From assembly GCA_900088475.1 (NCBI GenBank), contig FLMG01001670.1, positions 89,849 through 153,848 of the forward strand: a DNA stretch of 64,000 nucleotides, written 5' to 3'. Positions 1 to 64,000 of this stretch are shown here, one piece after another. The DNA is from Hyphochytrium catenoides. Its lineage: Eukaryota > Protista > Hyphochytriomycota. Numbering within the stretch: the first letter of the stretch is position 1; every line of letters starts with the position of its first letter. The notes beneath the pieces were generated by a model. That model was not told the origin of the DNA and ran no database searches. It saw only the letters and a program-made list of their open reading frames with translations. The translations under genes and the position numbers were made by a program.

Positions 1-3000
1 AGCTATAAGCACTGCTTTTGTCACCCACTCGAGAAGCCAGAAGATCTATCCGGAAAATCCCAGGAGCGTCCACTCGCAGCTCTCCCTCTTTGCCATCTTC
101 CAAAAACTGGCTGCTGGAGGCTAAGCTGCTCCCATGAAGGGTAAGAAGGGCTTGAGGCTAAAAGTAGACTGTCAGTATCCAGAAACAACCCTCGATTACG
201 GCCAAGAGCTTCATTATAGAACTTGTGGGACAGCCAACCAAGAGGATCCTTTCCTTGCTACCTTCAACGGAAGAACTGATCTTTATCCTCCCTTACCTGC
301 TGAGGACCGAGCGGCTCATCTCCCATTTCCTCGGACACGTTTAGGGCGAAACGAAGAAGAGCGGAAAGCAGAAGACCTTCAAGGTTGAAGTCTAAAGGCA
401 GAACCTCGATGGATAAGGTTCGAATGAAATCAAGTCCTAGAGGCGCAACCGGAGCACACGGATAGAGGGAGTTAGTGCATGGTCTAAGAAGTACTGTGAT
501 CAAGGGCCACGGGGCTAACGGGGGACAATAAGGTAAAGACACGACACATACCTTCATAACCATAGTCGTTGCGGCGCACCATATCCAGCTTCAAAAAGGG
601 CTGCTTCTGAGATTCTCTTTCAGCATAATTGGGATGTTTGAGACCTATTGATCATGGTGTTAGGATGGAGTCTAACAGGTTTTGGATCATATGGAATAGC
701 GAAGTCAGGTTTAAAATAAAACAAGAGACCAGGAAGAACTTGTCCACATACGATTCTTTGGCACGCTTCCAGCTCTACGAAGAAGAACGGGGAACGTGGC
801 ACTATAGAGCTGGTTATCAATTTGGAGATCCCCCAGTAAAAGACGATACTTCTCTGCCGGCCTTGCAGATGCGACCTACACAATTGAAAAAAAAAGCAGG
901 CGTTATCATGTGGCTTGACTCAGACATTCCGACATGATCTCCCAACCCAGCGTCGAAGTACAAAGGGGATAGACGGAATAGTGATCTTTTCAGCGTCTTA
1001 CTGGTTTCACTTGTACGAGCTCCAATGAGATGTCCAGTATTGAGGCGTAGAGCAGCTCCTGAGGTGCTCGATTCAAGAGCGACACACCGAGCCCCGCAAA
1101 GTTCAGTTTCTGTCCGACGACAAGAAAGGTAGCAAGTGTTATGTTAGCACATCACTGTAATGAACAGTTGGAAGGTTATTTATCGACCGAGGCCATTGAT
1201 GATAAAGAGAAGGCCAAGACAAAACAAGGCAGACGAAATTTGGATGACTAGACATGAGAAGGCATCCCGACCAGGTTGAGGCTGGAAGGATGGTTTGGCA
1301 TAATTTCTCGATTATCGGAGTCATCACGGCCATCCTGTGCCTCAGTGAGACGCGAATCTACTAGACGCAGTACGCGTGTTGGACCCACAGCCACTAGCTC
1401 TACATCGGAAATAGCCGAACATTAGTTAGCAGGACGTGACGATGGATGGCCCTATTATCTGATCTGATCTGCAAAGGATGAGGCCAAAGACTAGCAACTT
1501 TGGAGGGATGATCAAATAGGTTAAATCCTAGAAGTGCAACACATGCGAGAATCACGTGGACAAATTTTGAGTACGCACCACACTTCAGTTTCCCACTGAG
1601 TGCATTCGGGAACCTTCTGATCCTATCAAGGGTGAAACTACCGACCTCCACCGGTCGTTCTCCTTCATGGGCGGAGCATACAAGTAGCACCTGTTCAGCG
1701 GTCGGCTCATCCCAGGCATATGTACAGGAATGGTATGGCAACAAGGTCTGCATGCGGTGAGGTTTAGTTTCGGGGAGCTGAGGCCCCTTTGTTTTTCATT
1801 GTTGAGTGTTGTAAGGACTCCCACAACCCTTACCTCGTAGATCGCCACCCCTTTTTGATTTATCCGAAGAGTTTCCAAAGAGCAATTCTCCACTCGATAA
1901 GGGGGAACTTTTGGGTTTTCAGGTCGGAAGACAACGAACATAGTGTTCTCTTCTAGCGTTATGTCCACCTGAAGAGAAATTGACAAGAGAAGAACGGATT
2001 AGGCGAAGACGTAGCAGACTTTGAGTGAGAGTGCAAAGGTTGTATATTGAAATAAGGATTGGTACAATGGTTGGGGCTCTGAGAAGTGTTCATAGCTTCA
2101 GCTATGCAGTAGTGGGCTTGATCGCAGGTGACAAAAGTGCAAAAGAGCGGCCTTACTTGAAGGATATAGACTTGACTAGAGTCGGTGTTACGTAGTTTGA
2201 GGAAGAATTCACCAGGTTGATTGATTGGAAAAGCTCCGCTCCACGTCCAGCCGTACGTTGTAAAGCGAACCTTCGTACGATTAGTTAGACCACCACCATT
2301 GCAAAGGGATCGGCTGCTAAATAAAGGCATTCTGCTGAATGCAAGTGCTTTAGTTGAGGCCCACCTGCAATAGTCGTGATCTGCCCAGATGGGGCCAATG
2401 GAAGGGACTGGCGGTGTCTGGCTTTAGAGTCAATGTCGGTTCCATTGCTTTACTCGGGCCTATAACGCAAACCACCATGCCACCAGCGAGAGAACGTGCG
2501 CATGAACACAACAGTGAGAGAAAGCAACGGGCATCATCCAAGTACACGAGGACAACTGGCTTCTAAGAAGCGAAAATAGCTTAGCAGAAAATGAAACACG
2601 AGAGAGCCATCCTATACGGACAGGCTGTCCGTAAGCAGATAGTGCCAGGACAATGAAGAAACTGCAGTCATGGGAGAACCGAGCCTGGTACCCCTAGAGC
2701 ACCTGTGGGAACGTGTTGTCTGATCTCTAGTAGGTTGCCTCCTTCTAACCCGTTCACTAACATAAACCAAGGCTTCAAGGTGACCACTTTTGTCCGCTGG
2801 AAAGGGGCTGGCGCTACCGAAACCGCCACAGACAATACGTATATTGGCCCGCTAGAGGATCCGGGGTTCTGGGAAATTATGAAGTAGAAGGAGGGGAATT
2901 GAACGGTCAAGGAATGTAGGGAGCGTCACCATCCATTCTTGTGCATGCTTCTTAAGACTAGGATCTGGGTTTTCCTGTCGAAGCCAGGTGGCTACTTACG

Positions 3001-6000
3001 CCTCAGGCTTCGTTTTCACATCTCTTTATTACTTTCCTGTTCGACCTTCTTCGTACCTTTTTGACCTCCACAACAGCGGATCTGGCAACCGAGTCAATCT
3101 CCACCGGGTCAGACCAGGGTCCTAACTCAAAAGCGGGAGGGGCCTTTTTATTCTGCAATTTAGCTCTGGAAGACCCCTCAGCGCCCTTCATGAGTCTCAT
3201 CTTGATCTTTCCTTTCTTCCTGCTTCTGTTCGTAAAGTCCACAAGAATGGGATCGCACTCCAAGGATGAAGGGTCTGAAAAGACGGTTTAGGGAGCCCAC
3301 GGCACAAAGGAGAAGACAAACGAGCAAAACTCTGGTGAACATGGTCTGTCGCTAAAACTATACTAATGCTTTCGCTATCCCGTGGCATCCGGCTCTGTTC
3401 AACAGCGGATGCGTTCGCTACAGTATAGCGCTACCTAATGGGTCATTCCTTTCTGCCCTCCGCCACAACTATACCCCTATGGAGTAATACCTGTCGTAGC
3501 ATCCAACCGCTGGCGGTTTGCGAGCTCTGACAAACCCATCACAGGTGGGATGGGAGGAATAATATACCGCTTAGTGTTCGACTGTGTTGAGTAGTGACAA
3601 CGGTAGACTCAGTTGCGGTTATCAAAAAAGAATCAGGGTACCAGAAGTTAGTGATGGCCTTCAAGAGGCAATACTTTATAGGGCGAGGGAGACGTAGCTG
3701 AATATATAGTCATCAACCGCAACAAGCGGAATACACCTGTCACCGCAAGAAAACGATGTTAAGACCTTAACGCACGTACCTTCGAAGAAACTGGCTTAGT
3801 ACTCTGTTTCAACTTCTCATACAAAGCTTGTTGACCTGCGATTACGCTACAGCATCCATCGTTACAGGGCGAAGTTGATGGTCCAAAGAGAGGATGGTCG
3901 AGGTTTGGAGAAGCAACCTACCTCTCTCCCTTGCTAGCTTTTTCGATCAGGGCCGAGTCATGTCCAAGCTGCAAAGGTAGAGCTGATGCATTCACCACCC
4001 AATAGGGGGTGAACAGGGCAAGGACGCGAGTGCCACCTGGCAGAACTTCTAGCATACCAGACACAGTTAAAAAAAGGGCCATGTCGTCCAAGAGTGAAAT
4101 AGATATTGCGGTGGACTCTGGGATGATCGGGAGACGATCACTAGGGTAATTCCTCTTGTGCTGGCAGCGAGGGATCAGGACGGGCTTACTCCATCCTGGT
4201 AATAAAGACACAGGTGCTTAATGGTAACTTCCCCCAAACTCTGACCATGCCGTCATAGAAAGGAACAAGTAAATACAATGCGTACGGCGCACCCGGTCTC
4301 CAGGGCCAGAAGCCGCGAGACACAGACTTTGGATCAGGCAAGGTACAATAGAGTAATAACGGAGAGCCGAGGTGCTAACAGCGTATGGACAATAGAGGAT
4401 GCAAGTCAAAATTTTGAGCAATTGTAGGACATTTCGGATAAGCAAACGCAACAGTTCCTTCCATACCAAAGCCTGGTAGCCGTATGGCTAGAAGAAGGTG
4501 TTCCAGCCAACCAGAACGGTGCCACAGCAAACTTTCACCTCTGTCAAGGTCTCCTCCAAGTGCTGTGGCATTGGACCCACCAACAATACTATTGCTACGG
4601 GCTCGGCGACCGGTGAATGAGAGCGCGTCCTGGACAAATAGCCATTGGATTAGTCATAACATAAGGCAGCTGTGTAGAGTTCGGCAGATCCAAAAGGACC
4701 ACCCCAGATAGAGATTCGTCAAATGATACGCGCTAAGAGGACGGCGCATATATTAGATAATGGACTTCAATGATATTAGTTTCCGTAAGAGCGAAGAGCG
4801 ATCTTACCTCAGATGTACCCATTTCCTCAATCTCTTCCTCACCAGCCTTGGTAGCCCTTTCCGCAGAGGTGGATGGGAATGGACCCGTTCCACCCTCTGT
4901 CAACCCCATATCCGATACGTCTCCTGCAGTCTGCAGGGACAAGAATGAAGGAGCTGATTGAAGCGGACGAGAGGGAGAGGCAGGGAAAAACGCCTTCCTT
5001 CTAACAACTCTCAAGCGATACTCCATAGGGCAGGAGAGGAGGTTGGTAATGATCAGCGGTGGGTGAAAGGATAGTAGCTGGAGAGGCCCAGTCATCCGCT
5101 GAAGAGAGAGGAGGTTAGTGCTGATTGTGATAAGATTACTCCGCGGATACTTTTTGAAGAGGAATGGGGAGACTAGCAACACGAAGGAGTATGGACACTT
5201 TCTTGGCATCAACTAGAGGGAAGCTTTTTGCCCACCTCACTTGCTGGCCCTCCAGAAAAGGCAAATGCTGCAGAAACTCCATGGTCCTGGCTCCCATTCT
5301 TGATGTCGCCTGCTAGTAGCTTCAAAGATTCGGATCCTCGAGATAGCTGCACACTGCAGGTGAAGTCTGGAACTGGACGGGAGGAGATAAAGGCGCCAAA
5401 TGTCATAATTCTTGTTTGCTTTTTTCTTGATCCTCCCAGTCCGTCTTCGCTTGGCACGAAAGAAAGTGGCACCTGACGTCGACTGTATTGAGGTGGAGGA
5501 GCTTGATCCAAAACCCTACCACCAGTAAAAGTCAAGGAACCGCCATGGTTAGAGAAGTGAAGAGGATAGAAGGAAGACAGTGCACGGCCACTTAGTGGGC
5601 AGCAGGACACTGCTTCCCGACAATGCAAATCGTAGCACGGTCTCAGAAGGTGCAAGCTCTGGAGTCACTGACACCTGATAATCTCTCACGTTCGCTCAGG
5701 TATCACTACCATTCCTGTGGTGCCTTACTCAACCCATTGACATGTAATTTTTTCGCCACAATTCATATATCCCTTTGTCCATACCTCAAACCCCAGATTG
5801 AAGATCTCTTCAACACTCAAGCCTCCTCATCTCGCCTATCCTCCTTACTCTGATCTTACCTTTCAAGCTTCGGCTGAATGAAGATGTCAAGCGGAATGGC
5901 AGTAAGATGAATAGGTATAGGACAAACTTGCTTTCTGCCTAGCGTGGTGCTCCATACGGTCCGCGAAATGGTATTACCCGGTCCTGTGGCAAGTGTGAGC

Positions 6001-9000
6001 ATTTAGTACTTATGACAGGGCAGAGTGGATAATAGGCGCAGCTAATGTAGATCCTGAACAGGTTGGAAAGGAAGCAGATAATCAACCCTAACTCGCGAAG
6101 AAAAGAGCACTGAAGACATTGGTGAGAGAGAGCCAGGGCCACAATAGCGAGGACGCAAGACCAGCAATTGAGGAAGCCCTCTCCCATAAATTTCATGCCC
6201 AAAGTGAGATCGCCATCGGCACTTACCCGGCAAAGACGGCAGGGCGAATTCTATCGACAGCGGTAGCTCGGTTAGGTTCTGCAACATCTAAAGGGACAGC
6301 GGTCCGCTTAATTAGTGCAGCCCTTCAGTGTCTCTGGTAGGACAATTATGCTGTCTGGGCTTAACCCTTTCTATTTCCGCCTTCTCTTCCTGACACTATG
6401 GTACGGCACCATGTCTAGCCAGTCCTTACGCTCAGATCCCCGACTGCGCCCCTCCTAAGCTTCATCTGGGGACCTTACGTACCTGAAGTGATCGGACGAG
6501 CACGACCTTGCAGCCATGGCGCACCTCAACGTCTACAATGCAAGAGGCGGTTGGGACAGAAAGTCCCTCTATTATCTTGGGGTCCTCGGTAACCAAAGCG
6601 TACGATTTGCTCCTCACGACGTCCACGGGAATATTAGATATGGGCTTCCATCTAGACAGTTACAAGAGGCACGAGAGGAATAAGGACCTTAGGTATAAGG
6701 CGATACGGGTTTGTATCACAAATACCAAACAATTCACAAGTTAGATTTTGATACTAGCGTCCTTCAGCCTGGCGTCGAGAAAGGCGTGAAGCCGTGCCAG
6801 CTAGCGCATCCTATACCTTTTCTCCCCAAATCTCTCGATAGAGATTGATATAGTAGGAATTGTCCCATCAACTGAAGGCAAGGCACCTGAAGCCGTACGC
6901 TTCACAAGTGATCCGGCTCGGGCGGGTGCTCCACGGCCACCGTATAGCCGAACATCCAATGGAACCTTTTCGCCTGGTTCCACTTCCCTTACGACTGGGA
7001 TGGAGAAACGGTAAGGGACATCGAGCAACAAGCAATAATTAGAAAGGGGTAAGTATATAGAGACCCTTGATGGACTAGAGCTTTAAAAGGCTACAGTTCT
7101 CAGACCGGACCTCACCTCTATCTGTCCCCCAATACCACAACTTCACTCCCGTCAGATTTTCCACCCAATAGAGGGAGAAGGTTGACTGGTTCCGATCTTC
7201 ACTTCTCGTCTTTTGGGATGCAGACCATTGCCAGGCTCGCCGGGCACTCGCCAGAGTCTCCAGTAGTGCCTCACTGATGTTTAGGTTGAGTATGGTCTCG
7301 GAGGAAATCAGTAGAGAGGCGCCACTAGTGGGAAGTTCTCCTTGTGCATTAACCTGAAAATTGCAGCAAGAAAATAAGAGCACTGCTGGTATGTTCCATA
7401 GCTCTTTATATCGCCATGGGATTCTGCTTTAAAGAGGTAACACCGATCTTTTTCAAGGTATATATACGTGTGGGCTCTCTCTTCATCTGAAAAAGGTTGC
7501 GTGTGATATGGCTAGCGTTAAATTCTTACCGCGATCGGCTCCTCCATTCCTGGCCTAGCCAAGTCTGATACCTCCTCTCGTACCACATGGTACACTACAG
7601 TGCAGCACCAAGGCTCTATCAGGGGTTCCCAAGCGACCAATCTGAGACTATAGTAGTTCATTTGACACGAGAGGGACATTGTCAGCCTGGTCTGTATAGG
7701 TCCTTCTCCCTCACTTAAAAGGCCCTTGCCGTGAGGGTGGTCTTCCATCTCGATGTCTATAGGAGATATGTCCAAGTCAAGGACAGGCAAATCCTGGCCA
7801 TACAGGTCATTAATCAGGAGTACTCTAACACCCTCAACGGAGAGGGTGGCTTCCACTATTCCTCTCAAATCCCTTCTCCGTATGACAGTGTTTTCGGGAA
7901 CTCGTCGTCCAGGCTGAAGGTAGGAGGACGCTTCTGTCTCTTCTTTCTCCTTGACAGCCAGCAAAGGCCAGCCTTCTTTGCCCCTAAGCCTGGTGTTTTT
8001 GTTCGTTTGCTTGTTCATTCTTGCTACTTCCGCGGCTTCTATTCCGCTAAACATCCGCTGGAGATTTTCCATAATCTTTTCCATCATCGGAAGGTCTTGG
8101 AAGGCTATTCTGGACTCCAAATCCCCCAGCCGCCCTTCTACTTTCTGTTTCCATCCTGCGGTAGTTATCTGCTTTCCTTCTTCTGCCATGAAAGCGACTG
8201 ATGTGACAGAAAATGTGAGAGATGCGGGTCGAATTATTTGCCACATTGTCCCCTCACTCCTTTTCTGTCCTGGAGGGTCTAAAGGAAGTGAAGAAGATGG
8301 TCGCAGCGGCGGCCTCTGAACTCCCCTCGCGCTTTTGCCCGCATCGAGATGAGGGAAAAAAGAAATTCCCTGTCTGATCTCTGGAACACTAGAGAGTCTT
8401 AGGGTTTTGGGGGGCTCTTGAAGGGGAGAAGAGATTCTCGAAAAGGAAGGAGAGCCGCTTGCTTGTCTCCTAGTGGATTCTCCCGCCGAAGGTTCGAACA
8501 AGGGTGTCTGGGGCCTCAGCACTGGAGTAGATTGGCTCTCCTTGTATACAGCAGGGGAAGACATGAAGAAGGACGAGGAGCCGGGGGAGGTTCTGCCTAC
8601 AAACGCCTCTAAGCGAGAGCAAGAGATGGTGGAAGTCTGTACCACGGCTTCGCGAAGACAACCTATATGCATACAGTTCGTTACGAGCAAGCAAAAGTGC
8701 TGACGGAATATAGTAGCAGCAAAATGATGCTAAGAGAACGGCTGGACAGAGGCATATAGATCTTTACGCACGTTAAACCAGAGCGTGGTCGAGCCCAGAC
8801 CTTCGTGAAAACACAGCAATAAAGCTGTATATTGCCACCGCTTACTGTACCTTTCACATCTTCCTCACAAGGTTGTTGAACTTCAGCGGTTTTACGTATG
8901 TGAGAACTATGCAGACGAGCTGCCGGGTTGGATTTGGTTTGGATCAAGTTGATATCAGTGACTCTCGTTTCAAGCCCGAGATCTGCCCTTAGTACCAAAG

Positions 9001-12000
9001 CGTGACAATACTCCTGAAGTGTCATACGTTGTATCAGGAATTACTAGCGCGTGGTCTGATATTCAACCGTGACACTAAGGACTTAGCTAGCTAGACCTAC
9101 TAACCTTGTTTGGATCCTCAAGCAGCCACAGCTCTAGACTTTCTAAAGACGCTCTGATTGTCAAAGGGCTCTCCCGAGGCTCTTTCCGCATTTCCCCTTC
9201 GCTGCTCCGCGGGGATATCTGCTTCTCTTGTTTAGGAGTAGTTAGTGTGTTGCTCCCTTCCAACCCTTCGTTCGCATCGCTGTCTTCGAGAATGGAACAC
9301 TTTCCGATGGCTTCAAGCAAGATTTGCGAGGGGCCTTCTACATTCGTCGGGCCACTTTTGTACCTGCCGTCCGAGGGGCCTCCCTCGACTGTTGGTTCTT
9401 GGAAATGGGATTTTGTTACCTTTCTTGCATGCTTAAGCTCTTCCAGCGCCGTTTCCCCGTAAGAGGCTATGGAGGCGTAGGTCTGTATGACAAAATCCGG
9501 GATAAGAAGACATCGCCAAGGGCCTAATTTCATCTCCAGAGAGTGTGATCGCGAGTCTTGGAACTCAAACCCTTGCAAGTGTTCTTCTCTGCGATACACA
9601 CTTATCGGGGTCTCCTCATAACTGATCATCAGCTGCCGCCAGGGTAGCGAGATTAGCAGTAGGAGGTTGGAGTTTAAAGAAGGGAACGATTGGACAAGAT
9701 AATTGAGATGACCTTATCGAAGGGCTATACTAGGACAATTGTACAGAACCAATGACAGGGCAAAAGCTCGTAACACGGTTCTGCCAAAGAAGCTGACGCT
9801 TTTCAAAGCAACCAATGGAGAAACTGGCCCTGTCGGCAATGCAGCTCTTACCTGCGGGTGTTTACGAACCAGATCATAATAGGTACTTGCACTGGTCTTT
9901 CGGCTAGTTCGTCTGTCTAAGGGGGACACTCCGGCGATCGACAGAGCTTCCGTTGATTTCCGCGCTGTGGCTAAAGGAGGGCCCAAAACCTGCGTATACC
10001 GGCCCTGGTCACACAGCAAGCGTATTTAGAATGGTGAAGGTGGGCAGAGATCGCAGTTCTAAGCATCATGGCATAAATTAAGGTACAATTACGAGATGAC
10101 AAGGACCAGACGAGTGAAGAATGCACATACAGTCCTCTCTTCGTTAAGGTCGTGCAGAGCAATTCCACCGAGCATGACGCTTAGCCTCCTTAATATTCGC
10201 TGCTCTTCGTCCTGGCCAGCGATAGCCCCATTAAACTCCACCCAGGTCACAGCCAAGAGGGATATGGGTAGTATCGCAAATGAATCTTTTGTAGGGATCT
10301 TCATCAGTCCATCTTCGTCGCCGGGTGACTGTTTTATACCCATATTTGGCGGAGTCTGAGGTTTGCCCTGCTCCTTATTGTGGAAGACCGCTGAAGGGGG
10401 AATGCGAAAGGGGTCCTTCACCCTGGAGTCGTCAAAGCGGAGGTCTGAACCTGTCAATCTCAATTCTCTGGGGGTGGCTAAGCCTGCAGGAAGTCGCGAC
10501 CTTGAAGTAGCCGAAGCAGGCCTGGGACTCAGCTTCAGCAGCTTGAGTGTAACCTCTTCCAGCTGCAGACAGAACCGAAGGCCAGTTCCCTTGCTGTCGT
10601 AGCTAACAGGAATTCCGTCGACGGCGCTGACTCCTTTCACAACATGTTGCTGAGGGCAGACAAACATCAGTCGTAATGATGGGATACGCTTATTTTGCTG
10701 CGGGGAGGCAAACTAGCAGAATGGGTTAGCGAAGGCTCTTCATTTTAATCACCTGCTGGCTGTCTCCAGTCGCCACTTCAATGACCTCCAACATGTGCAG
10801 AAACTGCAAGCTATAGACCCGCATAAGTAGGGAAATGTGCACCTCACTAAGTGACAGACGAACCTGATGGGATATGGGTGGCAAGTGGAAGTAAAAAATG
10901 AGAGTACATTAAAGAAAGCACCCTTTCACTCTGTCCTTTCTTGCAGAGTGTCCTAATACTTACTGCAGAGATTCTACCAGTAATGCAAAGACAGGGGTCG
11001 TCAGCTTGAACGTAAGGTAATGGCAGCCTTTCCGCAATTCTTGACGCTCCAGGGGGCGGTAAGCGGGCGGTAGGGAGTTGCGAAGCTGTTTTAAAGTGAG
11101 ATCCCTCGTTTGCTTCCTGACCTATCCCATCTACCATATATAAGGGGTCCCCTACTCCGGTCGACTTGGAGCTCCCCACGCCCTTGATTTGATCATTGAT
11201 TGGCTTCATCATCTGCAACCGCATATGGACGTCATCAATCAGCCGACCAAAATTTCCTACTGAGCAATTAAGGGCAATGATCTCCAGCAAGAGCTTCTCC
11301 GCAGCCCAGTGCTGGCGGGAAGTTTGCTCTATTTTATCCCATCCGAATATTCCGATCGAGCGCCGCAAAGATATTCTACCGAGGTCAACAACAAGAGACT
11401 CGTCTGGATCTGGAAGTGAGCCGTTTGGTAGGACTTCAACGGCGGGTAGCACAATCAATGGGTTGTGTATATCCACATTCACTCTAACGAAATCCGACGA
11501 GGAAGCCACAGGTGCGGAATAGACTACCCTTTCCTATTGTCATATCCAGGTAGGCAAGTACGGAGGTTCAAATAGAGAGGGATAGAAGAGCAAACGTGGT
11601 CAGAGACGTGAATCTCTATCTCAGTCTCTATTTCCCGAAATTTTGCAACCTGACTCTCGTGGAAGCTCATTCTCAACCAAACCGTACCACTCACGGTAAT
11701 TGTCTGCTTGCACTATGTTGCCCTTCTATTAAAATCATCCTTACCTGTCTATCGTCACTTTCTCCCTGACCCTGGGGCCCGGAGCTTTTTAGATACCACG
11801 TGTAACAATCACCTTGTGTAAACCAGAGGTAGAGAGTCAGCAACGGGTCCGAAGAGGCCAGGCACTTGACCGAACTCAGTTTAAGCGAGACGGTACGATG
11901 AGCCGGGAGATACCCAACGTCGTCTATGTCTCTTGGGTCCACGTCTTGCTTTATGTTTATTTTGTCCTCCTTTCTGCGGCTGGGTTCATCCTTAGCCTCC

Positions 12001-15000
12001 TCCGTTTTAACGCAGATGGAGAGCTCCAACAGATTGTCTAGTGACCCCTCCTTCAAGCCAAATATCTCCTTTCCTTCCCTGGTGGTCCCTCGTCTCCACT
12101 CCTCCTCGTTTCCTCCCGAGCTCTTGAGGTACTCATCGAATGGTAATCCTCCATGAGACCCACGTTTGGGAAGTACCGAGATCCAACGAACCTGGCCAGT
12201 CAATGTCATCATGCTGTTCTAGTAGGTCTAGATAGAGAAATAGTAGAAGCTCTGTCGGCTGCACATTATCAGATTGGGTGACACGGGCCGCATAAACGCC
12301 GCGGTTTAGGCGATAAGATAGTTAGGCTCAGGAAGAAGGGCGAAGCATTGCATACCGACAAGTTGCCCAGTCTCCCTCCAATTTCCATGTTGTAACCATC
12401 GTTCTTGAGTCTAACTGAGCTTTTAACAACCGAGATGGTGGCAATGCTTTTGTTATGAGACGAGAGGGTTATGTTCATCCGCTTCAGACCAAAAGTCGCC
12501 TGCACAACAGCCTAACGAAGAAATAGTGTCAGACGATCCCCAACAGAGGCCAGGTGTAACATAAAAGTTGACGCTGAGGAGGTGGAAATCACACCGCAAG
12601 CTACAGAAGATAATATCTTGAACTGGAGGAGGGCACAGATAGAGTGCTAGGACACATCTTCTTGAGTAGAAGGAGGGCCAAATAAAGAGTGCCAAGAAAG
12701 TCTATTCTAGGCTAGAGTGCCATGAACAATCGTTTTTAGGTGAAGGTGGGGAAGGGCGCAGATAAAGAGTGCTAGGGAGAATATCTGCTATTACGAGGGC
12801 ATTTGACAAATTTTGGCAGACAGCCGCATCGCAAACTCTCAGGTTATGGACAAAATGAGGATTCAATACCGTAGCCCACTACTTGAAACAGAGCACGCAG
12901 GCGAGTAAGGGAAATAGGTGGTTCGGACTGAGCGAACTGTGCAAATCACCCGGTGTCTGTCACTTACCCTCACTTTCGTCTCTGTTGGTGCCCCTCTTTT
13001 CTGAATTGTATTCCACTGCTCAAGCGAGGAAGCCATAGCTCTCTCTAGGTCTGCTTGTACTGAGGGTGTTAGCTGGGCTTCGAATGAGGCGGGCAGTGTT
13101 TTGACGCGAGGCAAAGGGCCGTCATGACGTTCCGGATCGTCTTCTACTTCCTCGGAAGTATTGTCGAGAGGCTCAGATGATGATGTCCCCGGCCAGGTGG
13201 AAGGAATGAAAAATACTTCAGCGACCGACATAAGAGTATGTTGGTCCAGCCAGAGATCCACGGGGTTAATCATGAAATTGACCTGTAGCAAACAGTAGGG
13301 ATCAGCCTCGCCAGTACGCATTTAAAGCCCTGAAAGGAGAGAGAAGTATTGCAAATTGGAGTATAGTAAGAAGAGCTCGTTGAAGCTTACTAGATCCCCA
13401 AATGGTATCAGAAATTGAAGTCTCCACTAATCTCGTACCTTTGCCCCCACTCCTTGGTATTCGCTCATGACCTCGGGCGCTCTGCTCTCATATACAAAGC
13501 GGATAACGTCATCAGACTGCTTGCCCCTCACACCTCTCTGCGGGCTGAGCGCAAAAGATGCTATGGTAAAAAGCAGTGAGTGATGTTTGCTGAAGACATA
13601 CCCTTCGGGCTCCATTACTCAGTAATGATCTTCTTTTCAAAATTTCTGCTGGCCCTCTTCTCTATCATGGGACTTAAACACTTGGTACTTTACCTTGATC
13701 TCCCTGCCTCGACTCGACCTCCCGCTCGGGGTTCTCTGACAGCGACATAGAGGAAGTAAAGGTTCGCAGTTGGGGACTTCGACGAGAACGTGGCGTTCGC
13801 TCTGGCTCGTATCCAGTGGTCGTACCTGACAGACAACGGTATGAATGATTGTAGGAAGGAGGTAGCCCAAATCTAAAGAGGTTTTAAAGTTCTTTCTTTT
13901 TCTCGCATTTAGGGCCGCGAAACTGTGGGCCAAAGACAACAACTATGTGATACTTCAGCTCTGACTTACTTTCGGACACCCCGGGCTGTAAAATAAATCT
14001 TGGTGTGCCATTGACTCCTGCATGAAGGCAATCCTCTACGTCCAGATGATGTACGGAGAAGGACACTGTTGGAAGGAAACACAACGAGATGAGAAGCTCA
14101 TTTGAAACTGGATCTATCAGACGAGACCATTTGCGCATGCCCGGTCTGAAGAAGCCCCTTTTTACTCGCCTTTGACCCTATACCCGTGAAACCTTACTGA
14201 GCCATACTCTTACCCTTTGAAGAAAGCGACCTTTCCACCTCCTTCAACCGAAGGTTGAAAAGCTGGATTACTAGGATCCTTCTCTCTGCGACGACTAGTT
14301 CTTGGTCGAGCACATCTGCCCTGCTTTCACGGCGACTTGTTCTGATATCTGGGTTACTTTGGCTCATATCTTTCCTGCTGTCTCTCCTGTCAGAGGTGCT
14401 GTCCCTTTTTTCTCTTCCTTGACCGAGAGACTTAGAAAGTTCAAGATCTAAAATGGCAAAGTTGGCCGACATGACCATCAACCGCCTATCAAGGGACTTT
14501 CGTAGGGTTAGTCTGAGGAAAGATTGCCATAAGTAGAAAAAAGGCCATGGCAACACTTGGTGGTGACCGAACTATTTAGATAACTCTGCCACGTGACAAA
14601 AAGAGAGGTGCTGGAAGGAGGGAGGGCCTAAGAAAGAGGAACGAACAGACGCGAGTCATAGGCCCACCTTAAGCCTCTTCTTGTTGAGTGTCTGACTGGG
14701 AGTCTGTTGAGGATGTCTTGCCGCTTCATTTAGTCCAAATTTAGGCTTTCCTGGATACCATCTTGCGTCCCAGCTCTGGTCCGGGTTGAAGGGAGGGGGG
14801 GAGGTAACGTCTCCTCCCCTTCTATCTACTTCCTGTAGCTCCAAAGACTGTTTCTTGTCCTCTTGTCCTTTGATCAGCGTAAGGAGCTTTTTCTTGGCCT
14901 CTTCTAGCCTAGCCAGCTCTAATTGATGAGTGGCTATTCCTGCCTCATAAATTGCAATCGCCTCTTCCTCAACCGCAATGGCCTCTCCCACGGCTGCAAT

Positions 15001-18000
15001 ATCCATATCTTCTGAAACACAGGTTTTAGCGAGAATTATCAAGGCATTTGTGAGAATGGGCACCCACGTTCTTCTGTTGCTAGCACAGAACTCCGGTCCC
15101 CCTTAAGGAATGCAAGACGCTCCAGGCTCGATGTAAGGCCAGCCTGCGGCATGAGGAGAGCGAGGACAGGAATAGCATCAACAGGGAAGAAAACATTAGC
15201 CAGAGTAGAAAGGCAGTAGAATCATCTATACATCCAAGTATGGCGGAGGGTGAGAGGGCTTGAGAAAGACCAGAGACGCCGTGTCATATCTCTTCTACAG
15301 ATAAGCCATTCTGGACTCTGGGTCCTATCCATGACGGCCTTCCCACTTTATCTTTATGGTCATGTCTCTCTTTGGCCCACCTGGTCAGTTGCCAGCATCT
15401 CCTCGCAACTTTGGAGCTCATTCTCCAAACGCTCCAGGGCTTGCACTAACTTTTGCATTTTCTNNNNNNNNNNNNNNNNNNNNNNNNNNNNNNNNNNNNN
15501 NNNNNNNNNNNNNNNNNNNNNNNNNNTTCTCATGTCTTGCGTCTAGTGGCAGAGGAAGCATCAAAGGAACAAAGCTGTCAGTTGATTCCCAACCGGTTGA
15601 CGCTCTGAGTAACTAAATGATCCTTCCCAGCCTTCAAAGCTCAGTATAGTGCCCTATTCAACTAAAGAGAGGTGGACTATGCCCTGATTACTCACCATCC
15701 GTAGCGATAGAGTACCAGGTGTCATCGCTGGCCACACTTTCAGTTCTGGTCCGAAGAGGGCGTCTAGTCTTACCCCGTGGGCTCAGGCTTTGACCCGGAT
15801 CGGCGTCACGTGCTTCAAACCAATCATCATCACTACTTGAGTCGAGACTCGCGTCACTGTCATCTGGAGTGCTGTCACCAACTCCTCTCTGCTTCCGGAG
15901 AAGACGGATCTGGGCAGCAACCTACCCGTGACAGGTAATGACGGTGGCGGTAAGATTTGGGCCGATGGAGAGAGAGAGAAACGGGATGAAAGGGGAATAG
16001 GACGGTAGATGAGCGTCACTGTTGATGGCCCTGGATCTAATGGAGCCTTGATGTTTTAGGACAAGGACGTGAAATCAAACTAGAAAGAACATTTCCAGGC
16101 TGTTACTAAGAGCAGTTCTGTGAATAGAGGGGCAACATTGCTAAAGGAGCAGATGAGCAAGTCTATATGCCCAAAGGGTGACGTAGTCGAGGTCTTACAT
16201 CTGTGGGAATATTTCCGGTATTCGTAGCCCTTCTGAAAGCGCTCAGAACGGAGCTTTCGGCACCTCTGTACACGTCAGACGTAATTGGCGCTCCCACAGT
16301 TAGCCAATCAGCGAAAGTGGCCGGCTGAGATTGCTGGGTATAGCCCTAGAATAGGTAGTTCATGGTGTTTATATACGCAAAAGCAGTGGTGAGCGAAGCA
16401 TGGACAATGAAATCATAAGCTCCACAGAACACAATAGGCACATTAAGTAAAGTTACTGAGACAAACTGCAACAAGATCAGCGATATCTCTCGATCTCTAT
16501 AGCAGGGTGCCTCTATCATGACCAACCTTCCAGCCACTGGCTGCCAAGCTCGATTCGTGGCCTGGCGCGATACTAGAATGGAGCGATGGGTAGTCCCATA
16601 CCGCTGAGCGCGACAGAGGCTAGTGAAAGGGAAGAGCAAACCAATCTATCGTTAGTCACAACAAAATGTGAAAGCTTGAACCGGACTACACGGGAACTGG
16701 GGCCCAAAGGGGAGTGATAAGATGAGGGTCTCACCAGAAGTAAGGTTCTCTACAGGTCTTCAACAAACAAAGATTTGGGAGGGGACTCGAATGGCACTTG
16801 ATCTGAGAGTGAAGCTGAGCTGGCTTACCTCTTCTGCCACAGGGCTGGGTTTCAGCCTCTTTAAAGTCTCGCTGAACTTGATAAGCTGGTGGTATTTGGC
16901 GTCGGAAAGGTGGAAGCGGAGAGGAGAGAACTCTGCATGCAAGTATAATCTGGTAAGAGTATGATCTTGCGGTAAAATTGAGCTCTTGAGGTCTACGGAG
17001 ATGTCAAAGCGGTCGAGAAGTGGCATCTTCTGCCTGGCTATCTCTTGCGGGGAGCGCCAGCTATTGGGAGCTCCATCTTTACAAAGTAAGACCTAAGGAC
17101 ACCCGGCAAGAGGAGGAGGCATAATTAGCATATGGTAAGTCTGCCGTTCGCTGAACAGGGCTAATCGTAGTGATGGGAAACAGCAAAACCAATGGTATGT
17201 GTGCATGCGCTACGGCATGATAGCCGATTGATACCTCTAGGTGCAGCGCCGTGGCAACGGTATTACAGATGAAGTTACTGCAGGCTAGATGAGAAGGACT
17301 TACCTGCACTTTGGAAATCTTCAAGAAGAACTTGTCATAAAAACTCTTTTCCAAATTGCTCGTCGATTCACTCGGCTCCTCGAGATCGAAGGACATAGGC
17401 CCATCATCGCTTAAGAATGAGTAACTGCGCATTGTCTTACTAGGAGACGGTGACCTTGGGCTGGCTCTAGGGGAGCGATTTCCTTCTTCCCGGGCTGATG
17501 GAGGACTTGAAGGGGTATAGACTGGCCGTTGTCTTGGCGTCATAAGTGGAGGAGAAGCATTGGGAGAAGGGCTCGGTGACTGTGGAGAAGAAAGGGACTG
17601 GGCACGCAGCGGGGCCCCATTGAAAGAGGATGCAGGTCGTTCCGCGTCCTCCAAACTCTTAAACTGGCCCAACCTCTCTGTCGTGAGGTTGACATTTCCA
17701 ATATCAACTACTATCCTGGAGCACAGGTCATCCCCATCATCCCTGGGAATAATGATAACTGGACTCTACCAGAAAGGGCGGTCCACATTAAGAAAGGCAG
17801 TTAGTGCAGAGACAATAAATCAAGCACCCCCCAGACCTGGGTCTAGTAGAGGGTCTTGTACTAAATAATATCTCACCATTATCTCTATATTGAGCGCCAT
17901 AGCGAATCTGTTAGCCATGAGGTACTCCAGCTTTGCTTGGGTTCGAGCCTTGAGATTCTCGAACTGATTCATCGCTTCAATCTCCAGATCGTGCCACATG

Positions 18001-21000
18001 CCTAGCGAGAAAACAAATCGTAGCTCAATGAAAGAGGACTGTTATCCAAATCGTCCCCAGAGTGACTACGAAGTGCGTTCCAGAACAGAGCTAGGATCAA
18101 CATGAATCATAAGCAGGCAAAGTGACGGAAACAGTTATCACTCCACTTTAGGAAATGCGGTCATGCCGGCGGACGCTTATTCTGCTGATAGAAGCAGCAG
18201 AACGGCCAAGAAGCAGAGCTACCACGCTTAAAACTCTTGGGCTGATGGGTCGCCTATGGGCGGATGGGTGGCCTTTGACTGTGTCCTTACCTAGTGAAGC
18301 CGGAGCATCGAAAAAGATAGACAACGCCTCCCAACATCTTGAAGTTGGGGAGTAAAGAATTTCCAGTGGCTGAATAGCTACTTGGAGAGACGCATCAGCC
18401 TCTGGAAGATAAGAAGGTTTTGTCTCTAGCTTCAGGACAAAGATCTCTTTGTGAGCCTTGGAAGGAGAGCCCAGTAGTGCTTCTAAGTTTCGCAGTGATG
18501 ACGAAGGCGACAGTTTCTCCGCTGCGTTCATTGCAAAAAACAAAGAGATGCTAAGTATCGGCAGAGTGGACGCATTTGATGGTTAAGAAGAGCACATTGC
18601 AAAACCGAGGCTAGGTGACGCCCTGGAGAAGATCACTATCGTCATCGCAGCATAAGAAAGAGAACAACGGCTCATTTAATCACTTATCCTTACTCTTCAG
18701 TGAGAGCATTCGCGAAAAGAGAAAGTTCCGAATGCACTTATCCAGCACATCGATCGACTCCAACGAAGCGGTCACCTATAAGTCAACAAAAGAGTGAGTA
18801 CACTTCAGCATTCTCGGAGTCTTCACATTTGCTGCGAAGGAAAGAAGCTCTAGCATATATGACAGTTTTCTCCTGACAGCTGCAACAGCCAGTACACGGA
18901 GGCTTGGCGGGTAGGTCTCATACCAGACCCTCAGTTGGGTTCTGACACAATTAGCCGAAGGCGGAAAGGGAGCTAGGGAGTTGTAGCCTCATACGGCTAG
19001 GAGGTCTAGCGGCTTACCTCCGTGGTCCCTCCTGCCCTGGATCGTATGCTTGTCTTCAGATTGTCCCAGTAGACCTGGAGAAAGGAACCTCTGCCTCCAC
19101 GATACTCTCTCTCTGCGTCACCAATAGCCAGACGGAGCGAGCCCTTGAGGAAGTCCAACTTAACCAGTGTCTCCACGTAGTCTGCGGGGTATAGTGGAGC
19201 TCCCGAGGATAGCAAATTCTCTCTTGAGTCCAGTGCAAGCACCTTGAGAGGGGAAACCCTGGTTAGAACTACAATGGAGACGATTCTTCCTCCGCCCAAT
19301 CTAGGAAAGCCGAAGCTACTACTAGTAAGGCGTTAACGAAAGAGAGCATTCAATGCCGACTTTAAAGCCTCTAGACAAGGAGCCAAGATTAATATACCTT
19401 GAGCAGTTCTTCCTGCTCCCTCTGAGAGACGTTGTAGCCTTCGCTGCCTCCTAGCGAGGCTACTGAGCCCATCAGCCACTTTGTCCATCCCACTACACGA
19501 TGCTCGGCTAAAAAACCTCGCTTCGTCCTTGCCTGTTCCGCGGCTTCGACCTGCAAGAGACATTACCCATTAGATTGTGCTTCCCTAGAAGCACAGCTGA
19601 TCTTCGTCTTCACTTTGTTGGGGCAGTATTTGCCCAGATTGACCCTCTCTCCATATCGCACTAATGCTCAGGGTCCTTTTGGTTAGTTCACCCGAGTCAG
19701 CTTTCAGGTATCTCTCTTCGTTCGCTCAACCAGCTTGTCATTTTTCTTAGCTTACTTTGAGTTGAGCCTCCGCTAGACTGCGAAAAAGAAGGATATCCTC
19801 AACAGTATATTTGTCCTCCAGCTGCTTCAGCCTCTCCCTTTCTGTTGGAGCAAGCGCCAGATAATAAGGGAGATCTGGCTCAGAAGATTTGGGATTCTCC
19901 TCGATTGCATCAGACTGGCTCGTTTGTAGTCCAGCTTGCTGGCTGAGAGGCGTCTTTCCCACATCGGGTGATGGCGGAATTCTCTCAACACCAACAATGT
20001 GCCTCTTCCACAGATTTATATATTCCTTTCGGGCTGCCCGCCTCTCTCTAAGATACCTCCATGACCATTTCTCATTCTTCTCCTTAATTGGCATGAGCGT
20101 GGCAGTGATAGAGTACTTCCACCACGCCCTGGGGCTGGTAAGCACCGATACTCTAGGACGCAGACGGTAGAACTTCTGTGTAATCTCGGAGCTTGTCCAC
20201 GAGGCCACCAGGTAAAGAAGATCCCGATACTATGTGGGGCAGGGGTTAGTACTAGCACAGAAGTAGCGTCTACCAAGTTAGAGCTCCAGAAGGCATATAG
20301 TCCAGGAGGTTTACTCCCACATGCACCGTAGTCGCGTGATGTCCAATAGGGAAGACGATCTCCACCAGCGGCTAACACGACAGACCAAGACAGGCTTCTC
20401 AACTTGTCATTACCTGCGTCTCCTCGAGGGCCATTGCCACGTCTTCCCACTCCACCTTAATAAGTCGCTGGGGACTCTTGGTGTCGGTCAGGTCATGGTT
20501 AAGCTTGAGCTTCACGTTGGCATTTACTGGCCGGAGGATGAAATGGTGCTTGGGAAGGTGGATTTTCTCCGTTCCCCGACGAGTAATGCCACTAGGGATA
20601 TCAAAGTAGCAGTTGCAGAAAGGACGAGAATCTCAAGCTCTATATGTGCGGGTGCAAATGATTGAGAAGATCTCACTCTCATACAGCAGAGATTGGGCAA
20701 CTGTCAGCCACATTGAGGAACTGAAAGCATGCAGAAGTCCGGTGTACCCAGGCTCGAGCATTGGTAGAAGGGAATGTGTACGTCTGACCAGAATGTGACC
20801 CTAAAGATGTCTCAGTCAATACCTTTGAAAAGCCGCCTCCAGCTCGTCCAAGGACATTTTGAGATAAGAGCCAGAATCATGCCCTCTTCCACGCTGCCGG
20901 TATTGGCAATCATAGTTTAGATAGATCGCCATCTGATACAAATTCAAGACCTTATAGATAAACTTGGCCGTGCCCTTAGCTTTGCTCAAGTCTATGTAAG

Positions 21001-21965
21001 CGGGCCGCCACTGTTCGTCCGTGGACTGGGAGAGGAAAATGTGATGAATCCGCGTTATCTTTCCGCTTGGTGTTCCCATTCCTTAACCCCAGCCCTTCTC
21101 TCGATTTCACAAGCAGGCGGCAGAGATGCGGCGTCTCTCTTTAACCATCCGCTGTCATCCGATATCGTAACATAGAGACTATATGCCCTGCCCACACCCA
21201 TCTACCGGCCCCTCTATCATCGTCACACCCTTATCGCCCGCTAGACACAACCTGCCTCTCCTTCACCTCTATGATTGGTCAGTTTCTAACTCACCTGCAT
21301 ATGGAGAGATTCTATGGTCAGGCCTAAGGAGAACGGCGACTTAGGGCTCGAGACACGGTCTTCGTAGCGGATGTGGACGTTCCGGATCGTGAGCTGAAGG
21401 AGAAGGTCAACGTAAATAGCATTGATGGTGACGTGGAAATCCTCCTACTTTTCCTACCTGGAGGTTGTCAACAATTTTGTTGATGAGACGGGATGTGAAG
21501 CCACCATCGTCCCCTCCTATTCTAGACTTGGATGCGGCCAGTTCAGCTGCTTCTAGGACTTTCCTCTTGGCAATCAAGGTTATCTTTTCTGAAGCCGCCA
21601 CTTTCTCATCATAGTCCTGAATGGACTCGGCCAATATGTAGAGACCATCTACGGTTATCTTGACAGGTTCACTAGCCAGGCGATTCCATGGGATGGATAT
21701 GGTAAGTAGCTTCACGAATCCACGGTGCAGGGAGATCGGTAGCTGGAGCTGTTCAAGGACATCTCTCTTTAGCTCCGCTTTCTCCAGAGAAATATATCCT
21801 AAGGTGCGTTTTGATTGGCAAGGTGAGATTATATTGAAAGACAACCATGTGAAAATACTGACCGTGCCAGACTCCGACTTGGATTTTCTCCGAGCTGAAG
21901 CAGGCCGGATGGATGTAATTTCCTAGAAGGCTAGTGAGAAATTGCGCAACCCAGCCTTCAAACAT
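1..21965 (-). CDS. VPS13: VPS13-family bridge-like lipid transfer protein, multi-exon, 3' end beyond the left edge of the window
   Basis: Chorein_N start MFEGWVAQFLTSLLGNYI...IQVGVWHG (ATG 21965), then LQLPISLHRGFVKLLTISIPWNRL, SRLINKIVDNLQ and PRAWWKYSI. Mid-region WEPLIEPW (about 7620). VAB/SHR-BD-type segments (FTPYWVVN, TKVVTLKPWFMLVN, GWTWSGAFPI, PPYRVEN, YAWDEP). APT1-region motifs GLGVSLLNRAPQELLY (about 1040-1100) and LQIDNQL (about 810-830). Dozens of GT-AG introns; the frame is still open at position 1. Confidence 0.95.
15464..15526. other. Assembly gap (63 N) inside a VPS13 exon
   Basis: Run of N. Both flanks carry 'ttct', and merging them gives an in-frame RHEKMQKLVQALERLE on the minus strand. 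Confidence 0.9.
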
Positions 21966-22843
21966 CCTTCCAGGTTTGAGAGTGATTGCCCTGGACCCCA
22001 CTCTCTTGGTCTAGTTCGTCAACACTGCTGAGAGGAGTCGAATTGCATAGCCATCATAGACTTTTCAAGACAAGGGGGAGGGGTTCTCCGCGATAGAGGC
22101 ACCAGATCTCCATGCACATTGTCGAGTGTGCTTCAAAAGTTGCATAAGCCAGAAAATAAAGGCTGCGGCATCTGACCGACGGCAGGAATTGTGAAGCTTT
22201 GTTGAAGGCTGCGGCGACCAAGGAGACCTCAGGAGACCGATGAAGGACGGCGTTCGCATAGTTGAGAAGCCTGAGCTTCCGCGCTGGTTTGCCCTTTTGT
22301 CTGTTCCGATGACGTACCGCTAACGGCTACCACTGATAACTACCCTATAGTCTGTTGTACTGATTCTGATTCTGTTGTCCGCCGCCAGCACAAGACACGA
22401 AGATAAAGAATGAGGGAAGTGGAACAGCAATAATAACTTCCAAGTTAAAAAACGCAGGAAGAAAGGAGGTAGGCAATGCTGGCGGCCCACTGGTGACATC
22501 AACTGCTAGCAGGCAGACCTGAATGGGCAAGTTCAGCCATTGCTTGAGATTGTATCGCTCTTGCCACCTCTCAGGCGGCAGCTGTTGAAGCATCGTAGTG
22601 GCCAGACATTCAAGGAGATGGAGCCAATGATTGAGGAAGCTGAAGGACTCCAAACTGGAAGCTGAATCTGCTCGGCCAAGTTGTTATTCTAAGCGATGGG
22701 AGGGCCCGACGATTCACGATCGTCTCTCATCTCTGGAAAGCAATTTCGCACCGAAAGAGAAGCTGCCACACAGCTGGCTGGATAGATGGAATGCTTCTTC
22801 TCCAAACTGATGCTGGTGCGGCGCAGCTAAGGTTTGTGGCAAG

Positions 22844-25800
22844 ATGAGCCAGCTGGTGGAAGATGACTTCAAGTGCATTGTCTGCCTTGATCTGCCTCGG
22901 GCAGTGCGTTTCATGCCCTGCAGTCATGCACTTATGTGCAGGTAGGTTACTGCTTTCCGCTCTTACTCTCTCAGCTCCCAATTCTCATTAGCTCTAGCAG
23001 TGCTGACGCCAATCAGTGGATACATCGAAATGGGAAATGCCCAAACTGTCGAGCTGCCATTGAAGGCTTTGTACTCATAGAGAACCGGGATCCTAGACAG
23101 ACCTTTGTCTTGACAGACGAAGACGATAAAAGGGAGTTCCACCGCCTTATTGAGAGCTCTCACCGGTCAAACGATGGGGAGACTCTTTGGAATCCGGCGC
23201 CTTATGTTGACGCTCAGCTGCGATTAGGATCCGGATCAGCAATTCAAGCTCTCATTAGGGATAACCAAGCTGCTCTCTCGGCCGCACAGTATGCTCGAGC
23301 ACTAGCGAGAGAGAGGACTCTCCCACCTGAGGACACTGTGGGGATCATCTTAACGATGATGAACGAGAATATCGACAGCACCGTTCTTCAGGAGGCGGGA
23401 TGTCGGTGAGTCTTTAGGTCGTAATTTGCACTGCATTAAGCGCCTTCTCCAACTTTGTACTTAGTGCCCTAGGTGATCTGGCCCACTCCAATAAGATCTA
23501 TCAAACGTTGGTCCTACGGCAGGATGGCCTTAGAATCGTCAGTGAAGTTATCGAGAGAAACAAAGCCCAGATAGGTATTCAGAAATGGGGATGCTATGCC
23601 ATTGGTCTCCTAGCAGCAGGTCAGGTCCTTCCAGCATCTGGTCTCTATTCACTTTGATGTCTCACCTCTATTCTGATCGTTGCGCTGTACTGGCCCTCGG
23701 GTAAATGATGTAGGTTGTCCTGAAAATCAGCGGGAGCTTGCAAACCGCGGTGTGATTGGGACGATCCTAGAGACTATGGTCCAACTGATAACGTTGACTG
23801 ACTTGCACCGGTGGACTTTGTTCGCACTCGGCCAACTTTGCTTTAGAAATACGGAGAACCAGAACCTAGTGAAAGCGCTTGGGGGGATCAGCACGATTCT
23901 CTATCTTGTCTCGTCAAACCTCTATAACCCAGATATCCAACAACAAGGTAAAGAGTTGAGCAAATGATAAGGTCATAGGGTATTAGTTAGAGATACAAAC
24001 GCTTTCGGAGTTCGTAGACAGTTACCATCGTGAAAGGTGGAAGAGTCATATTGGGCCTTGAATGCTGAAGCCAGGTTTTCAATCCTTCCTAGCCTTATGG
24101 GTTATAGGAGAGCTTGCAGAAGGAAACTTGGAGACGCAAGTGACTTTGCAAGAGGAAGGCGTGGTTGAGACTATAATGGAGTCGATCCAGAGCCATCTTC
24201 TCAACAAAGATGTCCAACAATGGGGTTGTTATGCCATTCGAAGACTGGCAGAGAACAACCTGTCCCTTAAACAGAACTTTATTGATGCCGGTGCCCTTGA
24301 TGCGGTGAGCTCCTTTTCCTTCCTTTTGGCCCATAACTCTGGTCCTGAGATACTCTTAGCGCCCCTTGTTATCCGTGACTCCTTGGTCTCTCTTTATCTT
24401 TGACAACATGCCGACGTCATCTTACCACGCACTGTTGGGATTTTCGGCCCTGACTCTCTCTCCTACTATCTCTTTGCCTCAGGTAGCTACAATCCTCAAG
24501 GCTAGTCGAGAGGAGATGGAAGTGGCGCGAAGGGCAATGTCTGCTCTGGGAAAGCTTCTGACGGACAATCAGGGTTACCTTGCTTCCCTACAAGATGAAC
24601 AAACGATCTTAGTGCCTCTTCGAATCATGCAGGCGGGGGAGGAGGATGTGAACCTTACTATAGAGGCAGTCGCTCTAGTGTCGAGACTTATTTCCACGGG
24701 CGACGCGCAGATATGTAGCAATTTTATGAAGTTGGAAGGCCTGCAGGCAGTGACAGACGCGATTGTCTCTGAGAGGTAGGAAAATCAAATAAGTGCAGAT
24801 AGCTGACTGGATGCATGGTCTTCTCCCAGCTCCATTTACGGACAAGCAGTTCTTTATGTTGCTCCTATTTGTTGGTTACATGCTAGCTTCCCTTCGATGT
24901 TCTAACGGGACGCAGGCCAGTATAGCTGCCTAATGCATAGAGTCTAACGGCGGGCTATTTCTTTTGATAAATACTACAGGGCGGATGCTACCTTGCACAT
25001 GTGGGCTTGCTACCTGTACGGCAAGCTCTCGGAAAAGTCCTTCTCTGGAGATCAGTTTCTACCTGAAATACTTGCGTCCGGGCTTAATGCAGTCACAAAA
25101 ATTTTGTTGAGAAGAGGGGAAGATGAGCATGTCGTTAAAAAAGTATGCTATCTTTTCTCAAAATTCTGGATGCACCGCAAGATTTTCCACAAAGCTGTAA
25201 GACAGCTGGATCGAGAACAGATAGAATCTCTGTCAACCTCGTTTGTCAGCACTCTAACAGCCTTGAAGGACAAGCACTGCGTGACCAGGGATACTTTACA
25301 ATTGGTTGGTCGCCTGGCAGGTGTAAGCCCAGTTTTCAGTGCTTTTCTTGTACAGAAAGGTGCGTTCGAATCTGTTTTGAAGGCGATGGAATGCTGTTCG
25401 GACAGTGAAGAAGTACAGCTGTATGGTTGCTCTTGCCTTGCTAAGCTAGCTGAGGGAAGCAAGGAAGCTCCGGAAATGTTCTTCAGCTCTCCAGGTAACC
25501 CTTTCCTTCCTTTCCTTTGCGTTACTGTGACATTTGTCCAAGAAGATCCGCTTCTGCTCCGCACAAACTTCTTCAAGGTGCATGAACAACTCTTTTTTGA
25601 ATCCAAAATATTTAGCTAATCCTGTCTTACAACGTCATCCCGGCCCGCTGATGGTACCTCGCCGCTTTGGTTCCTATGTGATGAAAATTGCCCCGTGTTC
25701 TCCTTTCCCACGCTCTCTTCTCTTATGCATATGTAGGGTCACTACCCCAAATCATCTCTGTCATGAGGCGCTACTCGAGCCACAATGGGATATGTTCGAA

Positions 25801-27078
25801 GGCCTTAACCCTTCTCATAGAGCTCAATCCTGCCGGCGAGCGAGAGCGACAAGACCTTTATTTGACGGCGGGAGTACTGGAAGCTATCGGTTCCATTCTT
25901 CCTGGACTCAGTTCTCCTGAAGTGATACAAAAGAGCTGCGGTGTCATCACCCGTGCTGCTCGAAACAATGAAACTGCTCAAGTGAGACTGGCAAACCTTC
26001 TCACTGTTCCCAAGATAGTGCTAGGCATGCGACGCTTTGAAGACAACAAAGATTTGCAACAGTCTGCCTGTGCTGCCCTAGCACAGCTTGCTGACCGCTC
26101 TTTAGAAAACCAGCAACAGATCTTGTCGCAAGCAGAGGAAGGACGGGTCAGTGAAGCCGTCGCTGCTATTTTAGGGGCGATAAAACGTCATGCTTCCTCT
26201 GTCAGCGTTATTGTCAGCGCCAGTGCTGCACTGGGAAATCTTGCCCGAGGTTCCACTGTTAACCAAGAAGCGTTACGTACATCGGGGTGTTTGCCTCTTC
26301 TGCTAGATGCCTTGAAGCAACATGTAAATATTGCAAAGCTGCAAGAGAAGGTCTGTTGGGCGCTCTCACTTATCGCAGATGACAATCCTGCGGTCAAAAC
26401 TGACATTGGACTCTTGGGCGGAATTGAGTCGCTTGCCCTCTCTTTCAAGATCCACAAGCTTAATCCCCGCGTAGTGATGGAAATTTGCTACTGCCTTGCA
26501 ACGCTGTGTGACTATCATCCAGAGAATCAGAGCGTGATCCTACTGACCGATGTGGTACCTCTGATATCGGAGAGCCTCGAGCTGCACTCGGGCCACACCG
26601 ACGTGCTGCAATGGGGTTGCTATGCCATTGGGAAGATGTGCAGTGCGAACATGGATGTGCAGGAGGTGTTTCTGAAGCAAGGTGAGGCCATTACTCTGCA
26701 CATTATGTGGCTTCGTTCATATTTTGACGTGACGATCTTTTTGGAGCTTACCTCTTGTTATCCCCACTAACAAGAGCTCTCTCTCTTGTATGCCCTCTAT
26801 TTGGGGCTCCTTTTTGTATCTGGCGCTCACGCCCATTGGCTGGCTTAGGGACGACAGTGAAAGTGGTGCAAACAATGCGTCTTCATCCACAAGATGTTGA
26901 AGTACAGCGGAAGTGTTGCTATGCAGTTGCCTCCATGGCGCTGGCCAATGCCGACGCGCGGAGAGACGTGGTTGATGCGGGAGGACTCACGTGCATCGAG
27001 GAAGCTCTCAAGAATCATGAGAGCAATGAGAGGATTCGACATGTGGCCAGGGAGACACTGGCGCTACTGAAGAAGTAG
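22844..27078 (+). CDS. RING-HC finger + armadillo-repeat protein (putative E3 ubiquitin ligase), multi-exon
   Basis: MSQLVEDDFKCIVCLDLPRAVRFMPCSHALMC, intron, then SADANQWIHRNGKCPNCR. Followed by many ARM repeats (VQQWGCYAIRRLA, VQLYGCSCLAKLA, LQQSACAALAQLA, LQEKVCWALSLIA, VLQWGCYAIGKMC, VQRKCCYAVASMA). Stop TAG at 27076-27078. Confidence 0.88.
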
Positions 27079-27606
27079 GTAGAGAGGCACTATGGAAGGA
27101 GAGATGCTGTAGCTCTCCATGCCTATTAGAGGCTGTCCCAGAGGCGGTGTCTTACTAAATAGGCAAGGCGATAGGTAATGTGCAAGGAGCCACCCCACTG
27201 CAGTGTGTTAGGTAATAGAGGAGTGAGAGAAGGAAATTGTGACTACGAGGCCGAGGAAAGGCGACATATTTATTTGGGCTCTTCTGAAGATGTAACATCA
27301 TGGAAGAGCTGGAGGACACCTATTCTAAGCACAAGATTGCTCCTTTGAATCGACGATCTCAGTTCACCACCTTACAGCATTGTCCTTGGCGGTCGTCGCT
27401 CTCTTCACTTAGAATGTAGAACCTTCAAAACAGTGGCCGGTGCGTGTCCACTGCGTTTCTCTCGATACCAAGAAATTATGAAGGATTACCCTAGGCGCCA
27501 TAGGCCAGTAGGGAGACACTCAGAACCTACGTCTTTTTCACAGAGTCGTCGCCATCGACATCATGTCAGTGCCTCTACCTCCAAAGACTGCCATCTTTCT
27601 TTTCTT

Positions 27607-32195
<4,589 letters not shown>

Positions 32196-33066
32196 CCCTC
32201 CTTGCACACTTTAATAAAAAACCGCAGGAGCTCTCTCACGAAAGATGAAGGCGTCACTCAATCGTCTTATTGCTGATTGAGTCCCTTCTTCCTCTTTGCA
32301 GAGGCGGTAGCGCGAAGAAGATTCATCAACAAATAGAAAGCCAGCCCGACCAAGGAGAAACTCCAAATGCGGAGGCGAGGAACTCTGGTAAGAATCTTCA
32401 GAATTCTCGGCGGCAGCGCCTTGGACAGCCTGCCGTGACCGCCAACACTCCTCACCAAGAGCGACATTATTCTAAATTAGCGGTGGTTACTTTCCACAAA
32501 TAAGGGAACATGTGTTGATTGATTCAAAATCGGAGACTGCCGCCCGTACACTGCACATGCACTTCAACTTGCATAGGTCAGATCATCTTCGGCATGAGGT
32601 AGAATGATCAAGGCCGCCACACCTCTGAAGTAGTGGGAGCTTTACTAGCGTGCCCAGGCAGTGTCTCAAGTCTCTTAACAGCTTCTTATTGTGGGCGTAC
32701 GTGGGCCACGTAACGTTGCGCAGTTCTTAGACCTTTAGTGCAGCAATGCAAGCTTAGCGCCTGCCAGCATCATCTACAGCGCCAGTTCACTTTATAACGT
32801 ACCTATCTCCCGCCAGGATAGGCAAAAGAAGATTCATATAATATGCGCACATAGATTTGTTTCAACCCAGAGTTGCGACCTCAATGCACGGTGTTGACTG
32901 GCAATGCAGAGATTTATATTATAGGTCTTACCATCACCTTGATGGCATTGGAGTTACCTACCTAGAGGCATGTTGTTAGAAAGAGGAAGTTCCTTCTATT
33001 TCTATAAGGATACCAGTCTAGGGCATCTTCTGACCCAACTGATGCGTGAAGAAACCCGTCCTTCCC

Positions 33067-35396
33067 CTACAGCTGCGGGTAGGTGACCAATGTGGGGTAG
33101 CGCATTCTCCAGGCATTCGCAAGATCGTGATATAGCTCGGGATGGTGCATCGCAAAAGCCGCAGAGTCCTCCGCAAAGCAAACGAAGATTGTATCAACTG
33201 CCGCTCCCAGCACGGTGAAGAAGACGGCTGCCCCCGCTGCAAAAGCGGCACAAATGCAAAGCGAGGGTCGGTTAGGACGCCTATGGCTGTAGGCCGCAAT
33301 CGAAGTTGAAGGTGAACTAGTGTAACACAAGCCAGATATTCTGAACGGCGGCAAGGGCTTCAAAAGGAGGGATGTCGTTCACTCACCAAGGCCAAGAAGG
33401 AAGCCTCCAACGCCCAGCGTGTATATGGCGCCGTCTGACTTGGCCACATCCAGCTGCGCCAAAACGACGCCGATAACAGCACATAACCCACCAATCAAGA
33501 CGGAAAACATGAACAGGACGTTGCCCACCAAGTCGTCAGAAATGATAGCGCTCCAGCCTCGAGCCTTAAACAGGTTGAAGACACTTTTGCAGGCATCGAT
33601 GTAGCCCATGCCATAAAGCCCTACAACGCAGAGTATAATAACAGAGCACAACGAGAGAAAAGAGAGTGAGTGACGGTTAGACAAGCAAGCACGTATGTTT
33701 CATGGCGAGGAAAGCACGAGATTGAATAAGTCAGCTCAAGCCACTATGCTCACCGACGTAGACAAAGCCCCATTTGTTGATGTACTCAACGATGGACTCC
33801 AGGCAGGCCAGAATGCACTGGGCGATGCAAGCAAGAAGGATTGTGATGACTGCAGTAAGAAGGATATGAATAAAGGTATGTTAGATGAGACGAGACTACG
33901 CGACGCACAGTGTGCACGCAGGACGAACCACACATACAAGTCTAACGTCAACACACAGAGCCAGTCAGCTTGATGACGATTCAGATTCTAGCCAGAGAGG
34001 CTTTACGCGGCAATTGGAGAGTTACGTCTCAGTGAAGAGCTACGTTTCAACGAGAAAAAAAGACTGTGGATGGACTACAGCATAAGAAAACGGTGCGAGC
34101 TTCAAAGAAACCGAAGCAGATTAAGGTTGTGAAAACGCTTACATCCATTGTCATCATCTGTTTGAGCCGAATAAGCCAGCTGCCGAAGTGTACTAATAAA
34201 GGCCAACACGAGCGAGCCGAAAGCCACCGAGCCCAAAGATGTAGTGACGGACCGGATGAACGCCGACATCGAGGTGTTCTTATACCCGCTGTTGTACCAG
34301 AAAGAGCCCATCACGCCCGCCGTGGTCACGGTGTTCAGACTGCGAATGGTGTAGGCACCGAAGTAGAAGGCAAGTAGCAAAAAAAAACCGCTGACTCCCA
34401 GCCATGTATTCTCACTCGAGTCGGAGCCAGGCTTGGTGTACTGTCTGTCGCTGTGATTGTAGACACCCAACACCGCTATGATCCATAGGGCGGTATAGGC
34501 GAAAAGAGCCACAGCAAGGACAACTGTTGACAAGTAAATGCCCCAGTACTTGTTTAATCCAGCGAACGCAACCCTAGGAGCACCACATAAAAACATGAGA
34601 GAGAGAGAGTGATGAAGATGGTGAGGGAGAGAAGAACCAGAGACACGAGCGGCCCTAGAGAAAGAGTCGTATAATGCGCCACATAACATCGTACAAAGAA
34701 AAAGAAGCTCATGCGAGAATATCGGCAAGGCCATTGGGCTTTGAGCGTTGGTAGGTGCAGTAGAGTTTGGCCATACCTGAATAGTGCGGCAGCAAACGGA
34801 ATGAAGCTTTGGACGGCCTTAAGATAGCATAACGCGATAAGGGCGAAGATGCCGAAGATTATGGCACCAATGTACTGGCCAACGGAGGCGTAGAGGACAG
34901 CCACCGCGATAAAAAAGGCCACCTCAAACCACAGGGCCACTTTGATAAAAACCTCTGGCTTCCAGTTCAGCAGAAACAAAGATGCCATGGACAGCAATCC
35001 AGCCAGTACCATGAGACCAACGAGACATATTAGCTCGTTGATCTGAAAATAATCTCCAACGCCGCTATCTGGCCGGTCCAGCTCGTTACTGACGGCTTCA
35101 AAGCCCCATATGATGGACAGAGCGATAATGGCCCCGACCGTGATGGCAAAGAGCGCTGCAAATATGGGATCTCTGGTAATGCAAGCATCATAGGCAGGGG
35201 AAGACAATCAATACGCAGACAATGAGTACACCTCTCATGACCTAATGAGAAACTGCACGCTTTACCTGCAGCCTGGCTTCTGCGCCTTTCGCTGCTCTAC
35301 GGCGGGATCCTTGTATGCCTCCTCTTCCATCATCATCCCTGGTGATGCGGCACCCATTTGCTGTTGCTGTTGTGGGTTATAATAGTTGTCCATCAT
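33067..35396 (-). CDS. Choline transporter-like protein (CTL/SLC44, PNS1-like), paralog 1
   Basis: GCR-DPIFAALF, multiple TM helices, SFIPFAAALF, VTTAGVMGSFWY, RSVTTSLGSVAFGSL, NKWGFVYVG-LYGMGYIDACKSVFNLFKARGWSAIISDDLV, AVDTIFVCFAED. Confidence 0.9.
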
Positions 35397-36776
35397 GCTG
35401 CTCTTTAGCAAAACTAAACACAAATGTTATATAGAAGAGAGGTGCGAGCCTCACAATGCTAAGGTGATCGACTAGTCTGCACAGCAATCTGGAAAATGGA
35501 GCTTCAAGCTCTAGAAAGGCTCCAAAGCACGTCTCTCAGACCTTGATTTCTTTTCTATGAGTACGACTGCAGAGAAACGGAAGAAATGGTGGGCACGAGA
35601 TGGAGGACTCTGATAAAGTCTGCCAATAGGCTCCAACCCCAACGCCGCCGGCACAAACACAAACACAGGCTTTTCTGGTGGGGAGGGTAGGAAAGGGAAG
35701 GTTCAGGTCGTACAAAGGGGGTCTGCACACAAAATGAGAGACAGAGAGCGAACAGAGAGCCAGAGTGGGAATGAGAAAGAGAAAGAGCACGAGAGAGGGA
35801 AGGTAGGTGGGGAGATATCATGGCACAGTTGGGAGACAGAGAGGAGAAGAAAGATGAGGCACAAGGAAGAGAGGACCTAGTGGGGAAAGATGACAGAACC
35901 GGCAGACACAACAGGGAAACAAAGAGCAACAGAACAAGGAAGAGCGGCCACACTGTACGGTAGTGTTTCGGCACCACGGAAGTATTACTACGTCTCCGCT
36001 GTTATGACGCTATCCCATAGTTTCTGATATTATTACTCCCGATCAGAGGGAGAATCAGATTGTTATTGTTTACACAGAGAAAGTCAAACCAGCTGAGATG
36101 CCCTACTTCTTACTACTCGTAATATACGAGCTGGAGCACAAGGAAAGCGGATTACATAGAAGAAAGCTATCGAGAAGCCATACCTGTACTACTTTTCTAT
36201 TATAAACTGGTCAACGTTGGGTCTGCTGTATCAATGCTACAGTTGTAAGACTTCTTTGTGCACGAAAGTCTCACAATGGAAGTACGAGTGGGGTTATGAT
36301 GATAGGGCCAGGCTTGATGGAGATGGAAATAGGCACCACTGTTATTCTACTGCTCTACAGTAGTTGTGCAACTGCAGATGATGTTCAGCAAGCATCTGCC
36401 ATTGGTGGTCGTGCAGATTTGCTTGTTTGCGTATTCAGAGCATTGGCTGTACTGAATTAATAGAGCTCTTTCAGTCCTGAGTGCATTTGTCATCCTCTTG
36501 ATGGGTGGTGTGTTCGTAGCACTAGAGGTTAGGTGTTCAGAGCACGAGAAGTCATCATAGGAATATATGCTGTAGATTTTATAATCAAGAGGGCTGTCTA
36601 GCCTCGTGCTATCCGGTCTCATCCCTTTCCACAATGGGCTAGTGCTATCACGCTTGCACTATGATAACTCTCCGTGGTAGGTAGCCTGCTTGGGATAGCC
36701 TCCCACAAACGCAATAACTTGACAAACTTGATAACAGGAAGGTCTGGTCCGTCAGGCTTAAGAGCACACCCTCAAT

Positions 36777-38931
36777 CTAGAGTCTACTGCAATACCCTTG
36801 CTCCATCAAAGCCTCAGGATAAATGGAGTACCATCCTGTAACCAAGTCGCGATACAGTTCTGGCTTGTGAGCCGCAAATGCGGCCGGGTCTTCAGCGAAG
36901 CACACGAAGATGGTGTGCACAGCTGATGTAACTATGGAGAAGAAAATTGCCGACATGGCTTCATAGGTGGGCACACAGAGCCGAGAAACGGGAAAAGATA
37001 CAAAGAGTTTGCGAGAACCAATCGTTAGTAACAAGCGCCATCTCGGGTCAAGATCTTGTCCATGCTTACCAACGCCGACAAAGAAGCCTGCGATTCCAAG
37101 AACAACCATTGAAGTTCCTGTAGTTGCGTAATTCGTGGCGCCAATTAAAGCACCAGCAAGGCCCAGTGTGCAGCCAATAGCCAGGGAAAACATCATTAAG
37201 ACGTTCGTCACCAGGTTGTCATTGATAATAGCAGTCCAGCCGCGAGCTTTGAAGAGATGGATGACGGACTTGCATGCCTCTGTGTAGCTCATTCCATATA
37301 TACCTGGGAAAGAATTGGACAGCTAACCGGTTAGCACCCGAGTTGCTTAGAGGATGCTAAATGCTGTACACATGTTTAGTGGGAAAGATTATAGAGACCA
37401 TGATGGCACATTGTCACCGCCGGAAGAGGAGAAGATGCTTCAATGGCAGAACGAGTGCACCATGAAAGAATATGATCGCTGAGCAGAGCCAGTTATGATA
37501 CTAGTGCGAAACGGTAAGAGATGAGGTCTTACCAACATATACGAAGCCCCATTGGTTCAAAAATTCTACGACGCTCTCAATGCAGCTTAGAAGACACTGC
37601 GCCAAGCACGCAAAGATCAGCCCCACCACTAAAGAATCGTGCGATGAGGTAGCAAAGAGGAAGAGATTGTTAGCCAATGTGAGCGTTCCTTTTGAAACCC
37701 TTTTAGGTATACCGTCACGATCTTCTTGACTCTGGCGCTGCGCTTGTATAGCAATTTGGCGCAAGGTCTCAATGACAGCCACTACTAAAGAGCCACTGAA
37801 GAGGTGCCCGAGATGAGCTCAGCTCCATTTTTAAGACTAGGCACCGCAAGGCAGATAGGACAGCAACACATACAATACGTACAAAGCAGCATCAACGCGG
37901 ATGTAGAATTGATAAATGCAACAACACACTTACAAGGCAACAGAGCCCAATGACGTTGTGCAAGCTCTCAGGAGTGCTCCCAGCGAGGAGCCCGACTTGT
38001 TGTTGTACCAGTATGACGCCACAGCCCCCGCCACCGTGACAGTGTTCAGATTCTTGATAGTAAAGGCGCCGAAGTAGAAAGACAAAAGTAGACAGAAGAA
38101 AGTCACACCCTGAGTAGACCCCATGTTATCGTCGTCATCTCCTCGCTCGCGGCGCTCATTGTTCTGCAACCGCTGGAAGACTCCAATAACGGCCACCATC
38201 CAGACGACAGCAAATAAAAACTGCGTAATCTGGATTCCAAGCGCTACGACGTACAGTCCCCAATTGTCCCTAAGTGCTGCACAGGCAACCCTGGAACTGT
38301 GGTTAGGAGGTGGTCGTCATGAGCTTAAGTTCACATCTAACGAGACTTACTTCAGATTAACGCTTGCAAAGGCAATTCGATCTTGAACGGCTCGCATGAA
38401 GCAGTAGGATAGACCTGACATCAGAAGAAACACGACTCCTACAAGGACGGACTGAACCATGGCCAGAAGACCCAAGACAAAGAACCAAAGTATCTGGAAC
38501 CATAGCCCAATCCGAATCATGTTCTCGGCATTCCTTATCATTAGCACGACGCTGAAGACTGAGAGGATGCAAGCGGCTCCAGAGAGTCCAGCAATGGCTA
38601 TCAGCTCATGAGTTGAAATAGGGCTCGGCTCACTAGCCCGCTCTCTCTGAGACTTCTGCGCCTCATTGATAGCAGGGATGCCCCATAACACTGCTAGTAC
38701 TCCCATGACCACGAGGTTGGCGACAAACAGGACTGCGAAGAAGGGGTCTCTGAAAGGAGGAAGTAACCATGAGTAGGCATCTGAAGTGGCTCAGAAAGGC
38801 TATACTTGGGGTCACCTGCATCCGGACGAAGCTACACGAGGCTTGATCGCCTCCACATGTGAGACAGTGTATCCTGGAGGATCTGCAGAGTCGAACGTCC
38901 GTCCTCCCACATTTTTTTTTGAGACATCCAT
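36777..38931 (-). CDS. Choline transporter-like protein (CTL/SLC44, PNS1-like), paralog 2
   Basis: GCR-DPFFAVLF, DRIAFASVNL, VTVAGAVASYWY, RACTTSLGSVAFGSL, NQWGFVYVG-IYGMSYTEACKSVIHLFKARGWTAIINDNLV, AVHTIFVCFAEDP. Several intron positions are shared with paralog 1. Confidence 0.9.
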
Positions 38932-41900
38932 GGTTGCCCTTGGGAGCAGTGGTTGTGAAGCGTCAGAGAACTGCATGCAGGCGGCTTGCTTTATAGCGAC
39001 TCCTGTCGCGCCTCGTTACTCAAGCTTGGAACGTAGGCCTCTCAGGCACCAGGAGGCAATCGGCACTCTTTAGCGGTCTTGGCGACGGCGAAATGGTAGA
39101 GCGCACATGGATCAAGACGGCGGAGTGCAGGGTCCCCAGGAACCAAGAGAAACAGAGAGAGAAGAGGGAAGATCGTTGCTTGTCCGAAGGTGTGAAACAG
39201 CAGCCCAGTTCTCCTGGAAAGCTCTCTCACAAGCAGAGAAGAACAGTTAGACACGGGGAAAACGGAAATTACACCTTCGAAACTTGATATTCACTACTCC
39301 TGTGATTCTAATGAATTCTTCAAGGTTACCGATTCCAGGTAAAAGGGAGATAGAGAGGGCATTACGCAATAAATAAAAGGGCGGCTATGAGTTGGAGCGA
39401 AATCGGTCAAATGACGGTAAGCTGTCGATGAAAAAGTGCGGAAACCGAAAACCAAGAGAACAGGAGGCTTCATCAAAAAATCATTGACCTACTTTATTAC
39501 ATCTATTAGAAAGTACAAGCACGGGTTGACGAAGAAGGAGAGCAACAATATCGTCCTTATTTCTACTATGAGCCGCCTCTGCAAGAAATAATGAGCTGCA
39601 GCTCTTCTTGATGGTGGTGTTTGAGAGGCACAGGAGCACAGGAGGAAGTAGTACCCTGCTGCGTTTGTTTTCTTGATGATAATAGCAGCCTTCCTTGGGT
39701 TTAGAGTCTTCTTCTTCTATTGTACCAACCTCCAAGTGAACAACGACAGAGCGCAGACTCTTTGTGCAGACCAACGGTCACAACAAGTGTTGTTGATTAT
39801 AAGAATGTCACTAGTACAAGTAGGAAGAGGATGGTACTCTGGTAGTAATCTGGAAGCTGATAAAACGGTGGTAGTGGTGTTCGGATCGGAGAGAAAAGTA
39901 GTGTCCTCTCCTCCTGACGATTAGGTAACGACATCTCCTCCTAAAGCAGAATTAGAGCCCATAATACTGTTTGTTGGGGTGATGTCGTCATCAGATTGCT
40001 AAAATTAAGTACTATCATCTTTCGCCACCGGTCAATGATAACTCGCTATGCTAGCAAGGCCAACCTGTTTTAGGTAGATATTATGATGGAGTTCTTATCA
40101 GAGGCTGAATGAGGTCTGAATGAAAGTGTTCCTCCGCCGTTAGCAGCGGGAGTGGTGCTAGTAGGTACTCTCAGCCTAGAAGCATACAACCACTACGCTA
40201 CTTACCCTACCAGGCGCGACGAGCCCTTGCCACTCTTCATCAGAAGAGAGAAGTATCCCACCATCATGAGCTTGACAATGGCGAAGATGTATTTCTATCT
40301 TCTTCTTTCGTAGTGGCTTCTTGTTTGGAGTGTCAGTATTCGACGAAGTCACACTATTGGGGCCGACGCATACCCGAGGAGGAGACTGTCATGTGCAACG
40401 TGCATCACAGCCTACTAACAGGCATGAAGACACATCTTCTGCATTTGCCAAACCGTCCTGGTCAGTGATGAAAGTGCGGTTGGAAGTAGCTCGACTTCTT
40501 CAAGTGGTGCCGTGGTATAATAGCTAGAGGGCAATAATACAGAAGCTTTTATCGGCCGTAGTTCTATACGCATAAGGTGCACCTTATAATAATGCGATGA
40601 GGGCACGTCAGCATGATGGCTGCATACACGTCTGCATTAGTTCGTTCTACGAGCAATCTCGAAAGGAGGCGAGACAACACGATAAATTCTTATCCTTCTA
40701 CAATGGAGGAGCTACAACAGCACATAATTCGAATACCATTGTATTATGGCGTCAATCGCCTGAAGCGGCGCCGGAAACTGGATATTTTTAGTGGCTCTTC
40801 TTCTAGGAGAGCAACAGCGCCAAGAGTTGCCTCTAACACCCATATAGAACTAAAGAGAAGATAGTTCTTATGCTATGACTTTCTCTTTGGCACACCCGTA
40901 TCTTATTATCTCAAAAAAGGTGCGAAACTTTGGCTGATGGGTGGTGTCAATAATATAAGAAAAAGTATGACTAGGAGTGCAGATTGGTGGTTAGTACGCT
41001 AGTGTTGATAATGATGCTGGTAATTATTGGCAGGCTTTTTAGATGATACGACAGCACTGATGACCATGACCATAAGCTGTCCAATGTTACCAACAGACGG
41101 AGTAGACTCGTACAGGCAAAGACTTGAGATCGATGAAGCAAAAGCCGAAAGCTGGCCTTATTTCACACCAGCACATGCCCTATTTACAGTATTGGCGCTA
41201 TTGAGCTATTGTCTATCGCTCACCCCTTTCTCCTTGCTCAGTCCTCATTGTATCCAAGGCAAATTTTTCTGAAGAAAGTACAGTATTTCAGGTTACAGAT
41301 GGGTGGGGATGTCACGACTCTCATAGTATCATAAGACTGAGTTAGAGGCGGGTGGAAGTTGCAGTGAAAGTGGAGAAAGTTCCACGGCCATGCCTGTCTT
41401 TTCAAAGAGGGCCGCAATGAAAGTAACTCACCTCTCCAATGCCTTGAAAGCTTCGCAACCTTAGGCTTTTGTGACGACAGAGCCGGTTTCTTTCAATGTT
41501 TATGAAAGTTATCAGTATTTTTGGTAGGATATCCTCTGTGGCTCCAACAAGTAGAACGGACAATAATGCGTACAAATGTTACAGTCAACGAGGTGGGAAA
41601 ATTATGAAAGAATGGAGCACTTTCTCTCGGCCTTTTGTGCCTGTCTGCCCATTGCTGAACCTTCAGCCTAAACGAAAAAGTGATCTGAAAGCTTTCCATG
41701 CGAAAGAAACCTCTTTGAAATCAAACTCCTTCTTATTCTCAGACAGAAGGTGGGTGGGCGTCTGATTCCAACCCATGGAGTGGATGGGCACATAGGCAAA
41801 AATGTTACTCCGTACTTGCCATTACTAGAAGCTACAGCCCACTCCCACCCACCTGTTGATGGAAGTAAGGAGGAGGGCTAGAGAATGTACCAGATCACTG

Positions 41901-42802
41901 CAGCTAAATATTGAAGAGCAGCTGGAGGTTTACTGTATTTTGACAAATCGAAGGGGTGGGTAGGCGAATGGTGTTTCGGAACCCGAAGGATGACGGACGT
42001 GAGGAGGACAAGAGGAAAAAAATGAACGCTTTCGTAACGGCTTTGTGGGTTCTTGGTTCTCATGTCCATAGATAATGTTAGGCCTCCGTGCAATGATGAA
42101 ACCCTTCTGATTCTGTATGTGCCTGCGACAGGACATCATCAACCTTCTTTCCCTTTCTCAGATGTCTCTCTTAGCCCTTACTCGCCTTCTTATCTTTCCC
42201 GCTGTAGGGAGACAGAGCTGTCAACAGAGAGTCTAAAGAGAGGGAAAGAAAAAGACGAGAAGGGATCCAGAGAAGAGACTGTGAGCACAAAGATTGGAGG
42301 GAGAAAAATGGACCAAGACTGAAAAAAGTGGGAAAGGTCAAAGGTCAAACAAAGGGTCAAAGCAGCTCCAAGGTCCCAAGGCACATGAATAGTACAGAGA
42401 GCGAGAGCAAGAAGAGCCATGTAGAGAGGACAAGAAGGAGGGATGAATGAGGCTGGAGAACGGGTGGGGAACGTTCCAAACAGCCCTCAATATGAGAGAG
42501 AGGCAGCTGGAAGAGATAGCTACAGTTACTATGACCTCTGGTCGTAGACCTTCTGCCGACATACACAGCGGCTGTGAAGAGGAGGTGGAGCAAGGGAGCT
42601 TCCACAGGCTAGATGAGGACAAAGAGGAAGGTTTTTATAAGAGGGTGGAAAGATAAACTGGCGTCACTTTTTCTGTTCCTTGCTAGTGCCCGCGCCGTCA
42701 GGAGCTTCTGTCAGCAGCGCAATACTTTCACCCTTGGCGCCACAGCTCAAGAATTGTTATCGCTTGTAGGCCTTGTTATCGCAAGGTTGTCCATAATCAG
42801 CA

Positions 42803-44212
42803 ATGGGTGCCACATGCTCTAAGCCAGAGGCAACAACTGTTGAACAGCAGCCCGTGAAGGATGTTCCAGAGACCGCTGAGACTGTAAAGGAAGGTGCTGT
42901 GGTGGTTGTAGAGGAGAATCCCGCGGAGGACACCCCTGCCACGACTGAAGAGAAAGCTGCAGAATCCACAGAGAAGACTGAAGAACCAGTAGCCACGGCC
43001 GACGAGGAGGCTCATATCGCGGAGGAGGCAGCCGCGCCAGATGCAGCTCCTCGCAAGAGTTCTGTAAGGGATTTCTTCAAGAACCTAGTTCCAGCGAAGA
43101 AGGAGAAGGCTGCAAGCGAGGAGAAGCCTGCTGAAGAGGCCGCAGTTTCCTTTGAAACTGCTCCAGAAACTGAGAAACCCGCGGATGAGGTCAATCAGCC
43201 TGCGGAAGTCGCTGAAGCTCCTGCCGAAGAAGCTGAAAAGTCGACCGAGGCGGTGGAAGCACCAACCGAGGAAGCTGAAAAGCCTACGGCAGAAGCCGTA
43301 GAGGTACCTTCCCAAGAAGCGGAAAAGCCGGCAGAGGAGAATCAACAGCCTACGGAGGAGAAGACTGCCGTCGAGGAAGCGCCAGCTGAGGGCAGGAAGA
43401 GTGTAAGGGAGTTTTTCAAGAAAATGATCCCTACCAAGAAGGAAAAAGAGGCTGAGAAGGCGGCAGACCAAGTTCCAGCAGCATCTAAGCCTGAAGAAGA
43501 CACAACACCTGCGGTCGAAGCCCCTGCTACTGAAGTAGCTGCTGCCCCCGCTACTGAAGAAGTGGCTGCTGTCCCCGCTACCGAAGTGGCTGAAGCCCCT
43601 GCTGCCGAAGAAGAGAAGACTTCAGAAGAGGTTCCTGCTGCAGCAGAGGCAGCAGAGGAGAGAAAGTCAGGAGTGAAGGATTTCTTCAAGAAGATTGTTC
43701 CTCACAAGAAGGAGAAGGTTGAAACTGCTGTAACAGAAGCTCCATCCGCTGAGGCAGAGCCCGCTGAGGCACCAGCTCCTGTTGCAGAAGAGACCCCAGC
43801 GGTCGAAACTGCAGCCCCTGATGCGTCAGCTACGGAAACTCCAGAGCACACTGATGAACCTCGAAAGTCTTCTGTAAGAAACTTCTTCAAGAAGATTATC
43901 CCCGCCAAGAAGGAGAAGGAAGAGGCCAAGGAAGTTGCACAAGAGCAAGCTCCAGCTACCGAGGAGGCGCCTGTCGCAGCAGCTGAGGAAGCCGCTGCTG
44001 CCCCTGTCGTTGAAGAGGCACCCGCAGCAGTCCCTACTCTTGAGGAAGCTCCTGTGGCTTTAGTGGAGGAAGCTGCAGCCCCTGTGGAGGTGGAGCCTGC
44101 TGAAGAGCCCAAGGCAGAAGAGGAGGCTGTAGCGAAGGAGGAAGAGGCCGTACTCGAGAAGTCAGCAGCGGAACCAGCCGCTGAGGCCCCTAAGGACACT
44201 GTTGTTGCCTAA
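42803..44212 (+). CDS. Intronless N-myristoylated/palmitoylated Glu/Ala/Pro-rich disordered protein with four basic-aromatic repeats
   Basis: 469-aa ORF with an MGATCSK N-terminus. Repeats RKSSVRDFFKNLVPAKKEK, RKSVREFFKKMIPTKKEK, RKSGVKDFFKKIVPHKKEK and RKSSVRNFFKKIIPAKKEK are conserved in protein with synonymous DNA divergence. Confidence 0.85.
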   Translation: MGATCSKPEATTVEQQPVKDVPETAETVKEGAVVVVEENPAEDTPATTEEKAAESTEKTEEPVATADEEAHIAEEAAAPDAAPRKSSVRDFFKNLVPAKKEKAASEEKPAEEAAVSFETAPETEKPADEVNQPAEVAEAPAEEAEKSTEAVEAPTEEAEKPTAEAVEVPSQEAEKPAEENQQPTEEKTAVEEAPAEGRKSVREFFKKMIPTKKEKEAEKAADQVPAASKPEEDTTPAVEAPATEVAAAPATEEVAAVPATEVAEAPAAEEEKTSEEVPAAAEAAEERKSGVKDFFKKIVPHKKEKVETAVTEAPSAEAEPAEAPAPVAEETPAVETAAPDASATETPEHTDEPRKSSVRNFFKKIIPAKKEKEEAKEVAQEQAPATEEAPVAAAEEAAAAPVVEEAPAAVPTLEEAPVALVEEAAAPVEVEPAEEPKAEEEAVAKEEEAVLEKSAAEPAAEAPKDTVVA

Positions 44213-44433
44213 TTCACCCGCTACCAGGTTTATTTAGCTCTTATCTATAGTAGTAGCTCCTCTCTCTATCCATAGTTAGAACTGGCCCCGCTCTACCTTC
44301 GAAAGCGAGCCCAACGACGACACTATTGTAAAGTTTCTCTTAAATCTGAATGTCTTTTTTTCTATTCCTCTCCCGGCACTACTTCTACAGGCAAGTGAAG
44401 CTTTATTTCTGCACTCTTGAACACAAGAGGTGC

Positions 44434-44488
44434 ACTAGTTCTACTGGCGAAGAGAGACATTACTAGTTCTACTGGCAAAAGAGAAAGC
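44434..44488. repeat. Imperfect tandem direct repeat, about 28 bp x2 (actagttctactggc core)
   Basis: actagttctactggcgaagagagacatt followed by actagttctactggcaaaagagaaagc. Confidence 0.7.
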
Positions 44489-45176
44489 AACCTAAGGCAG
44501 ACCGAGCGCGGGGAGTTTGCCATGTACCTACCTACCTTCTGTACCCCTAGGATGTTTGCGGTTCCTCAACTCCATGGAGCTTCATTCTAAGCAACCTTAT
44601 TACAGGATATTCCTCTTCCTTTAGCCGAAGGGCTGAGATTGCACTGCTGCTGCACCGTTTGTCGATTATCTGCTGAAGCTTTGAGGACGGAGAAGAAGTG
44701 GAGAGATCCATCCAACAACTGCTGATAGTGCATGCACTTATTTGAAGATCCTCATTGCTCATTGGGAAAAGTCAGAATATATGGGTTCTAAATAAAGACG
44801 TTATCTATGACGGATAGTATCCCCTTTATTCTTCGGGATTCTTGATAGTCCGCACTCGTTCTTCCCTCGTCCCCTCTTCGGATTTTCAAAATTTACCAGC
44901 GCTGTCATGAGTCCCTCAACAAGTCCGTCCTCATCAGTCTTCAGCGCCAACATGATGCCCAGCGGTCTGCTCTTGGCTGAACCTCCCGCCATATGCTGCC
45001 ATTCTTGAGCTTGCCAGATGGCTGAACAGGGTAGTACTCTATCTCATTCAATCAATCTCTGTCCTCTCATTCGCTTTCGGATCAAGATATAAGGAGGAAA
45101 GCGAGCGAACGTCGCACCTCTTGAGCACAAAAGCTCTGAAGGTCGATCAGCGATCATTGTTGGAGATAAGGATAAT

Positions 45177-45854
45177 ATGGGCGCGATCAAGGCATCACGA
45201 AAGCAGGGAGTGGATAAGGAGTTCTCCTACATCGCAAGATTTGTTAAAGATGGAGAGATCCGCTTTGGAAAGGATGAAAAGTCAGCCACCATCTACCGAG
45301 CTATACACGCAGGCCAGGAAATCTGCTCCGGTGGTTTGGAACTCGAAAGCTTGCAGGAAATGTTAGAGCTACTCAACGCTCAGCTCAAGCGCTTCTACGT
45401 TGAGCTTGGAGAAGCCTTGGAGGAAGAGACAGAAGATGAAGAGGATGATGAAGAAGAGGATGATGAAGATGGGGACGAAGGCTCTGATCAAGACGATGAG
45501 GACGGCGATAGTGACGAGGAGGTTGAGGAGGAAGTCGAAACCAGAGAGGAAATTGAGATTATTGATGACGAGGAAGAGGAAGAGGATGACGATGAGGACG
45601 ATAAGGGAGAAGATACTGATGACGAGGAGGATCAAGAAGAAGCCGAGGACACTGCCCAAATCGTGATAGATGATGATGACGAAGAGGACGAAGAGGATGA
45701 AGAAGAAGACGAGCAGGAGGACGAGGACGAAGACGAAGACGAGCAGGAAGAGAACGGGCTCGATGAAGAGGATTTAGAAGTAAACGATGAGGAAGAAGCA
45801 CTAGAAGAGGTAACGTCACTCACTGATTTGTTCCAATGGAGAGACATAAACTAA
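45177..45854 (+). CDS. Small protein: about 80-aa helical N-terminal domain plus a long Asp/Glu-rich tail with SIM-like motifs
   Basis: 225-aa intronless ORF. The tail is roughly 70% D/E by manual count and contains IEIIDDEEE and IVIDDDDEE. Confidence 0.75.
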   Translation: MGAIKASRKQGVDKEFSYIARFVKDGEIRFGKDEKSATIYRAIHAGQEICSGGLELESLQEMLELLNAQLKRFYVELGEALEEETEDEEDDEEEDDEDGDEGSDQDDEDGDSDEEVEEEVETREEIEIIDDEEEEEDDDEDDKGEDTDDEEDQEEAEDTAQIVIDDDDEEDEEDEEEDEQEDEDEDEDEQEENGLDEEDLEVNDEEEALEEVTSLTDLFQWRDIN

Positions 45855-46491
45855 CATCTTGGATCCAGAGCGGCGGACCAGGCGATGTAACCACCTCGAG
45901 CTCAGCGGAAAAAGAAGAAGGCGAGGTAAGAGTCCGCCCCTCCCATGAGCACGCGCAGAACATCAATTCTTAAGGCTTCCATGCTCCTGTTGTCCCTTGC
46001 CCATCCTGTCAATGTAGTCAAAACCACCTGAGCAAGGCGAAGAAGGACCACCCACAAAAAGAGCGAGGGTCGAGGAAGAATGACTATAGAGGCGTCCATC
46101 CATGCATATCGCACAATGTTTTCCTCTCTCCAATTCTATGGCCTTTCTTGGGCACTTGCCTTCTTTCATCCCTTCTATTGGTTTATAAGATAACGAGTAA
46201 TATTTATGTGCTTCTGATACGAGGATCCTAGACTGAGGGGAAGTAAACTTCTGAGTGGCGCTGGGGTGTCAGGTAAAGCGAGGGCCAGAAGGTGAGAGTA
46301 CTGGGCCCTACACTAGTGGAGTTGGATGCCAGGAACACAAAGCAAGAGCGGAGGTCAACTGAGACCAGAGGAGCTCTTCCTCGTGACCCCGCCTACAGCC
46401 TAAAGCTGGGAGGGAATGATGCAATAGATATAAGCTTAGCTATCAGACACAACATTGGTAGTTCTTTCTTTTTAATAAAGCCCCCGCAGCC

Positions 46492-48285
46492 CTAGAGGGC
46501 AGAAGGGCTGCTGCCTATCAGAGCCTTGTAAAGCTGTTCGCCTGAGAGGTTAGGCGGGCCTGCTTTCTGCTCTGCTACTTCCTTCACGAGTCGGACCATA
46601 GCGTCGTTTAACGGGGTAGCGACGTTAAACTCCTTTCCCAGCCGGGAGATCTCTCCATTGATCAACTCCACCTCTGTCTCCCGTTTGTGCACGAGATCCT
46701 CTTGCATTGATGACTAGAAAGGCGAGTGGACAGGTGTGAAAGGAAAGATAAGGAGACGGACAGTGTCAGCCCAGCATAGCGGGGGGAAGGGGGTGGGGGT
46801 TGGTTCAAGTCCACAACCTCTTCTGGACCTTCAACACTATACACAGGGTCGATACACCTCGAAGCGAAGGACGGCAAGAAGCCATACCATGGAGTAGAGA
46901 AGATGCTGACCACAGTGGAGAGCTAGGGCAACAGCAATAAGCGAGAGCCAGACATACCGTTGCTTTCTCATTTACCCTTAGCATCGATGCTGCCACCCTT
47001 ACGAACATAAAATCTGGGAGTCGGAAGACGTAGGGCAAGAATGAGGGGGGAAGTGCAACGAAGGATAGAGGTCGGATGCCTGCAGCCTTATAGGTCGCAA
47101 GTGCCTCCGATATAAGTCCAGCTAACACTTTGCGGTAAGAGTACTGGGAAAGCTCTGCCTTCAGGCTGTGGCCACTCATAGCATTCACTGAATTGTTCAG
47201 ATTGAAGAGCAGCTTTCCGTAGAGAACGCCCTGCAGCTGAGGGTCAGGTAGGCCTGGAGATGGCTGTAAAAGGCTCCAGGGAAAAGAACGGCTTATGACA
47301 GCGACAAACAGCCGTAAGTATATTCAGGTAGGGTGGATAGAGGAGAGCCAACTCCCGAGGATAGGCGAGAAGACACAGATGGGAAGAACCTTAGGGAAGA
47401 ATTCAGCAGAGAGATGAATATTTTGCAGCTAGTGTAGCTGACCCTCATGTCTGGCGATGTCTCCGTGTGGACATCCGCGTCTCTTAGCGCCGAGACTAGG
47501 TCTCTGGCCTTGGGACTCTCCTCTATATAGATGGCTCCAATCGTGCCTGCCACCCTTACGACTTAGTTTCATCTTCAGCAAAACCCCTCACATTCAACAC
47601 TACCAGCAGGAAACCCCGGTATAACCCTTTCTCGTGGATGTAGAACCTCTCTGTCAAGAAGACTTCTCTCCTTGTAAATCTCTCGGTCAAAGATAATAAG
47701 AACTGTTCAAGCCTTACCTTGTCTGAAGACCGGCTTGCTGATATCAGAAGCTACATTAAAAGGCACCATTCCAGCAAGAACGGGCAGAGAGTTTGGAGGA
47801 AGTACATTGCGGATAGTGTCAGCGTTATGGATGCCATTCTGCAACGAGACCACCACAGGCTGTCGATCTTCTCCTCGTTGGTCGTTATCCTTATCAGCCG
47901 CCCTTTCACTACCATCACCAATATGCGATGAGATAAGCAGGTTCCGTCCGTCAGGCGACAGAACGCGACGAACAATATCCTCGGTCACCACACCCTTCGA
48001 GGCAATTAGGAGGTAGCGTGGACGCCAGCCGCTGACCTCCTCAGGGTCCGTTGTGTAGGTAATACGCGTGGGAGAAAGTTGGACGGTCCTCCCGTCCTCT
48101 CTCACAGCTGTCAAGCCGTGCTCAGCGATCTGCCTCTGCAGTCTGGGACGCCCATAAAAGAGGACTGAGGGCCGGGGAATATGAGTCCCAGAACAGAGCA
48201 GGCAGAGTAGACAAAAGTAATAAGCACGCCAGCAAGCCTGAAGACAAATCGAGCAGCAGAGAGAAGCGAAGGAAAGGGGAGACGT

Positions 48286-48316
<31 letters not shown>

Positions 48317-48600
48317 AATATAACCGCACACGAGTGATATCTTTAACTCTTCAGGGCTGAACCAGCAATAGTTAGAGCCTACAGCTCTCCCCATCGAGCA
48401 GACAAGAGGAGTGAGGGAGCATAAAGTCAGGCAAGAGTTTGTACTTGAGAAGAATAGAGACAAAGTCATCTTTCATCGTAGTCCACGTACTCACCTGGGC
48501 ATCCCAGGTCTAAAAGTAGGGTTCCAAGGAAGCAACCGATGTTCCCTGCACCGAGAATTGCGATGCGGGGTCGGTGGAGCGCCTGCAACGCACTCGACAT
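46492..48600 (-). CDS. panE: 2-dehydropantoate 2-reductase (ketopantoate reductase, ApbA/PanE family), five exons
   Basis: RIAILGAGNIGCFLG, VVSLQNGIHN, VLAGMVPFNV, catalytic Lys in LYGKLLFNLNNSVNAMSG, SSMQEDL...RETEVELINGEI (catalytic Glu), TPLN. Exons join in frame through GT-AG introns. Confidence 0.9.
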
Positions 48601-49362
48601 CTTTACCTCTAACCGCGTACTCAGGTCCTTGAACAAGAGACAGTCCCGGTGGTCTATCAAGGGGCAGCAGCGTCGGTGTCTAGCTGGTTCTTAGTGCCTC
48701 CTCCCTATATCCTTCGTCTCCGTGTCTCGCTATGATCTAGCTGACCTTGCCACCTACTGCTAGCACTCTTCTTCCTACTTATCGCCCTCCCTCGTCTCGC
48801 CTTGAAGCCTCTTCCCTCTTATCTCTCCCAGCTCTTTAAGGCTTGTCCCTATCATACTTCTCAACTCTATCTGCTTGCTCTCCTCCTCTCCCTCACATCT
48901 CGGCTATCTGCTGATCAGAACTTGACGTGTCAAGATGGCGTTACGGCCGGAGATCTGTAGGTGTCATACTTTGAACGAGGAATCGGGCAAATTCTTATTC
49001 ATCTCTTAGGAAGGGCGTTACCCGCTAAGATTCTTGATGATGTTTCTGCTTGGATGTTATGGACATTGAAGCAGCAGCCAATGCGGTCTTCATGGTGAGA
49101 AGGTCTTAAAGCTTACAGTGCTAGGACGAAGAGCTTCAGGGCAGCTAATAGCTCCACACAGGTAGCACGCTATCTAGATAGAAGGGAGGTCAAGCTAGAA
49201 GGAAGACGGATGAGAAGAAGGTGAACTGGAGACCTCAGGTGTGATGAGTCGATAGTAAAGAGAAAAGAGTGCCGGGGAAAGATGAGCCCTCTGTCAGAAG
49301 GAAGAGATCAACTAGCGGCTTAGAGTGTTGAGAAGCGCAAGAGTCAGCATGGCTCAACCGAG

Positions 49363-49418
49363 NNNNNNNNNNNNNNNNNNNNNNNNNNNNNNNNNNNNNN
49401 NNNNNNNNNNNNNNNNNN
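49363..49418. other. Assembly gap (56 N), intergenic
   Basis: Run of N between panE and TMEM184. Confidence 0.95.
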
Positions 49419-49726
49419 GCTCGTGCATACACGCATGCCCCCTTCGGAGGTAACAGCACCAAGAAGGTCTTTGGATCTGTGTCGAAGAGAGAGGGAGATA
49501 CCCCTTTATTGGAGGCCTTACATAGAGTCTTTACCATTAGATGTTGGACCCAACAGCCTACTTCGAGAGCTCTCATATATAATGGCTTCTCTTCTGTACT
49601 TACAGAAAGCGTCACTGATATCCCATGAGTCACAGTCTCTTTGAAGTTGCTCCCTTTGGCAGCAGGATCTCTTCGACTGTTGATGTCTCTTCTGGCAATC
49701 TCCCTCTGTTCCCCTCGTGCCATCCT

Positions 49727-51443
49727 TTAGGTCTCTTCATATTCAGCTCCGTTTGTCGTGTCCCATTTGGCAGCCAAGAGCTGCTTTCTAGTAAGAATTG
49801 GGTTCTGAGAGTTTTTGACGTCCTGCGCCACGTCAGCGACGTTGATGGCGTCAATGAGTTTGGACAAAAGAGGCGCCTTAGCAGCATTCTCTTCCGCGAC
49901 GATACCACCAGAGGTAAAATCCTCCACCCGGAAGACGTAGAGATGTGCGATAGCAAAGCAGAGCATCTCAATACAAATGATGAAGTCTTGAAGACCATCA
50001 GCAAGTTCAGTCTGATCCCAGCATTTCTCGGGCGTGCCTGATGGGCAGGCGGGCAAGCAAATTAGCAGATATCGCACACCAGGTATGAAAGAGACAAACG
50101 ATGAAGATGAACAGACGTCAGAAGCGAAGTGCGATGGCTAAGAAGCAAAAGAGGAAGCCCAAGAGCGATGAAGGCAGACAAAAGGACGAGAAGAAGTCAA
50201 TGAGGAGAAATACTGGGTATAACCTCCAAAAGGAGAAGGGGTTGGCGGCTCTGATGGGTGTGCTAACCTTCACAGAAGTGGAATGTTTCTCCTGAGATGA
50301 CATCGAAGTAAATCAATGCCGATATCAGCACCGACTGCCAATAAGTGAAGAACACAATCGCCTTGATACTGAGGATCTTATTCACTGGCTTGATGGGTGC
50401 CAGCTCCTCCCTGGTACCCACGTAGAAGAGGATGAGGCAATACATGGCCCATATCTGGCTGCAGTTCGTGATGAAGGCTACATAAGGGTATCCTCGATCA
50501 TAGCGAAACTCTCCATCACCATAGACTCCGGCTGTTGTCAGTTAGAATAATAGAGGGGATCAGTTCAGTCCTACATTGGCCGATACTCTTACACATTTTT
50601 GGAGGGGTAGTAACAGGCCACATCAAGAGACTTGTATGAAAGGAACAAAGGGATGGAGAGAGAGAGAGAGAGGCCGTGTGATTTGGATAAGCAGGAAAGC
50701 CAAAGTCCTAAAAGAGGTGATACACAGCAGGACGGGAGCCAGGGGTGGAAACAAAGACAATACTAGAGGCGGACGAGGAGATAATGCGCTTACCTAGTGC
50801 GCAGATAAGGGTGGTCAGCGCCATAAAAAGCTTGATAGGCACGTATTGTAACACTCCTACCGCGCAGTATTTCAGAAACTCGCTCCCCATGGTCCAGTTC
50901 CGTAAACAGCAAAACGGTGAGATGTGAGACACCTGAGCCTTCGACCGGAGGGTGTCTGCCAAATGCTCTGTGCCTCCTAGGTACTCCACCAGGAAGGTAA
51001 AGAAGGAGTAGATGACAAACGCCTCATAGCAGTCCCGCAGTATTGAGAAAATCTGGGCCAGATGACAGTTGGGGAGGATAGGAGAGTTGAGGAAAGAGGA
51101 AACGTGAGGGGCTAATTCATACAGAGAATGTCAAGTCGTGCTTGCATCACTCCCAACTTGCCCTTCTTTCGTACCGACCCTACAGCTCCATTAACCCTCT
51201 TTCGCTACCTTAAGTCGTGTATGTGGCACCTCTTCGTACCTGTGCTTGCTTTTGAAATACTAACCCGAGCCATGATTCGCAGGCATAGATAGGAACCATC
51301 ATCAGGATACGGACGATGCTTCTCCTGATGAGCTTGTGAGGGTTCTCTCTGAGATGCATGTATATGTGCGCAGCCGAGAGGGTGGACGCAGCCACAGTGA
51401 AGAGTCCTGCCACGAGGTAGACGACAGAAAGTACCTCCACCAT
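49727..51443 (-). CDS. TMEM184: Organic solute transporter alpha / TMEM184 family protein, multi-exon
   Basis: IVRILMMVPIYACESWLGL, RDCYEAFVIYSF, GVLQYVPIK, SQIWAMYCLILFY, KILSIKAIVFFTYWQ, LQDFIICIEMLCFAIAHLYVF. Confidence 0.92.
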
Positions 51444-52105
51444 ATTCCTTTGAGTGGGACTACTAGAACTGGCCTCTGCTGTGAAGACTGCGAATCAGGT
51501 CTGTAGGAAAAAGTCGATGCCTCTCACATCGCGGATCGCTACTACCGATTGCCCGAACAAGGTATTGGCGAACGCCCTGCCTTCTGTTGGCGGCCCTTTC
51601 TCCCAAAGTAGGAATACCTGCTAGAGGGTGTCAGAGCTATATAGTCTCTAATAAGCTCGAGGAAGGCCTCGATGAGGCGACGGCAGCAACAAAGCTTCAG
51701 AATGACGATCTCTAAAATTCAGTGAGGAGCTTTCTCCAGATAATAACAGTCAGCACTGCTGCGAGACAGAGCTACATACAATCAAGGGTCAAGAGATGAA
51801 GAGAGAGGAGACATAGAAGACAGAGGATCGATTATAAGAGCGAGTGGAACATTCCGCAATTTCGATAATCAACCACTTTGCGTATTCGGTTACTGGACTT
51901 AAGTAACTTTCACCTAAAACTCTTCTCGGATCGCCGTCAGACGCGGGAATTCCTGAAAAGTGTTTACTAGTGCTTACTATTATTCTCTTCCCACATCAGA
52001 ATTGTTCGACGGCCAACCATAGGCAGCATTGCACACTGTTAATTTTGCGCGGAAAGCACCAAGCGCTGTTGCCAGCAGCAGCAGGCAGCTGAGATATTAT
52101 TTATT

Positions 52106-54577
52106 ATGAACAGCGTAGAAGAGCGCCTCTCAGATGATGCAGAGACTGATGAGATCACTGATGATGTTGGTGCCAACAACACCCTTGCTGGTGCCTCTCA
52201 TGGCGTCTATCTAAGGTCTGCTGTGAAGCTGTTGACCTGGCTGTACGGTCATAAGAGAAGGCACCTCCTTACAAGAGAGTTTCTCGAAGCATTGCAGAGA
52301 TATTCTTCTTCTAGCAGGAGAACGAAGAGGAAGGATAGACAAACCCGCGGCGATGGTAGTGATGACGACAATGCTGTGACTGCGGCTTCTTCTTCTCTCG
52401 TCGTTCGTCCTAGTGCCACCGCCAATAGTGCTTCCAGTAGTATCAGTAGTAGTGCTACTGCTGCCGCTACTGCTGGTAGTAGCGGGCAGCTAGATGAAGC
52501 TGATGCTCCGTCATTACCCTGCTCGCCAGCTCCATCCTCTTCTTTCAACCTGCAAGAGTCAGTCGTTCGGCAGGTACTGCTTAAGGAGCCAACAATTGCT
52601 CCACTCCGTTTTGACGATTTCACTGCAAGAGACTTTCTGACGTGGATCAACACGCTTAGAAAGAGGAATGGGGAAAGGCCAGGCTTCTCCACCTTCAACA
52701 GTCATAGGGCAGCGCTGTTCAACCTCTATAGGGGTTACGGGAAGACTGTGCCGAGGACTTTCGAGGCAGAACTCAAGAGTCATTACAAAGGTCTGAAACG
52801 CAAGACAAGCACCTCAATCATACGCGAAGGTATTGAAATACCTATTGCTGGTAAGGACCCTCTTCCCTTTGGGCTGTACAAGTTTCTTGTATTGGAGATG
52901 CTGAAGATGAAGACCCGTGATTACATTTTTGCTCGGACATTTCTGATAATAAGCTGGAACCTGATGTGTCGTGCGGGAAATGCTGTCTCAATCCGCCTTG
53001 ACCACATTGATTTTTCGTGTGACGCGATGAGAATCTACCCTTCGCATATGAAAGATGATCAATTCGGAAAGAGGCCAAGAAGGGACCCGCGCCACGTCTA
53101 CGCCAATCCTCTTTCTCCAGCTGTGTGTCCTATCCTTGCTATCGGTATCTACTGGCTGTGCTTTCCCTTTCAGACAACAGAGGAACGTCTCTTTCAAGGG
53201 AACAGCCAGTCTGACAGGTTTCGTAAGATCCTTGCAAAGTGCTTGAGACTGCCACACGTAATGGAGGAACTGGAAACCAGAGGTATCCAGCCGGATGATT
53301 TAGGTTCTCATTCAGTAAGGAAGGGCGCTGCTATCTACGCCTCCTCAGGATCGCCTTCAGCGCCATCGTCTACGGCTATTCAGTTCCGAGCAGGCTGGGT
53401 ATCAGGAGGTGTACAAGATACATCTTTGCGGTATGAACCGGCGGGTGACATGTATGTAGGCAGGACAGTCTCAGGGCTTCCCTTAGACAAGCCTGAATTT
53501 GCAATGCTGCCTCCTCACTTTAAAGGGTGTGACAGAGACAAGATTAAGCAGGCCCTGGACATATGCTATCCTGGCCTACCGCCCAATCTTAGGCGGACAG
53601 GAGAATTCGCTTTGGCTTCAGTGTTATATCATGCCACTTTCCTCCGTGAGACGGTTCCAGCTAGTCATCCTCTCCTCCAGACCGTACCGTTTAGGTCCGA
53701 TATACCCGTCATTGAGGAGCTACGAAGGAACGTAGTGTGTGGCATGTCGCAATTAGGCGATGACAGTCTGCGAGCCACAGGGGTACCAGCTCATGTTAGC
53801 GTTATGGCAGAGCTTAGAGAGGTTTGCCTACAAGTAAAGGAGGGAATTCGGCTACAGGCTCATCAGCAGGCAGAAGTAAAACGGAATGTAGTGGACGATA
53901 TCGTTAGAGCACTGGAGGGTCGAGCGCTCGGTGGTACTAGTAGTACCGTCACAGCTGCTGGCCTTAGAGACACCATCATGGAATGCTTTACGGAGGCTGG
54001 TGCGAGCACGTTGCGCAACATTGGTGGGTATGGCAGCGCGGCCCAAGCGACAAACTCTCATCAGGGAGAAAAAGCCACTTCTTCTACTCCAACGGCAGAT
54101 GATAACAGAACTATGGTCGGGACTGAGGGAGGAGGAGGAGGACTATTCCGCGAAGCAGTGTATATGTGGGGTGGCACCCTCCATCACTTTCCAGAGGATT
54201 TTCATTTACCAAATGGCACTGTCGCTAACGCGTGGCAGCTATGGTGCTGCGGTGACGCTGCAAAGCGCTTCCCTCCTCTGAAGCGATTGCGCCCGCATGA
54301 TCTCAAGGACAAGAATGAGAGGAAACGCCTTAGCGAGTACAAGTACCTGATGCTCTGCATCGAGAAGAAGGCAGAGGAACTGGGCCTTCGCCAGCCGTCA
54401 TCCTGGACTATCGAAGAGGCAATACGGGTCTTCACTCTGTGTGAAGCTGCGGTAGAGGTCAGGGACATGTCAGAGAAGCAGAGAAAGCGCCGAAAGACAC
54501 AACTCAGCTGGGTGACCGTAGCGACTCTGAAACGGAAAGAAGAGAGGGAAAATAGATCAGTGCCCGAAAACACCTAA
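52106..54577 (+). mobile_element. Crypton (CryptonS-like) tyrosine-recombinase gene, intronless 823 aa, possibly domesticated
   Basis: HRAALFNLYR, HYKGLKR, GKDPLPF, SWNLMCRAGN (R289), HMKDDQ (K316), DPRHVYANP...CPILAIGIYW, GSHSVRKG (H402, R405), RAGW (W431), LRYEPAGDMYVGRTVSGLP, ATGVPAHV, and C-terminal YMWGG...PEDF.LP...AWQLWCCG. This is the motif order I recognise from oomycete-type Crypton proteins. No termini found. Confidence 0.85.
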
Positions 54578-55689
54578 ACTGTGTTGTAGCTCACACATTT
54601 CGTATTACCGAAATCAGCTAGACGCAAAACACCTATCGTTCTTCTTTATCTCTTCACTTTCCCTCAGACTTAATCTGGGGAGGACAAATTAAACTCGGGG
54701 ATTTTCCGAAATCACGTCTGCACCAGTCTGTTGAGAAGGAATGGTCTTGTGTGGCTGGCCCCAGCGCACAACGGACACAACGGGCTGTACAGACCTAAAC
54801 TGGTCCTGCTTGTTATACAAAAATAGAGCTGATGATGCTGTGCGTTGTTCGATGTAATGTAACGTCTCTTGGGAAGATTTGATCTTTATGGAAAGTCATG
54901 GAAGTTGTTGAGATGCTGAGAGAGGCGGGTCAGCTGAGAGACAGACGACTCTGCTGGAGAGGAGGAGAAGGAGGAGAAGACAGGGACTGGTGAAGACAAG
55001 AGGACGGACTGGAGAGACACTGTGAGAGAGAGAAAGACGAGTTTTTGCAGAGAGAGGAGAAGAGTATGGGAGACAGAGAGAATTGGAGCCAGAGAGTGAG
55101 AGAAGAAGAGCCAGACAGACGCACGGAAGACAGAAGCGCATCCTTATTAGAGAGGAAGGGAGAGGGAAGCCAGAGAGAGGAAGGAGAGGGAATGAGTAGT
55201 TACCCGCCTTTCCTACCCTCGTTCCTGCTGCTTCGCTCTCCTTCCTGGTGGTGGCTGGGAGAAGGAGATAGAAAGCCATGGAACTAGTAGGGGTGCTCCG
55301 GTTATAGAAATAGAGTAGACCTAGACCCAATGACCGATAATAGGAATATCATTGAACCTCTTTATCCCTCTCCTTCTCTCTGTTACCTCGCTTTATGCCA
55401 GAAGCTGGCGCCATCCGTGGTCGCCATCGCTAGCACTGTACCAGCACGATTTCTTATAAGATGGCGCCATCCTCCTCGCTATTTGCCACTTGTTCGGGCC
55501 GCGAGCCTTTCAGTCTCAAGTTCTCGTGGCCCCTCTCGTTCTCCTCTCCTTTCTTTCAGCTTCCAGCTCATATAACCCAGCTGTCGTCTGTCTTCAGGCG
55601 GTCCGTTACTATGAAATTTCGCTTGACGGACACACCCTAACAGACGCAAGGAGAAGAAAGAACAAACAGCATAGGAAACTCTCACCACC

Positions 55690-56970
55690 ATGGGTCTCGC
55701 AGTCAGTCAACCTTCGGTCCCCGGTCCAAAGAGAAGCGTGGTTGTCGTTGGCGGGGGATACGCAGGGGTAGCCATTAGCCAGGAGTTGGAAAGGCAAGGG
55801 TTTCAGGTCACGCTCATTGAAAAGAAAGACTATTTCCTTCATTCTGTCGGATCTCTGCGAGCTGTTTATCACATTGGTTGGGAGAACAAGGTCGTCATTC
55901 CCTATACCAACTTACTGAGGCAAGGAAAGGTGATACAAGGAGAAGTCTTATCTATCCTTCCTGACGAAAAGACGGTGGTGTTCTCAACAAATGCAGGAGA
56001 ATTAGCACCGGCAGGTCACGGGGAGCAAAGGATCGGGTATGATTTCTTAGTGGTTGCCACGGGAAGCCCCGCACCTCCGGCATTTCCTGCTCAACCGCCT
56101 CCATCGGCGCTCCATCGCGAGCAATATATTCAGGCTGTCTCTGCTTACAGAGAGGCAGTGAAAGGCGCAAAGAAGGTGGTGATCATTGGTGGAGGGCCAG
56201 CGGGAGTGGAGTTGGCAGCAGAAATAGCAGAAGGATACGGAGGAGAGAAAGAGCTAACTATTATACACTCTGGAAAGACTCTTCTCAGTAACTCGCTCCC
56301 ACCTCTAACGCCAGAGATGACAACAGCAGCGCTGCAGCGCTTAGCAAAACAAGGCATTAGGGTTCTACTAGAGGAGAAGGTGGACCTGTTAAAGTGGAAC
56401 AGCATAGCAAAAGAAGGAAGCCAAGCCTTAGGACTCTCCTATCACACTGGCCTCACAGTGGTAACCACCTCAAAAGGATCCGAGGTCCAGGCAGACATCG
56501 TCATCAACTGCATTGGGTCAGCGGGTCCTATGAATGGAAAAAGGAGTGCTCCTCCATTCCTTCCTGCTGCTTGGCTAGATGAGCAGCAGAGGGTTCGCGT
56601 CAATAACCATCTTCAGGTGTCATCGGTTACAGAAGGGAATGTCTTTGCCCTGGGAGACGTCACAGCCCTGTTAGAGACAAAGCTCGCCTATTATATCAAG
56701 GAGCAAGTTCCTATAGTGAGCAGAAACATCCTTCTTCTCTCACAAGAGGATGCAGAAGTTCACCGGGACGGGGGCAATTCATTGAGCACCTACAATGTCC
56801 ATGAGAGGGCTACAATGGCGCTGGCCCTAGGGAGTAAAGATGGCCTCCTTCAGGCCAATGGTAAGTACCTTGGCTGCCTGGGCTCGTTCATGATAACCCA
56901 AGCCAAAAGTAAGCAGCTAATGGTCTCGGAGCAGTGGAAAACCTTAGGGTTGTCTGCTCCCTCCTCGTAG
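55690..56970 (+). CDS. AIFM2: FSP1/AIFM2 (AMID)-like NAD(P)H:quinone oxidoreductase, N-myristoylation signal, intronless
   Basis: MGLAVS N-terminus, VVVVGGGYAG, HSVGSLRA, YDFLVVATGS, VVIIGGGPAGVELAAEI, TIIHS, RVRVNNHLQV, VFALGD, KSKQL. Confidence 0.85.
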   Translation: MGLAVSQPSVPGPKRSVVVVGGGYAGVAISQELERQGFQVTLIEKKDYFLHSVGSLRAVYHIGWENKVVIPYTNLLRQGKVIQGEVLSILPDEKTVVFSTNAGELAPAGHGEQRIGYDFLVVATGSPAPPAFPAQPPPSALHREQYIQAVSAYREAVKGAKKVVIIGGGPAGVELAAEIAEGYGGEKELTIIHSGKTLLSNSLPPLTPEMTTAALQRLAKQGIRVLLEEKVDLLKWNSIAKEGSQALGLSYHTGLTVVTTSKGSEVQADIVINCIGSAGPMNGKRSAPPFLPAAWLDEQQRVRVNNHLQVSSVTEGNVFALGDVTALLETKLAYYIKEQVPIVSRNILLLSQEDAEVHRDGGNSLSTYNVHERATMALALGSKDGLLQANGKYLGCLGSFMITQAKSKQLMVSEQWKTLGLSAPSS

Positions 56971-57360
56971 AGCCCGGTTTGAAGACATAACATAGAAAGC
57001 GTCGTCACATCACTCTTACTAAGTAAGGCAGATATATGCAAGTGCTACTTTGAACGAACGTTTTCGAGAGTCCTCTACGAAGGACAATAGGAAAGGAGAA
57101 AGGAGTTACGGAGATGGGTAATGAGCTCGATCTTCCTCCACTCACACTTCCCTCATAGAATTATTCTCAGAGGCAGAGGACCTATTGGACGTTATTCTTT
57201 GACAGACTGGCGCTTTGCGCAGAAATCTGCGGCTCCACCAACCTTTTCGATGTTCAAAGGTACTTGAAATCAGTTTTGCCATTAAGCGCACATCGGTCTG
57301 TTTCTAGAGAAGCCCACATCCAGTGAGTGATGAAGATTACCCTGTCACGAGAAAGGAGTT

Positions 57361-58248
57361 TCACTTGTCTGAGCGTCTATATGTCCAGAAGATGTCCGTG
57401 TGATGAGGGTACTCCACCATTTCCTTTCCCTCCTGCTTCGTAATGACCATAGAGCTTCTGTTCTCTTCCAGAACTTTCTCTGCATGCTTCCGACATTTCT
57501 CTTTCTCCTCTTCAGACAAGACGGAAATGTAACTCTTTGACAGCACGCGTCCCCAGATCATTGGAAACTCTATCTGCATTGTCCAGGCCACGTGCTCTTC
57601 CCTTAATGGAAGAGGAGAGAAGAGCTCACTTAGCAAACTAGCATTTCTCTCCTCGGTCCAGACTTTTTTCCAGGTGCCCTTGCGATACTGAGGGATGCTG
57701 TCATCGTAAACTTCATAGACTTTCCTTAGCTCAAGAACCCACCGCGCCTTGCTGGGATCCTCCATGTTCCAAAGCAGGATAAGAGGTGCTCCAGGCTTCA
57801 GAACGCGGTTCATCTCCGTTAGTGAAGCCATGGAGTCAAACCAATGGAAGGCTTGGGCTACTATAACAGCATCTACAGACTGGGCGGGCAGAGGAATATT
57901 GTCTGCGTAGCCTTCTATGATTGGGATCCCCAGATTTGCAGGCATTTTGGCCTTGAATTGCTCTCGCATCTCCGCCACCGGCTCACATGCTAGCAGGTCC
58001 CACTCTGGTGCGGCCTGAGCTAGCAAGCGAGTGCATTTTCCTGTCCCTGCGCCCAGGTCTAACACCCGAGGGCTATTTATTCCTTGGTTATGCTCCAATT
58101 GACGTTGATTGGAATGCCCTTTCTGAGCCTTGAAGGCTTCGTCAACAATCTTAACGACCCGACTTACAGCTGCCGGTGGGTAAGACGGTCGTGCCGCTTC
58201 ATATAACGCCGCTTGACGGGCAAATCCTTGTTGAGCTACCCGATGCAT
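57361..58248 (-). CDS. Class I SAM-dependent methyltransferase (Methyltransf_11 type), intronless
   Basis: YEAARPSYP, VLDLGAGTGK, EPVAEM, VIVAQAFHWF, EMNRVLKPG..LWN. Confidence 0.9.
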   Translation of the reverse strand: MHRVAQQGFARQAALYEAARPSYPPAAVSRVVKIVDEAFKAQKGHSNQRQLEHNQGINSPRVLDLGAGTGKCTRLLAQAAPEWDLLACEPVAEMREQFKAKMPANLGIPIIEGYADNIPLPAQSVDAVIVAQAFHWFDSMASLTEMNRVLKPGAPLILLWNMEDPSKARWVLELRKVYEVYDDSIPQYRKGTWKKVWTEERNASLLSELFSPLPLREEHVAWTMQIEFPMIWGRVLSKSYISVLSEEEKEKCRKHAEKVLEENRSSMVITKQEGKEMVEYPHHTDIFWTYRRSDK

Positions 58249-59253
58249 TTCGACTCTTGGCTCTGCAATAACTACCGGTCATACAACTCCATAAAGCCTC
58301 ACTCTTGCCTACTGACACTGAGGGTGAAGAGCTAGGTCCGAGGTGGAAGGAAGAACATGACACTGGTTAAACATAAAAAAGAGAGAAAAACCAGCGACTT
58401 CGTGGTGAGAGAGAGACCCACAGACTGATGATGGCTGATCAGATGATTGAGGGCAGAGAGCAGAGAGCAGGACACGACGATGACAGGTGAACAGAGCTTC
58501 ACCGGGAGACAGTTCCTAGCTTTGCTGGTGTCAGCAAGATGGAAAGTGAGCCAGGAGAATGAGTGTCAGTCACTTCAACCTTTGAACAGAAGTGACGCGG
58601 TGTGAAGAAGTGGTGAACGACACACGAAAATATAAGAAAACAACCGATCCCAAGTCAAGACAAAGGCCGAATATAAAGAGTCTTAGCAAACACTCCTATT
58701 CAGCTACTGACAGCTTCATCCCAGAATACGAGGCCTCAAGTACGAGTACTGAAATAACAAGGTTAATGGTAAGCATTCCCTAGAAAAGGCCTAAAGAAGT
58801 CCAGGAGGAGAGCTGGACCAAGGGACAAATATCTCACGAAGGAGCTTCATCATTTCATCATCTTCGTCTCCTGGCCCAGCAGCAGCAGTCTTGGGCTCTG
58901 ACAGGCCATCGCCGCTAAGACAAACGTCGGGATGCAGCCACTGGCCTGCCATGCGAGAGCAGCAGCTGCTAGGAAGGGTCATAGCGCTGACCTCACATGG
59001 CTCTGGAGGTCTGGGAGAGAGGAGGTGCATGCCTGAGGATGACAATAGAAAGCTCATTGATTTGGGACTTCTCGCCCTTACATGTGCGTTAGACAGAGTG
59101 CAGGTAGAGATAGTTAAGGAGACCAATAACCGACAGCAGACTATGTCTTGAATGAGTACTACCTGGCTTGTGGTCTCAATGAACAAGGAAAGGAAAAGGT
59201 TCCTAACAACTATCTTGACACGTTTTAGCGTAGACTTCTAAGGCCTTAGCTTG

Positions 59254-62200
59254 CTACGAGAGCGGCAAGAACTCATCGTTGACAAACATGTACTTAACAG
59301 TGGGCGAGATCGCTGGCGGACGTGCTCTGTCTCCACCGTCAACTGCCTTTTGCTGGTTAGACTTGGCTATGTGGTCAGCAAAGTTGTCATTAGTCACAAT
59401 TCTGCACTTGTGCTTCTCGGCGAAGCGGAGGAGGAAGAGATCATCGTCTATTCCCGCAGGGGTGAGGAAGAGAGTCTTCTGAGCCATCAGCTCGCGCAGA
59501 AGATCGACATCGTCTGCCAGGTTCTCCGTGTAGCGGCTACGAAGAGAAACGGGCGGAAAGATGATGAAGAAAGAAAAAGTGAGTACGACATAGAGGCTAG
59601 CTGCCCTGTCGACAGCAAAAGAGCTCAGGCAAGTGTAGAGAAAGAAAGAGCAGCGCAAGCAAGCGAGTAAGTGCGTGCCAAGAGAAAACTCTGGTCTTAC
59701 CTCTCCACGAACCGCTGGGGGAGAAATGCTACGGCCTTGACAGGAGCACTCTCACCAGCATTGTAATAGTCCAAGGCCAGTTTGACACCTTTAGCAGAGA
59801 AGTTTCGCTTGGCCGATGGCATCTTGGTATACCTGGCGAAGCGACATATGATAGAATGAGACGGGGTCAAAGGCGCAAAAAGAAGAGGAAGAGAAGGGAA
59901 GCAACGTTATGAAGGAAAGAGAGGCGGTAATCACCTGCCATGAAAGTAGCCTATGTTGGCTCCATCCAGCACCACCTCCGGATGGCCAGTCGCACCACTT
60001 CCTGGCGGGCTGACTGGAGGTGTCTTTGGCGGGCTGACGGGAGGTGTCTTTGTCTTGTTCTGGACATTTGGACTTGATATTTTTGCGATGTTATCGTCTG
60101 TTGGGGCGCCGGAGACGAACTCTTGTCCTTCTGCTCTGTTGTTTCTATTCTCGGCACCTTGTTGGGGCAAGGTACCTGGTAAAGGCTCAGGCATTCGTCT
60201 GGCCAGACTGCTTTGCCTAACATCTTTGTTCTCGGTCCGATGTCTGGAATGAGATATGCTAGGATGAAGGACGGACCCATCGCTGCTCTCTGGTGCGGGA
60301 AGAGGAGGAGGGAGGGCGATACGCAGCCTTAGGCGGTCTGCTTTAGCTGTTACCTCATCATCTTTGTTCTTGTGTCTTTCGTTTTCCAGCTGCTCAAGTT
60401 CTTCTTGTTTAGTCCCTAGCATCGCTTTGGCTACGTTCGCCTCTACGGCTTCCGTCGAAGAGGCCTTGAGAGAGTCTGCAGGTGTAGAGGCACTCAGAGA
60501 GGATACTGCAACTGACGTGAAGGGGAGGCGGACAGGCCTTGCCCGACCCGCTCCGTTGGGAGTTCCATGAGGAGAAGCAGACATGGGGAACGTCGCCTTT
60601 TTGGCGGAGGACTTGAGCTCCTCTGCAATTTTCCTCTCCAATAACTGCTTTTTTCTTCCTGCGGCTGCTATCGCCTCGGCCTCTCGTCCTGCCGCCTCCT
60701 CCGAGTTCTCATACCGGGCCTTGAGCTCTTCCAAGGTCACAAAATGTGAAGAGGTGCTCGTGCTCGGAGCCTTCTGCATAGCCCGTCTGTTCTCACTTGG
60801 CTTGATGGTTGTCTCCGCATCATCATCTGCTTTGTCTGACAAAAAAGAGGTTAGTTCTAACAATGGAGAATATCAATTAGCAACAAAGAATAAAATAGAG
60901 GTGAGATGGTCAGGGACGAATCCAAGCCCATTGGATGAACCATCAACAAGCGTTTGAACAGCGTGGGCGCTCAAGAGAATAATGGGAGACGTTGAGGGCT
61001 CCAGAGAATGAGAGAAAGTGGGACGAAGTCGAATTGATCAACACTGAAATCCATTCCATAAGGATCTCTGGTAAGGGCACCTCGAGATGTGAGTTTGGTG
61101 GCAGCTTTCCGCTGTTTCCGCGATTTTCTCTTCTTCTTGGTCACTCCGCCTCCCTCAACTTCTTGTTCGGTTCCTTCTTCAGTTTCAGCTTTCGAGAAGA
61201 TATCAGCGTCCTCTGCGCTTACCTCCGGCGCCGTCTGCCCCGATTCGTTCTTCTTCTCCATTGTCGCTTGTGCTATTCTCTGTTCCTTCTGCAGCTCTGT
61301 GTACCTCTGCTGAGCCCTCTTCCACCTTGATAAGCCTGTGCGCTTACTCCCCAATTCAACCAAGGTCTTCCACTCGTTGATTGAAAGACTAAAGAGAGAC
61401 AAAGAGTCAAGGACCCGAGCAAAGAGGTAGCATTTTTCTATCCGAACGATGCTCAAGGGCTTCTGAGCCTTGTTCACGTCAGGATACAGCCTCTCCACTT
61501 GCTGCAGAAGCATCTGAACCCTGAGGATAAAGGACAAGGACTTTTGCGATAAGGACTTGACTCCACTCCTCATCACAAGCACTTGAAGGTCAAGGAACAG
61601 AGAGTCGGGCAAATCAGGTCTACCAACGAGACGAAGAGAAGAGGTAACAGGAGAGACCACGATGGAAGAGCCATAGAAGAAACAATAGAACAGCACCATC
61701 TTCGGAGGGCATAAGTCCAACGTCAATAATGTACAAGAACTAGTCAAAGGGCAGCTGCAGTGTCTTGATACCTCTCACAATCGGCTCGAGCTTCCGGAAT
61801 CATCTTAATGCCAAAGGAGTACTCTGCCCTGGACAAAAATAGCTGAGAAGCGAGTGTCAAAAGGTAAACAAATGAGGGAGAGCAAAAAGAAATAAAGTTT
61901 GCATAATCTCCTACCTCCATCAACCTTAGAGTGTCTCTGAGCCCAACAGGAACGTCATCTTTCTCGGCAGTAGGAAGGACTTCTCCTCTGCTATCGATGG
62001 AGGAAGCTGCCACCAAGGCAAAGTCATAAGCGTTAAGCATTAACTGCCTTTGCAACTCCTTCTCCTCTTTCTCTTCTTCGTGGCCGAGAGTGCTCTCTCT
62101 GACAACGGCCTTCTTTCTATCTTCCACCAAAAGGCGTGCAAGTTTTATCCAGTCCACCGGCTTGAGCTCTCTTCCTAGCCCCTCCGCCTCTATCGCTCCT

Positions 62201-63380
62201 AATACCTTGCTATGAGCTAAGCGAAAGACTGATGGAATAACCATAACTTCTTGAAAGAAATGTAATACTGGGAGAGGGAGGCTCAACGACGAGAGAGAAG
62301 AGATATCCATGGTTTCCGGCACATCAGGTGCTAGCGCTGATGGGAAGATGTAGGAGCAAGGCTCTTTAACCTCACTCACTCCTACTGCCAACGCAGAGAG
62401 ACACAGTCGAAGGATTGGTTCTAGAAAGAGGCGGGCATCCCCCGAATCGGTCTCTACTATGTACCTGAGACTCCTCCCACACAGAGAAAAGAGACCGCGT
62501 CTTATGAGAAACAAGAGAATCTCTCTGTCTATGGAGGTCTCCTCTCCTCTCTGGCCCCCCACGTTCCTTCTATCTCGGACCATTGCAACGACAACCTCGA
62601 GGGCCTCTATCAAGCTCTCTTTCTGCTCTAATCCATGCTCTTCAGGCAGTTTCCAGGCCACGAGAGAGAGGAGGAGAGAGGAGAAGTCTTGAAGAAGGGG
62701 AGCGGCCCTGCGTCTTTCGATCCCATCACATTCGAGGCTCTTCAGGTTGATCTTTGGGTCTGCGGTTGAATCGAAAGTAAGGTAAGTGCTCCCATCCTTA
62801 TCCTCTCCATCCGCAGACTCCTTTACCGTCTTAATCTCTCTCTCTCTCTCTCCCTATCTCTCTCTCTCTCTCCCTCGCTTTCTCTGGTGCCTCCCGGACT
62901 TTCTTACGGTATCTAGCTACTCAGCTTGCTTCGCTTACCTTCGCTCTTCAAGCTGTCAAGTGTCAGCGGGCAGAGAGATGATAGGGCGATGTATGCAGAG
63001 AAAGGCTCATCGGAGCTACGCTTGGCCTCTCCTGCCTCGCCTCTTAACAACACTCGGCAAGTTCTCCCCCTCAGACCTTGTCCCTCTGGTCTAGAGCTGC
63101 ATCGTACAGCGATTCGCAGTAGAGGAAGGAGAGAAGGAAGGGGAAGAACAAGTGCTCCAGGAGGGAGCAGAGCCTTGAGTCTCGTTATGTCGTGCAGCCT
63201 CTGCTGTAGCGTGAGCAGCAGTGACGCCCGTGCACGATGCCAGTCACTGCGGCCGCGGTAGAAAGCTTGAATGCGAACCGCTGCCGTCCTCTGAACCCTC
63301 TGGAGCTCCCTCTGCTGCCGTTCCTCCCTAGCGCGCTGGAGGACAGCCTCTCTGCCTACGGGGCCGCGGCTGGACCTCAT
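59254..63380 (-). CDS. Spliced protein with a UBE3B/C-like N-terminal IQ segment and a C-terminal Zc3h12a/Regnase-type NYN (PIN) RNase domain; 5' end may extend to about 63855
   Basis: REAVLQRAREERQQRELQRVQRTAAVRIQAFYRG at the N-terminus. In-frame GT-AG joins link ORFs 62913-63380, 61744-62661, 60971-61747 and 59931-60863 to VVLDGANIG, FSAKGVKLALDYY, KAVAFLPQ, LFLTPAGIDDDLFLLRFA, IVTNDNFADH, KYMFVNDEFLP*. Confidence 0.78.
60003..60050 (-). repeat. 24-bp coding tandem duplication (KTPPVSPP x2)
   Basis: tggcgggctgactggaggtgtctt followed by tggcgggctgacgggaggtgtctt (plus strand). Confidence 0.85.
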
Positions 63381-63939
63381 TCTGGACGATGAGGGGAGAG
63401 CAAGAGCGGGAGGGAGAGCAAAACGGAGACGGGGAAAGGAGGAGGAAAAGAGAAGGTAGATGGCAGCAGCCTAGACACTCTCTCCTTTCTCTTTGCCCAC
63501 CGTCACAGAATGACGGGAGTGAGGATGTAGCGCCACTCGCGCCATCATTGCCTGTACTGAAGCCAGTGCTTGTCAGCCGCTGGGTCGCCCTGGAGCAGAC
63601 AGAGCGATAGTGCAGGCCAGAAGCGGTGTCAAGGGTCAGAAGTGACTGAGGATGGAAGAGAGAGGAAAAAGAGAGAAGAGGGAGAGTAGAGTCATAAGAA
63701 GCGAGGAGGATCAAGAGGAGGATGAAGGAGGATGGAGAATGAGAGAGACAGAGAGAGAGAGAGAGAGAGGGAGACAGAGAAGAGAGGGTGATGAAGTGCA
63801 AGTAGAAGGAAAGAATCTCTGTCTAACAGTACCCCAAGGATACTCCGGGCACCATCACAATTCACTTCACTTGCCCCCCTTAGAGGGGGATATATATCCT
63901 CTGATCTCTGATCGTATTCCCCCCCACCGTCACCACTCT

Positions 63940-64000
63940 GTGTCTCTCTTCCGCTCTCTCTCTTTCTCTCTTTTTCTCTCTCTCTCTCTCTCTCTCTGTC
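63940..64000. repeat. (CT)n/(GA)n microsatellite; similar tracts at about 48287-48316, 62836-62872 and 63741-63790
   Basis: Direct inspection of dinucleotide runs. Confidence 0.85.

Follow-up and report, generated by a model that had tools for sequence, protein, structure and literature searches.

A single-exon gene for an acidic protein with four basic cassettes

The locus described here holds an intact, intron-free ORF at positions 42803–44212 (+) of the window, by which we mean the whole stretch of DNA that was analysed (64,000 nt). No other ORF at the locus comes close to it in length, and its 469 codons and stop translate into a protein starting with MGATCSK (Table 1). The product consists largely of Ala (23%), Glu (23%), Pro (11%), Val (10%) and Lys (9%), and is also rich in Thr. 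Its 120 acidic residues outnumber the 50 basic ones, giving a net charge of –70. Rarer residues include nine Phe, seven Arg and a single Cys at position 5; neither Trp nor Tyr occurs anywhere in the 469 residues. The start codon at 42803 is secure: an in-frame TAA (42794–42796) lies three codons 5′ of it, an upstream scan finds no ATG in 42693–42802, and one 249-nt metatranscriptome contig is colinear with the window over 42693–42941. Three antisense ORFs at 43085–44199 (–), each of 115–165 codons and with a high content of Ser, Ala and Gly, lie opposite the gene. Since the coding strand is GA-rich and of low complexity, these are an expected by-product of its composition and not antisense genes.

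Table 1. Features of the gene, in positions of the window
Feature	Position	Strand	Evidence
Minimum 5′ untranslated region	42693–42802	+	Metatranscriptome contigs spanning 42693–42941 colinearly; no ATG; in-frame TAA 42794–42796
Single-exon CDS: 469 residues + stop, acidic product, predicted disordered	42803–44212	+	Translation; AlphaFold2 mean pLDDT 43
Codons 2–7 GATCSK: N-myristoylation consensus (Gly2, Ser6, Lys7) and candidate palmitoylation Cys5	42806–42823	+	Sequence pattern
Cassette 1: residues 84–102, net +5, predicted helix 88–95	43052–43108	+	Motif scan, alignment, AlphaFold2
Cassette 2: residues 198–215, one residue shorter than the other three, predicted helix 201–208	43394–43447	+	Motif scan, alignment, AlphaFold2
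Tandem repeat, 24/27-nt period, in the linker between cassettes 2 and 3	43520–43610	+	Repeat analysis
Cassette 3: residues 287–305, predicted helix 286–298	43661–43717	+	Motif scan, alignment, AlphaFold2
Cassette 4: residues 354–372, net up to +6, nearest to consensus, predicted helix 358–365	43862–43918	+	Motif scan, alignment, AlphaFold2
Minimum 3′ untranslated region	44213–44321	+	Metatranscriptome contigs spanning 44041–44321 and 44110–44286

N-myristoylation signals follow the pattern rule G-{EDRKHPFYW}-x(2)-[STAGCN]-{P}. At the level of sequence MGATCSK fits this rule, with Ser6 and Lys7 as favourable residues. The position of Cys5 resembles that of the palmitoylated Cys in SH4-type N-termini (PMC2200018, PMC2132482), and the combination of Gly2, Cys5, Ser6 and Lys7 is predicted to be a near-ideal acylation signal.

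The chain that follows is interrupted by four basic segments of 18–19 residues, here called cassettes, which contain all seven Arg and eight of the nine Phe of the protein. All four open with RKS, a basophilic kinase site, and share the same layout: RKS is followed by a putative amphipathic helix of 9 residues, a Pro break and KKEK. The hydrophobic face of this helix is composed of Val, Phe-Phe and two aliphatic residues (V-x-x-F-F-x-x-aliphatic-aliphatic). Eleven of the 19 positions in the cassette alignment are invariant, namely R, K, V, FFK, P and KKEK. The cassettes are not due to chance: 20,000 shuffles of the protein produced no cassette-like pattern of either half, and four FF dipeptides are observed where 0.16 are expected. 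Scanning the 64-kb window from end to end in all six frames reveals no copies of the motif beyond the four sites.

The DNA sequences underlying the cassettes have diverged further than the peptide. Pairs of cassettes are 70–77% identical and differ by 4–8 synonymous codons per pair; the Arg codon, for instance, reads CGC, AGG, AGA and CGA in the four copies, with the peptide kept. Synonymous divergence together with a kept peptide indicates that the cassettes are old duplicates that have since been under purifying selection on the + frame, which is evidence of coding independent of the RNA contigs described below.

AlphaFold2, run on the single sequence, predicts an intrinsically disordered chain with local helices at the cassettes only. 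The four helices (Table 1) constitute the entire predicted secondary structure and are of low confidence (pLDDT 54–65). The charge and hydrophobicity profiles single out the same segments: the 12 windows of the protein with the highest helical hydrophobic moment all fall in cassettes, and windows with a net charge of +4 or more occur only there, at +5 to +6. The five linkers carry net charges of –13 to –24 apiece, and residues 8–83 have a net charge of about –17.

An earlier note on this DNA, made from the letters alone, had placed the four cassettes at residues 84, 198, 287 and 354 (nt 43052, 43394, 43661 and 43862), and our positions match these exactly. Its reading of MGATCSK as a dual-acylation signal agrees with the myristoylation consensus and the lone Cys at position 5, and its description of an acidic, disordered chain carrying basic amphipathic cassettes is borne out by the charge profile and the structure prediction. 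It was also right in stating that each cassette begins with a basophilic RKS site and that the cassettes hold nearly all of the aromatic residues.

Soil transcripts and variants

Besides DNA sequencing runs of the organism, the only runs found to contain the locus are soil metatranscriptomes and one soil metagenome, and there is no indication of an animal source. Logan contigs from four soil RNA libraries, each belonging to a separate study, are placed at 42693–42941, 43213–43361, 43419–43599, 43908–44137 and 44041–44321, and also at 44110–44286. These contigs are 150–281 nt long, have 1–4 differences each and are 98–99% identical to the window. The same four libraries place no contigs in 42000–42692 or in 44322–45560, short low-complexity pieces aside; the only other RNA-library matches are pieces of 33–47 nt in the ORF that follows, on its GAA-rich acidic repeat, and these amount to low-complexity noise. 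As the contigs tile 42693–44321 and the flanks are bare, the gene is very probably transcribed and unspliced, with the proviso that carry-over of DNA into RNA libraries is not strictly excludable. The transcript very probably spans at least 42693–44321 and comes from a strain 98–99% identical to the organism of the window.

Nearly all of the coding sequence covered by the soil variants is linker, the cassettes being barely represented, and the numbers of differences from the window are small: nine non-synonymous substitutions, one synonymous substitution and one in-frame 3-nt deletion. The deletion, at 43556 of the window, falls within the tandem array between cassettes 2 and 3. The excess of non-synonymous over synonymous changes in mostly linker sequence suggests that the linkers drift, yet they appear to keep their composition.

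The variants also bear on a rival explanation of the locus, that of a non-functional or very young low-complexity ORF without a selected function. Such an ORF would explain the low-complexity composition, the presence of frames of 115–165 codons on the opposite strand as well, and the lack of a homologue in any database searched (see below). It is at odds, however, with a frame that stays open for 469 codons, with four cassettes kept despite synonymous change and with RNA-library contigs that are confined to the gene. The soil variants at 98–99% identity likewise keep the frame, even where 3 nt are deleted. We consider a non-functional or very young ORF highly improbable.

Neighbouring genes and searches for relatives

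The next ORF downstream, at 45177–45854 (+), has 225 codons and likewise starts with a Gly2 N-terminus, MGAIKAS, a possible myristoylation signal. Some 80 residues of unremarkable sequence precede an extreme Asp/Glu-rich tail, and Pfam gives no match for this ORF at E values up to 0.001. Upstream of the gene, hydrophobic ORF pieces at 36777–37292 and 38347–38712 (–) resemble exons of a multi-pass membrane protein. The draft assembly has a gap at about 49300–49360, where unknown bases yield 20 X codons in an ORF at 49235–49723 (–). Farther downstream, at 55690–56970 (+), lies an intact single-exon gene for a pyridine-nucleotide-disulphide oxidoreductase of the AIF/NDH-2 type. Its matches mix fungi, plants and protists, and since the best relative in the database is only 34% identical, the lineage must be poorly sampled.

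We searched for relatives of the cassette protein with the whole sequence, with the four cassettes and with a profile built from them. A Pfam scan of the whole protein at E values up to 10 returned only noise, with no MARCKS, BASP1, neuromodulin, DREPP, WH2 or thymosin among the matches. The WSK model (PF03832), comparison with which had been proposed in the earlier note, aligns with residues 205–223 only and scores 8.7 bits (E=2) against a gathering cut-off of 25 bits; the resemblance is not significant. The four cassettes alone gave nothing relevant in Pfam either, with no match to PF02063, PF03832, WH2 or thymosin. The cassette profile matched a single entry among PDB sequences at E values up to 10, a non-significant hit to eRF1 (E 0.53). 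A word-indexed search of 5.8 billion proteins found no match for the whole protein, where low-complexity candidates swamped the query, and none for cassette 4, which yielded one candidate. Neither the whole protein nor cassette 4 produced a usable match in feature searches of the ESM Atlas, and two scans of JGI metagenome contigs, for which the queries were the cassette alignment and the whole protein respectively, gave pattern matches and no relative.

An HMMER search of 1.84 billion protein representatives with the cassette profile found no relative and one borderline match (P0001; E 9.9e-4, 34.8 bits). This sequence has only PRKSSVxxFxKxL in common with the cassettes, and its internal repeats raise its score; we attribute the match to chance. 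It is a 173-residue ORF (136–657) with four Trp/Leu-rich tandem units of ~30–45 residues on an 832-bp contig from a very fragmented NCBI assembly, and looks like a translated satellite repeat unrelated to the cassette protein. As a positive control, the window protein was scored with the same profile at the 1.84-billion database size. Scores were 53–68 bits for single cassettes (E 1e-9 to 1e-14) and 215 bits for the full-length protein; they are somewhat inflated, the profile having been trained on these sequences. The reporting limit of the search is about 35 bits and a score of 34.8 bits corresponds to an E value of about 1e-3, so even one half-conserved cassette would be listed.

An exact-sequence look-up of the cassette protein and two of its neighbours found none of the three in the protein collection. 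Together with the oxidoreductase, whose relatives are at most 34% identical, this implies that essentially no proteins of the organism or its close relatives have been sampled. What can safely be said is that no sampled set contains the motif; a young age of the gene does not follow. To judge from these searches, the motif is undescribed and the protein is without relatives among the sampled proteins. The earlier note had suggested that the motif may be undescribed and had proposed a profile of the four repeats as a check; between them, the profile, the cassettes and the whole protein gave no significant match in Pfam, PDB sequences, the ESM Atlas, the sets of 5.8 and 1.84 billion proteins or the JGI contigs.

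Two known short motifs were compared with the cassettes by inspection and rejected. The RVxF motif of PP1 ligands differs in spacing, the cassettes having VxxF instead, and the FFAT motif requires acidic residues where the cassettes are basic.

Possible functions of the cassettes

The reading that we favour, at somewhat less than even confidence, is that of a lineage-restricted, transcribed gene for a dually acylated, acidic and disordered peripheral membrane protein with four docking cassettes tuned by phosphorylation. Gly2 would be N-myristoylated and the adjacent Cys5 palmitoylated, which would anchor the N-terminus to the cytoplasmic leaflet. The polyanionic chain of 460 residues would be repelled by the acidic membrane surface and form a brush, which may also bind cations, and would be tied back at four points by the cassettes. 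Each cassette, as a short amphipathic helix flanked by RK and KKEK, would bind acidic lipids or a partner protein in a reversible manner, and less tightly once the RKS serine, where the helix begins, is phosphorylated. A palmitate on Cys5 in addition to the myristate would make for a stable anchor, so that a membrane-to-cytosol switch of the MARCKS type is unlikely. The dual lipid would instead keep the protein on the membrane, with the cassettes as secondary contacts that would govern the conformation of the chain, local sequestration of lipids or recruitment of partners. The affinity for lipids may be weak, because the cassettes lie between acidic flanks and carry far less charge than the MARCKS effector domain. 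Acylation, membrane location, binding and phospho-control are all properties that we infer. More doubtful is a further step, by which the cassette would be a new, independently evolved, phospho-regulated linear motif for binding membranes or partners, and the protein a multivalent analogue of MARCKS and AKAP12.

The partner could also be the cytoskeleton. The protein would then be an acylated tether between membrane and cortex, with the cassettes serving as four WH2/thymosin-like sites for actin or, less likely, tubulin. The order of elements in the cassettes is suggestive, with an amphipathic helix of 9 residues leading through Pro-x to KKEK: in thymosin, actobindin, verprolin and villin, LKKxET and LKKEKG hexapeptides that come after a helix serve to bind actin (PMC2132640). 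MARCKS, GAP43 and CAP23, moreover, modulate both PI(4,5)P2 and cortical actin (PMC2175130). However, the Pfam models of WH2 and thymosin do not match at E values up to 10, the PDB sequence search returned no WH2 peptide, and the Leu before KK is missing from all four cassettes, where Ala, Thr or His takes its place. The distance from helix to KK is longer in WH2 domains than in the cassettes, and linkers of 48–95 residues are unlike those of tandem WH2 proteins. In villin, according to later work, only the first Lys of KKEK matters (PMC7525818). We regard the cytoskeletal tether as rather unlikely.

Another candidate partner is Ca2+-calmodulin or a related EF-hand protein, which the cassettes would concentrate or buffer at the membrane, in the manner of GAP43, PCaP1 and MARCKS, and free upon phosphorylation of RKS. 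The cassettes are predicted to form basic amphipathic helices with bulky Phe anchors, and MARCKS, CAP23, GAP43 and PCaP1 all bind calmodulin through basic segments (PMC8457133, PMC6478813). Yet a Pro ends the cassette helix after about 9 residues, and hence none of the canonical anchor spacings is present: inspection reveals neither an IQ motif nor a 1-10, 1-14 or basic 1-5-10 spacing. A calmodulin site is, in our estimation, unlikely.

The protein might not reside at the membrane at all, but act as an acidic nuclear or nucleolar chaperone-like protein with the cassettes as bipartite nuclear localization signals. All four cassettes fit a loose bipartite pattern (two basic residues, a spacer of 11–13 residues, three basic residues in five). 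Nucleolar acidic proteins typically show such an alternation of acidic and basic segments. The MARCKS effector domain itself works as a nuclear localization signal (PMC4607481). This location is hard to reconcile with an N-terminus that has the makings of a near-ideal acylation signal, and four copies with invariant FF and aliphatic residues exceed what conservation of a localization signal needs. We find a nuclear role quite improbable.

If, as in the favoured reading, the cassettes are switchable lipid- or partner-binding modules, the protein would be a clean natural case of convergence on the MARCKS/AKAP12 design outside animals and plants. The combination of lipid anchor, polyanionic brush and cationic tie-down would then have arisen repeatedly across eukaryotes, here in a deep-branching soil protist, and would offer a handle on the organization of cortex and membrane in a lineage nearly missing from protein databases. 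With only 19 residues the binding unit is short; it is also repeated and easily synthesized, which makes its sequence rules dissectable. The stakes are moderate, since animals, plants and kinetoplastids already provide known examples of this design principle.

Comparison with known lipid-anchored acidic proteins

GAP43, MARCKS and BASP1 form a class that is defined by shared design, their primary structures being unrelated (PMC6478813). By sequence and prediction, the cassette protein has the features of this class: a lipidation signal and cationic, aromatic-containing segments within an acidic disordered chain. It would thus belong, by design, with the lipid-anchored acidic proteins that bear cationic effector motifs. 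It is not a family member of MARCKS, AKAP12, BASP1, GAP43, DREPP or WH2 proteins, since every sequence-based comparison with these was negative. The resemblance to MARCKS and AKAP12 is one of design without sequence relationship, in keeping with the convergence proposed in the earlier note. That note had also treated these proteins as vertebrate; taken as a premise about the design this goes too far, given the precedents in plants (PCaP1/DREPP; PMC8457133) and Leishmania (HASPB; PMC3491706).

Plant PCaP1 is an N-myristoylated polybasic protein that binds PIPs and Ca-CaM (PMC8457133). With PCaP2 it provides a non-animal precedent of a hydrophilic, Glu-rich, N-myristoylated protein of the plasma membrane. 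In contrast to the cassette protein, which has no Pfam match to DREPP, PCaP1 carries a single, N-terminal basic cluster and no repeated cassette. [quoted passage not shown] Its repeats, however, are unrelated and lack basic amphipathic cassettes, and HASPB reaches the outer cell surface, of which there is no sign here.

BASP1 (CAP23/NAP22) and GAP43 are likewise lipid-anchored, acidic, disordered membrane proteins rich in Ala, Glu and Pro. Their single basic effector segment adjoins the lipid at the extreme N-terminus, whereas the cassette protein turns acidic after Lys7, has internal and repeated basic motifs and contains no IQ motif. MARCKS and MARCKSL1 are myristoylated and, like the cassette protein, alanine-rich, acidic and unstructured; their N-termini agree with MGATCSK at the consensus positions Gly2, Ser6 and Lys7, and their basic segment contains Phe as well as Ser in a basophilic setting. 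The one effector domain of MARCKS has a net charge of +13 (PMC6521926), as opposed to four cassettes of +5 to +6 with two Phe each, set between acidic flanks. PF02063 did not match the cassette protein, no MARCKS chain was matched in the PDB sequence set, and a second lipid is likely at Cys5, which speaks against on/off control of the myristoyl-electrostatic type.

The multivalent version of the design is AKAP12/SSeCKS, in which an N-myristate and three Phe/Lys-rich polybasic domains that bind PIPs provide membrane retention (PMC4214753). AKAP12/SSeCKS/gravin and the cassette protein have in common a myristoylation signal, a long acidic disordered chain and several separate Phe/Lys-rich basic segments. 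The WSK score, far below its cut-off, speaks for no sequence relationship, and the cassette protein is far smaller, has no recognisable PKA-anchoring helix and carries a candidate palmitoylation site at Cys5. The polybasic patches of AKAP12 are divergent, whereas the cassettes are near-identical copies of one motif. The new elements are the cassette motif, the fact that it is repeated four times and the unsampled protist lineage in which it occurs.

Follow-up and report, generated by a model that had tools for sequence, protein, structure and literature searches.

An open reading frame of 823 codons in the genome of Hyphochytrium catenoides (Hyphochytriomycota) raises the question of what a tyrosine recombinase becomes when its nucleophilic tyrosine has been replaced by serine and the remaining catalytic residues persist. 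The gene lies in a stretch of 64,000 nucleotides (assembly GCA_900088475.1, contig FLMG01001670.1, forward-strand positions 89,849 to 153,848), here termed the window, to which all coordinates refer unless another contig is named. A preliminary description of the window had recognized in this gene a Crypton recombinase devoid of its catalytic residue, and had proposed its independent domestication as a non-cleaving DNA-binding factor. Three other explanations have to be weighed beside this proposal: 1) a recently inactivated copy of a mobile element; 2) a recombinase that still cuts DNA with a different nucleophile; and 3) an error in the sequence itself.

The reading frame and its nucleophile column

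The reading frame, hereafter the query, occupies positions 52106..54577 of the + strand (stop codon included) and encodes an intact CryptonS-type protein of 823 amino acids, as judged from the frame itself, the family alignment and an AF2 model. No stop interrupts its 823 codons, for which the chance probability at 50% GC is roughly (61/64)^823 ~ 1e-17. From the N-terminus, its parts are a Ser/Ala-rich low-complexity insertion (aa 66-148, 52301..52549), which is specific to the query and is missing from both a paralogue in the same genome (C1619) and the closest outside protein (P0001); a helical, core-binding-like N-terminal domain (aa 149-270, 52550..52915), recognized from the AF2 model and its alignment to the N-terminal domain of Cre; and a catalytic-fold domain (aa 271-480, 52916..53545), delineated by the family alignment, the model and its structural matches. 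The latter contains the complete R-K-H-R-W set, namely R289 (52970-52972), K316 (53051-53053), H402 (53309-53311), R405 (53318-53320) and W431 (53396-53398). The nucleophilic tyrosine is missing; at the nucleophile position, W+9 as in Cre, codon 440 is TCT (53423..53425) and specifies serine, and a tyrosine, Tyr443, is encoded by TAT at 53432..53434. All these residues, the TCT codon, the insertion and the freedom of the frame from stops and frameshifts had been listed in the preliminary description, and our reading bears out each of them. The query thus combines an open frame with the loss of transposition competence (Tyr to Ser), one of the features by which domestication is recognized.

When query residues 150-560 were searched against a word index of 5.8 billion proteins, 235 homologues passed the threshold of E <= 0.001. 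The best 120 of these, which are 39-59% identical to the query, were aligned by means of MAFFT together with the query and its paralogue (n=122). Those with named sources come from Phytophthora, Nothophytophthora, Nitzschia, Aphanomyces, Lagenidium and Globisporangium; the others are encoded on metagenome or metatranscriptome contigs. The column of S440 contains tyrosine in 119/122 sequences, serine in two (the query and its own-genome paralogue) and histidine in one, and the columns of R289, K316, H402, R405 and W431 are conserved in 118-122 of the 122. The motif AGW..GGVQ.TYLRY, which the preliminary description had cited, essentially matches the family consensus. The local pattern of HS.R.GAA, followed by GW, eight residues and Y.R, is the motif of Cre as well.

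The preliminary description had named Tyr443 as the residue that might prove to be the true nucleophile. The corresponding column is variable (Y103/F10/H4 plus others among the 122 sequences); hence, Tyr443 is not the family nucleophile, and we rejected it as an alternative to the residue at position 440.

No serine-bearing relative from outside the H. catenoides genome was found among the best 120 of the 235 homologues. A scan of metagenome DNA with the motif W..G.VQDTS.RYE, a search of low power, gave 0 matches against 9 for the tyrosine version. Loss of the nucleophile was seen in one of the 120 intact family reading frames from outside this genome, P0034 of Nitzschia inconspicua, where tyrosine has changed to histidine. 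As a near-identical sister copy (P0027) retains the tyrosine, P0034 is a recent mutant, and the pair provides an example of, and a baseline for, ordinary recent inactivation.

The query groups with stramenopile Crypton proteins, possesses their conserved C-terminal region and gives no match to GCR1_C in Pfam. By sequence and domain architecture it is thus a CryptonS protein, a placement based on comparison with proteins of the family. Like the CryptonS transposases of oomycetes and diatoms (Kojima & Jurka 2011, PMC3212892), with which it shares a sequence family at the identities given above, it joins a tyrosine-recombinase domain to a conserved C-terminal region and lacks GCR1_C. It differs from them in having serine where they have the nucleophilic tyrosine, in its single copy and unique flanks, and in the extra Ser/Ala-rich insertion.

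Predicted fold and the C-terminal domain

Searches of Pfam, and of PDB sequences with both the single protein and a family profile, gave no recombinase match; the recombinase fold became visible only through structure prediction. An AF2 model of residues 140-823 (pLDDT 87.6) matched Cre/Tre in Foldseek with probability 1.0, and VIA-align returned Z scores of 15.3 for Flp, 14.3 for Ndc10 and 12.5 for Cre. Many of the Cre rows in VIA-align end with model residue 296 paired to Cre 319; as the numbering of the model runs 139 behind that of the protein, W431 falls on Cre W315 and, if there is no gap, S440 on Y324. The predicted structure is thereby confirmed as a two-domain C-clamp of the Cre/Flp/Ndc10 type of tyrosine-recombinase fold. 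Taken together, the alignment and the predicted fold fully support the initial identification of the gene as a CryptonS-type tyrosine recombinase that has lost its nucleophile. Flp and Ndc10 outrank Cre as structural matches, yet the spacing from the tryptophan to the nucleophile position is Cre-like (W+9) and not Flp-like (W+13).

A further domain, conserved across CryptonS proteins, lies at the C-terminus (aa 680-823, 54143..54574, + strand; aa 676-823, 54131-54574, in a slightly wider delineation) and is confidently predicted to fold by itself. Folded alone it was modelled with a pLDDT of 94.5, and comparison of this model with solved structures yielded no match, the best Foldseek E value being 3.8 and the best VIA-align Z score, over 48,161 chains, 3.5. 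On the strength of these models, the CryptonS C-terminal domain is a conserved transposase domain without a counterpart among solved structures.

The locus and the family copies in the genome

Ordinary genes surround the query. Upstream and on the opposite strand lies exon 1 (51240..51443, -) of a divergent gene of the Solute_trans_a (TMEM184/OST-alpha) type, which starts at 51443, 662 bp from the ATG of the query, in keeping with the head-to-head arrangement at about 660 bp reported earlier. Downstream are a Pyr_redox_2 flavoprotein gene (55690..56970, +), an ordinary host gene for which no homologue above 35% identity was present in the protein collection searched, and a methyltransferase gene. 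The GC and GC3 of the query are similar to those of its neighbours. The query reading frame with its flanks is single-copy in the genome, and across the 61-Mb assembly neither intergenic flank recurs, save for short GA-rich matches. A GA/GAG-rich low-complexity tract at 54900-55330, in the downstream intergenic region, is weakly matched (70-80%) by six other contigs.

CryptonS elements are bounded by terminal direct repeats of 5-6 bp, mostly TATGG (PMC3212892). Around the query, the only direct or inverted repeats are 12-15-mers of the kind expected by chance, and the reading frame is not bracketed by direct copies of TATGG; on the + strand, TATGG does not occur from 50500 to 53802, and its first occurrence after the stop codon is at 54887. 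The terminal repeats and the several copies expected of a mobile CryptonS element are hence both absent here, and the earlier statement that no element ends are visible holds.

Six-frame searches of the genome with the query and with its paralogue recovered the same loci, of which only these two are intact. The paralogue is a reading frame of 753 amino acids on contig C1619 (81271-83529), with kinase and LRR genes as its neighbours, and is 46-48% identical to the query. It too has serine at the nucleophile column, encoded by TCT as in the query (AGWSLGIVQDTSHRY), and it carries the further substitutions R289H and H402Q, so that its R-K-H-R-W set is incomplete. As the neighbouring synonymous sites differ, the common serine codon is not the product of a recent conversion tract. 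These observations also bear on the possibility that TCT is a sequencing or assembly artefact for a true TAT. A single base separates the two codons; against such an error, the same serine codon stands on another contig, in a diverged context with differing synonymous sites. With TCT present also in a paralogue of about 47% identity, a sequencing error is implausible, and we assign this explanation a negligible probability.

The divergence between the two genes is considerable. The query, the paralogue and P0001, a tyrosine-bearing protein encoded on a Logan contig of 2.6 kb, show pairwise identities of about 46-52%, with dN of about 0.44-0.49 and synonymous sites that are saturated for both NG86 and YN00. 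Between the query and the paralogue dN is about 0.49 and dS is saturated, and 202 of the 340 codons for identical residues differ (59%). Saturation and the proportion of differing codons indicate that there has been no recent gene conversion, and that both frames have stayed open throughout a very long divergence. Conservation between the pair tracks their domains, with identities of 57% in the catalytic region, 56% in the C-terminal region and 24% in the linker. In the family, 62 columns reach a conservation of 90% or more, and each serine-bearing protein keeps 56 of these (90.3%); the family median is 98.4%, the 5th percentile 91.9%, and P0001 keeps 61/62. The query departs from five highly conserved columns in a lineage-specific manner, but has no stop or frameshift. 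Constraint has thus shifted in both serine-bearing proteins, though neither reading frame is disrupted.

About ten other loci of the family are present in the genome, all with stops. The two that cover the nucleophile site cleanly, C3518 and C2090, encode tyrosine with the codon TAC. The decayed copies are 82-93% identical among themselves at the DNA level, and three (C2472, C701 and C1476), which are 82-83% identical over 1.5-1.8 kb, have in common an internal deletion that brings about aa 134-223 next to about aa 672-813. These identities and the internally deleted copies indicate that a tyrosine-bearing Crypton was formerly mobile in this genome. The three deleted copies probably represent non-autonomous CryptonS elements whose spread followed the deletion; comparison of their ends gave no clean common terminal motif. 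C3518 (the whole 7.4-kb contig) and C2090 (1-10000) are about 90% identical in DNA over more than 5.5 kb, an identity that extends well past the decayed tyrosine-bearing frame and marks a larger repeated element.

The copy-number comparison called for in the preliminary description thus gave a single-copy query and no near-identical tyrosine-bearing copies in the genome. This bears on the possibility that the query remains a catalyst, cutting with Ser440, with a neighbouring tyrosine (Y443 or Y450) or with a tyrosine donated in trans by Flp-type cleavage. Flp cleaves DNA in trans, and it is among the closest structural matches of the query; a catalytic role would also accord with the complete R-K-H-R-W pocket and with the presence in both copies of serine as opposed to the more conservative phenylalanine. 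Nonetheless, tyrosine-bearing members vary (F/H) at Y443 and Y450, which are hence not catalytic there, and the paralogue with the same serine is also without R289 and H402. Moreover, we know of no enzyme of the tyrosine-recombinase fold that uses serine, whose side chain is much shorter than that of tyrosine, and the genome contains neither an intact tyrosine-bearing CryptonS partner nor multiple copies that would indicate mobility. We consider continued catalysis quite improbable.

The other possibility is that the query is a recently dead copy of a low-copy Crypton, in which Y440S arose by chance and stops have yet to accumulate, the serine of the paralogue being an independent accident. 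The intact state of the remaining catalytic residues in the query fits such a history, as does the typically very low copy number of Cryptons (PMC3212892), and the Tyr-to-His change of P0034 beside its near-identical sister demonstrates that such accidents do occur. In opposition to it, we estimate that under neutral decay the nucleophile codon would be hit before any disruption with a chance of ~1-2% per copy, and here both of the only two intact copies in the genome have lost the nucleophile. The five losses at highly conserved columns, which came about without disruption, also speak against it, as do the unique flanks and the lack of visible element ends. Furthermore, no copy in the genome is closer to the query than about 60% amino-acid identity; its lineage hence bears no sign of recent activity. 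On balance a recent death is unlikely.

This alternative also draws on the phylogeny, where monophyly of the serine-bearing pair is unsupported. Three trees were built without the nucleophile column, with 77 taxa, with 28 taxa including own-genome fragments, and with 22 full-length taxa. A supported clade unites the query, the paralogue, P0001, P0025 and the own-genome fragments (SH-aLRT 99; 97/91; 96/95); within it, the branching is not resolved in any of the three trees. A constraint that unites the serine-bearing genes lowers lnL by 9.6 when the fragments are included (AU p 0.058) and by 1.5 for full-length sequences (AU p 0.195), and they appear as sisters in 2% of bootstraps. Their status as sisters being unsupported, the trees do not date the serine of the query. 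The three possible pairings have 4/6/5 derived residues in common, among which Y440S alone falls at a highly conserved column. The terminal branches of the serine-bearing genes (0.63-0.68) exceed that of tyrosine-bearing P0001 (0.47) only modestly. The nearest tyrosine-bearing relatives use TAC and both serine-bearing genes TCT, which tilts slightly towards a common origin of the serine. Either history favours retention: a common origin implies very long survival without the nucleophile, and two independent changes would suggest selection for serine.

Proposed retention without cleavage and its known counterparts

Our preferred reading, which we hold with moderate confidence, is that the query and its paralogue, as found in this one genome, are CryptonS-derived proteins retained for non-cleaving binding or synapsis of DNA. 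As serine is present in both the query and a highly diverged paralogue, the two have probably been retained for DNA binding without cutting. A CryptonS-type transposase gene would have ceased to serve transposition, and selection would have kept a protein that does not cleave; what has been retained in the query is the predicted two-domain clamp, the C-terminal domain and the putative phosphate-binding pocket (R289, K316, H402, R405 and W431). With the pocket and clamp kept and serine in the place of tyrosine, binding without cutting would be expected. By analogy with nucleophile-dead Cre, the protein may bind, bend and possibly synapse DNA, most likely sitting on uncut DNA as a dimer or tetramer. 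Its candidate roles are those of a host DNA-binding or chromatin factor, or of a dominant-negative repressor of related Cryptons, with purifying selection presumably acting on such a non-catalytic role.

The domestication proposed in the preliminary description has thus gained a second intact serine-bearing gene with R289H and H402Q, the decay of every tyrosine-bearing copy in the same genome, and flanks that are unique. It is tempered by the query keeping every other catalytic residue: all five persist, plain DNA binding does not obviously need them, and their presence fits a recent loss. It is tempered too by the trees, which do not support the two serine-bearing genes as sisters.

A narrower proposition is that serine itself is the selected state, having arisen twice or having been kept since before the saturating divergence. 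We think this very improbable; were it so, the two proteins would represent a new class of tyrosine-less recombinases with a complete phosphate-binding pocket, functioning as non-cleaving synapsing or bridging factors of DNA, or possibly as users of serine or of a nucleophile supplied in trans.

Returning to retention as non-cleaving proteins, several known systems offer points of comparison. Nucleophile-dead Cre (Y324F) still binds and bends its sites and brings them into synapsis, but does not cleave them. This behaviour is the one proposed for the query, and a structure of the mutant (PDB 5crx) is among the structural matches of our model; it differs in being a laboratory mutant, whereas the query is a naturally retained gene. 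In nature, MrpR/YopR and SroF, the master repressors of the phages SPbeta and phi3T, have a tyrosine-recombinase fold that is used for DNA binding only and is devoid of recombination activity (PMC10516654; PDB 9rd5/9rgl). SroF matches the query structurally with a Z score of about 9. These are bacterial phage proteins with no sequence relationship to the query, and MrpR keeps its tyrosine and has lost the Arg and His residues, the opposite of the pattern in the query.

A further group is that of the Crypton-derived host genes, which include the animal DUF3504 genes KCTD1, ZMYM2-4, QRICH1 and KIAA1958, and yeast Cbf2/Ndc10 and Gcr1 (PMC3212892). Like the query, they have lost the catalytic tyrosine, and their products serve as DNA- or chromatin-associated factors; one of them, Ndc10, which employs this fold solely to bind DNA, is among the top structural matches of the query (Z 14.3). 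In contrast to the query, they stem from CryptonA or CryptonF, have lost most of their catalytic residues and have been conserved in many species. The query is of CryptonS origin, retains the whole transposase architecture and five of the six catalytic residues, and is known from one genome. Domestication has been documented for CryptonF in fungi and CryptonA in animals, and the survey of these elements gives no instance for CryptonS (PMC3212892); nor did we find one in the literature.

If domesticated, the two full-length, tyrosine-less genes of CryptonS origin in this deep-branching protist would be an independent instance of Crypton domestication. It would be an early-stage case, in which the query is without the nucleophile only and the paralogue is without three catalytic residues. 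The two genes form a natural series for asking which features of a recombinase stay once cutting is lost, and the query protein is readily testable for the synapsis of DNA without cleavage.

Follow-up and report, generated by a model that had tools for sequence, protein, structure and literature searches.

A multi-exon gene lies on the minus strand at about 59254-63380 of the window (the whole stretch of DNA analysed here, 64,000 nucleotides), and its last exon encodes a genuine NYN domain. We hold with moderate confidence that the locus is a single gene for a protein of about 1070 residues, in which a putative Mg2+-dependent endoribonuclease would be carried on a tether. Five parts are predicted from the amino to the carboxy terminus. 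The first is a helix rich in Arg and Glu that has the IQ-core motif at its end. Next come a scaffold of about 500 residues, all-helical and specific to the lineage, and an acidic stretch that leads into the polybasic cluster KKKRKSRKQRK. Then follow a linker of about 300 residues, polar and of low complexity, with proline-directed Ser/Thr sites, and the NYN (PIN-like) domain with its full acidic metal-binding set. In the mechanism that we propose, the catalytic domain would be flexibly tethered to a scaffold for protein interactions, and selection of the site or the partner would fall to this scaffold and not to the nuclease.

Seven exons separated by GT-AG introns run from 63380 to 59254 (Table 1) and, spliced in frame, give 1070 codons and one terminal stop. 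Four same-strand open frames of 155-310 codons follow one another at the locus. A preliminary description, made from the DNA letters, had stated that the junctions are in frame with GT-AG sites, and this was true of all six that we rebuilt; the matching phase of exons 4 and 5 carries little weight, because chance alone puts dozens of GT/AG pairs in frame there.

Table 1. Exons, introns and protein features of the NYN gene, with positions in the window; a slash in a donor sequence marks the splice site.
Feature	Position	Strand	Remarks
Proposed upstream F-x-DG exon	63479..63566	-	Not supported as coding
Exon 1	62939..63380	-	Residues 1-147; ATG 63380 to donor GAAG/GTAAGC; 155-codon open frame; 1 variant/442 nt
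Arg/Glu-rich helix and IQ core	63240..63359	-	Residues 8-47; IQ core IQAFYRG, residues 37-43, at 63252-63272
Exon 2	61915..62759	-	Residues 148-429; orphan, predicted all-helical scaffold; open frame of 305+ codons; 1 variant/845 nt
Intron 2	61843-61914	-	5 variants; negative codon log-odds
Exon 3	61772..61842	-	71 nt; between intron 2 and intron 3
Intron 3	61620-61771	-	11 variants and a 1-nt indel; negative codon log-odds
Exon 4	61081..61619	-	Residues 453-632; scaffold end, acidic stretch, basic cluster; codon log-odds +0.25
Basic cluster KKKRKSRKQRK	61106-61138	-	In exon 4; regex match
Intron 4	60836..61080	-	Donor GAG/GTGCCC; 3' end AACTAACC-TCTTTTTTGTCAG
Exon 5	59935..60835	-	Residues 633-932; linker, then NYN start; 310-codon open frame; 3 variants/901 nt
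NYN domain start in exon 5	59935-59984	-	HPEVVLDGANIGYFHG
Exon 6	59701..59832	-	Residues 933-976; mid-NYN; 0 variants, against 5 in intron 5
Exon 7	59254..59536	-	Residues 977-1070 and stop TAG 59254-59256; NYN core with IDDD and TNDNFADH

Variant density and codon usage support the exon-intron model independently. In DNA run X1, the modelled introns carried 25 variants in 914 nt against 10 in 3213 nt of exon (Fisher p = 6e-10), a density 9-fold higher, with introns 2 and 3 at about 7% and the indel falling in intron 3. Codon log-odds were trained on the other genes in the window, a small training set, and averaged +0.16 per codon in exons and about -0.2 in introns; the segment 61347-61081, within exon 4, reached +0.38, and exon 1 was neutral (-0.004). 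The same observations bear on whether the locus is decaying or artefactual, either a pseudogene or unrelated pieces joined in the assembly. A scaffold without a homologue and the neutral codon usage of exon 1 could be read in that way, but the 3213 nt of exon contain no frame disruption, the exons are far poorer in variants than the introns, and independent contigs of the DNA run, 600-1070 nt long, cover the listed stretches of the locus and show no rearrangement, although no single piece spans it. We regard decay or misassembly as very improbable.

Acceptor signals and codon statistics make it rather likely that exons 1-4 and exons 5-7 belong to one gene. The alternative is a pair of adjacent same-strand genes. 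The first, comprising exons 1-4 up to a stop at 60971, would encode a helical protein with the IQ core, about 670 residues long; the second would start at ATG 60779 (MQKAPSTS...) and encode about 420 residues, in which the NYN domain comes after a disordered N-terminus. Such a pair is suggested by the frame of exon 4, which stays open for 36 codons beyond the proposed donor, by the in-frame position of ATG 60779 in exon 5, and by the weakness of the intron 4 donor (GTGCCC) where chance in-frame GT/AG pairs are abundant. Intron 4 also has a variant rate of 0.8% in DNA run X1, compared with 5-7% for introns 2, 3 and 5, which could mean a coding tail or regulatory sequence. However, the 36-codon read-through looks non-coding (log-odds -0.129, a value so low in only 1% of exon windows), and the 18 codons of exon 5 that lie 5' of its first ATG, 60779, look coding (+0.285, a score that 0.5-5% of non-coding windows attain); these tests rest on just 18-36 codons. 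Coding signal ends at about 61090, and intron 4 scores between -0.17 and -0.21 in all three frames. At 60836, just where an internal exon would begin, stand a CTAAC branch box, a run of six T and CAG, the consensus elements of an acceptor, and a variant at 60839 retains a pyrimidine. Two genes would moreover have to house the 3' end of one and the promoter and 5' UTR of the other in the roughly 190 nt between stop and ATG, whereas about 1 kb (59254 to 58248) separates the locus from the next same-strand gene. We consider two genes unlikely, though less so than a faulty locus.

Two other donors were considered for intron 4. The perfect donor GAG/GTAAGC at 61222 does not share the phase of 60836, the only good acceptor, and a donor at 61347 paired with that acceptor was discarded because 61347-61081 is so strongly coding-like. 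Three tiny sequencing runs under the same species label gave no match to the locus.

The NYN assignment rests on the Pfam family RNase_Zc3h12a, which the open reading frame matched at 40.8 bits and exon 7 alone at 36.9 bits, above a gathering cut-off of 23. The exon 7 match (E = 3.8e-9) covers profile positions 57-139 of 154, and the length of exon 6 fits the 56 profile positions absent ahead of it. Short exons divide the first third of the domain, which for this reason has no profile score: exon 6 and the tail of exon 5 are too short to score alone. All members of the acidic set are kept: DGAN (D923, N926), IDDD (D1007-1009) and TNDNFADH (D1027, D1031), with the protein ending about 40 residues past D1031. 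Residues D1008/D1009, D1027 and D1031 align with the DD and TND..D blocks of PRORP; D923 (VVLDGAN) is read from the spliced model. A complete NYN domain with its acidic residues had been claimed for the C-terminus, and these results bear that out. In Regnase-1, the DGxN, DD and ND..D set binds Mg2+, and the domain described here is predicted to act as a Mg2+-dependent endoribonuclease.

The domain had also been called Regnase-type, which holds at the level of the Pfam family: it matches the profile PF11977 RNase_Zc3h12a, which includes Regnase-1/ZC3H12A, N4BP1 and KHNYN, and shares their acidic set. Beyond the family level the label did not hold. The Regnases (ZC3H12A-D) have a CCCH zinc finger directly after the NYN domain; here there is none, and a Pfam scan for zf-CCCH found no match in any exon. 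Unlike N4BP1, KHNYN and NYNRIN, the protein has no upstream KH-like domain and no CUE-like tail (no KH or CUE match in any exon in Pfam scans). With exon 7 as the query, no Regnase, N4BP1 or KHNYN chain was retrieved from the PDB at E<=0.01, and the nearest solved sequences in pairwise comparison were those of PRORP2 (5diz and 5ft9, E = 4e-5) and PRORP1 (4g23, E = 2e-3). The GxxDD and VTND..DH blocks line up position by position with those of PRORP1 and PRORP2. These protein-only RNase P enzymes differ in other respects: the Pfam PRORP score of 24-25 bits is below its cut-off of 39.1, and neither PPR repeats nor the central zinc-binding module was detected in the upstream exons by Pfam scan. 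In contrast to the PF11977 nucleases, the NYN domain here is preceded by about 900 residues that have no counterpart elsewhere. In exon 5 the domain comes after a long linker, polar and of low complexity, that has segments rich in Glu, Lys and Ala and then two copies of KTPPVSPP, and no Pfam family matched this linker.

NYN nucleases act through the parts that deliver them to RNA: Regnase uses CCCH fingers, KHNYN and N4BP1 use KH domains, and PRORP uses PPR repeats. Delivery by a large helical scaffold that tethers the NYN domain and carries an IQ-type motif would be a different mode and could be calcium-sensitive. Our literature search found no paper that pairs 'NYN domain' with 'IQ motif'. 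The neighbouring conserved oxidoreductase had a best match of only 34% identity, and no self match, in a search of protein representatives, so the lineage is one without close relatives in protein databases and is too isolated for a multiple sequence alignment. Orphan scaffolds and unusual fusions are frequent in poorly sampled protist lineages, and the architecture, as judged from one gene model, would be a variant on the NYN nucleases in such a lineage.

At the N-terminus, the helix quoted in the preliminary description, REAVLQRAREERQQRELQRVQRTAAVRIQAFYRG, was read exactly as given and comprises residues 10-43 of the open reading frame from ATG 63380. An AF2 single-sequence model of exon 1, with an overall pLDDT of 44, contains a helix at residues 8-41 with pLDDT 82-91. 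The regex for the IQ core matches once, and a match within the first 80 residues would arise by chance with a probability of 0.6%. The complete consensus, [FILV]Qxxx[RK]Gxxx[RK]xx[FILVWY], gives no regex match, as the second basic residue is missing, and the Pfam IQ score (14 bits, E = 0.045) is below the cut-off of 20.3. What had been described as a charged helix followed by an IQ motif is thus a charged helix with an IQ core. This helix may bind calmodulin or a calmodulin-like light chain.

The gene had been drawn as extending to 63560, with an F-x-DG...R-x-R exon at its N-terminus. The span stands for about 59254-63380; the part from 63381 to 63560 is not supported, the F-x-DG frame having no ATG anywhere from 63801 to 63381. 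The proposed exon can splice in frame to ATG 63380, yet it would then have no start codon, and the ATGs at 63548 and 63545 lie in a different frame, which is open for only 24-25 codons if it is not spliced to 63355. Two variants fall in the region, one of which, at 63509, changes the Phe to Ser in the proposed frame. The segment is probably 5' UTR.

Descent from a ubiquitin ligase had been proposed for the N-terminal region. A Hul5/UBE3C/UBE3B-type ancestor, with an N-terminal strand, an IQ motif and an armadillo-like Bridge and Hammer scaffold, would have had its HECT domain replaced by the NYN domain, leaving a calmodulin-gated or proteasome-docked RNase. The layout offers some likeness. Hul5, UBE3C, UBE3B and the plant UPL6/7 proteins have an IQ-type motif within 60 residues of the start, behind a basic or charged segment, and then several hundred helical residues. 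In the gene described here, the IQ core begins at residue 37 behind the Arg/Glu-rich helix, and the IQ motif occupies residues 29-58 of UBE3B and 45-74 of UBE3C (PMC13693507). The roughly 500 putatively helical residues that follow are similar in length to Bridge and Hammer, which are residues 73-647 of UBE3B (bioRxiv 10.64898/2026.02.09.704917). The same preprint describes the N-terminal strand of UBE3C as a proteasome-docking element and cites a companion study for the cryo-EM of proteasome-bound UBE3C.

The sequence comparisons did not bear out homology of the N-terminus with UBE3B/UBE3C/Hul5. Exon 2 had 0 matches in 1.84 billion representative proteins (exhaustive phmmer, E<=0.001), and exons 1, 2 and 4 had no UBE3 or other meaningful match at E<=10 in a PDB copy that may lack a full-length UBE3C chain (HMMER). 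The UBE3B, UBE3C and UPL6 IQ peptides, tried as strings, were found nowhere in print. A word-indexed search returned nothing for exon 1 or for the last-exon ORF; such searches are weak tests, because their length window leaves out full-length relatives. The AF2 single-sequence model of exon 2 is all-alpha at pLDDT 45, and Foldseek matches to it (syntaxin-like, TM about 0.2) were dismissed as meaningless noise; models at pLDDT 44-45 are unusable for tracing descent.

Further differences from these ligases weigh against the proposal. Either the ancestral N-terminal strand is absent or its frame has no start codon; the IQ motif is incomplete, and charged helices with an IQ motif are common. The C-terminal catalytic module is predicted to be an RNase, not a ligase, and HECT had no match in any of the six ORF pieces that cover the gene (Pfam scan), in agreement with the earlier reading that none lies between the IQ and NYN parts. 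Pfam had been expected to return IQ and RNase_Zc3h12a and no HECT for the spliced protein, and in the scans of single exons and ORF pieces only the IQ match fell short. Ligase descent would also require the single-gene model, and we consider it doubtful, somewhat more so than the two-gene arrangement. Quite improbable is its fuller form, in which a Hul5/UBE3C-type IQ and Bridge/Hammer scaffold lost HECT and gained a tethered NYN endoribonuclease, so that a calmodulin-binding, substrate-selecting quality-control platform was reused for RNA cleavage; calmodulin gating and proteasome docking would be purely conjectural properties. Should the scaffold derive from the Hul5/UBE3C family, the gene would represent a clear exchange of effector domains between protein-degradation and RNA-degradation systems.

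One lead towards that family came from an Atlas language-model feature search with exon 1, which places it beside plant and ascomycete N-terminal fragments that bear IQ. The top neighbours were IQ-bearing clusters of 160-167 residues from Streptophyta and Ascomycota (scores of 0.95-0.96, with 195-207 shared features), and we take this taxon spread to be the one that N-terminal pieces of the UPL6/7 and Hul5 family would show. With residues 48-147 only as the query, the same clusters were still at the top, at 0.86-0.88.

Four long open frames on the minus strand (155, 305, 258 and 310 codons) and two shorter frames after them appear in the ORF list, and junction mapping resolved these into seven exons. 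Joined, the exons give 3213 nt and 1070 residues with the sole stop at the end, and each of the six introns (72–245 nt) has GT at its 5' end and AG at its 3' end, so the in-frame GT–AG multi-exon gene of the preliminary description holds. The exon/intron model has independent support from variant density in X1, a DNA sequencing run of this organism, and from codon usage. The 40 differences listed between X1 and the window, with 62826–62886 skipped as a repeat, comprise 25 in 914 nt of introns, 10 in 3213 nt of exons and 5 in the flanks (exon versus intron odds ratio among these 40, 0.11; Fisher p 6e-10), and the sole listed indel is inside intron 3. Divergence is 5–7% in introns 2, 3 and 5 and 0.1–0.7% in the four long exons (1, 2, 4 and 5), with one variant (1.4%) in exon 3 and none in exons 6 and 7. 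Codon-usage log-odds, derived from the window's other genes alone with non-coding sequence as the background, average +0.16 per codon in exons and about -0.2 in every intron in all three frames. Around intron 3, two X1 contigs each have about half depth, one matching the window, which indicates two haplotypes or strains with 5–7% intron divergence.

Features of the NYN gene and its surroundings (window positions)
Feature	Position	Strand	Remarks
Exon 1	63380-62939	-	junction mapping
Exon 2	62759-61915	-	junction mapping
Exon 3	61842-61772	-	junction mapping; 71 nt
Exon 4	61619-61081	-	junction mapping
Exon 5	60835-59935	-	junction mapping
Exon 6	59832-59701	-	junction mapping
Exon 7	59536-59254	-	junction mapping
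KTPPVSPP direct duplication	59990-60050		proline-directed Ser/Thr sites
Paired X1 contigs	61622-61826		second contig with 12 differences and an indel
Microsatellite	62826-62886		long (CT)n/(GA)n, inside intron 1
Microsatellite	63700-64000		long (CT)n/(GA)n, 5' flank
Pyr_redox_2 ORF, AIF/NDH-2-like	55690-56970	+	426 residues, single exon; top match 34% identical
Class I SAM methyltransferase (Methyltransf_11/25)	57361-58248	-	295 residues, single exon
VPS13 middle region match	7518-8690	-	exon-sized ORF
LRRK2-type ARM repeats match	24993-26770	+	exon-sized ORF
Choline-transporter-like protein match	34102-34734	-	exon-sized ORF

That exons 4 and 5 join in frame says little, since dozens of GT/AG pairs do so by chance. 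Were there no intron at 61080–60836, two adjacent same-strand genes would result, the first (exons 1–4) ending at a stop at 60971 and the second starting at ATG 60779. The donor of intron 4, GTGCCC, is weak and a perfect donor, out of phase, lies at 61222, both of which count against this intron; however, 61080/60836 is the only donor/acceptor pair combining AG|GT with the correct phase, and the intron's 3' end, AACTAACC-TCTTTTTTGTCAG, has a branch box, pyrimidine run and CAG better than any others in the gene, and the X1 variant at 60839 is still a pyrimidine. Also against the intron, its polymorphism is far lower than that of introns 2, 3 and 5. In its favour, the coding signal drops off at about 61090 and the 36-codon read-through to 60971 scores -0.129, below 99% of 36-codon windows from the gene's exons. 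Also against two genes, the stretch of exon 5 before its first ATG (60779), 18 codons long, is coding-like (+0.285, a score that 0.5% of in-sample and 4.8% of independent non-coding windows attain), and the stop-to-start gap would be only about 190 nt, against about 1 kb to the next same-strand gene downstream. Sequence evidence thus points to what is probably a single gene, with exon 4 joined to exon 5.

By its Pfam match and PRORP-aligned residues, the C-terminal domain belongs to the Pfam Zc3h12a-like family and is a predicted catalytically complete NYN. RNase_Zc3h12a (cut-off 23 bits) matches exon 7 alone with 36.9 bits (E 3.8e-9, profile positions 57–139 of 154) and the last-exon ORF with 40.8 bits; the length of the 56 unmatched positions fits exon 6 together with the final 16 residues of exon 5 (HPEVVLDGANIGYFHG), pieces too short for scoring by themselves. 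The closest solved structures by sequence are the NYN domains of PRORP2 (E 4e-5) and PRORP1 (E 2e-3), with GIDDD opposite GSNDD and VTNDNFADH opposite VTNDEMRDH, whereas no Regnase, N4BP1 or KHNYN chain appeared at E 0.01. Pfam scans of the exons detected no KH domains, no PPR repeats, in which the gene differs from PRORP1 and PRORP2, and no CCCH finger after the NYN, in which it differs from Regnase. The complete C-terminal NYN first described is therefore confirmed, as is the lack of a HECT match in any exon, but 'Regnase-type' is apt for the Pfam family only and otherwise overstates the likeness.

The N-terminal peptide originally quoted is present at residues 10–43 from ATG 63380. Its IQ motif stands as a core: IQxxxRG is there, but the full consensus is not, because Trp replaces the second basic residue, and Pfam IQ gives 14 bits (E 0.045) against a cut-off of 20.3. 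Such a core falls within the first 80 residues in 0.6% of shuffles, and a single-sequence AF2 model of exon 1 is confident solely for a long helix, residues 8–41. The upstream F-x-DG exon proposed to reach 63560 lacks support, its frame having no ATG between 63801 and 63381 and one of its two X1 variants changing the Phe codon to Ser. ATGs 63548 and 63545, in a different frame of 24–25 codons, mark a uORF or, alternatively, another first exon; a candidate for the latter (ATG 63548–63479, spliced to 63355) is in frame across a 123-nt GT–AG intron and adds MMARVALHPHSRHSVTVGKEKGE before REAVLQ.

The IQ motif occupies residues 29–58 of UBE3B and 45–74 of UBE3C (PMC13693507), followed by the Armadillo-like Bridge, Hammer domain and HECT (PMC13693507; bioRxiv 10.64898/2026.02.09.704917; PMC7697756), and the ancestral N-terminal strand of UBE3C docks on the proteasome (bioRxiv 10.64898/2026.02.09.704917). 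Our gene resembles both in IQ-core position and helical region length (to about residue 560) but lacks HECT and does not encode that strand, which leaves the suggested proteasome docking unsupported. Homology to UBE3B/C was likewise not recovered: exhaustive phmmer of exon 2 against 1.84 billion representatives gave zero matches, exons 1, 2 and 4 gave nothing relevant in the PDB at E<=10, a word-indexed search gave no match for exon 1, and single-sequence AF2 models of exons 1 and 2 were unusable (pLDDT 44 and 45). The isolation of the lineage makes these negatives weak; the nearby, well-conserved FAD oxidoreductase has a top match of only 34% identity and no self match, indicating poor representation in protein collections. 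The sole positive hint, a lead towards a UPL6/7/Hul5-type N-terminus, comes from the Atlas feature search (a language-model search), in which exon 1 adjoins IQ-bearing clusters of 160–167-residue 'hypothetical proteins' from Streptophyta and Ascomycota (scores 0.95–0.96; 195–207 shared features), clusters that stay on top (0.86–0.88) for residues 48–147 alone, downstream of the IQ. This spread is presumably that expected of UPL6/7 and Hul5 N-terminal fragments. A HECT-to-NYN swap would be interesting if true, and is a low-probability reading.

Most likely, the product is a scaffold-tethered, metal-dependent endoribonuclease, in which an NYN with an intact acidic set would be tethered by a polar linker some 300 residues long, polybasic at its start and with KTPPVSPP twice just before the NYN. 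The helical scaffold and IQ-core helix would provide localisation or partner binding, and that helix could possibly bind calmodulin. A literature search yielded no publication that brings NYN and IQ together, and we are not aware of any described protein that has this IQ/scaffold/NYN layout. Fusions of this sort are common in protists, and the gene is a variant layout among NYN nucleases.

The next same-strand gene downstream encodes the SAM methyltransferase, and the VPS13, LRRK2-type ARM and choline-transporter-like ORFs belong to further multi-exon genes within the window.
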